DNA of 64,000 bases from Trypanosoma brucei (lineage: Eukaryota): positions 1,920,001-1,984,000 of the forward strand of contig CM000207.1 in NCBI GenBank assembly GCA_000002445.1. Direction: 5' to 3'. The notes beneath the pieces are model-generated. The model had not been told where the DNA came from and did no database searches. It saw only the letters and a program-made list of their open reading frames with translations. How positions within the stretch are numbered: the stretch's first letter is position 1; every line of letters starts with the position of its first letter. Below, piece after piece: positions 1 through 64,000 of this stretch. The position numbers and the translations under genes were made by a program.

Positions 1-650
1 CATGATGATCCATGTATTCACCATATCGACACTGAGTCGGAAACTCCCCGTGACGCACAAGTGATTGTGCATGGAACCGCCCGCACACGCTGTAGGGCAC
101 TGACTACTTTGGTACGGGTGCCACATCTTCCTTACTTTACTTACCTCTATCCCCTCTCTTCATTTCCCTGTTGCAACCGTACATACCCTAAACACACGTA
201 CGCTACTATGATTACATCCATAATGCGTCAGGACACACGAGTGTGTACGTGACTGTTGGATTCGAACGCGACGCCGTAAGCAATATGATCACTCTCCCAT
301 CTTTCAATCACTTCATCTCTCACAAGATGTTTATTTTCACTTTTCCCCATCATCTCGCTACATTTGGATTTGAGGTGCGTGTTAGAGTCATTGTTGAATT
401 TTGGCTAATGTTTCGGTTAAGCATATGAACGTAAAAGTGGAATGTGTTATGTTCACCCGCTACCATGCTTTGTTCGCTACCTGTCGTGGCTCACCTATTT
501 GATGGTCCGTTGGGTTAGTATGACGAAGCTAGAGTCGTTGCTTATCGGTGTAATTTGGTTTTGTTGGCATACATTGGTGTAATTTTGTGAAGCTCGCCTC
601 CCTTAATCGCCACCCACGTTGATGTTATTGCGCTCATACACCTCTGGTAA

Positions 651-2333
<1,683 letters not shown>

Positions 2334-2460
2334 TATTCTGAGGTTATGTGTGCTTTGTGATTTGCGTAATGGACTAACAGGCTGAACGGTATATCTTTTT
2401 TCTAAATCATCTCGAAGATTCTGTTTGTTTTTAAGAGGATTATCTTGGGACCTACCACGT

Positions 2461-2610
2461 TTTGTTATGTTTTCCCATTCCAATATTTTCCCTTTTTGTT
2501 CAACACTTTTTTATTGTTTCCTTCGGATTTGGTCACTATTGCTCCTTCTTTGTTGATATCCCTATGTTTTGTTGTTTTCGCCCCCCCCCCACACACACAC
2601 ACCACTAAGT
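2461..2610 (+). promoter_or_regulatory. A 150-nt polypyrimidine tract ending in C10(AC)n and followed by an AG at 2608-2609. It is a candidate trans-splicing/polyadenylation signal region in the GK spacer. It repeats at about 6040-6185, 9615-9765 and 13194-13345.
   Basis: Near-uninterrupted T/C run read directly in the sequence. Kinetoplastid mRNA processing uses polyY tracts upstream of AG splice-leader acceptor sites. Confidence 0.5.
2581..2603 (+). repeat. C10(AC)5 microsatellite in unit 1. The homologous tract differs in each unit: C10-T-C(AC)4 at 6159-6178, C11(AC)6 at 9734-9756, C10(AC)7 at 13313-13336.
   Basis: Direct comparison of the four copies. Confidence 0.8.
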
Positions 2611-4228
2611 ACGGTTGCCTTCTATATCAACCACGTTCCGGTCATATGACCTCGTGGAATATCACTTCTGTTTCGTGTCCTTGAAGCATCAGAAGTGGCT
2701 GCGGTTTCTGTTTGTAGGGAGTCGGCTTTTTGACTTGGTTCATTCCGTCGAGGTTTGACACGGGGGATGGCACCAACTGTATTTGCTGTGGGGTTTATAC
2801 TTGGCGCGGTTTCGCACACGCGGATGCCGTGAAAAGGAATGCCACGGCAATAAGTAACACTCAAGACGAATATTGATTTTTTTTTATTTTTCCTTTTTCT
2901 CTCTTTTTTAATGTGTGCCGAAATAATAACAATAACACCAACGGGCCATGATTTGGCTGAATTGGAGGAGTGGAAAAGAAGAATGCATTCACTTTGTGGT
3001 GAAGTGTGATCCTCCATCACTTTCACTTCCTTGAGATCTTCCTGTGCTAATCTTGGCTGGGATACTAAGATATCTGCTGCTGTCACAGTTTTTCTCAATA
3101 CCCTAACTCCATCTCCCACCTTGTAGTAGCGTTAAAGAAAATAATAATATCTAATCAATTTTGTCTGTAAGGTTGCCTGTGTACCTCATGCGTCTCTTTG
3201 TGGTGTTGTGGGGAATGAAGGCGACCGAGATACTAATGTGACGGACCTCGTCGGCTTGCTTTACTGTATACGCAGGATCGTGATGATATTAACCCTGCTC
3301 CGCTACTGAGTGTTGAAGCATGAAACGATATCCTTCAGGGCTACTGATGCCTGCGTGGGCAGTGTATGGGGTGTGACTTCCCTTTCATTAACTTCTCTTG
3401 TACATGCGTTGAAGCACAATCACACATATAAACGTATGCAACCTGGCGAGTGTAGGCCCGCCAGCTACCACGTGGAGTGTATACTCTCTATCTCTACGAC
3501 GGTCGTTCTACCGGGCCAAGAAACGGCGTCTGTTACTCAACAGTGGTTTCATTCATATGTTGTGTGACGTAGTGGCCACATGATGATCCATGTATTCACC
3601 ATATCGACACTGAGTCGGAAACTCCCCGTGACGCACAAGTGATTGTGCATGGAACCGCCCGCACACGCTGTAGGGCACTGACTACTTTGGTACGGGTGCC
3701 ACATCTTCCTTACTTTACTTACCTCTATCCCCCCTCTTCATTTCCCTGTTGCAACCGTACATACCCTAAACACACGTACACTACTATGATTACATCCATA
3801 ATGCGTCAGGACACACGAGTGTGTACGTGACTGTTGGATTCTAACGCGACGCCGTAAGCAATATGATCACTCTCCCATCTTTCAATCACTTCATCTCTCA
3901 CAAGATGTTTATTTTCACTTTTCCCCATCATCTCGCTACATTTGGATTTGAGGTGCGTGTTAGAGTCATTGTTGAATTTTGGCTAATGTTTCGGTTAAGC
4001 ATATGAACGTAAAAGTGGAATGTGTTATGTTCACCCGCTACCATGCTTTGTTCGCTACCTGTCGTGGCTCACCTATTTGATGGTCCGTTGGGTTAGTATG
4101 ACGAAGCTAGAGTCGTTGCTTATCGGTGTAATTTGGTTTTATTGGCATACATTGGTGTAATTTTGTGAAGCTCACCTCCCTTAATCGCCACCCACGTTGG
4201 TGTTATTGCGCTCATACACCTCTGGTAA

Positions 4229-5911
<1,683 letters not shown>

Positions 5912-7803
5912 TATTCTGAGGTTATGTGTGCTTTGTGATTTGCGTAATGGACTAACAGGCTGAACGGTATATCTTTTTTCTAAATCATCTCGAAGATTCT
6001 GTTTGTTTTTAAGAGGATTATCTTGGGACCTACCACGTTTTGTTATGTTTTCCCATTCCAATATTTTCCCTTTTTGTTCAACACTTTTTTATTGTTTCCT
6101 TCGGATTTGGTCACTATTGCTCCTTCTTTGTTGATATCCCTATGTTTTGTTGTTTTCGCCCCCCCCCCTCACACACACCACTAAGTACGGTTGCCTTCTA
6201 TATCAACCACGTTCCGGTCATATGACCTCGTGGAATATCACTTCTGTTTCGTGTCCTTGAAGCATCAGAAGTGGCTGCGGTTTCTGTTTGTAGGGAGTCG
6301 GATTTTTGACTTGGTTCATTCCATCTAGGTTTGACACGGGGGATGGCACCAACTGTATTTGCTGTGGGGTTTATACTTGGCGCGGTTTCGCACACGCGGA
6401 TGCCGTGAAAAGGAATGCCACGGCAATAAGTAACACTCAAAACGAATATTGATTTTTTTTATTTTTCCTTTTTCTCTCTTTTTTAATGTGTGCCGAAATA
6501 ATAACAATAACACCAACGGGCCATGATTTGGCTGAATTGGAGGAGTGGAAAAGAAGAATGCATTCACTTTGTGGTGAAGTGTGATCCTCCATCACTTTCA
6601 CTTCCTTGAGATCTTCCTGTGCTAATCTTGGCTGGGATACTAAGATATCTGCTGCTGTCACAGTTTTTCTCAATACCCTAACTCCATCTCCCACCTTGTA
6701 GTAGCGTTAAAGAAAATAATAATATCTAATCAATTTTGTCTGTAAGGTTGCCTGTGTACCTCATGCGTCTCTTTGTGGTGTTGTGGGGAATGAAGGCGAC
6801 CGAGATACTAATGTGATGGACCTCGTCGGCTTGCTTTACTGTATACGCGGGATCGTGATGATATTAACCCTGCTCCGCTACTGAGTGTTGAAGCATGAAA
6901 CGATATCCTTCAGGGCTACTGATGCCTGCGTGGGCAGTGTATGGGGTGTGACTTTCCTTTCATTAACTTCTCTTGTACATGCGTTGAAGCACAATCGCAC
7001 ATATAAACGTATGCAACCTGGCGAGTGTAGGCCCGCCAGCTACCACGTGGAGTGTATACTCTCTATCTCTACGACGGTCGTTCTACCGGGCCAAGAAGCG
7101 GCGTCTGTTACTCAACAGTGGTTTCATTCATATGTTGTGTGACGTAGTGGCCACATGATGATCCATGTATTCACCATATCGACACTGAGTCGGAAACTCC
7201 CCGTGACGCACAAGTGATTGTGCATGGAACCGCCCGCACACGCTGTAGGGCACTGACTACTTTGGTACGGGTGCCACATCTTCCTTACTTTACTTACCTC
7301 TATCCCCCCTCTTCATTTCCCTGTTGCAACCGTACATACCCTAAACACACGTACGCTACTATGATTACATCCATAATGCGTCAGGACACACGAGTGTGTA
7401 CGTGACTGTTGGATTCTAACGCGACGCCGTAAGCAATATGATCACTCTCCCATCTTTCAATCACTTCATCTCTCACAAGATGTTTATTTTCACTTTCCCC
7501 CATCATCTCGCTACATTTGGATTTGAGGTGCGTGTTAGAGTCATTGTTGAATTTTGGCTAATGTTTCGGTTAAGCATATGAACGTAAAAGTGGAATGTGT
7601 TATGTTCACCCGCTACCATGCTTTGTTCGCTACCTGTCGTGGCTCACCTATTTGATGGTCCGTTGGGTTAGTATGACGAAGCTAGAGTCGTTGCTTATCG
7701 GTGTAATTTGGTTTTATTGGCATACATTGGTGTAATTTTGTGAAGCTCGCCTCCCTTAATCGCCACCCACGTTGATGTTATTGCGCTCATACACCTCTGG
7801 TAA

Positions 7804-9486
<1,683 letters not shown>

Positions 9487-11382
9487 TATTCTGAGGTTAT
9501 GTGTGCTTTGTGATTTGCGTAATGGACTAACAGGCTGAACGGTATATCTTTTTTCTAAATCATCTCGAAGATTCTGTTTGTTTTTAAGAGGATTATCTTG
9601 GGACCTACCACGTTTTGTTATGTTTTCCCATTCCAATATTTTCCCTTTTTGTTCAACACTTTTTTATTGTTTCCTTCGGATTTGGTCACTATTGCTCCTT
9701 CTTTGTTGATATCCCTATGTTTTGTTGTTTTCGCCCCCCCCCCCACACACACACACCACTAAGTACGGTTGCCTTCTATATCAACCACGTTCCGGTCATA
9801 TGACCTCGTGGAATATCACTTCTGTTTCGTGTCCTTGAAGCATCAGAAGTGGCTGCGGTTTCTGTTTGTAGGGAGTCGGATTTTTGACTTGGTTCATTCC
9901 GTCTAGGTTTGACACGGGGGATGGCACCAACTGTATTTGCTGTGGGGTTTATACTTGGCGCGGTTTCGCACACGCGGATGCCGTGAAAAGGAATGCCACG
10001 GCAATAAGTAACACTCAAAACGAATATTGATTTTTTTTTATTTTTCCTTTTTCTCTCTTTTTTAATGTGTGCCGAAATAATAACAATAACACCAACGGGC
10101 CATGATTTGGCTGAATTGGAGGAGTGGAAAAGAAGAATGCATTCACTTTGTGGTGAAGTGTGATCCTCCATCACTTTCACTTCCTTGAGATCTTCCTGTG
10201 CTAATCTTGGCTGGGATACTAAGATATCTGCTGCTGTCACAGTTTTTCTCAATACCCTAACTCCATCTCCCACCTTGTAGTAGCGTTAAAGAAAATAATA
10301 ATATCTAATCAATTTTGTCTGTAAGGTTGCCTGTGTACCTCATGCGTCTCTTTGTGGTGTTGTGGGGAATGAAGGCGACCGAGATACTAATGTGATGGAC
10401 CTCGTCGGCTTGCTTTACTGTATACGCAGGATCGTGATGATATTAACCCTGCTCCGCTACTGAGTGTTGAAGCATGAAACGATATCCTTCAGGGCTACTG
10501 ATGCCTGCGTGGGCAGTGTATGGGGTGTGACTTTCCTTTCATTAACTTCTCTTGTACATGCGTTGAAGCACAATCACACATATAAACGTATGCAACCTGG
10601 CGAGTGTAGGCCCGCCAGCTACCACGTGGAGTGTATACTCTCTATCTCTACGACGGTCGTTCTACCGGGCCAAGAAGCGGCGTCTGTTACTCAACAGTGG
10701 TTTCATTCATATGTTGTGTGACGTAGTGGCCACATGATGATCCATGTATTCACCATATCGACACTGAGTCGGAAACTCCCCGTGACGCACAAGTGATTGT
10801 GCATGGAACCGCCCGCACACGCTGTAGGGCACTGACTACTTTGGTACGGGTGCCACATCTTCCTTACTTTACTTACCTCTATCCCCCCTCTTCATTTCCC
10901 TGTTGCAACCGTACATACCCTAAACACACGTACGCTACTATGATTACATCCATAATGCGTCAGGACACACGAGTGTGTACGTGACTGTTGGATTCTAACG
11001 CGACGCCGTAAGCAATATGATCACTCTCCCATCTTTCAATCACTTCATCTCTCACAAGATGTTTATTTTCTCTTTCCCCCATCACCTCGCTACATTTGGA
11101 TTTGAGGTGCGTGTTAGAGTCATTGTTGAATTTTGGCTAATGTTTCGGTTAAGCATATGAACGTAAAAGTGGAATGTGTTATGTTCACCCGCTACCATGC
11201 TTTGTTCGCTACCTGTCGTGGCTCACCTATTTGATGGTCCGTTGGGTTAGTATGACGAAGCTAGAGTCGTTGCTTATCGGTGTAATTTGGTTTTATTGGC
11301 ATACATTGGTGTAATTTTGTGAAGCTCGCCTCCCTTAATCGCCACCCACGTTGATGTTATTGCGCTCATACACCTCTGGTAA

Positions 11383-13065
<1,683 letters not shown>

Positions 13066-15066
13066 TATTCTGAGGTTATGTGTGCTTTGTGATTTGCGTA
13101 ATGGACTAACAGGCTGAACGGTATATCTTTTTTCTAAATCATCTCGAAGATTCTGTTTGTTTTTAAGAGGATTATCTTGGGACCTACCACGTTTTGTTAT
13201 GTTTTCCCATTCCAATATTTTCCCTTTTTGTTCAACACTTTTTTATTGTTTCCTTCGGATTTGGTCACTATTGCTCCTTCTTTGTTGATATCCCTATGTT
13301 TTGTTGTTTTCGCCCCCCCCCCACACACACACACACCACTAAGTACGGTTGCCTTCTATATCAACCACGTTCCGGTCATATGACCTCGTGGAATATCACT
13401 TCTGTTTCGTGTCCTTGAAGCATCAGAAGTGGCTGCGGTTTCTGTTTGTAGGGAGTCGGATTTTTGACTTGGTTCATTCCATCTAGGTTTGACACGGGGG
13501 ATGGCACCAACTGTATTTGCTGTGGGGTTTATACTTGGCGCGGTTTCGCACACGCGGATGCCGTGAAAAGGAATGCAACGGCAATAAGTAACACTCAAAA
13601 CGAATATTGATTTTTTTTTATTTTTCCTTTTTCTCTCTTTTTTAATGTGTGCCGAAATAATAACAATAACACCAACGGGCCATGATTTGGCTGAATTGGA
13701 GGAGTGGAAAAGAAGAATGCATTCACTTTGTGGTGAAGTGTGATCCTCCATCACTTTCACTTCCTTGAGATCTTCCTGTGCTAATCTTGGCTGGGATACT
13801 AAGATATCTGCTGCTGTCACAGTTTTTCTCAATACCCTAACTCCATCTCCCACCTTGTAGTAGCGTTAAAGAAAATAATAATATCTAATCAATTTTGTCT
13901 GTAAGGTTGCCTGTGTACCTCATGCGTCTCTTTGTGGTGTTGTGGGGAATGAAGGCGACCGAGATACTAATGTGATGGACCTCGTCGGCTTGCTTTACTG
14001 TATACGCGGGATCGTGATGATATTAACCCTGCTCCGCTACTGAGTGTTGAAGCATGAAACGATATCCTTCAGGGCTACTGATGCCTGCGTGGGCAGTGTA
14101 TGGGGTGTGACTTTCCTTTCATTAACTTCTCTTGTACATGCGTTGAAGCACAATCACACATATAAACGTATGCAACCTGGCGAGTGTAGGCCCGCCAGCT
14201 ACCACGTGGAGTGTATACTCTCTATCTCTACGACGGTCGTTCTGCCGGGCCAAGAAGCGGCGTCTGTTACTCAACAGTGGTTTCATTCATATGTTGTGTG
14301 ACGTAGTGGCCACATGATGATCCATGTATTCACCATATCGACACTGAGTCGGAAACTCCCCGTGACGCACAAGTGATTGTGCATGGAACCGCCCGCACAC
14401 GCTGTAGGGCACTGACTACTTTGGTACGGGTGCCACATCTTCCTTACTTTACTTACCTCTATCCCCCCTCTTCATTTCCCTGTTGCAACCGTACATACCC
14501 TAAACACACGTACACTACTATGATTACATCCATAATGCGTCAGGACACACGAGTGTGTACGTGACTGTTGGATTCTAACGCGACGCCGTAAGCAATATGA
14601 TCACTCTCCCATCTTTCAATCACTTCATCTCTCACAAGATGTTTATTTTCTCTTTCCCCCATCACCTCGCTACATTTGGATTTGAGGTGCGTGTTAGAGT
14701 CATTGTTGAATTTTGGCTAATGTTTCGGTTAAGCATATGAACGTAAAAGTGGAATGTGTTATGTTCACCCGCTACCATGCTTTGTTCGCTACCTGTCGTG
14801 GCTCACCTATTTGATGGTCCGTTGGGTTAGTATGACGAAGCTAGAGTCGTTGCTTATCGGTGTAATTTGGTTTTATTGGCATACATTGGTGTAATTTTGT
14901 GAAGCTCGCCTCCCTTAATCGCCACCCACGTTGATGTTATTGCGCTCATACACCTCTGGTAATGCAATCCTCGTCTTCATGTGTTTTCACTGCATTTATA
15001 TCTACGTCCGCGTCATAATCTGCAATGCCGACCTGTAGGAGAGTTAGCCACTAAGTTTATTATTAT

Positions 15067-15147
15067 TTAATATTTTTGGCGTAATTTTTTTTGTATTTTA
15101 ATTTTCGTTTTTTAACTTTTCTTCTTAACTCTTTTCTTTTGGTTCAG
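15067..15147 (+). promoter_or_regulatory. T-rich polypyrimidine tract ending in AG (15146-15147), immediately downstream of the array breakpoint. Candidate SL acceptor region for the E1 gene.
   Basis: 81 nt that are more than 85% pyrimidine/T, then ..ggttcAG. Confidence 0.45.
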
Positions 15148-15291
15148 CCTCGCATGCCAAAACATCAACGGGATCGCTTTTCCAATTGTCCTGCATTTTG
15201 TTCGCATACTAGTAATAAGCTTTTTCGAACAGAGTTAACCCATTATTCCTCCGATACTACAAGAAACGTTAATATAAACGGATTTACCAAA

Positions 15292-18200
15292 ATGAGTAAG
15301 ATGGCTGGTGCTACGGCCGATTCAAGTGATGCTTCTTCAGCCATTGATTCCAAGTTTCTTGATCAGCAGAGTCGGACGATTGGCACTTATGGTTTGGAGA
15401 CAATGGCAAAACTAATATCTTTCAAGGTTCTTGTTGTTGGGTGCGGAGGAGTCGGTATAGAGACTGCGAAAAACCTTGCGCTTGCTGGCGTACACACTAT
15501 TACTCTTTGTGATCCAAAGAAAGCTGAATTGAAGGATATGGGGGTTAACTTTGCCGTCACAGAAACAACAATAAAGGCTGGTTTGACTCGGGCGGAAGCT
15601 TCAAAGAGGTTGGTTGCGGAGCTAAACCCGAATGTACGCGTACGGACAGTCGATGCTATTGATGAAGCTGTAGTCAGTGAGGTGAACTGTGTTGTATATA
15701 CTTCTGCAGCGGCGGATTGGTCTTCGAAAACACTGTTGAAGTGGGACCAGTTTTGTCGGACGAGAACACCCGCTATATCATTTATTTTTGCTTTCCAGGG
15801 TGGTTCACTTGCTTCCGTTTTTGCTGATCATGCCCCCAACTTCACTGTTAAGGATGCTGATGGAAGGCCAATGCTGCAAAAATTGATAGTGGAGGTTCTC
15901 ACAAAGCGCGACAAGAGTGGAGTGGAGTACACACGCGTGCGCTACGAAACACCAGAGGGTCAAACACCCGGAGCTTTCCGTGATTACACGGAAGTTAAGT
16001 TTAGTGAAGTTAAGGGACTTTGTAAGGCAAATGGAGAAAGTATTAATGGTAATGTTTTCAAGGGCGTGGTGTGCACTGGTGATCCCCCAAACACCGTGCG
16101 AATATATCCCTCACTGGAAAGCCAAGGTTATTCTGCTTACGAAACTGCGGGCTTCCTTCACGAGATGAAGGAAAGCCAGCAATTGAAGTTCCGGGCACTC
16201 TCAGAAGCCCTTTCGTGCCCGGGTCAATTTGTACCTGTTAGCTCCATGATGGATGGGTCGGAGGAATCTCAATCTCACCTGACTTTTACCGCATTATTGA
16301 GATTTTTTGACAAACACGGTCGGCTACCCGAACTTCATAATCTATCTGAGGCGAATGAAGTAGTTTCACTCGCCAAAGCTGTCAACGAGGAGAACAAAGC
16401 TGCCGATGCGAAGCTCGAGAAGGTGGATCACCCTATGTTTTTGCAGCACGAAAACAAGGAATTTCCTTCTCGCCTTGCACCACCTCCACCACCAACTCCT
16501 CTTTGCGTTGAAACTCTCGATGAGGGGTTTGTTTGCTCGCAGGCGCTTGTGTCTGCTGCAGAACTTCAACCTCTTTGCGCCGTATGGGGAGCCGTTCTTG
16601 CACAAGAGATTGTGAAGATTACAGGTAAATATACACCAATTTGTCAGTGGCTTCATGTTGGCTACTCTTCGATCCTCGCTAGCAACGCTTCTTACACGAA
16701 ATCTCCCCAAGAGTATAAGGTTGTTGACCATCGCTACAAGCATCTGATATCACTGTTCGGAAAAACGTTTGTTGAAAAATTAAACAATCTGAAACTTTTT
16801 ATGGTTGGCTGCGGTGCTCTCGGATGTGAGAACATTAAGAACTTTGCTCTTTGTGGAATGAGCTGCGGCCCCCGTGGCTCATTCGTTGTTACAGACAACG
16901 ACCGGATCGAAGTATCCAACCTAAGTCGCCAGTTTCTTTTCCGTGAGGAAAACGTCGGCCAACCGAAATCAGCCGTGGCTGTGTCGCGAATGAAGAGTAT
17001 AAACAAGGATGTGAAAGCTGATGCCCGGCAGGATTACGTGGGAAGCAACACGGAACATATTTACCATGATGTGTTCTGGAATGGGTTGGACGCGGTCGTT
17101 AACGCTCTTGACAACATGGAAACTCGACTCTATGTTGACCAGAAGTGCGTGAACTTCCACAAAATCCTTGTGGAAGCAGGAACGATGGGAACTGGCGGAA
17201 ACGTTGATATCGTTGTTCCTGGTAAAACCACGTCGTACTCAGATGGTGGTGCCGCGGATACAACCGGTGGTATTCCCATGTGCACGTTGCGCAATTTCCC
17301 GTACACCTCCGACCACTGCACTGAATGGGCGCGGGCGCAGTTCGATGACCTTTTTGTTTCCCCAATGCAAACAGTGAGACAACTGTTGGAAAACCCAGCA
17401 GCGTTCACTGAACGCATAAAGAATGAGGTAAACAATGCTCAGAGCGCAGGTGAACGACTCAGTTTGGTTGAGAAAAACCTTGGCATTCTTCAAGGCATAC
17501 AGAAAACGGTAACAACTCTATCTGCGGGCGTTTCCATGGAAAAATGCGTGCAGTGTGCGTGGGAGACAATGTTTCATCTCTTCCGTGACCGCATTCTTGA
17601 CCTACAGCGTTCTTTCCCGAAGGATGCCAAGAAGAAAAATGGTGAAAAGTTTTGGTCTGGACACCGCAAGTACCCAACCCCACTCGAGGTCAACATAAAA
17701 GCCCTGTCATCTGACCCTGACGTTGTGGAGTTTCTCATTTCTGCTGCAAACCTGTTTGCATGCATGTACGGTATTCATCCTCAAAAGCATGAGCCTCGGC
17801 TGAATGACCCCAAAAAGCGCTGGATGCAGCAATATCGCACGCTGGATTGGCTTAATGGCGTTATGAAAAACTGCACGGTACCAGAATACAAACCTGGCTC
17901 TGTTGAGGGACTTGATGACGACCTTCTTCAATCTATGGAAAAGCAAGAGGTTTCCAAAGACGAAACGACAAAGGAGCAAACTCTGAATAACCTCCTGAGT
18001 AGTGTTGTGGCATTGGCTCAGAAGTGTCATAACATGAATACCGTACCATTGGACTTCGAAAAAGATGATGATGATAACTTTCACATTGACTTCGTTGCCG
18101 CAACGAGCAACCTCCGAGCCCGCAACTATGACATCCCTACGCAAGACCGATTCAAGGTGAAGCTTGTAGCTGGAAAAATTATACCCGCCATCGCAACCAC

Positions 18201-18798
18201 AACGGCTGCAGTCACTGGACTTGCCCTCATCGAGTACTTCAAGGCTTTGTTGAGCAACGATGTCTCCTGCCTCCGCAATGGCATGCTTGATATTGGTACA
18301 AATAACTACGTTTTGTTTGAGCGTGATGCCCCACTTAAACATCGTACCCGTGTTGATAAAACCTACTTACCTGAGCAAGACTACACGTACAAGAAGAAGG
18401 TTATTTGTCTCCCTGAAGGATACACCAAGTATGACATGATTGAAGTGCCCATTACGAAGGCGACTACCGTTCAACAGTTTGCTACAGAACTTGAAAAGAA
18501 ACTTAATACCCTCCTCCCAACTGGGATGAATGCGGGCTGTGAGGTAAGCGCAATTGGTGTCGGTAAAGGAAGTTTGTGGAATGGACTGCCAAAGCACGCT
18601 AACACCAACTGCTCTTTGATGGACATCATCGAGAAGCAAAAACTCTCTGAAGCGGGTGGGAAACTCCCGCGACCCTTCTGGGAGAATCGCACACATTTTC
18701 ACGACTTATCCGTTACTGTGTCTATTGATGATGACGATGCCAATGTCGATGAGGTTGATGTTGAAACCGCTACAATACTTTTGCGCATCCAACAATAA
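15292..18798 (+). CDS. UBA1: Ubiquitin-activating enzyme E1 (UBA1-like), 1168 aa from ATG 15292. An alternative in-frame ATG lies at 15154; the ORF track start at 15091 is TTG.
   Basis: Two ThiF/MoeB nucleotide-binding repeats (VLVVGCGGVGIETAKNLALAGV and LFMVGCGALGCENIKNFALCGM). Catalytic-cysteine motif PMCTLRNFPY. Overall size and order match eukaryotic UBA1. Confidence 0.88.
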   Translation: MSKMAGATADSSDASSAIDSKFLDQQSRTIGTYGLETMAKLISFKVLVVGCGGVGIETAKNLALAGVHTITLCDPKKAELKDMGVNFAVTETTIKAGLTRAEASKRLVAELNPNVRVRTVDAIDEAVVSEVNCVVYTSAAADWSSKTLLKWDQFCRTRTPAISFIFAFQGGSLASVFADHAPNFTVKDADGRPMLQKLIVEVLTKRDKSGVEYTRVRYETPEGQTPGAFRDYTEVKFSEVKGLCKANGESINGNVFKGVVCTGDPPNTVRIYPSLESQGYSAYETAGFLHEMKESQQLKFRALSEALSCPGQFVPVSSMMDGSEESQSHLTFTALLRFFDKHGRLPELHNLSEANEVVSLAKAVNEENKAADAKLEKVDHPMFLQHENKEFPSRLAPPPPPTPLCVETLDEGFVCSQALVSAAELQPLCAVWGAVLAQEIVKITGKYTPICQWLHVGYSSILASNASYTKSPQEYKVVDHRYKHLISLFGKTFVEKLNNLKLFMVGCGALGCENIKNFALCGMSCGPRGSFVVTDNDRIEVSNLSRQFLFREENVGQPKSAVAVSRMKSINKDVKADARQDYVGSNTEHIYHDVFWNGLDAVVNALDNMETRLYVDQKCVNFHKILVEAGTMGTGGNVDIVVPGKTTSYSDGGAADTTGGIPMCTLRNFPYTSDHCTEWARAQFDDLFVSPMQTVRQLLENPAAFTERIKNEVNNAQSAGERLSLVEKNLGILQGIQKTVTTLSAGVSMEKCVQCAWETMFHLFRDRILDLQRSFPKDAKKKNGEKFWSGHRKYPTPLEVNIKALSSDPDVVEFLISAANLFACMYGIHPQKHEPRLNDPKKRWMQQYRTLDWLNGVMKNCTVPEYKPGSVEGLDDDLLQSMEKQEVSKDETTKEQTLNNLLSSVVALAQKCHNMNTVPLDFEKDDDDNFHIDFVAATSNLRARNYDIPTQDRFKVKLVAGKIIPAIATTTAAVTGLALIEYFKALLSNDVSCLRNGMLDIGTNNYVLFERDAPLKHRTRVDKTYLPEQDYTYKKKVICLPEGYTKYDMIEVPITKATTVQQFATELEKKLNTLLPTGMNAGCEVSAIGVGKGSLWNGLPKHANTNCSLMDIIEKQKLSEAGGKLPRPFWENRTHFHDLSVTVSIDDDDANVDEVDVETATILLRIQQ

Positions 18799-19459
18799 AG
18801 CTTCATATTGAATGGCGGAAAGCGGAGAAGGCACTTGGGTGAAGGAGGAAACGCAGTTACAAGGGAAAGAAGAGAGAAATTATGATGTGGAAAATGGAAT
18901 AAGGAAGAGAAAAAAAAGACCAAGGGGAGGGAGAGAGTATGAGTGAAGGCATGATATGAGTCTGATGAATCCTCACACAAATATACACATCCCAACTAAA
19001 CAAATTTTAGTTTTCAGTTGATGTTTTGCTCCCTTTTTGTGTTGCTTTTTTTCTGTAGTTGCTGTTGCTCGTGTTTGACATAATTATTGAAGCACTTAAT
19101 GAAAAAAAAAGAGGGGAGGGAGCTGAAGGTGCTGTGCATTAAACATAAGGTCAGGTTTTTTAAAAGAAAAAAAAGACGTAGAAGAAGGAAATGCTTTTCG
19201 TGTATTTGTGTGCTTCAGCACGTGGTGGGGGAGGAATTGGACGCGACCACATACAAAGGTAAAAGTGAAACATGTGAGGGGCGAATGAATTTTGCAAAAT
19301 GATGATGGTCCCTACTGCTCACGTAAGTAAAGGGGGTTTCGTCCACCCTTCTTTTTCATTCTTTTTTTAAAAATGTTGTTAGCAGTGGGGCGTTTTATTT
19401 TTCGTTTCTCGTTTCTCTTTCACTTTGGATGAGATTATGTATGTAATATGCGTTTGTGT

Positions 19460-19563
19460 TTGTACTATCTATCTTTTTGTTCTGTTCCTGTTTCCTTTCC
19501 CTTCCCTTCCTTTATACTATTACTGCTGTTTGTGGTTCTTCTTATTGATTTCACTCCCACTAG
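19460..19563 (+). promoter_or_regulatory. Polypyrimidine tract plus AG, about 285 nt upstream of the RBBP6-like ATG
   Basis: ctttttgttctgttcctgtttcctttcccttcccttcctttatactattactgctgtttgtggttcttcttattgatttcactcccactAG. Confidence 0.4.
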
Positions 19564-19847
19564 TGTGATAAGGTAGAGGAGGAAGCACTTGTGCTGTTCC
19601 TTTGTTACCGGGCCAAAACAAAGGAAGTGAAAGACAGTGGGAAAGTGTAAAAAATAAAAGGGGGTTCTGATTGCACAGCAATCTGACCTTGACCTTTCGA
19701 TCTCATTTACAAGCGGTTGCGTCACGCTGTGTAAAGCTTTCAAAGTTGGTGTTAATCAAGACAAACAGATAGTATTGTTTCTCTCCAATCCACGCCTCTG
19801 CGTGCGGGATAATATTTGTTTTGGCAGTAATAGATTGCGGTTTCGTC

Positions 19848-20939
19848 ATGGTAGCAACTATTACCTTCAAGTTGCGATCCAGCAATCATGTCGGCATTAT
19901 CGAAGTGCCCCATCGCGTTATTTCGTGTCGGGAAATAAAGGAGGCAATCGCGGAGAAGTTAAGTGGCTCGCCTGATGAAATTGACATATTCGTCTCGGGC
20001 AGTTCTGATTACTTGCATCCCAATGATGAACTCCCTGCATACACGGTAGTGGAAGTGGTTCGCCATGTTGGAACTGGAAGACCGCCGCCAAAGCGCGAGC
20101 GTGAACCTGTAGGACCTTCGAATCTTTCTAGCGCCATGAGTCACGCTGCCGTGCGGGCAGGAAACAAAAATGGCGATACGGCAACGCCACTCACTGAGGA
20201 AGAGCGGTTGGCGCAACTTAGTGAAGCTGTTGCTGTTGAAACAGGCATTGATGAAGTTGGGGCATGGCGAATGCGGCAGATGCGAAACCGCAGCGCAGCT
20301 ATGGGAGGTGGGGGTCGCGAGGTCACATTTCGCCCTCCGCCACCAGGTTACATATGCCATAACTGCGGCAAGAGAGGGCACTTAATTCAGCACTGCCCCG
20401 CGGCAAAGGGGGTAAGAGGAGTGAAGTTACTTTCACTTCCAACTGGAATCCCAGAAACAATGCTAGTTGAGTGCACAATGGATGACCCGGCGGCGAAGTT
20501 TGTAACGAGGGATGGCAGGTTAGTGAAAAGGAAATTAGACAATGCGAGTTTCGTTGGGATTGTGACAACAAGTAATGCGGATGGAGTCAAACCAGATTTC
20601 CCATCAGAAGGCGGCAACAACAGGAACGATAGCCCAAACTCTGAGAAGTTGGAAACTCCAGATGCAGGTGGTGACGCCGCTGCAAAGCCGCAGTTCCTCT
20701 GTGCTTGGGATTCTGTTATTGTTAAAAATGCCATGAAAGCCCCGTGCTGTGGAGCTCTTTTCTGTGAAACATGTTTGAACGAAAGAGTGGAGGAGGCAAT
20801 TAGTCGAGCGGATGCAAGTGAAATTCCGCTTTTGTGTCCTGGATGCGAGGAGCCGTTGGATGTACCAGACGTTGTTGAAGCAACAGAGGAACGGAAGCTA
20901 GTTGAAGCCCTCCGCTCAGGGAAGCGTGCGCGGGACTGA
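19848..20939 (+). CDS. RBBP6/Mpe1-like protein with DWNN domain, CCHC zinc knuckle and RING/U-box-like finger. Probable mRNA 3'-end processing (CPF) component or E3 ligase.
   Basis: N-terminus (TFKLRSSNHVGIIEVPHRVISCREIKEAIAEKL) aligns with the DWNN ubiquitin-like domain. CYxCGKxGHxIxxCP knuckle (CHNCGKRGHLIQHCP). C-terminal PCCGALFCETC...CPGC matches the RBBP6 RING. The first ATG is 19848; the ORF track start at 19821 is TTG. Confidence 0.8.
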   Translation: MVATITFKLRSSNHVGIIEVPHRVISCREIKEAIAEKLSGSPDEIDIFVSGSSDYLHPNDELPAYTVVEVVRHVGTGRPPPKREREPVGPSNLSSAMSHAAVRAGNKNGDTATPLTEEERLAQLSEAVAVETGIDEVGAWRMRQMRNRSAAMGGGGREVTFRPPPPGYICHNCGKRGHLIQHCPAAKGVRGVKLLSLPTGIPETMLVECTMDDPAAKFVTRDGRLVKRKLDNASFVGIVTTSNADGVKPDFPSEGGNNRNDSPNSEKLETPDAGGDAAAKPQFLCAWDSVIVKNAMKAPCCGALFCETCLNERVEEAISRADASEIPLLCPGCEEPLDVPDVVEATEERKLVEALRSGKRARD

Positions 20940-21323
20940 TTGCTCTGTCAAGAGATCCGACTCCTAGTGCATTCATAGCAGTTTCATTTGACGCATTACT
21001 TTCCGGTCTTTCTTTTCTCTTTTTTCATTCTGGTGTGTGGCACGCTGGGCTTTTGGGTTTAGGTAATTTTTTTTTTTTACGACACCACCTGTGAGATGCA
21101 ATTCCATCCATAACGTAAGCAGAATGTGTCTGGCAGATGCGTCATTTTTATTGATTATTTTTGCATCATACCTCGAATAAGCGTGTACGTTGTTTCTGCA
21201 CTTGTTCTACTTCCCTTTTCTAATGAAAAGGACGGTTAAAAATACGTTATGACATCCGTTGTATAGTTTCAAAACGTGTTTGCGCTTTCGTTTTTCTAAT
21301 ATTCTTTGATGAACGTGCAATAT

Positions 21324-21365
<42 letters not shown>
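21324..21365. repeat. (AC)8(AT)12 compound microsatellite
   Basis: tatcacacacacacacacacatatatatatatatatatatatata read directly. Confidence 0.9.
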
Positions 21366-21413
21366 CTCCCACGCAATATTTATCTATTTATTGATATAGT
21401 TATATACTAGGGG

Positions 21414-22229
21414 ATGAGTAGTATCTTCACCTATGGTGCGTTGGGTCGCAACCCTGCAGCCACCAAATACGGTATGATGGCTGCCATATCCTCTAAATGC
21501 GGTACGAAAAATTTTATCTACACAAGTTGTCACGACGACCGTCACCCGTTTCCGAGACACCACCACCGCCAAAGTGACGTGCCATGGAAACACTCCTTAT
21601 GGTGGAATAAACTTCGGTGGTGGTGGCACGACTTTCGTATGTTTGGGTTGAAGGGTACTATTAGGCGCCACTACTACATTGGTGAAGCATGGAGACGAAA
21701 AGATGAGAAGATATTTGTTGGAAAGGATGAGAACGGAAACAAATATTGGCTAGCCCGTCGTTCCCCCGGTTCCTTTCATGTGCGTATGGTTGAAGCTGCT
21801 GATCCGCACTGGTTCAGAGGCCAAGCCCCACACACCGCCTCACCCATGTGGATGAAATGGATGCAAGGAAATGCCGCCCACACGCCCGCTCAAGTGAAGG
21901 CAAGAGGTGAGTGGGGACACAACTCTCGCTTAGGTATGCCCCTGCCGTTTAATATCAAATATGACGAGTTTTCCCCTATTAACAATGGTGAGGTGTTCTC
22001 CCGTGATCCTATGTGGGTATCTGCACCGGGGTTGTTAGTGAACCCGGAACGGCGTGCGTTGGAAGAGGCGGGTTATTCCCGTTGGGTCATCAATAAGGGA
22101 ATGCCGCAATATATGCCCTTCTGTGGCGTACATGATTATCCAGATGAACTGGTGGAGGAGTATTATAGAGGACAGTGGGCGTTCGGGCGGGCTAGCAAAG
22201 GTAACGACCACGATGAGTGGAGAAACTAA
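21414..22229 (+). CDS. NDUFA12 (B17.2)-family protein of 271 aa, with an N-terminal extension of about 90 aa. Possible complex I subunit or assembly-factor paralogue.
   Basis: FVGKDENGNKYW...HVRMV...PMWMKWMQG aligns to the NDUFA12 core (VGEDKYGNKYYE...HRWV...PPEWHRWLH). Confidence 0.55.
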   Translation: MSSIFTYGALGRNPAATKYGMMAAISSKCGTKNFIYTSCHDDRHPFPRHHHRQSDVPWKHSLWWNKLRWWWHDFRMFGLKGTIRRHYYIGEAWRRKDEKIFVGKDENGNKYWLARRSPGSFHVRMVEAADPHWFRGQAPHTASPMWMKWMQGNAAHTPAQVKARGEWGHNSRLGMPLPFNIKYDEFSPINNGEVFSRDPMWVSAPGLLVNPERRALEEAGYSRWVINKGMPQYMPFCGVHDYPDELVEEYYRGQWAFGRASKGNDHDEWRN

Positions 22230-22389
22230 GAGAATGAAAGAAACAAAAGAAAAAGAATGCTGGAACACTATCGCATATACATATATATATACCTATATGT
22301 ATGTGTGTGTGTGATCCTGCTGTTAAGTAGTAGTACTGATCTCTTTTCAACTCTCACTACCTAGATGTTTATTTGGGTTTGTTGGCTCA

Positions 22390-22407
22390 CTCTCTCTCTC
22401 TCTCTCA
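22390..22407. repeat. (TC)9 microsatellite
   Basis: ctctctctctctctctct. Confidence 0.85.
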
Positions 22408-23246
22408 TCTAGTTAGCTCCTTTTATGTTTAATCATGTTGATTTGCTAATTTATTTGGCGGAAGGTTTTTATTTTATTTTTTTGAGGGAGGGGGGAGGGT
22501 GGTGAGGGGAGAGCGTGACGAATGTGAAAGGATGGCGGAGGTTAACGATGTGACGGAACAGTGTTAGGACAGACTAGAAAATAAAAAAGGAAGAGGAAAA
22601 ACGTGCTTGAGAAGAAAACCTCAAGACAATTATTACACGTGTGTTGACCTGAACAACTTTGCTTTGGTTCAGTGGGTAGTCCTTTCCTTCATCAGGTAAC
22701 GAAGTAACCCCAAGGGGTAAGGGAGGGGGGAAAGGAAACCTTCGTAAAGTGGTTGTAGCTGTTTTTTTTTTAAATATCATCGTGCTGCTATATATATATA
22801 TATAAGAGAACCATCCTGCACTGGATGTCTGCCGATCGCTTCGGTCAGATAAGCGGCTACAAGGGCGAGTAGCGAAAAGTAGTGGTGTTTCAATGAGTAG
22901 GTTTTCGTAGTATATTACTATTAGCGTTTAGAAAAATTTTGTTGACACGGACGAAGGATATTTAGTTCATTGTACATAACCTATGACTTTCCGGGAGTAT
23001 TCAAAAATTGAGCGTGAACAATCGCTTTTAGAAGGGCTTCTTGTTTTTCATCATTTTTAAAAACTTTTTTCTCTACTCTACTCCATTTATTTTTTTTAAT
23101 GCTCCATCAGTCATATAAAGATATATATATATATTTACGGAAGTATTAACCGAAGTATACCACCTGAGGCGAAGAATAAAAGGGGAAAAAATAAAAAATA
23201 AGAAAACGGGCTGTATTAGCGCTTAGAAACGCGTGCACTTGTTCGT

Positions 23247-23984
23247 ATGCATTGGGGGTATCGGCATGCGCTCGAAGTGGCACTGATATCGTTTTATCTC
23301 GGTGTATGTTTTACGCTGGGTGTTTCCTTAATGATTCATAGCGTATATTACACCGGAAGTGTTGCCGAATACGCCGTTGGGGCGTATGTTATTAGTTCAA
23401 TAGTGCTTTTCCATATGAGCGAATTCCTTGTGGCCGTATATTTCCTCCGGCATGACGCCCATCCGGGTGCATTCATGATATTTCACTCGCGTGAGTATAC
23501 CGTTGCAGGTGCCGCTGCCTGGTTGGAGTTCTTTACGGAACTTTTTTTCTGTTCTGAAGGCTGGAAGGTTTCCGCAACATCACGTTGGGGTTGGTTGTTT
23601 CGTCTCAACTACACTATGGTGAACTGTGCAGCTGTTTTGACTATATTTTTCTACTTGGTGCGTGTGTGTGGTATGGCACATTGTGGATGTAATTTTTCAT
23701 TGTTGATTGAGACGAGGCGAAGATCAAATCACGTACTCGTCACAGACGGTATTTACTCAATATTGCGTCATCCCGCTTATTTTGGGTATTTCTGGACGGC
23801 TCTCTTCTCACAACTTGTATTGGCAAACCCCTTTTGTTTCATGGCGTATGCCATTGTTTTGATACGTTTCTTCAAGGAGCGTATAACATATGAGGAAACA
23901 GTTCTGTCCAGTGTGGAGTTCTTTGGTGAATCTTACATGAAATATAAAGCTGGAACATGGGTGGGGATTCCTTTCATTCGTTAG
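23247..23984 (+). CDS. ICMT: Protein-S-isoprenylcysteine O-methyltransferase (ICMT/Ste14 family), polytopic membrane protein
   Basis: Several hydrophobic helices. Signature GIYSILRHPAYFGYFW (RHPxY), and C-terminal EExxL...FGxxYxxYxxxxxxxIPF (ERITYEETVLSSVEFFGESYMKYKAGTWVGIPF). Confidence 0.82.
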   Translation: MHWGYRHALEVALISFYLGVCFTLGVSLMIHSVYYTGSVAEYAVGAYVISSIVLFHMSEFLVAVYFLRHDAHPGAFMIFHSREYTVAGAAAWLEFFTELFFCSEGWKVSATSRWGWLFRLNYTMVNCAAVLTIFFYLVRVCGMAHCGCNFSLLIETRRRSNHVLVTDGIYSILRHPAYFGYFWTALFSQLVLANPFCFMAYAIVLIRFFKERITYEETVLSSVEFFGESYMKYKAGTWVGIPFIR

Positions 23985-25075
23985 CGCCCACTTCTCCATT
24001 TGCGCGTTTGGCGGAACGGTTGTTGTGGAGCCTGAAAACCAACCTTCTTTTATTCTTCACATGTGGGGGTGGGGGCTAGTGACTAAAACAAAAAAAAAGA
24101 AGAGGAATTTGTATGATCGCTTCTTTGCCACACCTCTTGGTATTTGCTCTCCAGTTTCTTTGCGTCTTTTTTTTTTTAATTTCCCACGCATTATCTTTTT
24201 TTCTTCCTTTTCTGGTCCCTTCATTTCTCCCTTTCAATGGCTGCGTGGCTGTGAAAAGTGGTGGGATGGTGGAAGACATTTTAGACGTTGCGATGTACTT
24301 TTTTTTTTAACTTTTTGTGACTTTGGATGGTAACAGACGGAGGCGAAGAACGCGGAGCGAAAGTTTTCTGCTTCATTTTATCAATAAGTGTCTTTAGGAA
24401 AGGGGAACACAACGCGAATTAATTCTTTTTTTTTGTTTGCACTGGAGGCCGCATGTTTCGTGACGTTGCCGCCACTTCTTTCACGTTGGTGTCGTGTTGT
24501 ACAATTCTTGTACTGAGTGGAAGACTCCGTTCATTTATCGAACGTTTTATTGCTTCCTTTGTAAAAAAAAAAAAGAAGAATGACCTGAGTAATGACTTGT
24601 ACATTAAGATGTGCGTGAGGATAGATCTTTATACGCATGTCGAGTACGTCATAATTTACCTTACATCAGTTAACAACTGCGATTAACTTGTGTGTTCCTT
24701 AAAAACAGTACAAGAATTGGTCATTCATCATTATTACAAATTGGGTTGTTCGTTGTGTCTGTTTGTTCTTTCTTTTTTTTTTTCTTTTGAAGAGAAATTG
24801 TCGAAACCCATGAGTTAGCTTGCAAATTTGACAATTTTTTCCCTCATGGAATTAGACAATTTGTTCTATTATTCTTTTATTTGTGTACCATTTGCTGTGC
24901 TTTTGACGAAGTAACTGTGTAGTTTCCTCTTATTATCATTGTTTTTTTTTCAATTCCCTAGTCTTCCTTATAGGTGAGTTGGTTCACTTTTTTTTTTTCG
25001 AATATAAAATAAATAGAGTTGTGAGCAGTTTCCTTCGCGTTTGCGTATATTTTGGCTTACTTCTGTGGTGTTGTT

Positions 25076-26419
25076 ATGGTAACGTGGGCGCTGAAGTATT
25101 TTGTTCGCGTAGTCCGATGGTCGACAGAAGCATTCCTAATTTGGCCCACACGGCCACTTTTTGACTATGCCACCTCATTGCATTGTGTTCCCATAAGCGG
25201 CACATTTATTACTTCGGTTCTGCTCTGCTTCTACGGGTTCCCACTTTTCTGGTCTACCGCCATGGTTGCTGTCGGGTTTATCATCTCCGGTGTGTTATTT
25301 CTTGTGAGCCCTCTTCCACTATTGAAACCCATTGGCGGTCGCTATAGCGTGGGCCTTGTGCATATGAACGGCTGCCGTTCCCAATCCATACCACCAGTAG
25401 CTGTGTTTTATCCTACTAATATGGTCCCAGAGAAAAAGGGACTACCGTATGTCCCGTTTGGAGATGACCGTTTTCTTCGGGGCGTGGCGGCGTATGCAAA
25501 CGTGCCATTTTTCTTCATAAGGGATTTCTCCTTTGTTCGCATCAGTGCGTCCCGAAACGCGGTGCCCGCCGCTTTGCTCAACCAATATGAGAGAGTGCCA
25601 CCTATTGTTGTGTTCAGTCACGGTCTTGCCGGATACCATTTGTTCTACAGTTGCTTTGCGTTGGATCTTGCGGCGCGGGGTGCAATCGTGATTTGTCTTG
25701 GCCATTGCGACAATAGTGCTTCTTTCATGCGTGACAGTAGCGGTAAGGAAAGTGAAGTTCCGCTCAAGGACTATGGATGGGAGGTACCCGCACGTGAAGC
25801 CCAAGTTGCACAAAGGGTAAGCGAGGTGAGGGGAACACTTCAACGCCTAACGGAAAAGGACTTTTGGACAACTTTGGGCTACATTAATTCAGATATTGAC
25901 AAGTTTCTTAGCAAACCGTTGCAGGTACATCTTGCGGGTCATTCATTTGGCGGTGCCACTGTACTCGCGGCTGCATTAGAAGAGAACCAAAATCCCGTGA
26001 AGGGAGTCAGCGTAAAGAGCGTGTATACGTTTGACCCATGGATGGTACCAATACAAAATGAACATTTTTGCAACCCGCTTTCTGATGGCCGTAAATCCTA
26101 TACTGTTCCAACGGTTACTGTGCATTCAGACGACTGGGTAAAAGATTCTGAGAGTTGGGAATTCTTTAAAAGGATGAAAGCGCTGGTGTTAGAACAATCT
26201 GCATATGCTTCGCTCAATGAAGTGGAGAAACAAGCGCTCTTTGGTATTGTGGTCACGAAGAATACGAACCACCTTTCTCTTGTAGATGTCTCTGTACTCA
26301 GTCCCGTCATGCATGGAAATATCTGGGCCACAGTGTCACCGCGAGTACAAATTATGGAGTGGTGTAATGCACTTCTTCGCTTCGCAAAGCAAAATACCGA
26401 AGTGTGTTCAACGTGTTAG
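25076..26419 (+). CDS. PAF-acetylhydrolase (PLA2G7)-family serine lipase with a hydrophobic N-terminus of about 95 aa (2-3 predicted TM helices)
   Basis: GGRYSVGLVHMNG and VVFSHGLAGYHLFYSCFALDLAARGAIVICLGHCDNSAS align with the PLA2G7 N-terminal block ([41 protein letters not shown]). Nucleophile elbow GHSFGGAT is present. The first ATG is 25076; the ORF track start at 25052 is TTG. Confidence 0.75.
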   Translation: MVTWALKYFVRVVRWSTEAFLIWPTRPLFDYATSLHCVPISGTFITSVLLCFYGFPLFWSTAMVAVGFIISGVLFLVSPLPLLKPIGGRYSVGLVHMNGCRSQSIPPVAVFYPTNMVPEKKGLPYVPFGDDRFLRGVAAYANVPFFFIRDFSFVRISASRNAVPAALLNQYERVPPIVVFSHGLAGYHLFYSCFALDLAARGAIVICLGHCDNSASFMRDSSGKESEVPLKDYGWEVPAREAQVAQRVSEVRGTLQRLTEKDFWTTLGYINSDIDKFLSKPLQVHLAGHSFGGATVLAAALEENQNPVKGVSVKSVYTFDPWMVPIQNEHFCNPLSDGRKSYTVPTVTVHSDDWVKDSESWEFFKRMKALVLEQSAYASLNEVEKQALFGIVVTKNTNHLSLVDVSVLSPVMHGNIWATVSPRVQIMEWCNALLRFAKQNTEVCSTC

Positions 26420-27945
26420 CAATCCGTGATGGTGTCATGCCCTTTTCAAAGTGAATCGCCCTCGAGGCACAGTTATTTGATACTGGGCCGGTAGGTCATA
26501 TCGAGCTGGCCTTAGGTTTTGTGGTTTTATGTTGCTTATCATGTTTTGATTTTGACTGAATTTATGGCTGTGCTGCGTACCCCCATTCACTGAAACTTGT
26601 CCGCAAATTGTTCGAGAGAAGATTATTAGCGAGCAAATGGGGAGAAGCATTTTGTAACGACGGCTTAAAGCGTTCGCCACGGTAATTTGTTTTTTTTCAA
26701 GAATATATTTTAATTCCCTGAGGAGATCAATCAGTCAAGGGGAAACTTTCGTCCGGAGTGAAATGCGGGTGGGGGAGGGAAATTACTGGGATTTTGTGTA
26801 GTAACGATCCGTGGTAATGTACTTTCACATCCCATCCATTCACACAATCACATACATATGCATACAAACATACTTACATTATGTATGCATTTACAACTGT
26901 TTGTGTATATATAAGGGTGAGAGCTGCGGTGAAGATGAGGAGGAGGCGATAAAAGCGAGAAATATAGTCGCGGCAGTTAAGTGAAGGGAACGTTTGAAAA
27001 GGAGCACCGGCGGCAACATAAACCGGGATGACTGAGAGATTATTGAGCACTTTCTTCCATGCTGTTATTAACATAAAGAAAAAAAGGGGAGGGAGTTCAC
27101 AAGGGTTGCTTTGCGATAAAAAGGAAGAAAAAAATCATCACATAGACATAGCGTCGAGTGTCATGATGCATGAAGGTCTCGTTGATGGGGTAGCAATCGT
27201 AAGATTGGGCAATGCGCTACCAAGGGTAGAATAAGTAAACAGAAGAAGTCAGTGAGGGGAAAGAGAAAGAAGAAGGGAAAACAACAGGGAAAGACAAAAA
27301 TAAAAAAGAACTCAAACCCTTTTACACGCTAAAAAAAAAATAGGTGCGCTGTATTCTTACATTTAAAAAAAAAATGTTTTAATTGTGTTATTTCCTGACA
27401 AACATAGCTGGTAGGTATTTTCTTACTCTCCAGCACACATATCCCAGGGCTACATTTTGCTCGGAGAAGAGTACTCACTTTCTTCTTTTTTTTCCATTCA
27501 TAACTTTTATTTTTATTGTTCATTTAATTGTAACGTTAACAATAGTATTGCAAATTAAGGAACTAGGAAAGACAATTTGGATGTTTATGTGTGGGCACCA
27601 ACTGTTGCTACTTTTGTTGGTATATCTATACACGTAGATATATCGCCATTGTGACTCTCACGCGCACCATTTTTGACGGCCGCTGTTTTTTGTTGTTTTT
27701 TTTTTTTGCTTTCCATCAGCTGTGAAGCATTTAAGGGGAATTTTTTTTATTTGTTATTGAGGGGAGTATCGGCTGTCCCCTACGGTATGTTGATGTTGAA
27801 AAAGTCTGCGCCATCACGCGTTTGTTTAATGAGATTCTTCTTCAAACTGCTATTTTTCACCGTCACCATAAGATTTGTCTCACGACGTACTTTTTTTTGG
27901 TTTTTTTTTTGGTTTTCAGCATGTATTCTAAAGTAGCGTTTACAA

Positions 27946-29130
27946 ATGCTCGGTGCAGGCACGTGGTTTATCGGATTTGGAATACCCGCGGTGCTCGCTG
28001 GGGGTTTTGTCGCGTCTCGTAAACGTCTGGCATATCAATGGCGTGAAGAACTGATGGACCCCGATGGGGGCGCCTACCCGCCCCTCACGGATGCGGATAT
28101 GGAATTTATCCGCCACGTCACTCCTCCCGAGTGGCCGTTACCGGAGGGACAGTTACCAACAGCTAAGAAAGTTACGGGATTATTTGTCTCCCCTGATGTA
28201 TTATCGGGTGATGAGGGTGGCGCATTGCTGGACGAAGTGAAACGTTGGATTGCATTGTATGGACAAAAGGTGGACCTTCGAAAGGTTGCGTTTGCCGAAT
28301 CCCAGGCTCAGTCAGAAGGAGTAGATATCGGTTTTTACAGTGATATTGCAATTATTTCGGATCATGCAGAAGACATTCAGTTGATGAAGGCACCATGGGA
28401 AACAGGAGATCGCATTAAGCATCATAAAATGCCTTCCTCACTGCGGTACATGGTAAACAAGATGCAGAGGAAATTTGAGGGGTTAGGTCGTCTTCGTCAC
28501 GTTTATGTCGAGTATTCGCCCAGCGGGAGGTTTTACCACGAACCAAAACCAACGAAGGCCTTTGATGGTCACGATTATGTTGTCATTCCTCTACGACGGG
28601 ATCAAAATGCCACCGTAGTAACATTTGCGCCACTGTTGCGCTCACGATGTTCATTTGTGAAAGAGGTGCTGATGCGATCTTGGACGTCACATGATGTGGA
28701 CGTTATTATACCCCCGGGCAGTGCCCTTCGGGTATATGGGTCAGCACGGTATGAATGGGGCTGGGGCATACGTCCTGGAAACGTTTGGTTCGGTAACTAT
28801 CGGAATTCAATTCGCCACATCGATGCCATTCGAACTCCATTTTATCTGCATAATATATTGTCGTCAATGGCGTGCCGTATTTTACGACCCGCACCGTCTG
28901 TCAAGGAAAGTGATGCGGCGCTCGTGGTGCTGCACTTTGACGGCCCTCGTGACTTTGACAAACCACGCTCACTACTGCTTCAACCAGAATCCTTGATATT
29001 TGGTCGCCCGCCGACGGTGGAGACGTATGAAAAGTGGGTGGAGGAAAAGCCTACAACAGAGTCAGTGCGTAACGAGGGCGTTTTCCTTTTCATGGTGAAA
29101 AATTACGTGGAGATGCTGAGAGTAACGTAA
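27946..29130 (+). CDS. Conserved hypothetical protein of 394 aa with an N-terminal hydrophobic segment. It weakly resembles the AlkB-like 2OG-Fe(II) oxygenase core.
   Basis: Long ORF with ATG start and protein-like composition. VEYSPSGRFYHEPKP...VVIPL...DVDVIIPPGSALRVYG loosely resembles the AlkB NxYxPGxxxxxHxD ... DVVVxxGxSRxxYHG pattern, but the second His is not obvious. Confidence 0.5.
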   Translation: MLGAGTWFIGFGIPAVLAGGFVASRKRLAYQWREELMDPDGGAYPPLTDADMEFIRHVTPPEWPLPEGQLPTAKKVTGLFVSPDVLSGDEGGALLDEVKRWIALYGQKVDLRKVAFAESQAQSEGVDIGFYSDIAIISDHAEDIQLMKAPWETGDRIKHHKMPSSLRYMVNKMQRKFEGLGRLRHVYVEYSPSGRFYHEPKPTKAFDGHDYVVIPLRRDQNATVVTFAPLLRSRCSFVKEVLMRSWTSHDVDVIIPPGSALRVYGSARYEWGWGIRPGNVWFGNYRNSIRHIDAIRTPFYLHNILSSMACRILRPAPSVKESDAALVVLHFDGPRDFDKPRSLLLQPESLIFGRPPTVETYEKWVEEKPTTESVRNEGVFLFMVKNYVEMLRVT

Positions 29131-29481
29131 ATATGATAGGTGTGTATCATCATCTCCCCTTTCCTTTGTGAACGTGTATGTGATCATCATTACGGTTGCT
29201 CTGTTTTTTGGAGGCACTCCGTCGCAGTGTTTGCTTGTTGGTATAGTTGTTGTTTTTTGCAGAATTTCCCGATGCTGAATGGACAACTGAAATCGTACTA
29301 TTCACATAGGGAGTTGCTTGATCGCTTGATTGGTGAATGGGAAGTAAACGACGTCGGCCTACTTGTATTTACATAGCCGTCTAGCGTTGATTACCACACA
29401 AACATACCCTAGTGTTTATTATCCCTATTCCCTTCTGTTGTATGAAACATTTTACTAGCACAAAGGCGAAATATCAGCGAC

Positions 29482-30654
29482 ATGTTCAGGACTATAGGAA
29501 TCGTGCGGTTATGGAGAACCTCGCGGATCGTTCGACTCCCAGCCAGTGGCTTGGGGACAGATGCCAAAAGTTGCACCGCGCCTACACAGCCGTTGAGTAC
29601 ATCATCAGCAACGTCCTCTTCTTCAATGATTTTGAAATACCCATACCGAGTCGTAGATACACATGAGAAACTAAAAGAGGCTGTTACTTCGCTACAAGGT
29701 GCTCGCTCGATTGCTCTGGACATCGAGGCTTTTTGTACAACGGACCAAGCGAAGCAGCTTGGACGTATATCACTGGTTCAGGCATGCTCAGATGCCAAAC
29801 CTGTAGTGTTTTTGTTCGACGTTCTCACCCTAACACCTGATGTGTTTGTCAAAGACATGCAATCCTTACTGAGTGATAGAGAGATAAGGAAGCTGTTCTT
29901 TGACTGCAGACGTGATGTGGAAGCACTCAGTTGCCAACTTGGGGTAAAACCGGAGGGTGTTTTAGATCTGCAAGTTTTCTTCACTGCCATTCAGTGGAAA
30001 TTGCGCAGTGTAAACCGCCGCTCGGGAATGGGGTACGTGCTGAAGAGTGTCGCTGGCCTCACACGACAGGAAGGAGACTCTGCAGTTCAAACCGCTATGA
30101 CACTTGGCAACCGCCCCGTTTGGGACATTCGACCCCTGCCGGACCATTTCCTTGAGTACGCTGCGGGTGATGTGCGGCACATTTTGCTGCTTTCCAATTA
30201 CCTTGTGGGAAACAAAGATGTTCCAGTGGATGTTGTTGCAGTGGAGCGACTCACTGCCCAATATGTTGAACATTACGCCGTGGGGAAACCAGTGATAACG
30301 GAGGCAGATGCCACACCTGCTGAGGTAAATAGGGCGTGGCTCGAACGGTACATTGGACCAGGTGGAGGTTGTCACTTCTGCGGGGCTAAGGGGCATACAG
30401 AGGCTGAATGCTTCAAAAAGCAAAATGGGAAGGCAAAATGCTCTTTCTGTGGGGAAGTCGGTCACACCGCACGCAACTGCTTCAAGAAACATCCGCAGCT
30501 CTTAACGTGCGAAAAGTGCGGTCAACTCGGGCATACGGGCACCAGTTGTTTTCGCACTAACCCGTGCAAGCACTGTGGTGGCCCCCATAGCAGCGCCAAT
30601 TGTCACAAAGTTATTTGGCAACAGAAACGTTTGGGGGAAAATTCTTTACATTGA
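29482..30654 (+). CDS. 3'-5' exonuclease domain protein (DEDDy, RNase D/WRN-exo-like) with three C-terminal CCHC zinc knuckles. Alternative ATG at 29626.
   Basis: ExoI SIALDIEAF (D,E), ExoIII YAAGDVRHILLL (Y..D). CX2CX4HX4C repeats: CHFCGAKGHTEAEC, CSFCGEVGHTARNC, CEKCGQLGHTGTSC. Confidence 0.72.
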   Translation: MFRTIGIVRLWRTSRIVRLPASGLGTDAKSCTAPTQPLSTSSATSSSSMILKYPYRVVDTHEKLKEAVTSLQGARSIALDIEAFCTTDQAKQLGRISLVQACSDAKPVVFLFDVLTLTPDVFVKDMQSLLSDREIRKLFFDCRRDVEALSCQLGVKPEGVLDLQVFFTAIQWKLRSVNRRSGMGYVLKSVAGLTRQEGDSAVQTAMTLGNRPVWDIRPLPDHFLEYAAGDVRHILLLSNYLVGNKDVPVDVVAVERLTAQYVEHYAVGKPVITEADATPAEVNRAWLERYIGPGGGCHFCGAKGHTEAECFKKQNGKAKCSFCGEVGHTARNCFKKHPQLLTCEKCGQLGHTGTSCFRTNPCKHCGGPHSSANCHKVIWQQKRLGENSLH

Positions 30655-31454
30655 ACGAAACGGTTTTTTTTTGTTACTGGGACAGCGGATATCAGCAACA
30701 AATACGCCTCTTCTTCGGCTCTCTCTTTCTCTTATCCTTTAATTTTTGAAGGGTTTGTTGGAAGAGAATGGAGGGATCCAGTGAATGTGCGTTACCGCAC
30801 TGGATGACAAAAGAAGGTAGTTATTGTAAATTTTTGATCCGTCGCAGTCATTTCAGCGTTGTGTTACTGGCGTATATGCTTGCATGCGGTTATACAAAAA
30901 TGTATTTATACATTTGTTATTAACAATTTTTCGTCATACATAGCTTGTACCGCATTTTGTCGTTACTTTATCATATAATCTTCGTTTCTTGTCTTGGCTT
31001 TCCATCATCGAATAGAGGCTGAGTATTCCTTTGAAGCTCCACCTTAGGAGAAGAAAGGGAAACGAAAAAGTGAAAGGGTTTCCAATCTAGGTCAATATAA
31101 ATACCTATATATTTCAAGTTGCAGCAGGTTGTACAGGTGCGGATCCCATTCCCTTTTACTGTTCTGGAGGAAGAAGGAGTTTAAACACCTCTTTCCTTCG
31201 GAAGCCTGTGGATTAAGGTGGTGAATAAACCACTGGACCGTAGCTTTGACCGTGGGAGGGGACATAATAAACAGTAGAAGTAAAAGATAAAAGTGAAGAA
31301 GCTTTATTACTATTATTATTATTGCTTTTCTAACTTGACAAAGAGCTGGGAGAAACGGAACTGGTACGTGCGCATCAGGGCCACATACGAACACCGAATT
31401 ATTAAAGGAAAAGAGAAGACTGCGAGCCTTCGAATTTGTTGTTAGATAACCCTC

Positions 31455-32810
31455 ATGTTGCGGTTCACGTCCGTCTCTTCGATTTGGCGACGCCTTGCCG
31501 CGGCACCGCCAACAGCAGCAACGGCAGCCTTTGCGAATGTTTCCAAGCGCCAATCTAGTAGTAACAAAGACTACTACAAAATATTGGGGGTCAGTCAATC
31601 CGCCAGTCAAAGTGACATTAAGAAGGCGTACCGCAAGCGCGCCCTCGAGACCCACCCTGATCAAGGTGGTAATAAAGAGGACTTTGCAGAAGTGGCAGAG
31701 GCATACGAATGCCTCAGTAACGAGGAGAAGCGCCGCATTTATGATCAGTACGGTTCTGAAGCCGCAGCCAACATGAACGCGGGTGGCGGCATGGGTGGCT
31801 TTGGTGGACGTAGTGCGGAAGATATTTTTGCGGAGTTCTTCAAAGGTGGCATGGGAGGTTTTGGTGGTAATAGGTCTGCCGGCCCACCTCAGGTGCCCCC
31901 GCTGGAGGTTACATTGAGGATGACGTTGGAGGAGGTCTATAAAGGTGCGTCGAAATCCCCTCGCGTTAATCGTCCAGTTGTTTGCTCAGATTGCCGTGGA
32001 TTCGGAACGAAGAGTCAGAAGAAAAAACCAAAGTGTTCTGAATGTGATGGAAGCGGCCACGTCGTGCAGCATCATCGTTTTGGACCAGGTATGGTACAGC
32101 AGACAGTGTCACAGTGCCCACGCTGTGGTGGAGCGGGTACCGTCGCAAAACCCGACGACAAGTGCCCCAAGTGCAAAGGCATGGGCTACCGGCACCTCGT
32201 GCAAAGCGTAAGCATTGACATTCCCGCTGGCGTACCGCCAGACGTCACGTTGGTTGTACGAGGTGAGGGTGGCACAATGCCTGAGGCCGAGCCCGGTGAC
32301 TTACACGTGCATGTTGAAGTCGAAGAACACAATGTCTTCAAGCGTCGGGGAAATGATCTTGTGGTGGAGAGGGATGTCACCCTTTCGGAAGCGTTGTTGG
32401 AGTTTGATCTGTCACTGAAAACGCTTGATGGTCGTTCAATTACTGTGAAGTCACCAAAAAGTTCTGTGCTGCAGCCGAACAGTGTTTTGAGGGTGGCTGG
32501 TGAGGGCATGCCGAACTCCAGTGGCGGTAATGGAGACCTCTACATCGTTACGAAACTCAAATTGCCCCGTACCCTCACGGATCAGCAAAAGGAAGCTGTC
32601 AAGAAAGCGTTTGGAGAACCAAAGAAGAAAGACCCAGACAGCGGTTCTGACAAAACTGTCACAGCATCTGTGCTTCGAGGAGGCGTACGGGAAATGGAGG
32701 AGGCATTACATAGCAACTGGGACTCAGAACGGGGAGGTGGATCACAGCAAGGTAACGGCCGCCGCCGCAGTGGTCGTAAGCAACATACAGCCGAGTGCGT
32801 TCATCAGTAG
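31455..32810 (+). CDS. DnaJ/Hsp40 type I with J domain, G/F region and 4x CxxCxGxG zinc finger. The N-terminal presequence suggests a mitochondrial location (Mdj1-like).
   Basis: DYYKILGV...HPDQ J-domain HPD motif, [10 protein letters not shown] region, [32 protein letters not shown] repeats, R/S/A-rich N-terminus. Confidence 0.88.
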
Positions 32811-33754
32811 TCTTTCTTTAGGAGGATATCGGAGTGCTTCCTTTTTATTGTGTTTTTTTTGTTAATTCTCACAGTACATGAAGGCTAACGTCTACATTCA
32901 ACTAAATTTACTGTATATTTCTCGGTGTTGTTGGTGTTCTTGTCGTGAAGCTTACTGGAGGGAGACCCTGCTTATTTCCACTTCTTATAGTCTTCACCGC
33001 ACCTGTGGTGGTATAACGTCTGCTTGTTTATCTGTGTTTGTGTGAGCAGGGGTTTGCATCGTACATTTTTTCCACACATAAGCTGCGACCAAAATTGTTG
33101 ATTTTTATTAGTTTGCCGCTTCTCTTGTTTGTTTGTTCGTTTCTTTCTCCCTCCCCCTTCCCGTCCATACGTCTCCCCCCCCTTTCTCGACGTTTTGAGT
33201 GTGTCAGCAACCAACATGAGCCGGTGGGAGTGTAAATAATCTCAGACGCACAACGCATAAAAAACAGGGAATGGAAGAAAGAGTTACGATTCGATACCTG
33301 CATCAGGGAGAAATAATAGAGGGAGGGGGAGAAATTAGTGAGCGAATGAATTATAGAGTGGGGTGAGAAGAGGATGTGAGGGCCGACTAACTCCCAGGCA
33401 TGCAGTTGACAGCAGGTTACTCACACGAAATTTAATCGTACATACCATTTTAAAACATAACGGTAACAATATTAAAATGAAATTATCACTACTTTTACTT
33501 ACGATATCAGACTCGGCAATGATGTCTGTGTATGGTTAGATTCATATGCGTGTGTTGCTGTGTACACGTGCACATTGCAGAGATACCATCTGTGAGCATT
33601 GACTGATATGCTGCTTCCCTTTTCACTGGTTTTCAAACATATTTACATTTTTTGGTCGGTAGAACCCACTGTGTGTTGGAACTCATTCTTAGCGTGCAGA
33701 GGGGGGAAAAAGCAGCATTGCAAAGTAGCGGGGGTGTGCTGAAAGAACATTTAA

Positions 33755-34996
33755 ATGGGTTCAAAGTATGACCGAGTTAAGGTGAAAGTTCATCTCGATG
33801 ATGAGCATTACTATATACTGTCGCGCTTCATACTGTCAAAAATGCTTACAGCATGTAAGTTACCAACCACAGCGGCAGTTTGCGTGAGCCTTGCGCTAAA
33901 GAAATCGTTGGTGGATCAGGAAAGGCTTGATATATCGCAGAGGGAGCTGGAGGCTGCCACTCTCTCAACAATGGCGCAACACGGTTACGGGGCCGCGTTT
34001 ACACGCCTTCTTCCGGTTATGACTCGTTTTTTCATTGAGCGCACCCCGCTTATTGTTTTCATGGCCGGGAGTGGGTGCTGTGGCAAAACCTCTATGGCAC
34101 GTTCTCTGAGTGTGAGACTGAATACGCACAACATTGTCAGTACGGACTTGTTGCTCGATATTCTTAGAGCAACGCACCATGCGTACCCATCTAGTGCTCT
34201 GCGCGGTGATCTGGTTGAGCTTTCCGATGAAAGAGTGTTACCATGTGTAAGCGAACATTCGCTATGGTTGAGTGACACGTTAGCGGTTGATGATTTTGTG
34301 CGGCTGTGGCGAACGCTTACGAGAGCCATTCGCTCGTTAGTGGAAGGAGAGGTAGAAAAAGCGTTAGTGGAGGGGAAAGTTCTCATAGTGGAGGGGAGTC
34401 TTATTGACCTCTCACTGTACCACAATTACCTGTTGGATAGCTTTCAATCCCAACGTGGTGTTATTGCAGTGGCATTTCATATCAGCTCTGATGAAATGTC
34501 TCGCAACTTTGCAGTTGAACGGCTTGTCTCCACGTATCGCAGTGTACTTCCTCTTTCCTATACCGATAATTACAATGGTGCTCTGGAATGGGTTCAGTGT
34601 CGGTTGAGGGCTATTGAAGGGGAACACCTCCGAGTGTTACGAGGTGACAGCAGTGCCATGCAGCTCCATTGTATTGATGACAGTTTGTGTGACCCAGCTA
34701 CCGGTGACTCAACCTCCGTACGGGATCTTAGTGAATCGTACAGTAATGAGACTTCCTCTACTTGTGATACACGACAGTTAAGGTTATCACAAGACAATGC
34801 AGAAATAGTTCCCGTATATGGTGTAACGAACAGCATGGCTGCATCCTCAAGGGTATGTGAGTCCATGCACGGTCTTATTTTAGACCGAATAATCAGCGCA
34901 CTGAAACAAAAAGGACCACTAAATTTGGAGCATGGAAACGTAGTTTGGTGTCAAGCAATGGATTCCGAATACATGTCGCCTACTAACGATACGTGA
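33755..34996 (+). CDS. P-loop NTPase of the 2-phosphoglycerate kinase (2PGK)-like family
   Basis: Walker A in LIVFMAGSGCCGKTSMARSLSVRLNTHNIVSTDLLLDILRA, matching the 2PGK-family block (pLiLvcGtaCvGKStiAtqLaqRLNlpnVlqTDmvyELLR). Confidence 0.55.
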   Translation: MGSKYDRVKVKVHLDDEHYYILSRFILSKMLTACKLPTTAAVCVSLALKKSLVDQERLDISQRELEAATLSTMAQHGYGAAFTRLLPVMTRFFIERTPLIVFMAGSGCCGKTSMARSLSVRLNTHNIVSTDLLLDILRATHHAYPSSALRGDLVELSDERVLPCVSEHSLWLSDTLAVDDFVRLWRTLTRAIRSLVEGEVEKALVEGKVLIVEGSLIDLSLYHNYLLDSFQSQRGVIAVAFHISSDEMSRNFAVERLVSTYRSVLPLSYTDNYNGALEWVQCRLRAIEGEHLRVLRGDSSAMQLHCIDDSLCDPATGDSTSVRDLSESYSNETSSTCDTRQLRLSQDNAEIVPVYGVTNSMAASSRVCESMHGLILDRIISALKQKGPLNLEHGNVVWCQAMDSEYMSPTNDT

Positions 34997-36140
34997 TTTG
35001 ATGTCAAAAACCTTTTTTTTGTCCCACCATCTAGGTGGATGATCACGATGCTTTGTTTTTTTTTGCTATGGGAACCTTTCCCCTTTCGTCCTTTGCGTCC
35101 ACACGTGGGAGAGGGTGCTAGTTTTTTTTTAATTTTTTGCCAGTTGAAAATAAGACCAATTCGCGCGCACAATTTTGGATGTGTCTCCCTTCTCTCATGT
35201 TGCCACATTAACCACACATTTAATGCATTTTCTTCTGTTCTGCTCTGTTTATTTTTTTTTGAACATGTACACGCACACATTAAAATATATAACACCATGT
35301 GTTTCTCCCTCTTTTCTCTTCGTTTGTGTAATTGAAAACAACAAATGAGGCACCGAAGTAAAAAAAAAAAAGGTAAAATGTTCAACCCGCTCGCACCGAT
35401 GATATTAGCACGGCATGGGGAACGTTTCAGCTGTTATTAGGTCGTCCAGTATGGTGCTTTTAGTCACTTTTGGATTTATTCAACGGCAGCGAGATTCCAC
35501 CTCTGCGTTCCTTTCCGTACTCATGCGTGCCCATTTTTGGTGAGGATTTCATACTGTGTCATGGGCTTTCACCTCAAATGAAAGTCCTTCATATGGTGAC
35601 AAACTTTGCATCTTATGTTAAAATATGCTTTCGACCCTTTTTGAGCTGAGGAGAGCTTTAAAAAAAAAAATGAGGTTTAATGTGTTTATTTGATAAAGCC
35701 GGTAGTTTCCTCACCGATGAATGGGATTCCCCCTAATATTGCGATGGACAATGACATTCACCATTTGTTTTCATATTTTCGCAACCGGCAGTTGCACGAA
35801 CCCACACTTAGAAACGTATCCCCGCTTCCCGAACAATTTGTTAATAATGGCAATAATCTGAAAAAAACGCTCCTATACACACTCCCTGTTGATTTCACAA
35901 TAACTTTTCGTATCGTAGTGATTGCTAATGCTCATGCTATGCTCTGTTGCTATTGACTCACATTGCTTTTGTTTTTTTTTCGTGTATTGGCTCGGTGGTG
36001 TTCACTAAATTCTTTCGTTACGTACTTCTTTGAGATAAAGGCACAAAACAACATTAGGAGCAATACAACAAGGGAACTACAACCCCCCTTATTATAACTG
36101 TAATTATTCTCATTGTTGATAGGACTTCGAGCAAAATTAT

Positions 36141-37172
36141 ATGCTTCGCCGCACGCTGCGGAAGAGGGGCGGATTCTTTCAGAATTTCAAATCCGATAAA
36201 AATAATTTCTTTACTTCGCTGTGGAATAAGCCACAAACCCGTGATGAACGCGTTAAAAGTTATGTGCCAGAGGTGATTGAGGAAAGTCTTCAGGAACAGC
36301 GCGCCGTGCTGCAAGAGAATACTGCACGTGATGTTGTAGTTGAACTTGGTTATAAAATCTTGCGCGAGATCGAAAACAAGCGGCCGACGCCGAGTATCGC
36401 GCCACATCTGGACAAAATCCTCCAAGAGTACGGATGCAAAGACCTTATCGCCCAACGGCCACTAAGTTACTTGCTTTATCCATGTTCCAGTATGAGTGGT
36501 GGGCACCAGCCGCATGAACTGGTCTCTAACTTCACGGAAAATTTTCGTGAACTTGTAGAAGAGGTAGAGCGCAGTGGCTGCTCGTTACGCGTTGGTAAGC
36601 GTGCCAACATAAGTAAAACGACTCGAGGAAAGGACACATTAGAAAATGTTTCTGACGATGCTGCCACCTTGCAGGAAGCGTCCTCGGATGATAAGCCATC
36701 GGATACGTCGAAGTCTGGACCTGTTATAATGGTGGCAAAAGAGGAGCATGAACCAATGGATGTTACGCTCTTCATAAGGGTGGTGTCTGCAATGGCACTC
36801 GCCAACGTACAAAACGGTGATTTGAGCAGTGCTGTGCGGTGTGTGGACGTATGCCTGGATTATGTGGTTGAGCCTTCACGCCACGGTGGCCTACTAGGAA
36901 TGAAAGCGGGGATTCTCGTGCATCAGCGGAAGTTCGAAGAAGCCGTCCAATGCGCAAATGAAGCTGTTCAAGTATCTGGGAATATACAGGGGTATATACA
37001 TGGGGCCTTTGCATTACGTATGTTGAACAAACTTAAAGAGGTGGTTCAGTTACTTGAAAAGGGGAGAGAAGATCATCCAATGAACACACAAATTGTTGAT
37101 TTGATTGAGGAAGCGCGTAAAGACCTTGAGGATAAGCCAGTAGTGGAAGAAACAAAGAAAATTACCTCATAA
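36141..37172 (+). CDS. Hypothetical protein of 343 aa with an acidic middle region and a possible TPR-like helical C-terminus
   Basis: ATG-initiated ORF in the same orientation as its neighbours. No diagnostic motif recognised. Confidence 0.5.
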   Translation: MLRRTLRKRGGFFQNFKSDKNNFFTSLWNKPQTRDERVKSYVPEVIEESLQEQRAVLQENTARDVVVELGYKILREIENKRPTPSIAPHLDKILQEYGCKDLIAQRPLSYLLYPCSSMSGGHQPHELVSNFTENFRELVEEVERSGCSLRVGKRANISKTTRGKDTLENVSDDAATLQEASSDDKPSDTSKSGPVIMVAKEEHEPMDVTLFIRVVSAMALANVQNGDLSSAVRCVDVCLDYVVEPSRHGGLLGMKAGILVHQRKFEEAVQCANEAVQVSGNIQGYIHGAFALRMLNKLKEVVQLLEKGREDHPMNTQIVDLIEEARKDLEDKPVVEETKKITS

Positions 37173-37589
37173 ATGACGACGAAAATTACGTGAAGTTGAA
37201 GAGAAGAATATGGATGTGGGAAGGTAAAAAAAAAAATGACAAAAAGGGGTTCCCGGTGGTAAAATCAGGTTTTGCAACAATAATAGCGAATTGTGCAACA
37301 GCGTTTCGACGTGGGAAACTGGCATTTGCTAATACAATGGATCGTACTAACAAAGCCAGACGTTTGTTAACTGTGGATCCATCATCATTTTCGCTTTTGT
37401 ACTCGAACTGGTTCCACATAATCCTTTTCTACTCCAATGGAGCGTCACTTTTGGGTCCGTGCTGATTATATCATGAATGCTCTGATTATGACGACATCGG
37501 TGAGAGCCCCTCGAATTCGACGTTCACTTTTATATCTTTAAGACACATCGAAGAGAACACATATATTTCCGATGCGGGTCACTAGTATC

Positions 37590-37600
37590 GGGGGGGGGGG
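37590..37600. repeat. G11 homopolymer. A similar G11 lies at 49023-49033.
   Basis: atcgggggggggggtgtaac. Confidence 0.8.
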
Positions 37601-38628
37601 TGTAACTTCAAAACACTTATTTTTCGTTTCGTGCATCGAATTTTGTTAACCTACCACGGAGAATATTGTCGAATCACAACTGCCCGGATTTTAGGGGATC
37701 TGCTGCAGCACGTCTGAGGGCCATCATTATTTCACGCTCACAACACTCTTTCTTTTCTTTGCGTGCGGTATGGGTGAACGCTTTTGCTACCTTTTGATGC
37801 GCAATGAATTTCCGTTCTATCCCGATTATCGTGACTACTTGGCGATTAAATATCTTTCTTTTTTGTCACCAACCCTGTTGATGGTTTAACGCGTGGATTA
37901 CAGACCAACATATACCATCATTTTCTATCTGGGAACTGTGGAAAAATTGGTTACGTCACGAAATTTCTAATGGATGTGAGGGGAGGAGGTGCCAACCTTA
38001 CGTTTTATTACAAATATGAAAAACGATCAACATCAGCCACAGTATGTGGTGGTCGTGTTTATTCAAATTTTGATCACGACTTAACTTAACGTCGTCATAT
38101 GTTGTTTCGCTGGGCTGGAAGAGAACTCTCATATCGAATTCGTCCCGACTCTGACGAATTAAGGGGTGGAATTCGGGAGTAAGTTGTTTATCACATCGAC
38201 ACGGGGGATGCTGTTTTGAGTTCTTTTATTTTATATCTTCTTTTGTATTGGTGGCAGTACGTACGGACAGATGTGTATACAGACGGAACGGATATTGGGG
38301 TTTTGGTTACTTTGTATAGGCTTTCTTTTATGTCCGCACCTGTGGATCTGACAAGCTCTATAATGTTACTCTTTTTCTTTTTCTTTTGCTTTGTGCATTG
38401 TGTTTCACCTTTTTTCTCCTTAAAAAATCTCAAAAAATTCCCACCATATAACGATGTAGTGACACAGGCAGGAACAGTGGATCGAGCTTGTTTTTGTTGT
38501 GTGTGTGTGTGGAACAACACTACGTACGGTTTAATTTCGGTAGGCCGTGACAACGGGTGGTTTCTAATAACGACGTAACGCTATCTACCTGTGCCGTTAA
38601 TCACACGACGATAAATAATAACAATAAC

Positions 38629-41600
38629 ATGAAACTACTGCGACGAGGGATCGTCCGCATCCGGAATGTGGCAGCCTTTCCCATTCCCCCCGCACTGCTT
38701 TGCGCACGGCGTGGCGTGACCTCTACGCCGGTTTCTATGCAGAACGCACGTAGTGGGCATTTTCGTCCCTTTTCATCAGACGATGAAGCCCAGCTGGCGG
38801 CAATACTCACAACAAAACCGCGGCATGTGGCTCGATACGTTCGTCAGTCGGTTCTTCATTCACGGCGAAAAATAACCCACTTTCGCAACAGCGTTACCTT
38901 TCTCATGATTGCTTTGCAGTCGAGACTGCAACGAAGTGAAATATCTCCAGCAGATGCTTCTGCACTGGTAGAGAGTCTTATGAAAGAGTGTGTTGAGCTT
39001 CGGCAGGGGGATATGGCGCATCTCCTCTTTCGGGCGTCTATTCGATTCCGTAAATACGGTATGCCTATGCATTATCCCTTAGTAAAACATCTATTTGACT
39101 CCTACAGATCTGATAACGCTCGGGACCTCATGAAAAACATGGCTGATGAGCTGCGTGGTGACGAAACCCTGCGAATGTTAGCGGTACTATCGTATCAACT
39201 GTCCGGAAAATATGAGGAGGGGGAGAAACTCCTGCAAGAAATTCCCTTGGAGAAGATTGGCACAGAAGACTATTGTGCTCTTCTAGGAACGTATGGAATG
39301 ACTTCACAATACAGGCGTATCATTTCCCTCACCAATCAGCTACTGAATCATCGAGAGGCGGCGAACGGGTCACGTTTTGATTTCGACGCCATATTTTCAG
39401 CTGCAATCATAGCGATCCGTGGCGATGGTGACATGCTTGAGGAGGTGACGAAACAGGCACTGGACAATCGGGCGCAGTTATCAGACCAAGCTATCGGAAC
39501 CCTCATGCGGGCTCGGTTGCAGCGGTGTCGCACTGCCTCCGATGTGTACGAGGCTGAAAGGTTGCTTCGTGAGGATTTAGGGGTTAACATGCTGGGGATG
39601 GCTGCTCAAACGGCAGTAATTGCTCGCTGCAGCGAAATCTTATCGAAAGGTCAAAAGGTGAGCGACGAGATTATGCTGCAGAAGGTTCAACTCCTCGACA
39701 GTGCAGTTGATGAGTCTGTGGCAAATGACGCCATTGATAACTTGGAGCCATCCTACCTGACGTCACTTATTAAGGGGTATGGCGTACTTGGTCGTTTTGA
39801 TGACATGAAGCGATGCTTCAACCGCCTAAAGGAAGCTGGTGCCTTGCATGACGGTCGTTTGTATGACGAAATGCTACGCTGGTATGCACACGCGTACAAC
39901 CTTAAAGAGGTTATTGCGTTGAAGGAGGAGATGCAGGAGCAGCATATTTATCACACAGCGTATACTTACCAGCATTTGTTTCGTGTTCTCGATAAATACT
40001 ACCCTCGTATGGTAGAGAAGTACATGAACGAGATGCGTAGCAAGGGGATCCAGATTGAATATTACATGTATCCGACGCTTCTGCGCGTGTTCGGTGTTTT
40101 GCAGGACTACTCAATTGTGGAGCAGCTTTACCGGGAGATTAAAGGTAAGGTTGCTGCTGGAGATGTCCAAGTCTTTTCTCCTGCAGTTGCAGTGCAATTA
40201 CTGAAGACATATCAACACGACACAAGTCGTTGCGAGGTTATTATACAAGAAGCTGAGAACTACGGATTACTAGCGAACGAAGCAGTGCAAGCTGAGATCG
40301 TGCAATACTACTCCATGAATAACCGACACGAGGATTTAAATGCTTTGGTTTCACGAATACCATATAAATCTCCGGATATCTATCGCGTTCTCCTTCGTGA
40401 TACGTCAAAGCACCGCAATCGTCAAGGTTTCGACGCTCTTCTCAAAGAAATGCGGGAGAGGCACGTTTCTGTAAATGAGCGAACATTCGGCGAGGTGATA
40501 ACGGGTTTGGGGCACTTTAACGACTTAGAAGGTGTAAAGCGGTATTTCCATGAAGCCCTTACCAGCAATGCCGTACGGTCGCCATTGTTCTTCGCCGTTG
40601 CAGCGTCTGCCTTTGCCCGTTTGGGCGATGCGCAGGCAGTGGACGAGTGTTGGAACGATCTCCTGCAATCCAAGGTTACCATAACGATGCCCGTGTACAA
40701 CAAGTTTCTTGATTTGTACATGGCTAGCAACAATGTGGAAATGGTGCAGCAGATTCTCAACACTATGATGAAACTCGTGCCACCCAACCCTGTAACGGCT
40801 ACGACAGTTGTTGACATGCTTGGAAAGATGGGCAGGCTCAGTGAGATGGAGTGCGTGTTAGAGGAGATGTCTCGATCCGCCAATGCAGCCCCCACGCAGG
40901 TGACGTACCACCAGGCAATGAATGCCTATGCGAAAAGCGGGGACGTTACTAAGATGGAGGCGATGCGGGAAAAAATGAAAGAAGAAGGGTTTCAGGAGAA
41001 TCACATCACATTTAATATTCTTTTTGAGGGTTACGGGCGCGCTAAGCGATACGAACGCGTAAAGGAATTGGTGGAGGAACGTAAAAGCAAGCAAATAGCA
41101 ATGGAAGAATTTGGCTATGCCGTGCTTCTCAACATTTACTCACGTGCGCACATGGTGGAAGAAACGACACAGATTGTAGAAGAAATGGTTTCTGCCGGTG
41201 TACCGTTTACTAGCCGCATGCTGGCAACCCTCGCAACTTCTTTTAGCTACATTGGTGATATACCAAAGGTGGAGCACTACGTGTCGCTACTCCTCTCCCA
41301 CAGGGACCGACGACAACGGGACGTGGAATCAGTTTACCTCATGTACGCTAAAATGCGTGACACTGTAAAGATTCAGGAGCTTTTGGATTCTGAGAAACTT
41401 CCCAAGACACAGTTTATTTATAACGTGTGTGTAGGTGCGTTTGCGCGGGCCGGTGAGCACACTAAGGTTGCGTCGCTGCTCACACAAATGGAAGAGAGAG
41501 GGTTCACCCTCTCCCGTAACACAAGCGTGACGCTCAGTACCCTTTTGCTCAAGGCTGGAAAGTTGGAGTTAGCTCAGACCGTGTTAAAGTGGAAGGGATG

Positions 41601-41697
41601 CACTCCTAGCGGGGGGAGGGAAAGGGAAGGTGAGGAAGGGGAGGAAATTGAAATCGAAGACACGACGGCTTTGGGTGCAGATGATCGTGCACATTAA
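38629..41697 (+). CDS. Pentatricopeptide repeat (PPR) protein of about 1022 aa with a mitochondrial-type presequence
   Basis: Repeated 35-aa helical motifs of the form VTYHQAMNAYAKSGDVTKMEAMREKMKEEGFQENHITFNILFEGYGRAKR. N-terminal MKLLRRGIVRIRNVAAF... The first ATG is 38629; the ORF track start at 38557 is GTG. Confidence 0.8.
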   Translation: MKLLRRGIVRIRNVAAFPIPPALLCARRGVTSTPVSMQNARSGHFRPFSSDDEAQLAAILTTKPRHVARYVRQSVLHSRRKITHFRNSVTFLMIALQSRLQRSEISPADASALVESLMKECVELRQGDMAHLLFRASIRFRKYGMPMHYPLVKHLFDSYRSDNARDLMKNMADELRGDETLRMLAVLSYQLSGKYEEGEKLLQEIPLEKIGTEDYCALLGTYGMTSQYRRIISLTNQLLNHREAANGSRFDFDAIFSAAIIAIRGDGDMLEEVTKQALDNRAQLSDQAIGTLMRARLQRCRTASDVYEAERLLREDLGVNMLGMAAQTAVIARCSEILSKGQKVSDEIMLQKVQLLDSAVDESVANDAIDNLEPSYLTSLIKGYGVLGRFDDMKRCFNRLKEAGALHDGRLYDEMLRWYAHAYNLKEVIALKEEMQEQHIYHTAYTYQHLFRVLDKYYPRMVEKYMNEMRSKGIQIEYYMYPTLLRVFGVLQDYSIVEQLYREIKGKVAAGDVQVFSPAVAVQLLKTYQHDTSRCEVIIQEAENYGLLANEAVQAEIVQYYSMNNRHEDLNALVSRIPYKSPDIYRVLLRDTSKHRNRQGFDALLKEMRERHVSVNERTFGEVITGLGHFNDLEGVKRYFHEALTSNAVRSPLFFAVAASAFARLGDAQAVDECWNDLLQSKVTITMPVYNKFLDLYMASNNVEMVQQILNTMMKLVPPNPVTATTVVDMLGKMGRLSEMECVLEEMSRSANAAPTQVTYHQAMNAYAKSGDVTKMEAMREKMKEEGFQENHITFNILFEGYGRAKRYERVKELVEERKSKQIAMEEFGYAVLLNIYSRAHMVEETTQIVEEMVSAGVPFTSRMLATLATSFSYIGDIPKVEHYVSLLLSHRDRRQRDVESVYLMYAKMRDTVKIQELLDSEKLPKTQFIYNVCVGAFARAGEHTKVASLLTQMEERGFTLSRNTSVTLSTLLLKAGKLELAQTVLKWKGCTPSGGREREGEEGEEIEIEDTTALGADDRAH

Positions 41698-41950
41698 CAC
41701 AACTGAGCAAGGTTAAAGAGAGGAGGATGCTAACGCCACTTGCAAAATGCCACTTAACTGATCTAGTGTTGGTTGAAGTTGCAGCGTCCGATTAGCACAG
41801 GAAACTTCTTTATACATATATATGTTCTTATCGTTTTCCTTCCCCACACAAAATGGTGCTGTGTCCTCTTCTCGTATGTTGTAACCCTCGTATTCTTTTA
41901 TTTAATAATTATGTGAGGTTTCCCCGTACATCAGCAACTGTCGTTCTTTA

Positions 41951-44900
41951 ATGTTCCCTCCTTCCCTTTGTTCCTGTTCTTTACGTGCTGTCTCTAGCTC
42001 TCACACCCCTGCGCTAGGGTTGATCATATCAACTCAGTTGCGGGTAGTTGCACGCAATAAAGCCGTTGCTACCTCACAAAACACCTTAATGTCCATTGCG
42101 GTAGAAGAGAGTTCGGTTAGCACCGATGCAGCCGTTCAGCGAACAAATGATGATAGTGTCGTAAGCAAGCGGTCGGCGGTTCATAAGGGGTACTTTGATG
42201 ACCCGTATTTGCGTTTCTTTGTGAAGAAACTCTCCCGTCGATCGCCACTAATCAACCGTGGGTACTATCTACGTATGCTGGTTATCACTGACGTGATTGA
42301 GCGATGTATTCACCATTTACGTTGTTTGAAAATACGCTGCACCGTGAATACCCCTCCGTTGCCCCCAACTGGTAATGCTGTTGCACTACCCGTACAAGTG
42401 ATATCTCTTGGTGCTGGTTATGATACACTTGCCATGCGTTTGAAGCAGCGACCGGATTACGGCAACGTACACTTCTACGAGGTTGACTTCCCCGCCGTTA
42501 TGCAATCCAAGTCAATGCTTGTAAAGATGGCACCATTTGGTTCATTTCCAGAGGATATTGTGGCAGATCCCGGTGGAGAGTTAGTTAAACTTTATGGTAA
42601 CAACTACTGGGCGGTTGGTACGGATCTACGTAGCACAAATCGGGATCTTGTAACGTGCTTGAGGGAGGTATCGCCACAATTTTCCACAGACAATCCAACT
42701 GTGCTGTACGCCGAATGTGTGATGCAGTATATGCCTCCAGTTGCTGCATCACACCTCATCAAGCAAATCGCAAGTGCTTTTCCCTGCGCAATTTTTGTTG
42801 CATATGATCAGCTGCATCCATCGGACAGCTTTGGCACGGTTATGCTGTCAGCGTTACGCACGAAGAACAGTCCGCTTTTAAGTATTGGGGAGTGTCCCAG
42901 CGGTGCTGCAATGGTAAGGAGGGCAATTCAGCAAGGAATGTGCAAAGCGCGATTTGCCAACTTTCATGATCTCTCAAAATTTTATATATCGGGAGATAAT
43001 CACGATCGTGTGGAGGCACTGGAGCCGTTTGACGAGTGGGAGGAGTGGTGTGAAATGTGCGAGCACTATGGCATTACAATGGCTACCACATTATCAGATG
43101 AGGAAATGCCGGACCACTCGTGCTTTAAAGAGATAATGGAGCAGAAAGAAGAGGAATTGTGCGCAGGGTTACCTTGTAAGTCGCAGGGAAATGAGCAGAA
43201 CGCACTTAGGTTGGAAAATTGGCCCACAGGTCGGTTCGGTTTCGAGGGTTGGGGAAATGGTGGTGCAGTTGCAGAAAGGTTGTTCAGCGGAGATGTGCTT
43301 ATCATATCGTTTGGTGGGTTTTCCGTCACACGAGGTCACCAGCGGACGAATACCCTCCATGTCCATAGCTTGCGCAGTGGGGATCGCAAGGTGCTTCAGT
43401 CTTCTTTAAGTGTCGAGCCGCCGTCACTTGTGTTCCATTCAATGAGTCGTGTCTCGAGGGGAAGTTATGTGGTGTTTGGTGGTCGTACGAATCCTCAAGA
43501 TGTGGCTTCGGATGCTTATTTACTTCGACTTGAACTACCTACTGATGGATATGGCGAGGAAGCAAACATTGTGGCGACATGGAGCAAACTACAGCAAACC
43601 GCGGATGACGGCAAGTTGCCGGTTGCGCGGTATCGGCATGCTGCCACCAGTGTGACTAATAGTGGTTGTGACGAAAACACTGATATGCGTAATATTTTTG
43701 TCTTCGGTGGCCGTTGCGCTACCGGTGAGTTCTTGAATGATGCATGGCTGGGGAGTGTTGGCGACGGAATTATTCACTGGAAACTGTTGCGACTCTCTGG
43801 GGACATACCACCGCCCTGCTGCTCCAGTGGAGTAGTTGACGCTACAATGGGAAGCATCGTACTGCTAAGCGGTGGTCTTCTCCGTGGTGGCGTCAGTGAC
43901 AGTTCCTTGTGGAGTATTGACTGGGTTACTGGTGTTTGCAACAAACGGGACGCAATCGTTGGCCCACGCTTCTCCCATACGATGTGTCGAGTAAGTGTGA
44001 ATGGTGTCACAGGAGTGCTTGTCGTGGGTGGTTCCTCGACTGAACCCAGTGCGTCCTTTCAAGCAACGCAGATTTTACTTCTGGACCCGGTCTCTGGTGA
44101 GATAACTGAAGCACTGAAACTCCCACCCATGTGCCCCACGTGGACCCGCCATTCTTGTGTTGCACTCGAGGATGGCGCTGTTGGCGTACTAGGGAGCGGG
44201 TTCACATGCTTTTCATTTGGAACTTTCGCCACAAAGCCGCTACTGCTACTTTTGGGTGGGAAACGCGGTGGTCGTAATGCTCACAGCTGGGACGTATCCA
44301 AATTGGAAAGCACATCCACATCAGCTGCTGCTAATGCCTTTTCCATCTGCTGCACAGTACAAAGGCGTCCCGTTGAAGAGCAATCCCTTAGTGTGGGAAG
44401 TTTCTCGGTGTTGGTGAATCATCCTTTCAAACCAGTGGTGTTCCGCGACGTTGACATGGGCTGTTGTGTCAAGGCATGGAGTGATCCAGCGTATCTAAAT
44501 CGCGTAGAGGGGAATACACGAGTTTCTGTCCATGTCGCGCGGAATACGGAACTGCTTGATTTTGTTACGAAAAACTTTTCTTTTCAGCATGTGTCATTCA
44601 ATGAGCTTCTCGATCATTGCCTAGCTAGCTCTGCAGCACTAGCAGAAAGCGGTAACTTACCAGGGAAACTGAATGAAGAAAGAGAAACTTGGTACCTCCG
44701 CGCCGTGGCATCCAATATGAAGAGCGAGCGGGCGAACATATGGCGTGATTTCCAAGGTCTAAAGGACGATTTTGTACTACCGTCAGCAACAGTCGATCAC
44801 ATTAAGCCGCGCATGCACCAAGCCTGCTTGCGGATAAGCGCTCCGCCTCTGCAGTTGTGGACGCACTACGACACGCTTGACAACGTACTCTGCCAAATAG

Positions 44901-45388
44901 TGGGTAGAAAGCGCGTAGTACTTTTCCCTCCCAGTGAATACAACAACCTTTATATTAGCGGTAGCTCCTCAGCCGTTACCAATATCGATAAACCGGATTA
45001 CATGCGATTTCCTCGATTTATCGATGCATCTCGCCACGCTTTAGAGGTAGAAATCGGCCCAGGAGACATGCTGTTCATACCAGCACTATGGTTCCACCAT
45101 ATCACCACTCTTGAAGGAAGCTATTCGATGAGTGTTAATGTCTTCTTTGAGCGTCTCCCGCATGCGGACTATGATAAGAAGGACCTGTACGGCAACAAAG
45201 ATATTCCAGCTGCATCGCGCCTTCGCGCGGGTATAGTGAAGAAAGTAAAGGAAATGATTTCTGAAACTGCTGTCGAACGAACAAGTGATGGAAAAGCGCT
45301 GACACCAGATTTGGTGGAGTTTGCGCTGCGGCAGGCACTACAAGACTTGATGGAGGTGGCGGATGATATGTGTACTGCCCTTCGATAG
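41951..45388 (+). CDS. TYW4: TYW4 (LCMT2)-like leucine carboxyl methyltransferase domain, then Kelch repeats, then a C-terminal JmjC (TYW5-like hydroxylase) domain. Alternative ATG at 42089.
   Basis: The LCM domain aligns residue by residue with LCMT1/2: KRSAVHKGYFDDPYLRFFVKK, INRGYYLR, ISLGAGYDT, YEVDFP, LYAECVMQYM. Kelch-type FGGR repeats (VVFGGRTNP, IFVFGGRCATGEF). C-terminal cupin motif with HYD...WFHHITTLE (HxD...H). Confidence 0.75.
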   Translation: MFPPSLCSCSLRAVSSSHTPALGLIISTQLRVVARNKAVATSQNTLMSIAVEESSVSTDAAVQRTNDDSVVSKRSAVHKGYFDDPYLRFFVKKLSRRSPLINRGYYLRMLVITDVIERCIHHLRCLKIRCTVNTPPLPPTGNAVALPVQVISLGAGYDTLAMRLKQRPDYGNVHFYEVDFPAVMQSKSMLVKMAPFGSFPEDIVADPGGELVKLYGNNYWAVGTDLRSTNRDLVTCLREVSPQFSTDNPTVLYAECVMQYMPPVAASHLIKQIASAFPCAIFVAYDQLHPSDSFGTVMLSALRTKNSPLLSIGECPSGAAMVRRAIQQGMCKARFANFHDLSKFYISGDNHDRVEALEPFDEWEEWCEMCEHYGITMATTLSDEEMPDHSCFKEIMEQKEEELCAGLPCKSQGNEQNALRLENWPTGRFGFEGWGNGGAVAERLFSGDVLIISFGGFSVTRGHQRTNTLHVHSLRSGDRKVLQSSLSVEPPSLVFHSMSRVSRGSYVVFGGRTNPQDVASDAYLLRLELPTDGYGEEANIVATWSKLQQTADDGKLPVARYRHAATSVTNSGCDENTDMRNIFVFGGRCATGEFLNDAWLGSVGDGIIHWKLLRLSGDIPPPCCSSGVVDATMGSIVLLSGGLLRGGVSDSSLWSIDWVTGVCNKRDAIVGPRFSHTMCRVSVNGVTGVLVVGGSSTEPSASFQATQILLLDPVSGEITEALKLPPMCPTWTRHSCVALEDGAVGVLGSGFTCFSFGTFATKPLLLLLGGKRGGRNAHSWDVSKLESTSTSAAANAFSICCTVQRRPVEEQSLSVGSFSVLVNHPFKPVVFRDVDMGCCVKAWSDPAYLNRVEGNTRVSVHVARNTELLDFVTKNFSFQHVSFNELLDHCLASSAALAESGNLPGKLNEERETWYLRAVASNMKSERANIWRDFQGLKDDFVLPSATVDHIKPRMHQACLRISAPPLQLWTHYDTLDNVLCQIVGRKRVVLFPPSEYNNLYISGSSSAVTNIDKPDYMRFPRFIDASRHALEVEIGPGDMLFIPALWFHHITTLEGSYSMSVNVFFERLPHADYDKKDLYGNKDIPAASRLRAGIVKKVKEMISETAVERTSDGKALTPDLVEFALRQALQDLMEVADDMCTALR

Positions 45389-46512
45389 TGTCATACGCTC
45401 CGGATGGGCGATTTGACTACTTTCTCCTTCAAGCCGGCACCAGTGTCGTAGCGGCGGCACAATTTGTCGCAAAAGGCGCTCACAACGTTTATCGTACCTG
45501 TAACTATGCACTGAATTATTAATTAAAAAAAAACTCCATCTGTAACTGTCTGGTATGTTCTTTGTTTTGTGATACTGACTATACACCTACAATGGGTACT
45601 CGACCTCTTGCCAATATACTATATATATATACATATATATTCTCAACCTATCTTTTTTCCTTTCTTTTTGTTTATTCTGAACTCCCTTTCTTGTTGCTAT
45701 TCCGACGCAAACACATTTTGTCCAGTTATTCCCACAACCAAAAGCCGGGGTCTCCTCCACCGTTTTGTGGGGTGTCTTGTACAGTCCACTGGGGGCACTG
45801 AGCCTAAACTGTGCGCAACCCAGGAGAGGGCAAAAAGTGCGACAGCAGCAACAGAAAGAGCAAAAACAAGAGGGAGGGGAAAGGGAGTTTTTTTTTATTA
45901 TTTTGAGCGCCACCTAGCCGGACGGCTTTACTGATTTGTTAATACCATTTTTTTTTTAAGGAAGGAGAGGGGTGAGCCAGCAATATTAAATTATTTTAGT
46001 TGAGGAGCGACGATAACATTTTCAACAAGAAGGAGAAAGGGAAGCACAAATCTAGAAGCATTTTTCATCAGCAAAGTGCCGCAGGTGTAAAGTAAGAGGT
46101 GTAACATATCAAGGACACACAAAACTACACATTTATACAAATACATTAATACATCCTCTCCTCGATCTGCAGAGGCGTGAGGGCGAAAGAAGGGGGAGAT
46201 TTTTTTTCGTCGTTTTTCCTTCGCTCAGCTTCGCTACGTCTCAACCTCAATAGTAAGGAGACAACGGTGAGCAGTCAACCAATTGGGACGTTGAGGTGCT
46301 TAGAGCGCAGAGTGAAACAAGAAAGGGTAGAAGCGTAAAGTCGGAACAAGTGTGTTAGGTGCACACAGAAAGGAGGTGGGAAAGGGGACAATAAAATAAA
46401 AGGAGGGGGGCGGAAAACATACAATTGAGTTTCCTCTTCCCTCTATTACACGCGCGCCCTTTCCTACGTGCGTAATTGATTTAGTCTTAGCTCCGCTTAC
46501 AATCTTTTAGAA

Positions 46513-48186
46513 ATGATGATATATCCTCGCATGAGAGTGGAGGTTTCCTACTCTGCCACTCTCATGGTGTTGTGGGCGCTTCTACTAACTTTCATGTCGT
46601 GGAGAGTTAACCAATCGTCGGAGGGTATGGCTGTGCTTTTGTTGACTATCATGTCCGTTGCCACGCCGGATGGTGAAAGCCATCTTTTTCTCCCGTTATT
46701 GTTTCTGGCAGAGCGGTTACTGGGGGAAGTAATGTCGTGCAGAATGCTGCCTCACGAGTTTCATGCGTCAACGATTCTGTCGTTCATGACAACTTCCTAC
46801 TCTCATACCTTGTGGAAAAGGGACTCTCGTCCCAGAATTTTTATGTGTGGTATTCGTGATGTCATAGTGTGGCTGCTCTTAATCTTCATTGCATTTAAGG
46901 ACTGCGGCGTCACCGTTGGTGGTGGAGTTTTTGTTGTGTTTGGTTTTGTTTTCTACGTAACACTGAAGCGAATTCTTGGTGAAAGTGAGGCAATTTTGGT
47001 TGGTGGGTTGGTTGGCTTCTACGCGTTCGACGCCGTTAGTGGCTGGGGATTTAGTAGTGTCGGTGCATTCAATGCGGACGCACCTAATAAAGAGGGTTTA
47101 CATACGGTCAGTGTTATGACCAAAGCACACATTGTCAGTCGTACGGCAATAATGTGCGCTGTAGTGATGGCATCGGTGCTGTATTTTGCCTCGCGCTTCT
47201 GTCTAGTGGCCAAGTTTGATAACTCAAAATCATCTGAGCAGGTTATGAACGTGCCACGGATCACGTTTGCCTTCTGGATGTCTCTAACGATCATTGTAGC
47301 GTCGGCGTACGCGGTGGGAAGCATGGAAATAGGAGAGGATATAGCGTTGTGGCTGGTGCGATACATAACAGCCAGCAGATTTCGTATCTTAACAATTGTG
47401 TATTGGAGTATTGCCGTACCTTCGATGGTTGTAGTAGTGGATGTTTTCACCAAAGACTTGAGTAAGGTTGTAAGACGGAAGTTGTTTCACTTTCTGGCCG
47501 TTGCAGCCTTCACCCCTGCCGCTATTGCTGATCCCCAGTTCCTTTCGTTATCGTTGTCTGTTGCCACAAGCCTCTCCATATTATTGGAGTTGGGGCGCTA
47601 CTACGGAGTGAGTGGCGCTTCCTATGTAAATGCTTTTGTGGTCCATCACATCGACAGCCGTGATTCCATCAAAGGTGTCGTCCGCACGCATATTTATCTC
47701 ATTTATGGATTGGGACTTTCCATGATGCTTTACTACCGTCGTGAACGCAACGGAAAAACAGAGCATCATAATAGTTTGTTGGAGCTCTCTATCAGTGTCA
47801 TTCCCGGCCTTGTGTCGCTCGGCGTTGTTGATGCATGTGCAGGTATTGTTGGAAGCTCATTTCTTCTTTCCTACAGACGGGCACTGGGTCGATATCTTAG
47901 CAATAATGTCTACACTGAAAGAGCTAATGCAACCATTACACACAAGACAACCACGGGAACATTAGGTGGGTTTGTGTGCGGGGTTGTGTTTTGGGTTTTC
48001 GTGTTGTTTGTGTCTAACGTGGAACAGCACGGCCAAGCGGCCATGTCTCTTGTTCTCGTTGTTGTGTGTAGCGTTGCGGAGTGCTTTACAGATGGTATTG
48101 ACAACTTGCAGCTTCCTTTAGCATTGTATGGGGCTGTGACGACATTATTCGCGTTTTCAGGGTGGGGTGAAGATAGTTGTGCTTAG
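46513..48186 (+). CDS. Dolichol kinase (SEC59/DOLK family), polytopic membrane protein
   Basis: C-terminal CTP-binding block KTTTGTLGG and DGIDNLQLPLALYG match DOLK KTFEGT and TTQIDNLLLPLYLL. There are more than 10 hydrophobic segments. The length of 557 aa is similar to human DOLK. Confidence 0.78.
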   Translation: MMIYPRMRVEVSYSATLMVLWALLLTFMSWRVNQSSEGMAVLLLTIMSVATPDGESHLFLPLLFLAERLLGEVMSCRMLPHEFHASTILSFMTTSYSHTLWKRDSRPRIFMCGIRDVIVWLLLIFIAFKDCGVTVGGGVFVVFGFVFYVTLKRILGESEAILVGGLVGFYAFDAVSGWGFSSVGAFNADAPNKEGLHTVSVMTKAHIVSRTAIMCAVVMASVLYFASRFCLVAKFDNSKSSEQVMNVPRITFAFWMSLTIIVASAYAVGSMEIGEDIALWLVRYITASRFRILTIVYWSIAVPSMVVVVDVFTKDLSKVVRRKLFHFLAVAAFTPAAIADPQFLSLSLSVATSLSILLELGRYYGVSGASYVNAFVVHHIDSRDSIKGVVRTHIYLIYGLGLSMMLYYRRERNGKTEHHNSLLELSISVIPGLVSLGVVDACAGIVGSSFLLSYRRALGRYLSNNVYTERANATITHKTTTGTLGGFVCGVVFWVFVLFVSNVEQHGQAAMSLVLVVVCSVAECFTDGIDNLQLPLALYGAVTTLFAFSGWGEDSCA

Positions 48187-48290
48187 TTGGTTCATCAGTT
48201 CGTAGGGAATTAAGAAACGTGAATTGACACAGTATAGGGAAACGGGCTAATCGAAAGAAGGTAGATAAAAGAAAAACAAAAGAAACCAAG

Positions 48291-48312
48291 CACACACACA
48301 CACACACACACA
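48291..48312. repeat. (CA)11 microsatellite
   Basis: cacacacacacacacacacaca. Confidence 0.9.
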
Positions 48313-50152
48313 TACACTCATGCACTCATACGTACATAAAAAGAGTATGGAAAAGGGAAGAGGGAGCTGAAAGCGCAAATGATGATACACCTGGAGAGAT
48401 ACGGAATAAGATGATGTGGGAGATCGTGAACATTTTTGTGACATACCGAATGTGCGGGGTTGAGGAGCGAAGCAAAAGGAAAAGCCGGAGGGTGGAGAAA
48501 AGGAGGAAGAAAGGGAGCAAAGGAGGAATTAAGGAACGCGGAAAAGAGGAGATGAATTTAGATATGCATAATCCGTGGCTGTAAGGTAAGCTGTCTGTAG
48601 ATTTCATGGGACTCCCAACCCCAATTACCTTGCCCCCTTCATCACGAATCTGCTTTTTACATATGTTTTTGGTTGCACGCCTTTTATAGTTGCTGATGTT
48701 AGTGGTGATGGGGAGTCATGTGGTTTATGACCTCTTGCACTCTTTGTTGTTGTTATATATATATATATATATCGTTGCTTTTTGTCACGACGAAAGTGTG
48801 ACTTTTTTTTTTTTGGTGCGTGTCGTCGGTGTGTGTGTGTATTGGCGCATTGCGTCGACAGACTGTGCGCATTGGTATAAGAGGGCAACTTTAATGATTA
48901 TTATATCTATCTGCCATACAACATTTTTTTTGTTAAAGGATACTTTTTTTAAAAAAAAGAAGAGTGTGCAATTAACTAAAGAGTGATGGTGGTCAAAAAG
49001 ATGTTGCGGATACTGGGTGTGAGGGGGGGGGGGAATATAAAGGAAAAAACACGTACGGGCGATATAATAATAAAATTTATATTAATGGTTTAATAAATTA
49101 TAAATATGTTTAAATTTACTTGTATGCGTTTATATTTGAATGTGCATCTGCAATGCATCCATCCCCATAAGGGGGGGAAAGGAGGGAAACTGTGTTGAAG
49201 GAAAGAAAAGACGTGAGGGGAAACGAAACGAAAAAAAAAGAGGGTTAAGAGCATGGAGAGAAATGTCCGCTTCTTCGTAAAAATTTGAAGACACAAAAGC
49301 AAAGATAAAAAAGAAAAAGAAGAGAAGAAGGACGGAAGCTGGTACTAGAGGATTATATATTCCCCCACTAGTCAAGTGAGTCACTTTCATAGTGCATTCC
49401 CCTTTCATTCGGTCTTTCGCTTGTGTTTTTTTGTATTTCCTCCTCGGTATTTAACAAAAAAAAACTTTCCCTCATTTCGTTCTTTGTTTCCTTTAAAGTT
49501 TCAAGGCACTTCTTCTTGGGTCGCATACTTGAGTTGGCACTTTCCGTGATTTTTTTCTTATTTGCCCCTCCACCGCCACAGCATCCTAACACCTTGTATT
49601 TATTATGAAATATACGAACGTATTCGTTTATTTAACTTGTTGAGAGTCGTTTTTCACCCCCTGTTCTGCTATGTTTTCCCCCTTTTGTCCCCATACCTAC
49701 TCGATTTTTCCCTCGGAGGCACGCGCTATACCCTTCGTGCAAGAGAGCGCTGTATTTTAACATGATGAGTATACCCTCTATTTATAAACACGTGTCACAT
49801 TTGTGTTGTTGTTTTCTTACTCAATATAAACTACTTATGTATATGTAATTGCTCCATCTTTTTTCCACTTCTTTTCTTGTTTTTCTTTTGCATTATCAAC
49901 AATACGTCCCGTTTCCTTTATTACACCACAAAATCATTTCGCCAGACACACTGTTAATAATAGTATCAATAACTTTAATTAGAAGTGGTAAGGGTACTTG
50001 TATATTGCTCTGTTCCTGTTTGTTATTGACCTTTCATTTTCCCTCCTTTTCCGCGGGTAGAGAAGGAACTCACATCTTGACAAACACCAGTGCGCCGCTA
50101 CGCGAATATTGACAGTGCGAACATAGGGGGGGGGAAGAAATATCGAAGAGAA

Positions 50153-53100
50153 ATGGACGGCTGCGTCAACTACAGTGCAGCGGGCGGTAGTAATGAGGCG
50201 GGGAGGGTGCATTCGTCCCGGTTTCAAAATGTAAGAAGAGTGGTGAGTAGCGATGTGAATGTGACAAGCATCGGAGGTCTCCCCGCCATTCAAAATGCAT
50301 CCGGGCAGAGGGAAACCCCCTCACAAAACCCATTGTCGCTGAACGCATCGGAGAGTAAAGCAAGGGCAAACCGAATTATGATACAAGAACGCTGGCGAAG
50401 TGTCCTCCTAGAGTACGAAGTAGGTCTAAAGGAGCTGGTAACGAACAGCATGGAGGAACCACCGAGCGCCATACGCACCATGAAAACGTTTCAGCTGTAC
50501 GACTCCGTCACCCGCGCGGTTGCGCAGCAATCGCCTGAGTTCGGTAACATGCTGAGAATGTTTCGCATGGAATTTTGTCGGGCGATATTTACTCAACCCA
50601 CCCTCACTGCCAGTTATCTTCATCCGGAGGACGAAGGTTCCGGGCAGAGTGAGGAGCTGGGTGCGACATATTTTGATCAAACGGAGATGCTGCTACGCGA
50701 GAATGCCGCATTGCGTCTCGAAGTAAACCTTGGAAACACACGAGACAATCTGGCAAGACTAAGACAGGAACTTGAAAATTTTAGAGAAGCAGTAACGTAC
50801 TATGAAAATGAAGTAAGTCGCCTTGAGAGGGAGAATGAGCGATATGCAGCAAGCTATGTGACCGCGAGGGATGAGTTGACGAGCGAGCGGGAGAAGAATA
50901 GGAAAATCAAGAACGAATTCGATGACGTGCGGCTGCGGCTGTTGCAAGAAAATAAGGACCTCCACTTGCGTATTTGCAGGCTGCGGAAGTGTCTCAGTGA
51001 TAACGAATCTGTATTCGTGAAGGATGCGTACAAGGTAATAAAAGATAAGCGAATGACCCTGCTCCAAGGATTATTTGAACAGGGCGATGAGCGAGTTGTG
51101 CTTTTGGTGATGCTTAGCCAGTTGGAGAGTCGTATGAACGAACTGCTTGACCAATACGATAGGGACGTCTTGTTTGGCGATTATGCCGGAGAGTACGAAC
51201 AGTGTAGGCGAACACTTGGTGTCGTTGCTCTGTTAATAGAGGAGATGCACTTGTGTGAGCAACGGTATATGCAATTACTCCCACGTGATGGGAAATTAAT
51301 AAATGACGAACAGGATGAGACGGATGTATTCGCCTCCCTCCTGAGCGACCCTCGCATGTACGAGGCACTGGTGGCCAGGTTGTGTATTCGGCAGGGTGGA
51401 AGCTCTAAGACTACACCGCAACTTTTGAAATTGGTAGACGATGCTCTTCCTGACGGTCCAGAGGTTAGGATGTCCCTTGCTGTGTATAAAGGGGCGCAAA
51501 CAACAAGTCCAGCAGAATCCAACACGCAAAATAGTGTTTCGGCAGTGAGGGAGATGGATGACACTGTAGCGCAGGTACCCGCCCCAAGCAGGAAGGTATC
51601 AATTCTTTATAGCCACGATGGTAATCCCGACACTTCCTCAAATACAATTCCTAATGATTCGTTTTGTCATCTGCGCACAGCATCGTCACCAGATGACTCG
51701 GAAGAGGCGGCGAAGAGAAAATCTGAAGGAGAGGCTGGGGAACCGCAAAAACCACCGATTATCCAAAAGTTGGGGGGGAAGAAATTTCCTTTGGAGATGC
51801 CCCAATCATTCGTGGATCTTCCTGAAGAAATGTTCGAAGAGGCCAAGCGAAAGCAAGAAGAGTGGGTGGCGAATATCCTTCTGACGAGTGACGAAGGCGA
51901 TCAACTGCTCCAGCGCGTGAAGGCTGGCGGCGCCTCTAGCAGCCACTTGACGAAAGGAGAGCAGCTCATGCGGCACTTTCTTATGAAACCGATGTTGGAT
52001 GTGAGCGCCAATAAGTTTCACTGTGGAATCGACGTCTTTACCGGTCCTGCACAGCATACACAAGCTCTTCTGTGTTCTGTCAATCATGTGGACCCTGTTG
52101 AACCATTTGCTGTACCTCAGGGGACGCGCTTCATGCATATAAAGTATCGCAATGTACTGCGAGAAGAGGCAGTTGTTAAAGGAGATGATTCCTCAAACAA
52201 TCTATCCGTGTCGGAGGCTCTTGAGGAATGGGGTGGTAAGACGATATTTACACGTGTCGATTGCGCCCACGAGCAAAATAAGAATGAAGTGGCCGAAATG
52301 TTGAGTAAGTCACATTTGTTTGGTGAACTCAAGCCATCCAACTACTCAAAAAGCCTCCTGAAAGGTGTTATGGCATCTTCTTCAACATCACCCGCAACTG
52401 CAGTGTTTTTACGCCTTAACCCTCTTTCACCTAACCGGTCGCCAGAGTGGTTGCTTTACCAGAATATGTTTGGCGGCTATAGGCCGATTACTCCGAGACT
52501 CATTGATGTGTCTACTATCGGGCACATTTTACTAAACTCGTGCGAACGCCACTTTCAACGGGCGGAAGAGCGGTACCTCCGGTGCCTAGAGCAAACTAAA
52601 ACTCGAGCAACTAATAGTGAAATGGTACGTATGCTGGTTGAGTCAGTCTTCAGGGAGTCGTATGTTTTGACGGAATTCCAAGAGTCATTTGTAAAGGAAC
52701 TAGAGTCTCGTTATTGCTACCCAGAACTCGTGGCGAAGACCATGTACGAAATTTTGTGTTACTTTGATGCAACGATGGCGGCACAGCCACTGGTGGATCT
52801 CTACCTTAGCTGCATTCGGGGTTTCGAGTCCCCTACACGTATTCATTACATCACGTACGTAATGCACCAGATATCGGCCAACTGGCCTTCCTCCAACCCA
52901 GAGGAAGCAATAGAAAAGGAGGACGTACTCACATTACTTGAACATGTATATAAGAGAGCTTCCGGTGTGATAAGTATGGGCCCCAGTGAAATCATCTCTG
53001 AGTACCAACTAGCCACACACTCTGCTCCAATTACACTCAACGCACTCCGTGGTTACCTGGTGACTATCATGCTTCATTATGAAGATCCATTGTCACTTTA

Positions 53101-53332
53101 CTTTAATGGTCTGCTTAGTTACCGTGCGAAGTCCAACTCTGTTGTGACCATGAACTATGAACAATTTGAGGCAGCATTGGAGGGGACATGGGAGGAGGCG
53201 GTGGAGGGAAAACTTTTCATCCGGTACCTTGTTTCTGGATGTGGTTTCAACAAAACCGAGGAACTTTCAACAAAGGAATTGGCATGTGTCGCGACGAGTA
53301 TGTGGAGTTCACACATGTGGAAGAGTATGTAA
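50153..53332 (+). CDS. Large hypothetical protein of about 1059 aa with a heptad-rich coiled-coil segment of about 120 aa
   Basis: Long ATG-initiated ORF; the ORF track start at 50090 is GTG. The coiled-coil stretch is LRENAALRLEVNLGNTRDNLARLRQELENFREAVTYYENEVSRLERENERY.... No catalytic motif recognised. Confidence 0.6.
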   Translation: MDGCVNYSAAGGSNEAGRVHSSRFQNVRRVVSSDVNVTSIGGLPAIQNASGQRETPSQNPLSLNASESKARANRIMIQERWRSVLLEYEVGLKELVTNSMEEPPSAIRTMKTFQLYDSVTRAVAQQSPEFGNMLRMFRMEFCRAIFTQPTLTASYLHPEDEGSGQSEELGATYFDQTEMLLRENAALRLEVNLGNTRDNLARLRQELENFREAVTYYENEVSRLERENERYAASYVTARDELTSEREKNRKIKNEFDDVRLRLLQENKDLHLRICRLRKCLSDNESVFVKDAYKVIKDKRMTLLQGLFEQGDERVVLLVMLSQLESRMNELLDQYDRDVLFGDYAGEYEQCRRTLGVVALLIEEMHLCEQRYMQLLPRDGKLINDEQDETDVFASLLSDPRMYEALVARLCIRQGGSSKTTPQLLKLVDDALPDGPEVRMSLAVYKGAQTTSPAESNTQNSVSAVREMDDTVAQVPAPSRKVSILYSHDGNPDTSSNTIPNDSFCHLRTASSPDDSEEAAKRKSEGEAGEPQKPPIIQKLGGKKFPLEMPQSFVDLPEEMFEEAKRKQEEWVANILLTSDEGDQLLQRVKAGGASSSHLTKGEQLMRHFLMKPMLDVSANKFHCGIDVFTGPAQHTQALLCSVNHVDPVEPFAVPQGTRFMHIKYRNVLREEAVVKGDDSSNNLSVSEALEEWGGKTIFTRVDCAHEQNKNEVAEMLSKSHLFGELKPSNYSKSLLKGVMASSSTSPATAVFLRLNPLSPNRSPEWLLYQNMFGGYRPITPRLIDVSTIGHILLNSCERHFQRAEERYLRCLEQTKTRATNSEMVRMLVESVFRESYVLTEFQESFVKELESRYCYPELVAKTMYEILCYFDATMAAQPLVDLYLSCIRGFESPTRIHYITYVMHQISANWPSSNPEEAIEKEDVLTLLEHVYKRASGVISMGPSEIISEYQLATHSAPITLNALRGYLVTIMLHYEDPLSLYFNGLLSYRAKSNSVVTMNYEQFEAALEGTWEEAVEGKLFIRYLVSGCGFNKTEELSTKELACVATSMWSSHMWKSM

Positions 53333-53365
53333 AGTGGCGGAGGTTTTGGTCGTCGTGAGGATGGG

Positions 53366-53383
53366 TGTTGTTTGTTGTTGTTG

Positions 53384-53413
<30 letters not shown>
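53366..53413. repeat. (GTT)n(GT)14 compound microsatellite
   Basis: gttgtttgttgttgttgttgtgtgtgtgtgtgtgtgtgtgtgtgtgtg. Confidence 0.9.
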
Positions 53414-53414
<1 letters not shown>

Positions 53415-53977
53415 GCGCTTTTGTTGGGGTGGGATTTGTGATGCTGGTTGCCGGAGGAGATTCAGCCGTTACTTTCTTTATGTAGAGTTACAGTGAAATG
53501 GGCTTTTATCGTGTCCTAGGGCTGTATTGTGAACAATAAAACTGCGAACCCCCGGTTGTAGGTGCTTGTTCTAGACTCCTTATCTTACCCGAAGCAAATT
53601 CACCGGTATCTTTCCTTGTTGTAGTTTTAAAGTTTTCGCCAGCATGAGTATGGAGGAAGGGGGCTTTGTCTCTACCATATTGGTTAATGTTTTTCGTATA
53701 TATATATATATTGTTTCCTGTACTACACGAAGTTGTATGTTGCGCTAAACTTGTTGTTCGCTGGAATAAACTACATATTTTTTTTATACTTTGTCATTAC
53801 CCCCCCCTTCTGCACGAAGAACCTTACACGCATATGCAGACAGTGCTACAGATAGTAAAGGACCACAAGTGACTCACTTGAATACCGCGTATAACCATAG
53901 AGTAGTGTACGTATCATCATACATTTAAATTGCGTCCTGGAATTATATGCGAGGTCAGCCTTAAAGGCAAGGAAAGA

Positions 53978-55573
53978 ATGACTTCTCACAACATAGTGAT
54001 GAGGCAAAGGACACTAAATGAGTTTTTCCCTCAAACCCCTTCAGCGGCTGGCACACACGGTAGAACAATAGTGCTGCCATGGCAGGAAAAAAGAGATGAA
54101 AACAACTCGCCGCATGGTTACATAGGCTGGGATATCGTAACTGCAGCTCTAATGGAGTCGGATACGACAGACACATCAAGCCTCAGAATACTTCTTCAGG
54201 TGCTTTATACGCGGAAAATTATTTCTGAAACTCGTCAGGTGCTGTGCTTTGGGGTACTTTGTCATGTTCTCGATCACGTCATGACTGCTGAAGAACGTGT
54301 GCAGTTTTTTTGTTTCACTTTACCCTGGATGAAGCGCGCCGTACTCCGGGGACCTGAGTTGTTTCCCCAAGAGATTCCTATTTTATCACAGAGTGATACC
54401 CATCGTTTGCTGTTCACACATGAAGAGGCCTCAACACTGCTGGTTTGTGGTTTTTTCTCCCTTTTCCAGGGAAGATCTCAGGTGCATAAATTTGGAAGCT
54501 CTACTGGGCTACACAAACTTTCTTCCTTTAACTTTGTGCGCCTTCTTTGCAATGAAAAGCCTGATCGGTTTAGCAGTCAATGTGCGAAGGTGCAGTGTTT
54601 ACTACAGTATTTTAGATATTGCGCTCGTTGCACGAAGGAAGTGTGGCCGTGCGTGGAGATCTATCGCGTTGCACGTACATCCTTTCCTGACTTTGAAAGA
54701 AGCACCCGCGCTATGGAGCCTGTCGTAATTTCCGAAAACTTGCTCATTGAAGAGAGTTATACGAACTTACAAGTGGATTTCGCCAACCGGTGTATCGGGG
54801 GTGGTGTTTTGTCTTCTGGTTGTCTCCAAGAGGAGATACGCTTCGTCACATCTCCGGAGCTACTTCTTTCTTGTCTCGTTTGTGAGGAGCTGTTAGACAA
54901 TGAAGTGGTGTTTGTTGCCGGCGCCGCGTCCTACAGTGTTACGGAGGGTTATGCGAAGACTTTCCGTTATATTAGCGGGTGTACACCGGACATTATTCCT
55001 TTAAGTGGCCGGATGTTCAGGGTGGATTCATGCGAACAAGGGATGCATGTAGATAAAGTGCCTGTTAAGCTAGTTGGGAGAAATGATGAGGCTCCAAGGT
55101 TTGTGCGCAACACGTGTATAGTGGCCATGGACGCAGTCGATTTCAGTGATGCCGTGGACAACCAATTTCGTAAGGATTTTATAATCCGTGAAACCCATAA
55201 AGCTTTTGTGGCATTCAAAGGAATTCCTGACAGCACTCTATCATCCGTGCACTCTGGTCCTATTGCGACGGGGAACTGGGGCTGCGGTGCCTTTGGTGGC
55301 GATAGAGAACTTAAACTGTTATTACAGTGGTGTGCGGCCTCTCAGGCAGGACGACCGTTAATTTATTCCGCGTTCGGTGATATTGCGTTATGCAATGGTT
55401 TTCATAAAGTTTACAAGAAGCTACGCGAAGAGGAATGGACCGTAGGGGAGGTTTTTACTATGATTCTGTTCTGCTCCAGCATGTTTCCGAGACCACGCAA
55501 CCAGTTGTTTGAGTGCTTCCTCACAATGCCGTGGTGTCGCCTTCCTCTGGGCACACATCTGGTGTTAATTTAG
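53978..55573 (+). CDS. PARG: Poly(ADP-ribose) glycohydrolase (PARG)
   Basis: PARG catalytic signature GGG-x7-QEE (IGGGVLSSGCLQEEIRF) and TGNWGCGAFGGD. The first ATG is 53978; the ORF track start at 53930 is TTG. Confidence 0.85.
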   Translation: MTSHNIVMRQRTLNEFFPQTPSAAGTHGRTIVLPWQEKRDENNSPHGYIGWDIVTAALMESDTTDTSSLRILLQVLYTRKIISETRQVLCFGVLCHVLDHVMTAEERVQFFCFTLPWMKRAVLRGPELFPQEIPILSQSDTHRLLFTHEEASTLLVCGFFSLFQGRSQVHKFGSSTGLHKLSSFNFVRLLCNEKPDRFSSQCAKVQCLLQYFRYCARCTKEVWPCVEIYRVARTSFPDFERSTRAMEPVVISENLLIEESYTNLQVDFANRCIGGGVLSSGCLQEEIRFVTSPELLLSCLVCEELLDNEVVFVAGAASYSVTEGYAKTFRYISGCTPDIIPLSGRMFRVDSCEQGMHVDKVPVKLVGRNDEAPRFVRNTCIVAMDAVDFSDAVDNQFRKDFIIRETHKAFVAFKGIPDSTLSSVHSGPIATGNWGCGAFGGDRELKLLLQWCAASQAGRPLIYSAFGDIALCNGFHKVYKKLREEEWTVGEVFTMILFCSSMFPRPRNQLFECFLTMPWCRLPLGTHLVLI

Positions 55574-55816
55574 AAAAGATGAGAATTGTGGGACGGGTAA
55601 ATTGGTGGCATTGTTCGTGTAACTTCATTTCTGTTATTTTCATTTTCTTTTTGCGCGTGTCTGTGTGTGCATCTCCATGAACTTTGTATTGTTATTCTTC
55701 TTTCTATTTCTGTTTGTTTGTTTCTTTTTTTTTTTTGTGACTATCGCAGCCTCATAGTTTGTTGAATACTTCTGCATAAGTATATTATTAGGAGCATAAT
55801 TCAAGCATACACCATT

Positions 55817-56191
55817 ATGCAAACAGATTTTGGAGATGCCACTACTTTTTCCCTGAGGCCGGACCACAAGCGGAAGTTCCGACCGAATGATATCCGCCCA
55901 GTTGTTCGTAGCCTTCTTGAATCGAGGCTTGAGAATGAAGTTTACAAGGCGGACGAGATGCAGAGCATTAGCAAAGAAATTGCTGACGGCGTCCGTGATC
56001 GGATTCGGTCTATGGAACTTGAGCGATACAAAATAATGGTGCATTGTATGATCGGGGAGCAACGTGGGCAGGGACTTCGCGCTGGTTGCAAAATGTTTTG
56101 GGATTCTGATACGGATGACTACTTTGAGGAGGTTTACGTGACTCAACATCTCTTTGCTGTGGTGACGGTATTCGGCCTCTATCAATATTAA
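55817..56191 (+). CDS. Tctex-1 family dynein light chain (124 aa)
   Basis: C-terminal FWDSDTDDYFEEVYVTQHLFAVVTVFGL matches the Tctex1 CFWDSSTDG...VSAFGL block. The size is typical of the family. Confidence 0.72.
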   Translation: MQTDFGDATTFSLRPDHKRKFRPNDIRPVVRSLLESRLENEVYKADEMQSISKEIADGVRDRIRSMELERYKIMVHCMIGEQRGQGLRAGCKMFWDSDTDDYFEEVYVTQHLFAVVTVFGLYQY

Positions 56192-57011
56192 AAGGCGGAT
56201 TGATCGCTGGCCGGGAAAGGACAGGGATTTTGGAACCAACGCTATGCATCACTTTGGGACAACTCTTCCACCGTGTCTATTCGCTCAGGTCCATATCTTT
56301 CCTTATTTTATTACCTCTTCTTTCTGTTCGCTTACTTTATATTCTTTCCCATATTCCATGGGTAGGAGATTATCCGTGTGTAAATATATGTGTATGTTTT
56401 GAAAAAAAAAAATGACCGGTTTCCCCTCAGCAAGGTGTGGCATACAACTTGGCATGACATGTTGTATAGTTATGAATGAATGTTGCATCACATGAGGTTT
56501 CCTCTCACTTACTGCCGCACCTCACACACTTCTGGTGGCGAAATGAATTCATAAGAAGGGGAAGTGGGAAATACAGCCGAGAAGGAAAGAAAGGAGGAAT
56601 GGTGATTAAAAAGGGGGGAAGATAACGCCAGTGAGAGCTAGAAGTGTTCGTTATTTCCTGTTTGTTCCTCTCAAGAATGTTTGTGTTTCTTTTTTTCTTT
56701 ACAACTGACTTTTAAAACACTGAGGTTGTCGATGCATCGAAAAATCTTTGCATGCGATATGGCCGTTAGTATTCACGGTGCTTCACCAGACCCCCGCGCA
56801 ATCTGTTTGCGTTATGTTTTTTCACCCTCTTCTATACTTCTTTATTCCTCATTTCCACCGACTAAAGGGTTTGCAGCATCGACGGCAGCAAGATATATAA
56901 CGAAATTCATATCTTATACATAAAATATACATTTATATTTACGCTTAGGTTTTTTTTTAAGAGAAAAAATCATATAGAATTGACGAAGGATATAGAGAGG
57001 GGAATAAAGCG

Positions 57012-58772
57012 ATGCAGAAAAATGCACCCAAGTTTTCCGTCAGTAAATGGAACATCCTACCGGCAAATCGCCGTAGCAAATTTTTCTGGGAAAAACTCAA
57101 TGAATACCTAGAACCTTTGTTGAGCGCCGATTTTCCTCTCATGGATGAGGAGTTTCGCGGTCTCTGTAATGTAGCGAATCAGCCCCCAGGAACGCACCCA
57201 GTTCTTAGCGAAACCCTCATAGCAACAGTGAAGAATTTGCGCAGTTACTGTGAGGGTGTTACGCTATGGAACCCCTTGTCCCTCGCCGCCCATCTCGACA
57301 TACCACCAACTGATGTCATTGAACAATTACTGCTCGCTAAGGAGGCTGGTTTAGTTTCCATGGTCTTTGTTGTTCCCTGTCAGTCATGCGGGTGTGATAT
57401 GTTACGTGCGAACTCAGTGGGTGAAATATGCTTTAGAGCGACATATCATAAAAGCAATGTTATTGACTGCCCAATGTGCACAGATCGTAACGAGGTTGAC
57501 AACCTCGCCAGGGTTGCCGTGTACTTTCAAGATGCCACACCCTTACCCCTGTTATCGCGAAAATTTCATCGTTTGTTTTATAGTCAGGAAGTGGTGCGGC
57601 GGTGCTTGGAAACAGTGTTTTGCCCACAAGATTGTGCTTTCATGTTTAACATGAGACTGCCTGAAGGAACGTTCCTAATCATTGCCCCCGGTTTGGGTGT
57701 GATTGTTCAGTTGGAGGTAGAGACTGGCGCGCAGTTCTTGGAGCGCAACCGTCCGTATCATGATGTTCGGCTTTTGCTATCAAAGTTCGTAACTGAAAAT
57801 AACTCAGATTCTGCTGAAACCGCCAATGTGGCTCAAGATCGAAATATAATTAAGGTGAAGCATGGTAAACTGTCCTTCCGTGTGTTTAACGATACACAGC
57901 ATGCAACCTTCTTGGATATTTGCATAGCTTTCGATGTACGACTGGAATTCTTGTCTCCGAAGAAGCCCGTAGTTACGACCGTGCCGATGCTCCTCCACCA
58001 CTCGACGCGGGGCCTGCGCTCCCCCTTGTTTTATCTGTTTACTCCAGCACCACCAGGTGTGAGGACGAGCGGTGTTTACGTGCTGCATTCCTTTGAAATG
58101 CCGAACCAGGACATGGAGGAAGTAATTTTGTCTGGTAGTGACTCTACCGTCGCTGTCATACGTGAGGTCCACCGCTATTCGTTAGAGGACCATAGTGGCC
58201 TTTTACTATCTGTAGGCGTCGGTGGTGCAACTTTCGAGTCATCCTTTATGTCCTACACCGCCGCCTTGGCCTCCTCGTTGTGCTTTGCACAACGCTTAGT
58301 AACTCGACTTGGCAATGACATCGCAGGAGCTCTGTCCTGCAGCATCACTGCAGGTGAGCTTTATATGGCTTCCTTTAAGGGACAGTATGATGATGACGAA
58401 AACGAACGTTCCGCTTACCCTAGTGTGCAGATTATTGGACCTGCGGTGTATGCAGGACATCATCCACCGCCTGCCGTAGATCCACCCTGCACGAACGAGC
58501 TAATGCAAAAATACACTCGTAACGTTCGCTTTGAAATGCGCGTGGTATCAGACGACAATACAGGCGTTTGTCTCAAGTCCCTCGCCGCAGATGAGATGTT
58601 GGATCCGTTTCTGACTTACATGCAGGAAAACTTTGTGGGAGTGGAAATAAAGGAAGAGCCACAAGCATTAGTTGTTGTTGTTCCACTAGATACGCTCAAT
58701 GCAAAGGTGAAACTTGCTTCCTTAGTGGACTCAACAACATATACTAAGGAAATACATGGCCCCTTTGGTTAG
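57012..58772 (+). CDS. Hypothetical protein of 586 aa with a CxxC...CxxC cluster (CQSCGCD...CPMC)
   Basis: ATG-initiated long ORF co-oriented with its neighbours. No confident family assignment. Confidence 0.55.
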   Translation: MQKNAPKFSVSKWNILPANRRSKFFWEKLNEYLEPLLSADFPLMDEEFRGLCNVANQPPGTHPVLSETLIATVKNLRSYCEGVTLWNPLSLAAHLDIPPTDVIEQLLLAKEAGLVSMVFVVPCQSCGCDMLRANSVGEICFRATYHKSNVIDCPMCTDRNEVDNLARVAVYFQDATPLPLLSRKFHRLFYSQEVVRRCLETVFCPQDCAFMFNMRLPEGTFLIIAPGLGVIVQLEVETGAQFLERNRPYHDVRLLLSKFVTENNSDSAETANVAQDRNIIKVKHGKLSFRVFNDTQHATFLDICIAFDVRLEFLSPKKPVVTTVPMLLHHSTRGLRSPLFYLFTPAPPGVRTSGVYVLHSFEMPNQDMEEVILSGSDSTVAVIREVHRYSLEDHSGLLLSVGVGGATFESSFMSYTAALASSLCFAQRLVTRLGNDIAGALSCSITAGELYMASFKGQYDDDENERSAYPSVQIIGPAVYAGHHPPPAVDPPCTNELMQKYTRNVRFEMRVVSDDNTGVCLKSLAADEMLDPFLTYMQENFVGVEIKEEPQALVVVVPLDTLNAKVKLASLVDSTTYTKEIHGPFG

Positions 58773-60291
58773 GAGGAATCTTGACTAGAGTATTATGTGA
58801 AAGGTTCGAGTATGAACTTTGGCGAACACATGTAACCATGTAAATATAGAAGTAAACAGAGAAGGAGAACAAGGGAGGGAAACGGAAAGGAAAAGGGAAG
58901 CAAAGAAAAAAAGAAAGAGGAAGGGTGTATAGAAAGTGCCGAGCGATGACAGAAGGGGGGTAATTATTTATAAATGGATGAACGCACCAACCTTCTGTTC
59001 GGGAAGAAAATAGTAAAAGAAGGAAAAGGGGTGAGGAAAGGAAGTGGCGACGTGCGAAGTCGAACCTAGTAAATTGGTGCTTGGGGGGAGCTGTTGGAGA
59101 CGCAACAAATCGATGCAATCAGCCACTTTTCCCCTCCCTTTCGTCTTACTCAGAAACGCGGGCAGCTTTTTGTCTCCTCGAATGCTCAACTAAATTCGGG
59201 TTGCTATCTACGTTTGGTGAATGGGCTGCTTTTGAGGCGATAAAATGGAAAACATTTCTTTTCGATGGTGGTTTAATTTTCTTTGTTTTACTTTATTATT
59301 ATTATTTTTTTTTGTCGTTATTGTCTTATGCGGCTGTGCGTTCTTCCGCATGATGCACAAGTTTTGTGGCATCATATCCATGCTACCTTGCGCGGACCTG
59401 TGGAATACAAACACAGACCGGCGTCCCCATATCTTCCGCAAAGAATAAAAAAAGAGAACAAAAGGGAACAAATCAATAAAATGAGAAGAGGAGGAAAAGT
59501 GTAAAGCCAAAGAGGAGAAGGGTCACAACATTAATAATAGTAAAAATAGCTTGACAACAGTTTTTTTTTACTATTTTCTTCTTTCCATGCCGGTGGAAAA
59601 CGTTATAGACAGGGATGCAGCGTTACGGACCAAAAACCTTAACAATGATTTGAAAGATATCTATACGTTTACGATGAAACACAAAAAAATAAGGTGTGCA
59701 AACGAGAGAAAAGTGGCACTGGTGCCTTTCTGCTTTTTCTCTTCACATTACTTTTCATACCTTAACTTTCTCTTTTTTACACTTTTTTATTTAAAAAAAA
59801 ATGGTAAAACAATTTTTTCATTTCCTTCGTCACTGTTGTTGTTGTCTGTGGCTGCGACGCCTATCATGCAGCTTGAAGAATCATTTTTCTTCAAAAAAAA
59901 AATGAAGCTCACTTTCTAAAAAAAGAAAAAAAATCCTCTTTCTACATCTGACTAAAATATGGATCATCATTTTTTTTTCTTACCTTCCTGTTGCTAACCT
60001 TTTGAAATGCATGTATTTTTTTTATTTGTATGTGTATCGATGCGTTATTATCTTTGTATACGGATGCTCATTTAACTTTCGCAATTTTCTTTCATTAATT
60101 TTAGCTGTTGGGGTGGAGGGAAGGGGGCGGTTTTACAATTATTTTAATAGTAGGTGAGAAGAAGTGTGCTTAGGAAGTCACACCATTTGCATGGTGGAGG
60201 CGACCCCAACAGTGTGACGGTGTGTACAAGATATTGACGGCAAAACCGTGGCGTTTTATAGGAGAAAAAAAGCAGAAAGGATTGAAGAAAA

Positions 60292-62052
60292 ATGCACTGG
60301 CCGCACGGAAAATGCGGTATAGTGCTAACGGTAAGGTTACCACTGTTGATGGTGGATGCTATGCCCCGGAAGAACTTTCTGCGTGCACCTCTTTCACATT
60401 CATTTATGCATATCGGTTTTGCAATTATGTCGCAACGGCGTTGGCAATCGACCATAGGTGAGCAACGGCCCACCGCACGTCGCTCAAAGAATGCCTACAG
60501 CCATCCTTTGGCGCCCAAAGATCCCGCTTCCCGCAACATCGTTGTTCCGGATGCTGTTCACGCAAAGGTGGGCTCACCAGATACGCTTCCCGCCGAGATA
60601 TTGCAGAAACGGGCACAACGCGCCTTACTCATGCAGTTGCAGCAGAATGTTATATGGGAAGGTACAGTAATAAGTGACGAACGGCACCATCTCATACAGC
60701 ATTTCGTCAAACTTCGCCAAAACCCAAAATACCGCTCGTCGAAACAAATGATGGTTGTTGGGGGCAGGCATTTGCTGCACGAACTGCACAAGCGAGGGTA
60801 CACACCGAGACATCTGCTCGTCCGTGAGGGACAGCAAAAACCGAAGTGGGCAACGAATACGGGGGTTAAAACGGAAATTATTCGGGTGGACCGACACGTA
60901 GCCGATGTCTGCTCCCCCGGTAACGATGGTTTCATAGGTGACTTTGATATCCCAAAGCCACCCCCAAAGGAAAGTCTCATAGCAAACAAGCAGAGGTTTG
61001 ATCGCGTACTTGTGCTTGACAACGTGGATGATCCCGGTCTTCTTGGTACAGTGTTACGTACAGCGGCCGGGTTTCACTATGACGCGGTTATAGCGACAAA
61101 TCATTGTGCAGATTTATACGATCATCGGGTGATTCGCGCAGCTCGCGGTGCCCATTTCCAAAAGGCCGTTCCCATTTATACGTTGAAGGAGGAAGATGGA
61201 GATAACGTGTACGGAATGTTGAACCACATTCTGCAAAGAAACGATTTGTCACCCGTCTGCTTTGCAGCGAGGGATGATAACGACGCAACTGACGAACTAG
61301 GTGACCTTGTCAGACAGTTACGGTCTGGTTGCGCTCAGCCCAAATCGCGGACCTCACCTTGCGGATCCCCAGCGGTAAAGCGGGAAACACTTAGTGATTA
61401 CTGTCGCAATAACTTTACTAAAAGCGATGCGAAGGGTCAACTTCTCATGGTTGGGCCCAATCACAAACGTAATTCAGTTCGGCGTTGGTCAAAACAACTT
61501 AGCATACCAGTGACCCAATTGCTTCTGGACGAAGTATCGCAGACTGATGCTCTCATCGCCTTTTCTGTTGTGCTTCACGCCCTGCGGCCACATGGTAATT
61601 GGGACTACCTTCCCCTTCACAACAACCAGGAGCAACAGGAGACAGCTTCATTGGAACTTCAGGGGATGAAGGCCTCTGTGGATATTGGACCCAATCGGTT
61701 CGATTTAAATGAGAAGGATCTTAGCCTTGATGAAGAAGAGCAAGTGGAGAAAGCGCGGCTAGATAACGAATTGATGCGCTGGCGACGCCTACAACGTGCA
61801 CAAGGAAGTGACTATGACCATTGGATGGAGGCGGAGACGCGGCGCATCCAAGAGATGGCATCTAACGAGAGCCGCAAGCAAGTTAGTCCCTGGGCACGGC
61901 TTCGAACGCGCTGGCAGAAGGGTGCAGCAGGGATGCCGCCGTGGGTCCCGAATATTGTTGATGAGTATCGCACGCCACTTGACAGAGATGCTTTACGGGT
62001 AGAAAGGGAGGTAAGCGAGTCTCATGTTAGACCGGAGAATTACGACAGGTGA
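60292..62052 (+). CDS. SpoU/TrmH-class RNA 2'-O-methyltransferase (MRM1-like) with long insertions and a charged C-terminal tail
   Basis: SPOUT motif 1 VLVLDNVDDPGLLGTVLRTAAGFHYDAVIAT...IRAARGAHFQ. Basic N-terminus consistent with organellar targeting. Confidence 0.65.
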   Translation: MHWPHGKCGIVLTVRLPLLMVDAMPRKNFLRAPLSHSFMHIGFAIMSQRRWQSTIGEQRPTARRSKNAYSHPLAPKDPASRNIVVPDAVHAKVGSPDTLPAEILQKRAQRALLMQLQQNVIWEGTVISDERHHLIQHFVKLRQNPKYRSSKQMMVVGGRHLLHELHKRGYTPRHLLVREGQQKPKWATNTGVKTEIIRVDRHVADVCSPGNDGFIGDFDIPKPPPKESLIANKQRFDRVLVLDNVDDPGLLGTVLRTAAGFHYDAVIATNHCADLYDHRVIRAARGAHFQKAVPIYTLKEEDGDNVYGMLNHILQRNDLSPVCFAARDDNDATDELGDLVRQLRSGCAQPKSRTSPCGSPAVKRETLSDYCRNNFTKSDAKGQLLMVGPNHKRNSVRRWSKQLSIPVTQLLLDEVSQTDALIAFSVVLHALRPHGNWDYLPLHNNQEQQETASLELQGMKASVDIGPNRFDLNEKDLSLDEEEQVEKARLDNELMRWRRLQRAQGSDYDHWMEAETRRIQEMASNESRKQVSPWARLRTRWQKGAAGMPPWVPNIVDEYRTPLDRDALRVEREVSESHVRPENYDR

Positions 62053-62255
62053 GCGAGCGAATAATTTGATGAATGTGGTGTGGTGTGTTGAGGGTTGCGT
62101 GATAACTTAAATGGGTTGACAACACAAGAGCTTCTGGACCTCACTTATATCTATCACGAATAGAGAACCAATTGTTTGATTTGTCCTTATTTGTAGCTTT
62201 TCAGCCATTTCGCTTCTGTTGTTATTGCTCTCTGAGTTGTTTATAGAAGGTGCCA

Positions 62256-62678
62256 ATGACGTTGTATTCTATTTACATCTTCAATCGATATGGTGACAAC
62301 ATATTCTACAAGGAGTGGAATCGAACTACGGCGCCTCAGGAGGGTGAGGCGGGGCTTGTAGCTGGATTCATATATACGCTACAGCACTTCTCATCGCAGC
62401 TTTCGTCCTCTGGAGAGGGTGGCTTTTACGCAGTTCGGACTCCGCTTTACAAACTTCATTATAACGAGACAATGACTGGTTATCGCGTTGCACTTCTAAG
62501 TGACAAGGATCTCAAGACAGATGTGGTGCAGAACATCTTGCGTAAGATGTTTAGTGATGTTTTCCAAAGGTACGTAACAAAGGATCCCAACTACAGTCAC
62601 ACGCAGGGTCGTGTAATCACTTCCACAGCGTTTGGGGAAGCCCTGGACCAGTTTTTCCACTCTCAGAAGATCCTTTAG
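62256..62678 (+). CDS. TRAPP complex subunit 1 (Bet5/TRAPPC1), 140 aa
   Basis: MTLYSIYIFNRYGDNIFYKEWNR...YKLHYNETMTGYRVALLSD aligns with Bet5 [23 protein letters not shown]...YKLHYYETPTGIKVVMNTD. The first ATG is 62256; the ORF track start at 62250 is GTG. Confidence 0.78.
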   Translation: MTLYSIYIFNRYGDNIFYKEWNRTTAPQEGEAGLVAGFIYTLQHFSSQLSSSGEGGFYAVRTPLYKLHYNETMTGYRVALLSDKDLKTDVVQNILRKMFSDVFQRYVTKDPNYSHTQGRVITSTAFGEALDQFFHSQKIL

Positions 62679-62998
62679 CTTGCTGTAACTCCGACGCATG
62701 CATCGAGAAAACCGCATGAAATTTTCCAAAGGGAAGGAACACGTGGTTTCGTCCGAAGTTTGAACATTTGAAGTGAAGCGAGGAGACGAGAGAAGTTTGT
62801 GGTGATTCCCCTCTGTCCCCATGCTACCAACACGTGAATGGAACCGTCCGCCATATATAAGGATACTCTTTTTCATCCTTTCTGCTTTGTTGTGCGTTTA
62901 ACGACAAATTATCTACTCACATTCATCGCATCTCCGCTTTTCAACTTCTCCAGTTCTCATCATTTTCGCCAGCAGTAGCTTGGAATTAATATCGTACA

Positions 62999-64000
62999 AT
63001 GGATGACGGAACTGGACACCTCCTTCGGCCTCACTCCATTATTGGTATGGGTGCATATGGCACAGTTTTCAAGGCCTTTCGGCTCGCAAAAGAGCGTGCA
63101 GGAGACGAAGAAGCGTGGGAACGAGAAGGAAAACCGGTGGCAGTGAAGCAAACTATTTTCTCGGAGGTTACCGAAGACATTACCGTTGTGCTGAAAGAAG
63201 TTTCTTATTTGAGCAACCTTCAGCATCCCAACATCGTCACCTACTACACCGCCTTTACAGGTCAGGGCAAACTCGAAAGCATCTCGCAAGCCAAGCGAAC
63301 CAGCGCAGAGTTAGGTGCGCCTACCAAGGAACCCGGGTCGAAGAGGAACGCAGAGGGAAAGGTACCAAAATCATCACTGAGCTTCTCCACTGAACCTTCT
63401 TTGTGTATTGTTGAGGAGCTCGTGGAAGGCGCCTCCGTTGCTAAGGTAATAAAAATGGCTGCGGAGCAAAGTGTAAAGCAAATGACGGAAGCGGAGATAG
63501 CTGCGGTTGTGTACGATGTTCTGCAAGCACTTTTGTACATCCACGAGGAGTGTCAACTGGTCCACCGCGATATCAAACCCCTGAATATGTTGCTTGATCG
63601 TAACGCCTCTTCTGTGAAACTTTGCGACTTTGGTACGTGCGCAGACCTGAGCCAGCAAGATGGGCGGTTTACTGTCATTGGTACCATCGGTTGGATTGCC
63701 CCCGAAGTTTTGGATAGTGGAATGATGGACCATCGCTCAGGGCACATCACTTCCCATAGTTTTCCGTCGGATGTTTGGTCGTTAGGTGTCTCTGCATTGG
63801 AGATGACGCAGGTGGGGATGACCAGATCCGCTTTATCAGAGTACATCAAGGACCTCTCCGTTATGCCATGCTCTGTCCAAGAAACGGTGACGGGTTCGCG
63901 CAAGAGTTTTCTTCAGGAGAAGCTGCCAACTGGTCACCTACGTGACTTTATTGCTTGCTGCTTGCGCAGGGATCCGCAGATACGCCCAAAAGTGCGCCAG
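62999..64000 (+). CDS. Ser/Thr protein kinase, 5' part only. The ORF is open to the window end.
   Basis: My translation from ATG 62999 reads MDDGTGHLLRPHSIIGMGAYGTVFKA...VAVKQ...HRDIKPLNMLL...DFGTCADL...GTIGWIAPEVL. These are the kinase subdomains I, II, VIb, VII and VIII. It is absent from the ORF track because no stop codon occurs before position 64000. Confidence 0.8.
   Translation, partial: MDDGTGHLLRPHSIIGMGAYGTVFKAFRLAKERAGDEEAWEREGKPVAVKQTIFSEVTEDITVVLKEVSYLSNLQHPNIVTYYTAFTGQGKLESISQAKRTSAELGAPTKEPGSKRNAEGKVPKSSLSFSTEPSLCIVEELVEGASVAKVIKMAAEQSVKQMTEAEIAAVVYDVLQALLYIHEECQLVHRDIKPLNMLLDRNASSVKLCDFGTCADLSQQDGRFTVIGTIGWIAPEVLDSGMMDHRSGHITSHSFPSDVWSLGVSALEMTQVGMTRSALSEYIKDLSVMPCSVQETVTGSRKSFLQEKLPTGHLRDFIACCLRRDPQIRPKVRQ

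What the first reader, a model, noticed from the sequence alone, without database searches (positions are those of the whole stretch)
14373..15300. The array ends in an (ATT)n run 38 nt before a would-be fifth GK ATG, and E1 follows immediately
After the last GK copy, the entire 2-kb spacer is present once more (13066-15066). Similarity then stops inside gtttattattatt|taatatttttgg, exactly where the other units continue ...attattgtttcaagaaagac...ATG. The slot that a further GK would occupy is taken by a T-rich tract with an AG, followed by the ubiquitin E1 gene. The breakpoint at a trinucleotide microrepeat suggests that the array boundary formed by illegitimate or microhomology-mediated recombination. 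It also means that the E1 upstream processing signals lie directly at the junction.
Basis: seen in the sequence. Interest (0 to 1): 0.5.

Follow-up and report, generated by a model that had tools for sequence, protein, structure and literature searches.

The report
Glycerol-kinase/snoRNA array fused to E1 gene
It is an ordinary rearrangement scar, and it marks where a neighbouring gene was lost.

Summary
After the last glycerol kinase (GK) copy (11527-13065) the 2-kb inter-GK sequence recurs (13066-15067). Identity stops after GTTT(ATT)3 at 15067|15068. A 78-nt T-rich tract, one AG (15146-15147) and the E1 (TbUBA1b) ATG at 15154 follow.

The "spacer" is not inert. It holds the GK 3'UTR, the TB9Cs4 snoRNA cluster (H1, H2 and three conserved blocks) and a sixth candidate H/ACA-like RNA.

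The array is S2-(leader+GK+S1+S2)n. S2 is 1122 nt (13946-15067 in the last unit). The far-left copy, seen in other assemblies, starts inside snoRNA H1.

In four trypanosomes with single-copy GK the same RNA genes lie upstream of GK. An 812-822-aa AttH-like gene separates GK from E1, and nothing spacer-like precedes E1. T. vivax has an analogous but differently placed joint.

Microhomology cannot be shown, because the ATT count at the joint varies from 2 to 4 between strains. A T-rich tract followed by an AG a few nt before the long-form ATG is conserved in four species. This supports AG 15146-15147 as the E1 acceptor.

The feature is ordinary and of modest interest.

The parts
11527..13065 (+). 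Last glycerol kinase copy of the array (512 aa, C-terminal AKL)
   Evidence: ORF and translation. Pfam FGGY_N and FGGY_C. About 100% identical to the T. brucei-group glycosomal GK P0107.
13066..13945 (+). S1: the GK 3' flank of the last unit. It contains the GK 3'UTR and the 5' 44 nt of snoRNA H1.
   Evidence: Present once per GK copy. The major poly(A) site is about 650 nt after the stop codon for all five reference copies (Kolev et al. 2010 Table S13). No similarity to the unique left flank of the array.
13946..15067 (+). S2: the 1122-nt segment present n+1 times. Here it is the terminal partial unit that precedes E1 instead of a GK.
   Evidence: The left edge of the array in L012 and L008 begins at the equivalent of 13946. 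The right edge is at 15067. S2 copies within one genome differ by 0-4 nt.
13902..13963 (+). snoRNA TB9Cs4H1 (H/ACA-like). It spans the S1|S2 point.
   Evidence: Rfam RF01557, 75.5 bits against a gathering score of 40, in every unit. The leftmost array copy gives no H1 match at the Rfam gathering score; by sequence it keeps only the last 18 nt of H1.
14014..14081 (+). C/D snoRNA block A (GUGAUGA ... CUGA ... CUGA), presumably one of TB9Cs4C1-C3
   Evidence: 80% identical to four T. cruzi copies and to one T. vivax copy; 76% to T. theileri.
14188..14258 (+). snoRNA TB9Cs4H2 (H/ACA-like)
   Evidence: Rfam RF01558, 96.6 bits against a gathering score of 50.
14314..14415 (+). C/D snoRNA block B (AUGAUGA ... 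CUGA ... GUGAUUG ... CUGA)
   Evidence: Conserved with T. vivax and T. cruzi.
14519..14600 (+). Conserved block C, presumably the third C/D snoRNA of the cluster. Its boxes are not clear.
   Evidence: 83% identical to three T. cruzi copies and 73% to T. vivax.
14776..14849 (+). Candidate sixth small RNA: a single hairpin followed by an AGA box (H/ACA-like). It serves as an orthology anchor for 'upstream of GK'.
   Evidence: Alignment A6/A7 and RNAalifold give 20 pairs, 5 of them with compensatory changes. Covariance model R1 finds it 152-257 nt upstream of the GK ATG in six Trypanosoma species, including T. vivax, which was not in the model (53 bits). No Rfam family matches.
15059..15067 (+). 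(ATT)3 run. The joint 15067|15068 lies at its 3' end.
   Evidence: Inner units have (ATT)4 followed by GTTTCAAG. At the joint the count is 3 here and in T. equiperdum, 2 in GCA_003543875.1 and 4 in T. b. gambiense.
15068..15145 (+). E1 polypyrimidine tract (unique sequence)
   Evidence: 75% pyrimidine and 65% T over 15068-15144. No other copy in the window. An analogous tract lies upstream of E1 in T. vivax, T. cruzi and T. theileri.
15146..15147 (+). The only AG between the joint and ATG 15154. It is the predicted spliced-leader acceptor of E1.
   Evidence: List of AG positions. An AG 2-7 nt before the long-form ATG is conserved in four species. E1 is absent from Kolev Table S1, which lists acceptors inside ORFs.
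15154..18798 (+). Ubiquitin-activating enzyme E1 (TbUBA1b, Tb927.9.12650), long form of 1214 aa. An in-frame ATG lies at 15292.
   Evidence: Pfam ThiF, UBA_E1_SCCH and E1_4HB. About 100% identical to the T. equiperdum 1214-aa protein. The N-terminal extension is conserved in T. cruzi, T. theileri, T. melophagium, T. vivax and Bodo. Gene identity comes from PMC6838199 and PMC2443814.

Best explanation
What it is. 15067|15068 is a derived, non-homologous rearrangement joint at the right end of the T. brucei GK array.

The repeat unit. Each unit contains, in order:
- a 39-nt leader and the GK gene;
- an 880-nt 3' flank (S1);
- a 1122-nt segment (S2).
S2 carries most of the TB9Cs4 snoRNA cluster (H1, C/D block A, H2, C/D block B, block C), a further hairpin RNA, and the region upstream of the GK splice site. 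The array is S2-(leader+GK+S1+S2)n.

Ancestral order. This order is kept in T. cruzi, T. conorhini and T. melophagium, and partly seen in T. theileri (GK - AttH-like gene - E1, with block A and the hairpin RNA upstream of GK; no DnaJ, H1 or H2 detected in that locus): DnaJ - snoRNA cluster(s) - hairpin RNA - about 150-250 nt - GK - AttH-like gene - E1. The continuity from S2 through (ATT)4 into the GK leader in the inner units is therefore ancestral.

Origin of the joint (inferred). A deletion or template switch ran from the ATT run upstream of a terminal GK copy to the 5' edge of the E1 polypyrimidine tract. It removed that GK copy, its 3' flank and the AttH-like gene.

Consequences (inferred):
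- E1 keeps its own ancestral tract and AG. It is trans-spliced at AG 15146-15147, 6 nt before ATG 15154.
- The last snoRNA-cluster precursor is now followed by E1 signals instead of GK signals.
- The terminal S2 provides one extra functional copy of five of the six small-RNA genes in S2. The sixth, H1, starts in S1 and so comes once per GK copy.
- The flanking S2 direct repeats can drive copy-number change by unequal recombination.

The other joints. The left edge lies 44 nt into H1. An unlocated joint between the GK poly(A) site and H1 is the third novel joint required.
For: Shown:
- The repeat anatomy and the exact break.
- Rfam hits to TB9Cs4H1 and TB9Cs4H2 in every unit.
- The five conserved RNA blocks align with T. 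vivax and with a 701-nt tandem unit in T. cruzi.
- In T. cruzi (L004), T. conorhini (L019) and T. melophagium (L020) H1 and H2 lie only upstream of GK. An AttH-like ORF lies between GK and E1.
- The hairpin element at 14776-14849 lies 152-257 nt upstream of the GK ATG in six species. This includes an independent T. vivax hit of 53 bits.
- There is no similarity between the 3' part of S2 and the E1-upstream or GK-downstream regions of the outgroups.
- The leftmost array copy gives no H1 match at the Rfam gathering score; by sequence it retains only the last 18 nt of H1, while inner copies are intact. S1|S2 is therefore ancestral continuity and the left edge is a break.
- In T. vivax the right edge cuts a degenerate copy of block A that is contiguous in the inner units.
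- No relic of the AttH-like gene remains in the spacers.
- No salivarian ortholog was found among named family members.
- The same joint occurs in four T. brucei-group assemblies.
- The E1 architecture of T-rich tract, AG and long-form ATG is conserved.
- Kolev et al. 2010 report that snoRNA precursors carry a spliced leader and a poly(A) tail, and that the GK 3'UTR is about 650 nt.
Against: - The order of events cannot be reconstructed. At least three novel joints are needed, and the inner one has not been located.
- The E1-side endpoints in T. brucei and T. vivax are 86 and 98 nt before the ATG. They are suspiciously similar for two independent deletions.
- Absence of an AttH-like ortholog elsewhere in T. 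brucei rests on searches that return representatives and names only for some proteins.
- The left flank comes from assemblies other than the window's strain.
- No spliced-leader or poly(A) read data for E1 could be retrieved. The acceptor site is therefore predicted, not observed.
- T. congolense, the closest outgroup, could not be examined.
Confidence: 0.75

Rival explanations
1. The right edge is ancestral. On this view the whole 2-kb spacer was always the GK-E1 intergenic region, the novel unit-to-unit joint is the (ATT)n site inside the inner units, and only the left edge is secondary.
For: - It needs only two joints for the array itself.
- H1 is intact across S1|S2, so the GK-S1-S2 continuity is old.
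- The last spacer is as similar to the inner ones as they are to each other.
Against: - In four species with single-copy GK the snoRNA cluster and the hairpin element lie upstream of GK, an AttH-like gene separates GK from E1, and nothing homologous to S2 precedes E1.
- The hairpin-to-GK-ATG distance is conserved at 152-257 nt across six species. That argues the S2-to-GK continuity is the ancestral one.
- The view would additionally require moving the cluster across GK and deleting the AttH-like gene.
Confidence: 0.07
2. A single origin in the salivarian ancestor. The array and the E1-side breakpoint arose once, before T. brucei and T. vivax split. The GK-side sequence at the joint was later remodelled in one lineage, for example by repair of a break at the joint that copied further into an inner unit and re-joined in the T-rich or ATT sequence.
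For: - Both species have a GK+snoRNA array, lack the AttH-like gene and carry a terminal partial unit fused 86 nt (T. brucei) or 98 nt (T. vivax) upstream of the long-form E1 ATG.
- The intergenic region before E1 in the outgroups ranges from 231 to 1214 nt. Near-identical endpoints are therefore unexpected for independent events.
Against: - The joints lie on opposite sides of the conserved hairpin element. That element is absent from the T. vivax terminal unit and present in the T. brucei one.
- The left edges also differ: inside H1 in T. brucei, 7 nt after H1 in T. vivax.
- The sequences around the joints cannot be aligned.
Confidence: 0.15
3. A chance or artefactual boundary. On this view the terminal spacer is an assembly collapse or mis-join of a repeat, and the ATT run is coincidental.
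For: Repeat arrays are often mis-assembled. T. b. gambiense has a 100-N gap in the array, and the T. equiperdum contig breaks at the repeat edge.
Against: - The same joint sequence occurs in four independent assemblies, with only microsatellite-length differences.
- The T. equiperdum contig reads through the joint.
- An analogous structure exists in two T. vivax contigs.
Confidence: 0.02

Closest known systems
T. brucei glycosomal glycerol kinase tandem array (Tb927.9.12550-12630) followed by Tb927.9.12650 (TbUBA1b)
   Same: This is that locus. It has 512-aa GK copies ending in AKL, five annotated tandem genes (PMC6245841), E1 identified as TbUBA1b (PMC6838199), and unit spacings that match the reference coordinates.
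   Different: Nothing differs in kind. The held papers describe the genes, not the array edges, the n+1 copies of S2 or the relation to the lost AttH-like gene.
TB9Cs4 snoRNA cluster of trypanosomatids (Rfam RF01557 TB9Cs4H1, RF01558 TB9Cs4H2; C/D members TB9Cs4C1-C3 cited in PMC9283944)
   Same: Full-length Rfam matches above the gathering score occur in every unit. The order H1, C/D, H2, C/D, block C is conserved in T. cruzi and T. vivax. The cluster is tandemly reiterated and lies on the same strand as its neighbours, as snoRNA genes in T. brucei do (PMC2936537).
   Different: In T. cruzi the cluster repeats on its own (701-nt unit, 3.5 copies) upstream of a single GK. In T. brucei and T. 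vivax the repeat unit has come to include GK. A sixth conserved hairpin/AGA element matches no Rfam family.
Tandem arrays bounded by a partial unit and expanded by unequal crossing-over between flanking direct repeats (general genome-evolution model; from established knowledge, not tested by experiment here)
   Same: The structure is head-to-tail units of about 99.3-100% identity, an S2-(G-S2)n layout, and copy number varying between strains (4, 5, and at least 2 plus a gap).
   Different: Both outer edges are non-homologous joints that cut or abut functional elements. The flanking repeat is itself a product of earlier rearrangement, not a dispersed element.
Microhomology-mediated end joining or template-switch junctions
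   Same: The break abuts a short AT-rich trinucleotide run, and the left edge shows no more than about 2 nt of possible shared sequence.
   Different: The defining feature is identity shared by both parental sequences at the break. It cannot be checked because the E1-side parent is lost. The run length is polymorphic.

Membership tests
Tandem gene array with terminal partial unit | Head-to-tail copies of one unit with high identity | tested here: met
   Period of about 3578 bp. Inter-GK spacers differ by 5-15 mismatches per 2 kb (about 99.3-99.8% identical). Four GK copies in the window.
Tandem gene array with terminal partial unit | A segment of the unit present n+1 times at the array ends | tested here: met
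   S2 (1122 nt) precedes the first GK in L012 and L008 and follows the last GK in the window.
Derived (non-ancestral) junction | Outgroups with the unrearranged state show different neighbours on the two sides of the joint | tested here: met
   In T. cruzi, T. theileri, T. melophagium and T. conorhini the S2 homologues lie upstream of GK. The AttH-like gene lies upstream of E1.
Microhomology-mediated junction (MMEJ / FoSTeS) | 2-20 nt of identity shared by both parental sequences at the breakpoint | not testable with these tools
   The E1-side parental sequence (the AttH-E1 intergenic region of the T. brucei ancestor) no longer exists. Outgroup sequences cannot be aligned. The ATT count at the joint varies from 2 to 4.
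Trypanosomatid trans-splice acceptor module | A polypyrimidine tract followed by the first AG, upstream of the start codon | tested here: met
   15068-15145 is 75% pyrimidine. The sole AG is at 15146-15147 and the ATG at 15154. The same layout occurs in T. vivax, T. cruzi and T. theileri.
Trypanosomatid trans-splice acceptor module | Spliced-leader-containing reads that map to the AG | not testable with these tools
   Kolev Tables S4 and S12 are truncated in the held copy. The Nilsson and Siegel supplements hold no entry. The only indirect point is that E1 is not listed among genes with an acceptor inside the ORF (Table S1).
TB9Cs4 snoRNA cluster | Matches to the curated covariance models above the gathering score | tested here: met
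   RF01557 scores 75.5 bits (gathering 40) and RF01558 scores 96-99 bits (gathering 50), both full length, in each unit.
TB9Cs4 snoRNA cluster | C/D members with C, D' and D boxes | tested here: inconclusive
   Blocks A and B show GUGAUGA or AUGAUGA and two CUGA boxes, and they are conserved. Block C is conserved but its boxes are unclear. Assignment of the names C1-C3 was not possible.
H/ACA-like snoRNA (candidate at 14776-14849) | A single hairpin with an internal loop, followed by an AGA box near the 3' end | tested here: met
   RNAalifold hairpin of 20 pairs, 5 with compensatory changes. AGA follows 1 nt after the closing helix in all five species. An independent T. vivax hit scores 53 bits.
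H/ACA-like snoRNA (candidate at 14776-14849) | Expression as a small RNA and a pseudouridylation target | not tested
   No small-RNA data or target search was done.

The most novel reading that the evidence does not exclude
T. brucei and T. vivax may each have independently fused a truncated GK/snoRNA unit onto the 5' edge of the E1 polypyrimidine tract, at 86 and 98 nt from the ATG, while losing the AttH-like gene. That would point to a recurrent break site, or to selection for placing a snoRNA cluster directly upstream of E1. In that case 3'-end formation of the last snoRNA precursor would be coupled to E1 trans-splicing.
Probability: 0.2. Interest if true: 0.5.

Novelty: new member of a known kind. 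Interest (0 to 1): 0.3.

Why it matters
- It corrects the picture of the T. brucei GK array. The repeat unit is a snoRNA-cluster repeat that has come to include GK, not a gene plus inert spacer.
- In African trypanosomes GK and six small-RNA genes are therefore amplified together. Changes in GK copy number change snoRNA gene dosage.
- The joint pinpoints where a gene conserved in other trypanosomatids (the AttH/lipocalin-like gene) was lost from this locus in T. brucei and T. vivax.
- It predicts the E1 (TbUBA1b) acceptor site, a 6-nt 5'UTR and a conserved 46-aa N-terminal extension. This matters for expression constructs and tagging.
- None of this changes a major concept. It is a well-resolved example of array-edge evolution.

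Tried and rejected
- Spacer as a decayed AttH-like gene: rejected. tblastn gave only E of about 0.1-5. A profile HMM against six-frame translations scored no better than shuffles.
- Hidden similarity between the unique left flank and S1, which would move the left edge: none. Score 14 against a shuffle maximum of 16.
- A relic second H1 or block A copy in the 3' part of T. brucei S2, as in T. vivax and the outgroups: none.
- An H1 relic before block A in T. vivax: chance-level.
- My first idea that the T. vivax 64-nt overlap is exactly one snoRNA gene: wrong. It is 23 nt plus the 5' half of a degenerate block A copy.
- Tandem Repeats Finder found nothing because the period exceeds its limit.
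- Exact-protein look-ups of the window's own GK and E1 failed.
- Spliced-leader site tables were either not held or truncated.
- Liang et al. 2005, which described the clusters, is not held.
- The word-indexed search with the AttH-like protein returned only 5 hits and missed known orthologs. Its negative result for T. brucei is weak on its own. The exhaustive profile search with names for the top clusters strengthens it but does not settle it.

Full report
**1.

The window opens inside a tandem array with a unit of about 3578 bp. It holds four identical-length glycerol kinase ORFs (512 aa, Pfam FGGY_N and FGGY_C, C-terminal AKL). Their ATGs are at 795, 4373, 7948 and 11527.

The sequence between GK copies (about 2000 nt plus a 39-nt leader) recurs after the last GK at 13066-15067. 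It is no more diverged than the inner copies, at 5-15 mismatches per 2 kb.

A five-way alignment shows identity ending after GTTT(ATT)3 at 15067. Inner units continue with ATTGTTTCAAG...ATG, 39 nt to the GK ATG. The last copy continues with TAATATTTTTGG....

A 78-nt T-rich tract follows (15068-15145; 75% pyrimidine over 15068-14144's extent). Then come a single AG (15146-15147), ATG 15154 and an in-frame ATG 15292 of a ThiF/UBA_E1_SCCH protein.

The joint is real. It is found in T. b. gambiense, in a second chromosome-level T. brucei-group assembly and in a T. equiperdum contig.

The locus is the known one. Tb927.9.12550-12630 encode GK as five tandem genes (PMC6245841). Tb927.9.12650 (old name Tb09.211.3610) is TbUBA1b (PMC6838199 and PMC2443814). 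The unit spacings 3578/3575/3579 match reference copies 2-5, as deduced from the poly(A) coordinates of Kolev et al. 2010. The first copy therefore lies just upstream of the window.

**2. The "spacer" is not a spacer**

Rfam finds TB9Cs4H1 (13902-13963 in the last unit) and TB9Cs4H2 (14188-14258) at full length and above the gathering score in every unit.

Cross-species blastn and an alignment with T. vivax and T. cruzi reveal five conserved blocks in the order H1, C/D block A (14014-14081), H2, C/D block B (14314-14415), block C (14519-14600). The cluster members TB9Cs4C1-C3 are known methylation guides (PMC9283944).

A sixth element at 14776-14849 forms a conserved hairpin with five compensatory pairs and an AGA box. 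A covariance model built from five species finds it in front of every GK in T. vivax as well (53 bits). No Rfam family matches it.

The GK 3'UTR ends about 650 nt after the stop codon in all five reference copies (Kolev Table S13), roughly 190 nt before H1. Kolev et al. also report that T. brucei snoRNAs are made from precursors that carry a spliced leader and a poly(A) tail.

**3. The other edge of the array**

An exact look-up of the GK protein returned loci with the left flank.

Upstream of the first GK the array does not stop at the 39-nt leader. A partial copy is present that begins at the equivalent of window 13946, 442 nt after the DnaJ stop codon.

That point lies 44 nt into H1. The leftmost copy keeps only the last 18 nt of H1 and gives no H1 match at the Rfam gathering score. 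H2 and the hairpin element are present in it.

The array is therefore S2-(leader+GK+S1+S2)n, where S1 is 13066-13945 and S2 is 13946-15067 in the last unit.

Because H1 is an old gene (also present in T. cruzi, T. conorhini, T. melophagium and T. vivax) and is intact across S1|S2 in the inner units, S1|S2 is ancestral continuity. The left edge is a true break. The unique left flank has no similarity to S1.

**4. Which side of 15067|15068 is ancestral?**

Syntenic loci were fetched through the E1 and GK orthologues.

In T. cruzi, T. conorhini and T. melophagium the order is:
- DnaJ;
- the snoRNA cluster, tandemly repeated on its own (701-nt unit, 3.5 copies in T. cruzi);
- the hairpin element;
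- 152-207 nt;
- single-copy GK;
- an 812-822-aa AttH/lipocalin-like gene;
- E1.

T. theileri (L005) shows part of this order. Block A and the hairpin element lie upstream of its single-copy GK, and the AttH-like gene lies between GK and E1. No H1 or H2 match was found there, and a 441-aa gene with no Pfam match, not DnaJ, lies upstream.

No H1, H2 or hairpin hit lies between GK and E1 in any of the four. The 3' part of S2 shows no similarity to their E1-upstream or GK-downstream regions. Its best local match in all four falls on the same element upstream of GK.

So the continuity from S2 through (ATT)4 into the GK leader is ancestral, and the S2|E1 joint is derived.

The AttH-like gene has left no detectable relic in the T. 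brucei or T. vivax spacers. Family searches found orthologues in many trypanosomatids but none named from a salivarian species. This is suggestive, not conclusive.

**5. T. vivax as a second case**

A complete T. vivax array (DnaJ, three GK copies, E1; L014) has the same logic.

The inner unit reads: GK, 793 nt, block A, H2, block B, block C, H1, a degenerate block A copy, the hairpin element, 185 nt, GK.

The left edge begins 7 nt after H1. The right edge cuts the degenerate block A copy, which is contiguous in the inner units. It joins that copy to a T-rich tract 98 nt before the long-form E1 ATG.

The T. vivax joint lies upstream of the hairpin element and the T. brucei joint downstream of it. 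The two joints are therefore not the same, although their E1-side ends are only about 12 nt apart relative to the ATG. I cannot decide between independent events and a shared E1-side break that was later remodelled.

**6. Mechanism**

At least three novel joints are required in T. brucei:
- the left edge, inside H1;
- an unlocated inner joint between the GK poly(A) site and H1;
- the right edge.

The right edge is best explained as a deletion or template switch from the ATT run upstream of a terminal GK copy to the 5' edge of the E1 polypyrimidine tract. It would have removed that GK copy and the AttH-like gene.

Once S2 flanked GK on both sides, unequal recombination between the S2 copies would expand and contract the array. 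This fits the near-identity of all S2 copies (0-4 differences) and copy numbers of 4, 5 and at least 2 in different genomes.

The order of events is inferred, not shown.

The association of the break with an (ATT)n run is unlikely by chance, since such runs are rare outside the array. Microhomology, however, cannot be demonstrated. The run at the joint has 2, 3 or 4 repeats in different genomes while the inner units always have 4, and the E1-side parental sequence is gone.

**7. E1 signals**

The 46-aa extension encoded from ATG 15154 (MPKHQRDRFSNCPAF...KLFRTEL) is conserved in T. cruzi, T. theileri, T. melophagium and Bodo saltans. It is also present, unannotated, in T. vivax. It is absent in Leishmania.

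In T. brucei, T. vivax, T. cruzi and T. theileri a long T-rich tract is followed by an AG only 2-7 nt before that ATG. The only AG between the joint and 15154 is 15146-15147.

E1 is not in Kolev's complete list of genes with an acceptor inside the ORF.

I therefore predict splicing at 15146-15147, a 6-nt 5'UTR beyond the spliced leader, and translation from 15154. Use of 15292 as a second start is not excluded.

**8. Verdict**

The finding is a correctly observed edge of a known tandem array.

Its picture of an inert spacer and a demonstrable microhomology is not supported.

The interest is modest. The new points are:
- co-amplification of GK with a snoRNA cluster;
- the n+1 copies of S2;
- the site of loss of the AttH-like gene;
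- a differently placed analogue in T. vivax;
- a candidate extra H/ACA-like RNA.

Noticed in passing
window 14776-14849 (also 464-537, 4042-4115, 7617-7690, 11196-11269): A conserved single hairpin followed by an AGA box (H/ACA-like) lies 152-257 nt upstream of the GK ATG in six Trypanosoma species. It has five compensatory base pairs and matches no Rfam family. It may be an unmodelled or unannotated snoRNA of the TB9Cs4 cluster.
   Followed up: yes
window 15154-15291: A 46-aa N-terminal extension of E1 (TbUBA1b) is conserved in Trypanosoma and Bodo but absent in Leishmania. The T. vivax, T. grayi and T. conorhini proteins are annotated from the internal ATG. Two in-frame starts could give two isoforms.
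   Followed up: partly
L004 7331-9769; L005 6318-8786; L020 12291-14747; L006 5718-8186: An 812-822-aa AttH/lipocalin-like gene lies between GK and E1 in T. cruzi, T. theileri and T. melophagium, and directly upstream of E1 in L. donovani (L006, where GK is not within the 10 kb fetched). It is missing from this position in T. brucei and T. vivax. No salivarian ortholog was seen among named family members.
   Followed up: partly
L004 2547-4811: In T. cruzi the same snoRNA cluster is a tandem array of its own: a 701-nt unit with 3 full copies plus H1 and block A, immediately upstream of single-copy GK.
   Followed up: yes
L014 19626-19756: In T. vivax the block A copy next to the E1 joint is degenerate (C box GUGGUGG, no D box). 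In the terminal copy it also carries a CTGA-to-CAGA change.
   Followed up: partly
window 13874-13882 (and once per unit): A second trinucleotide run, (AAT)3 on the + strand, lies 20 nt upstream of H1. This is the region where the unlocated inner joint of the unit should lie.
   Followed up: no
window 35427-35498: A weak hit of the hairpin covariance model (21.6 bits, E 0.004). It could be chance or another H/ACA-like RNA.
   Followed up: no
window 13356-13853 (-), 9776-10273 (-), 2622-3119 (-): A 165-aa antisense ORF is repeated in S1 of three of the four units. It has no Pfam match and is probably spurious.
   Followed up: partly
window 795-2333 versus 4373-5911, 7948-9486 and 11527-13065: The GK copies are not identical. 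Residue 71 is S in the first in-window copy and F in the others. The third copy has K210N.
   Followed up: no
L012/L010 merged, S2 copies: In GCA_003543875.1 the two edge copies of S2 share a 1-nt shorter C run that the three inner copies lack. This could be a trace of the original flanking repeats or a homopolymer error.
   Followed up: no
L008 7472-7571: The T. b. gambiense DAL972 assembly has a 100-N gap inside the array and only two GK copies, so it is probably collapsed.
   Followed up: no
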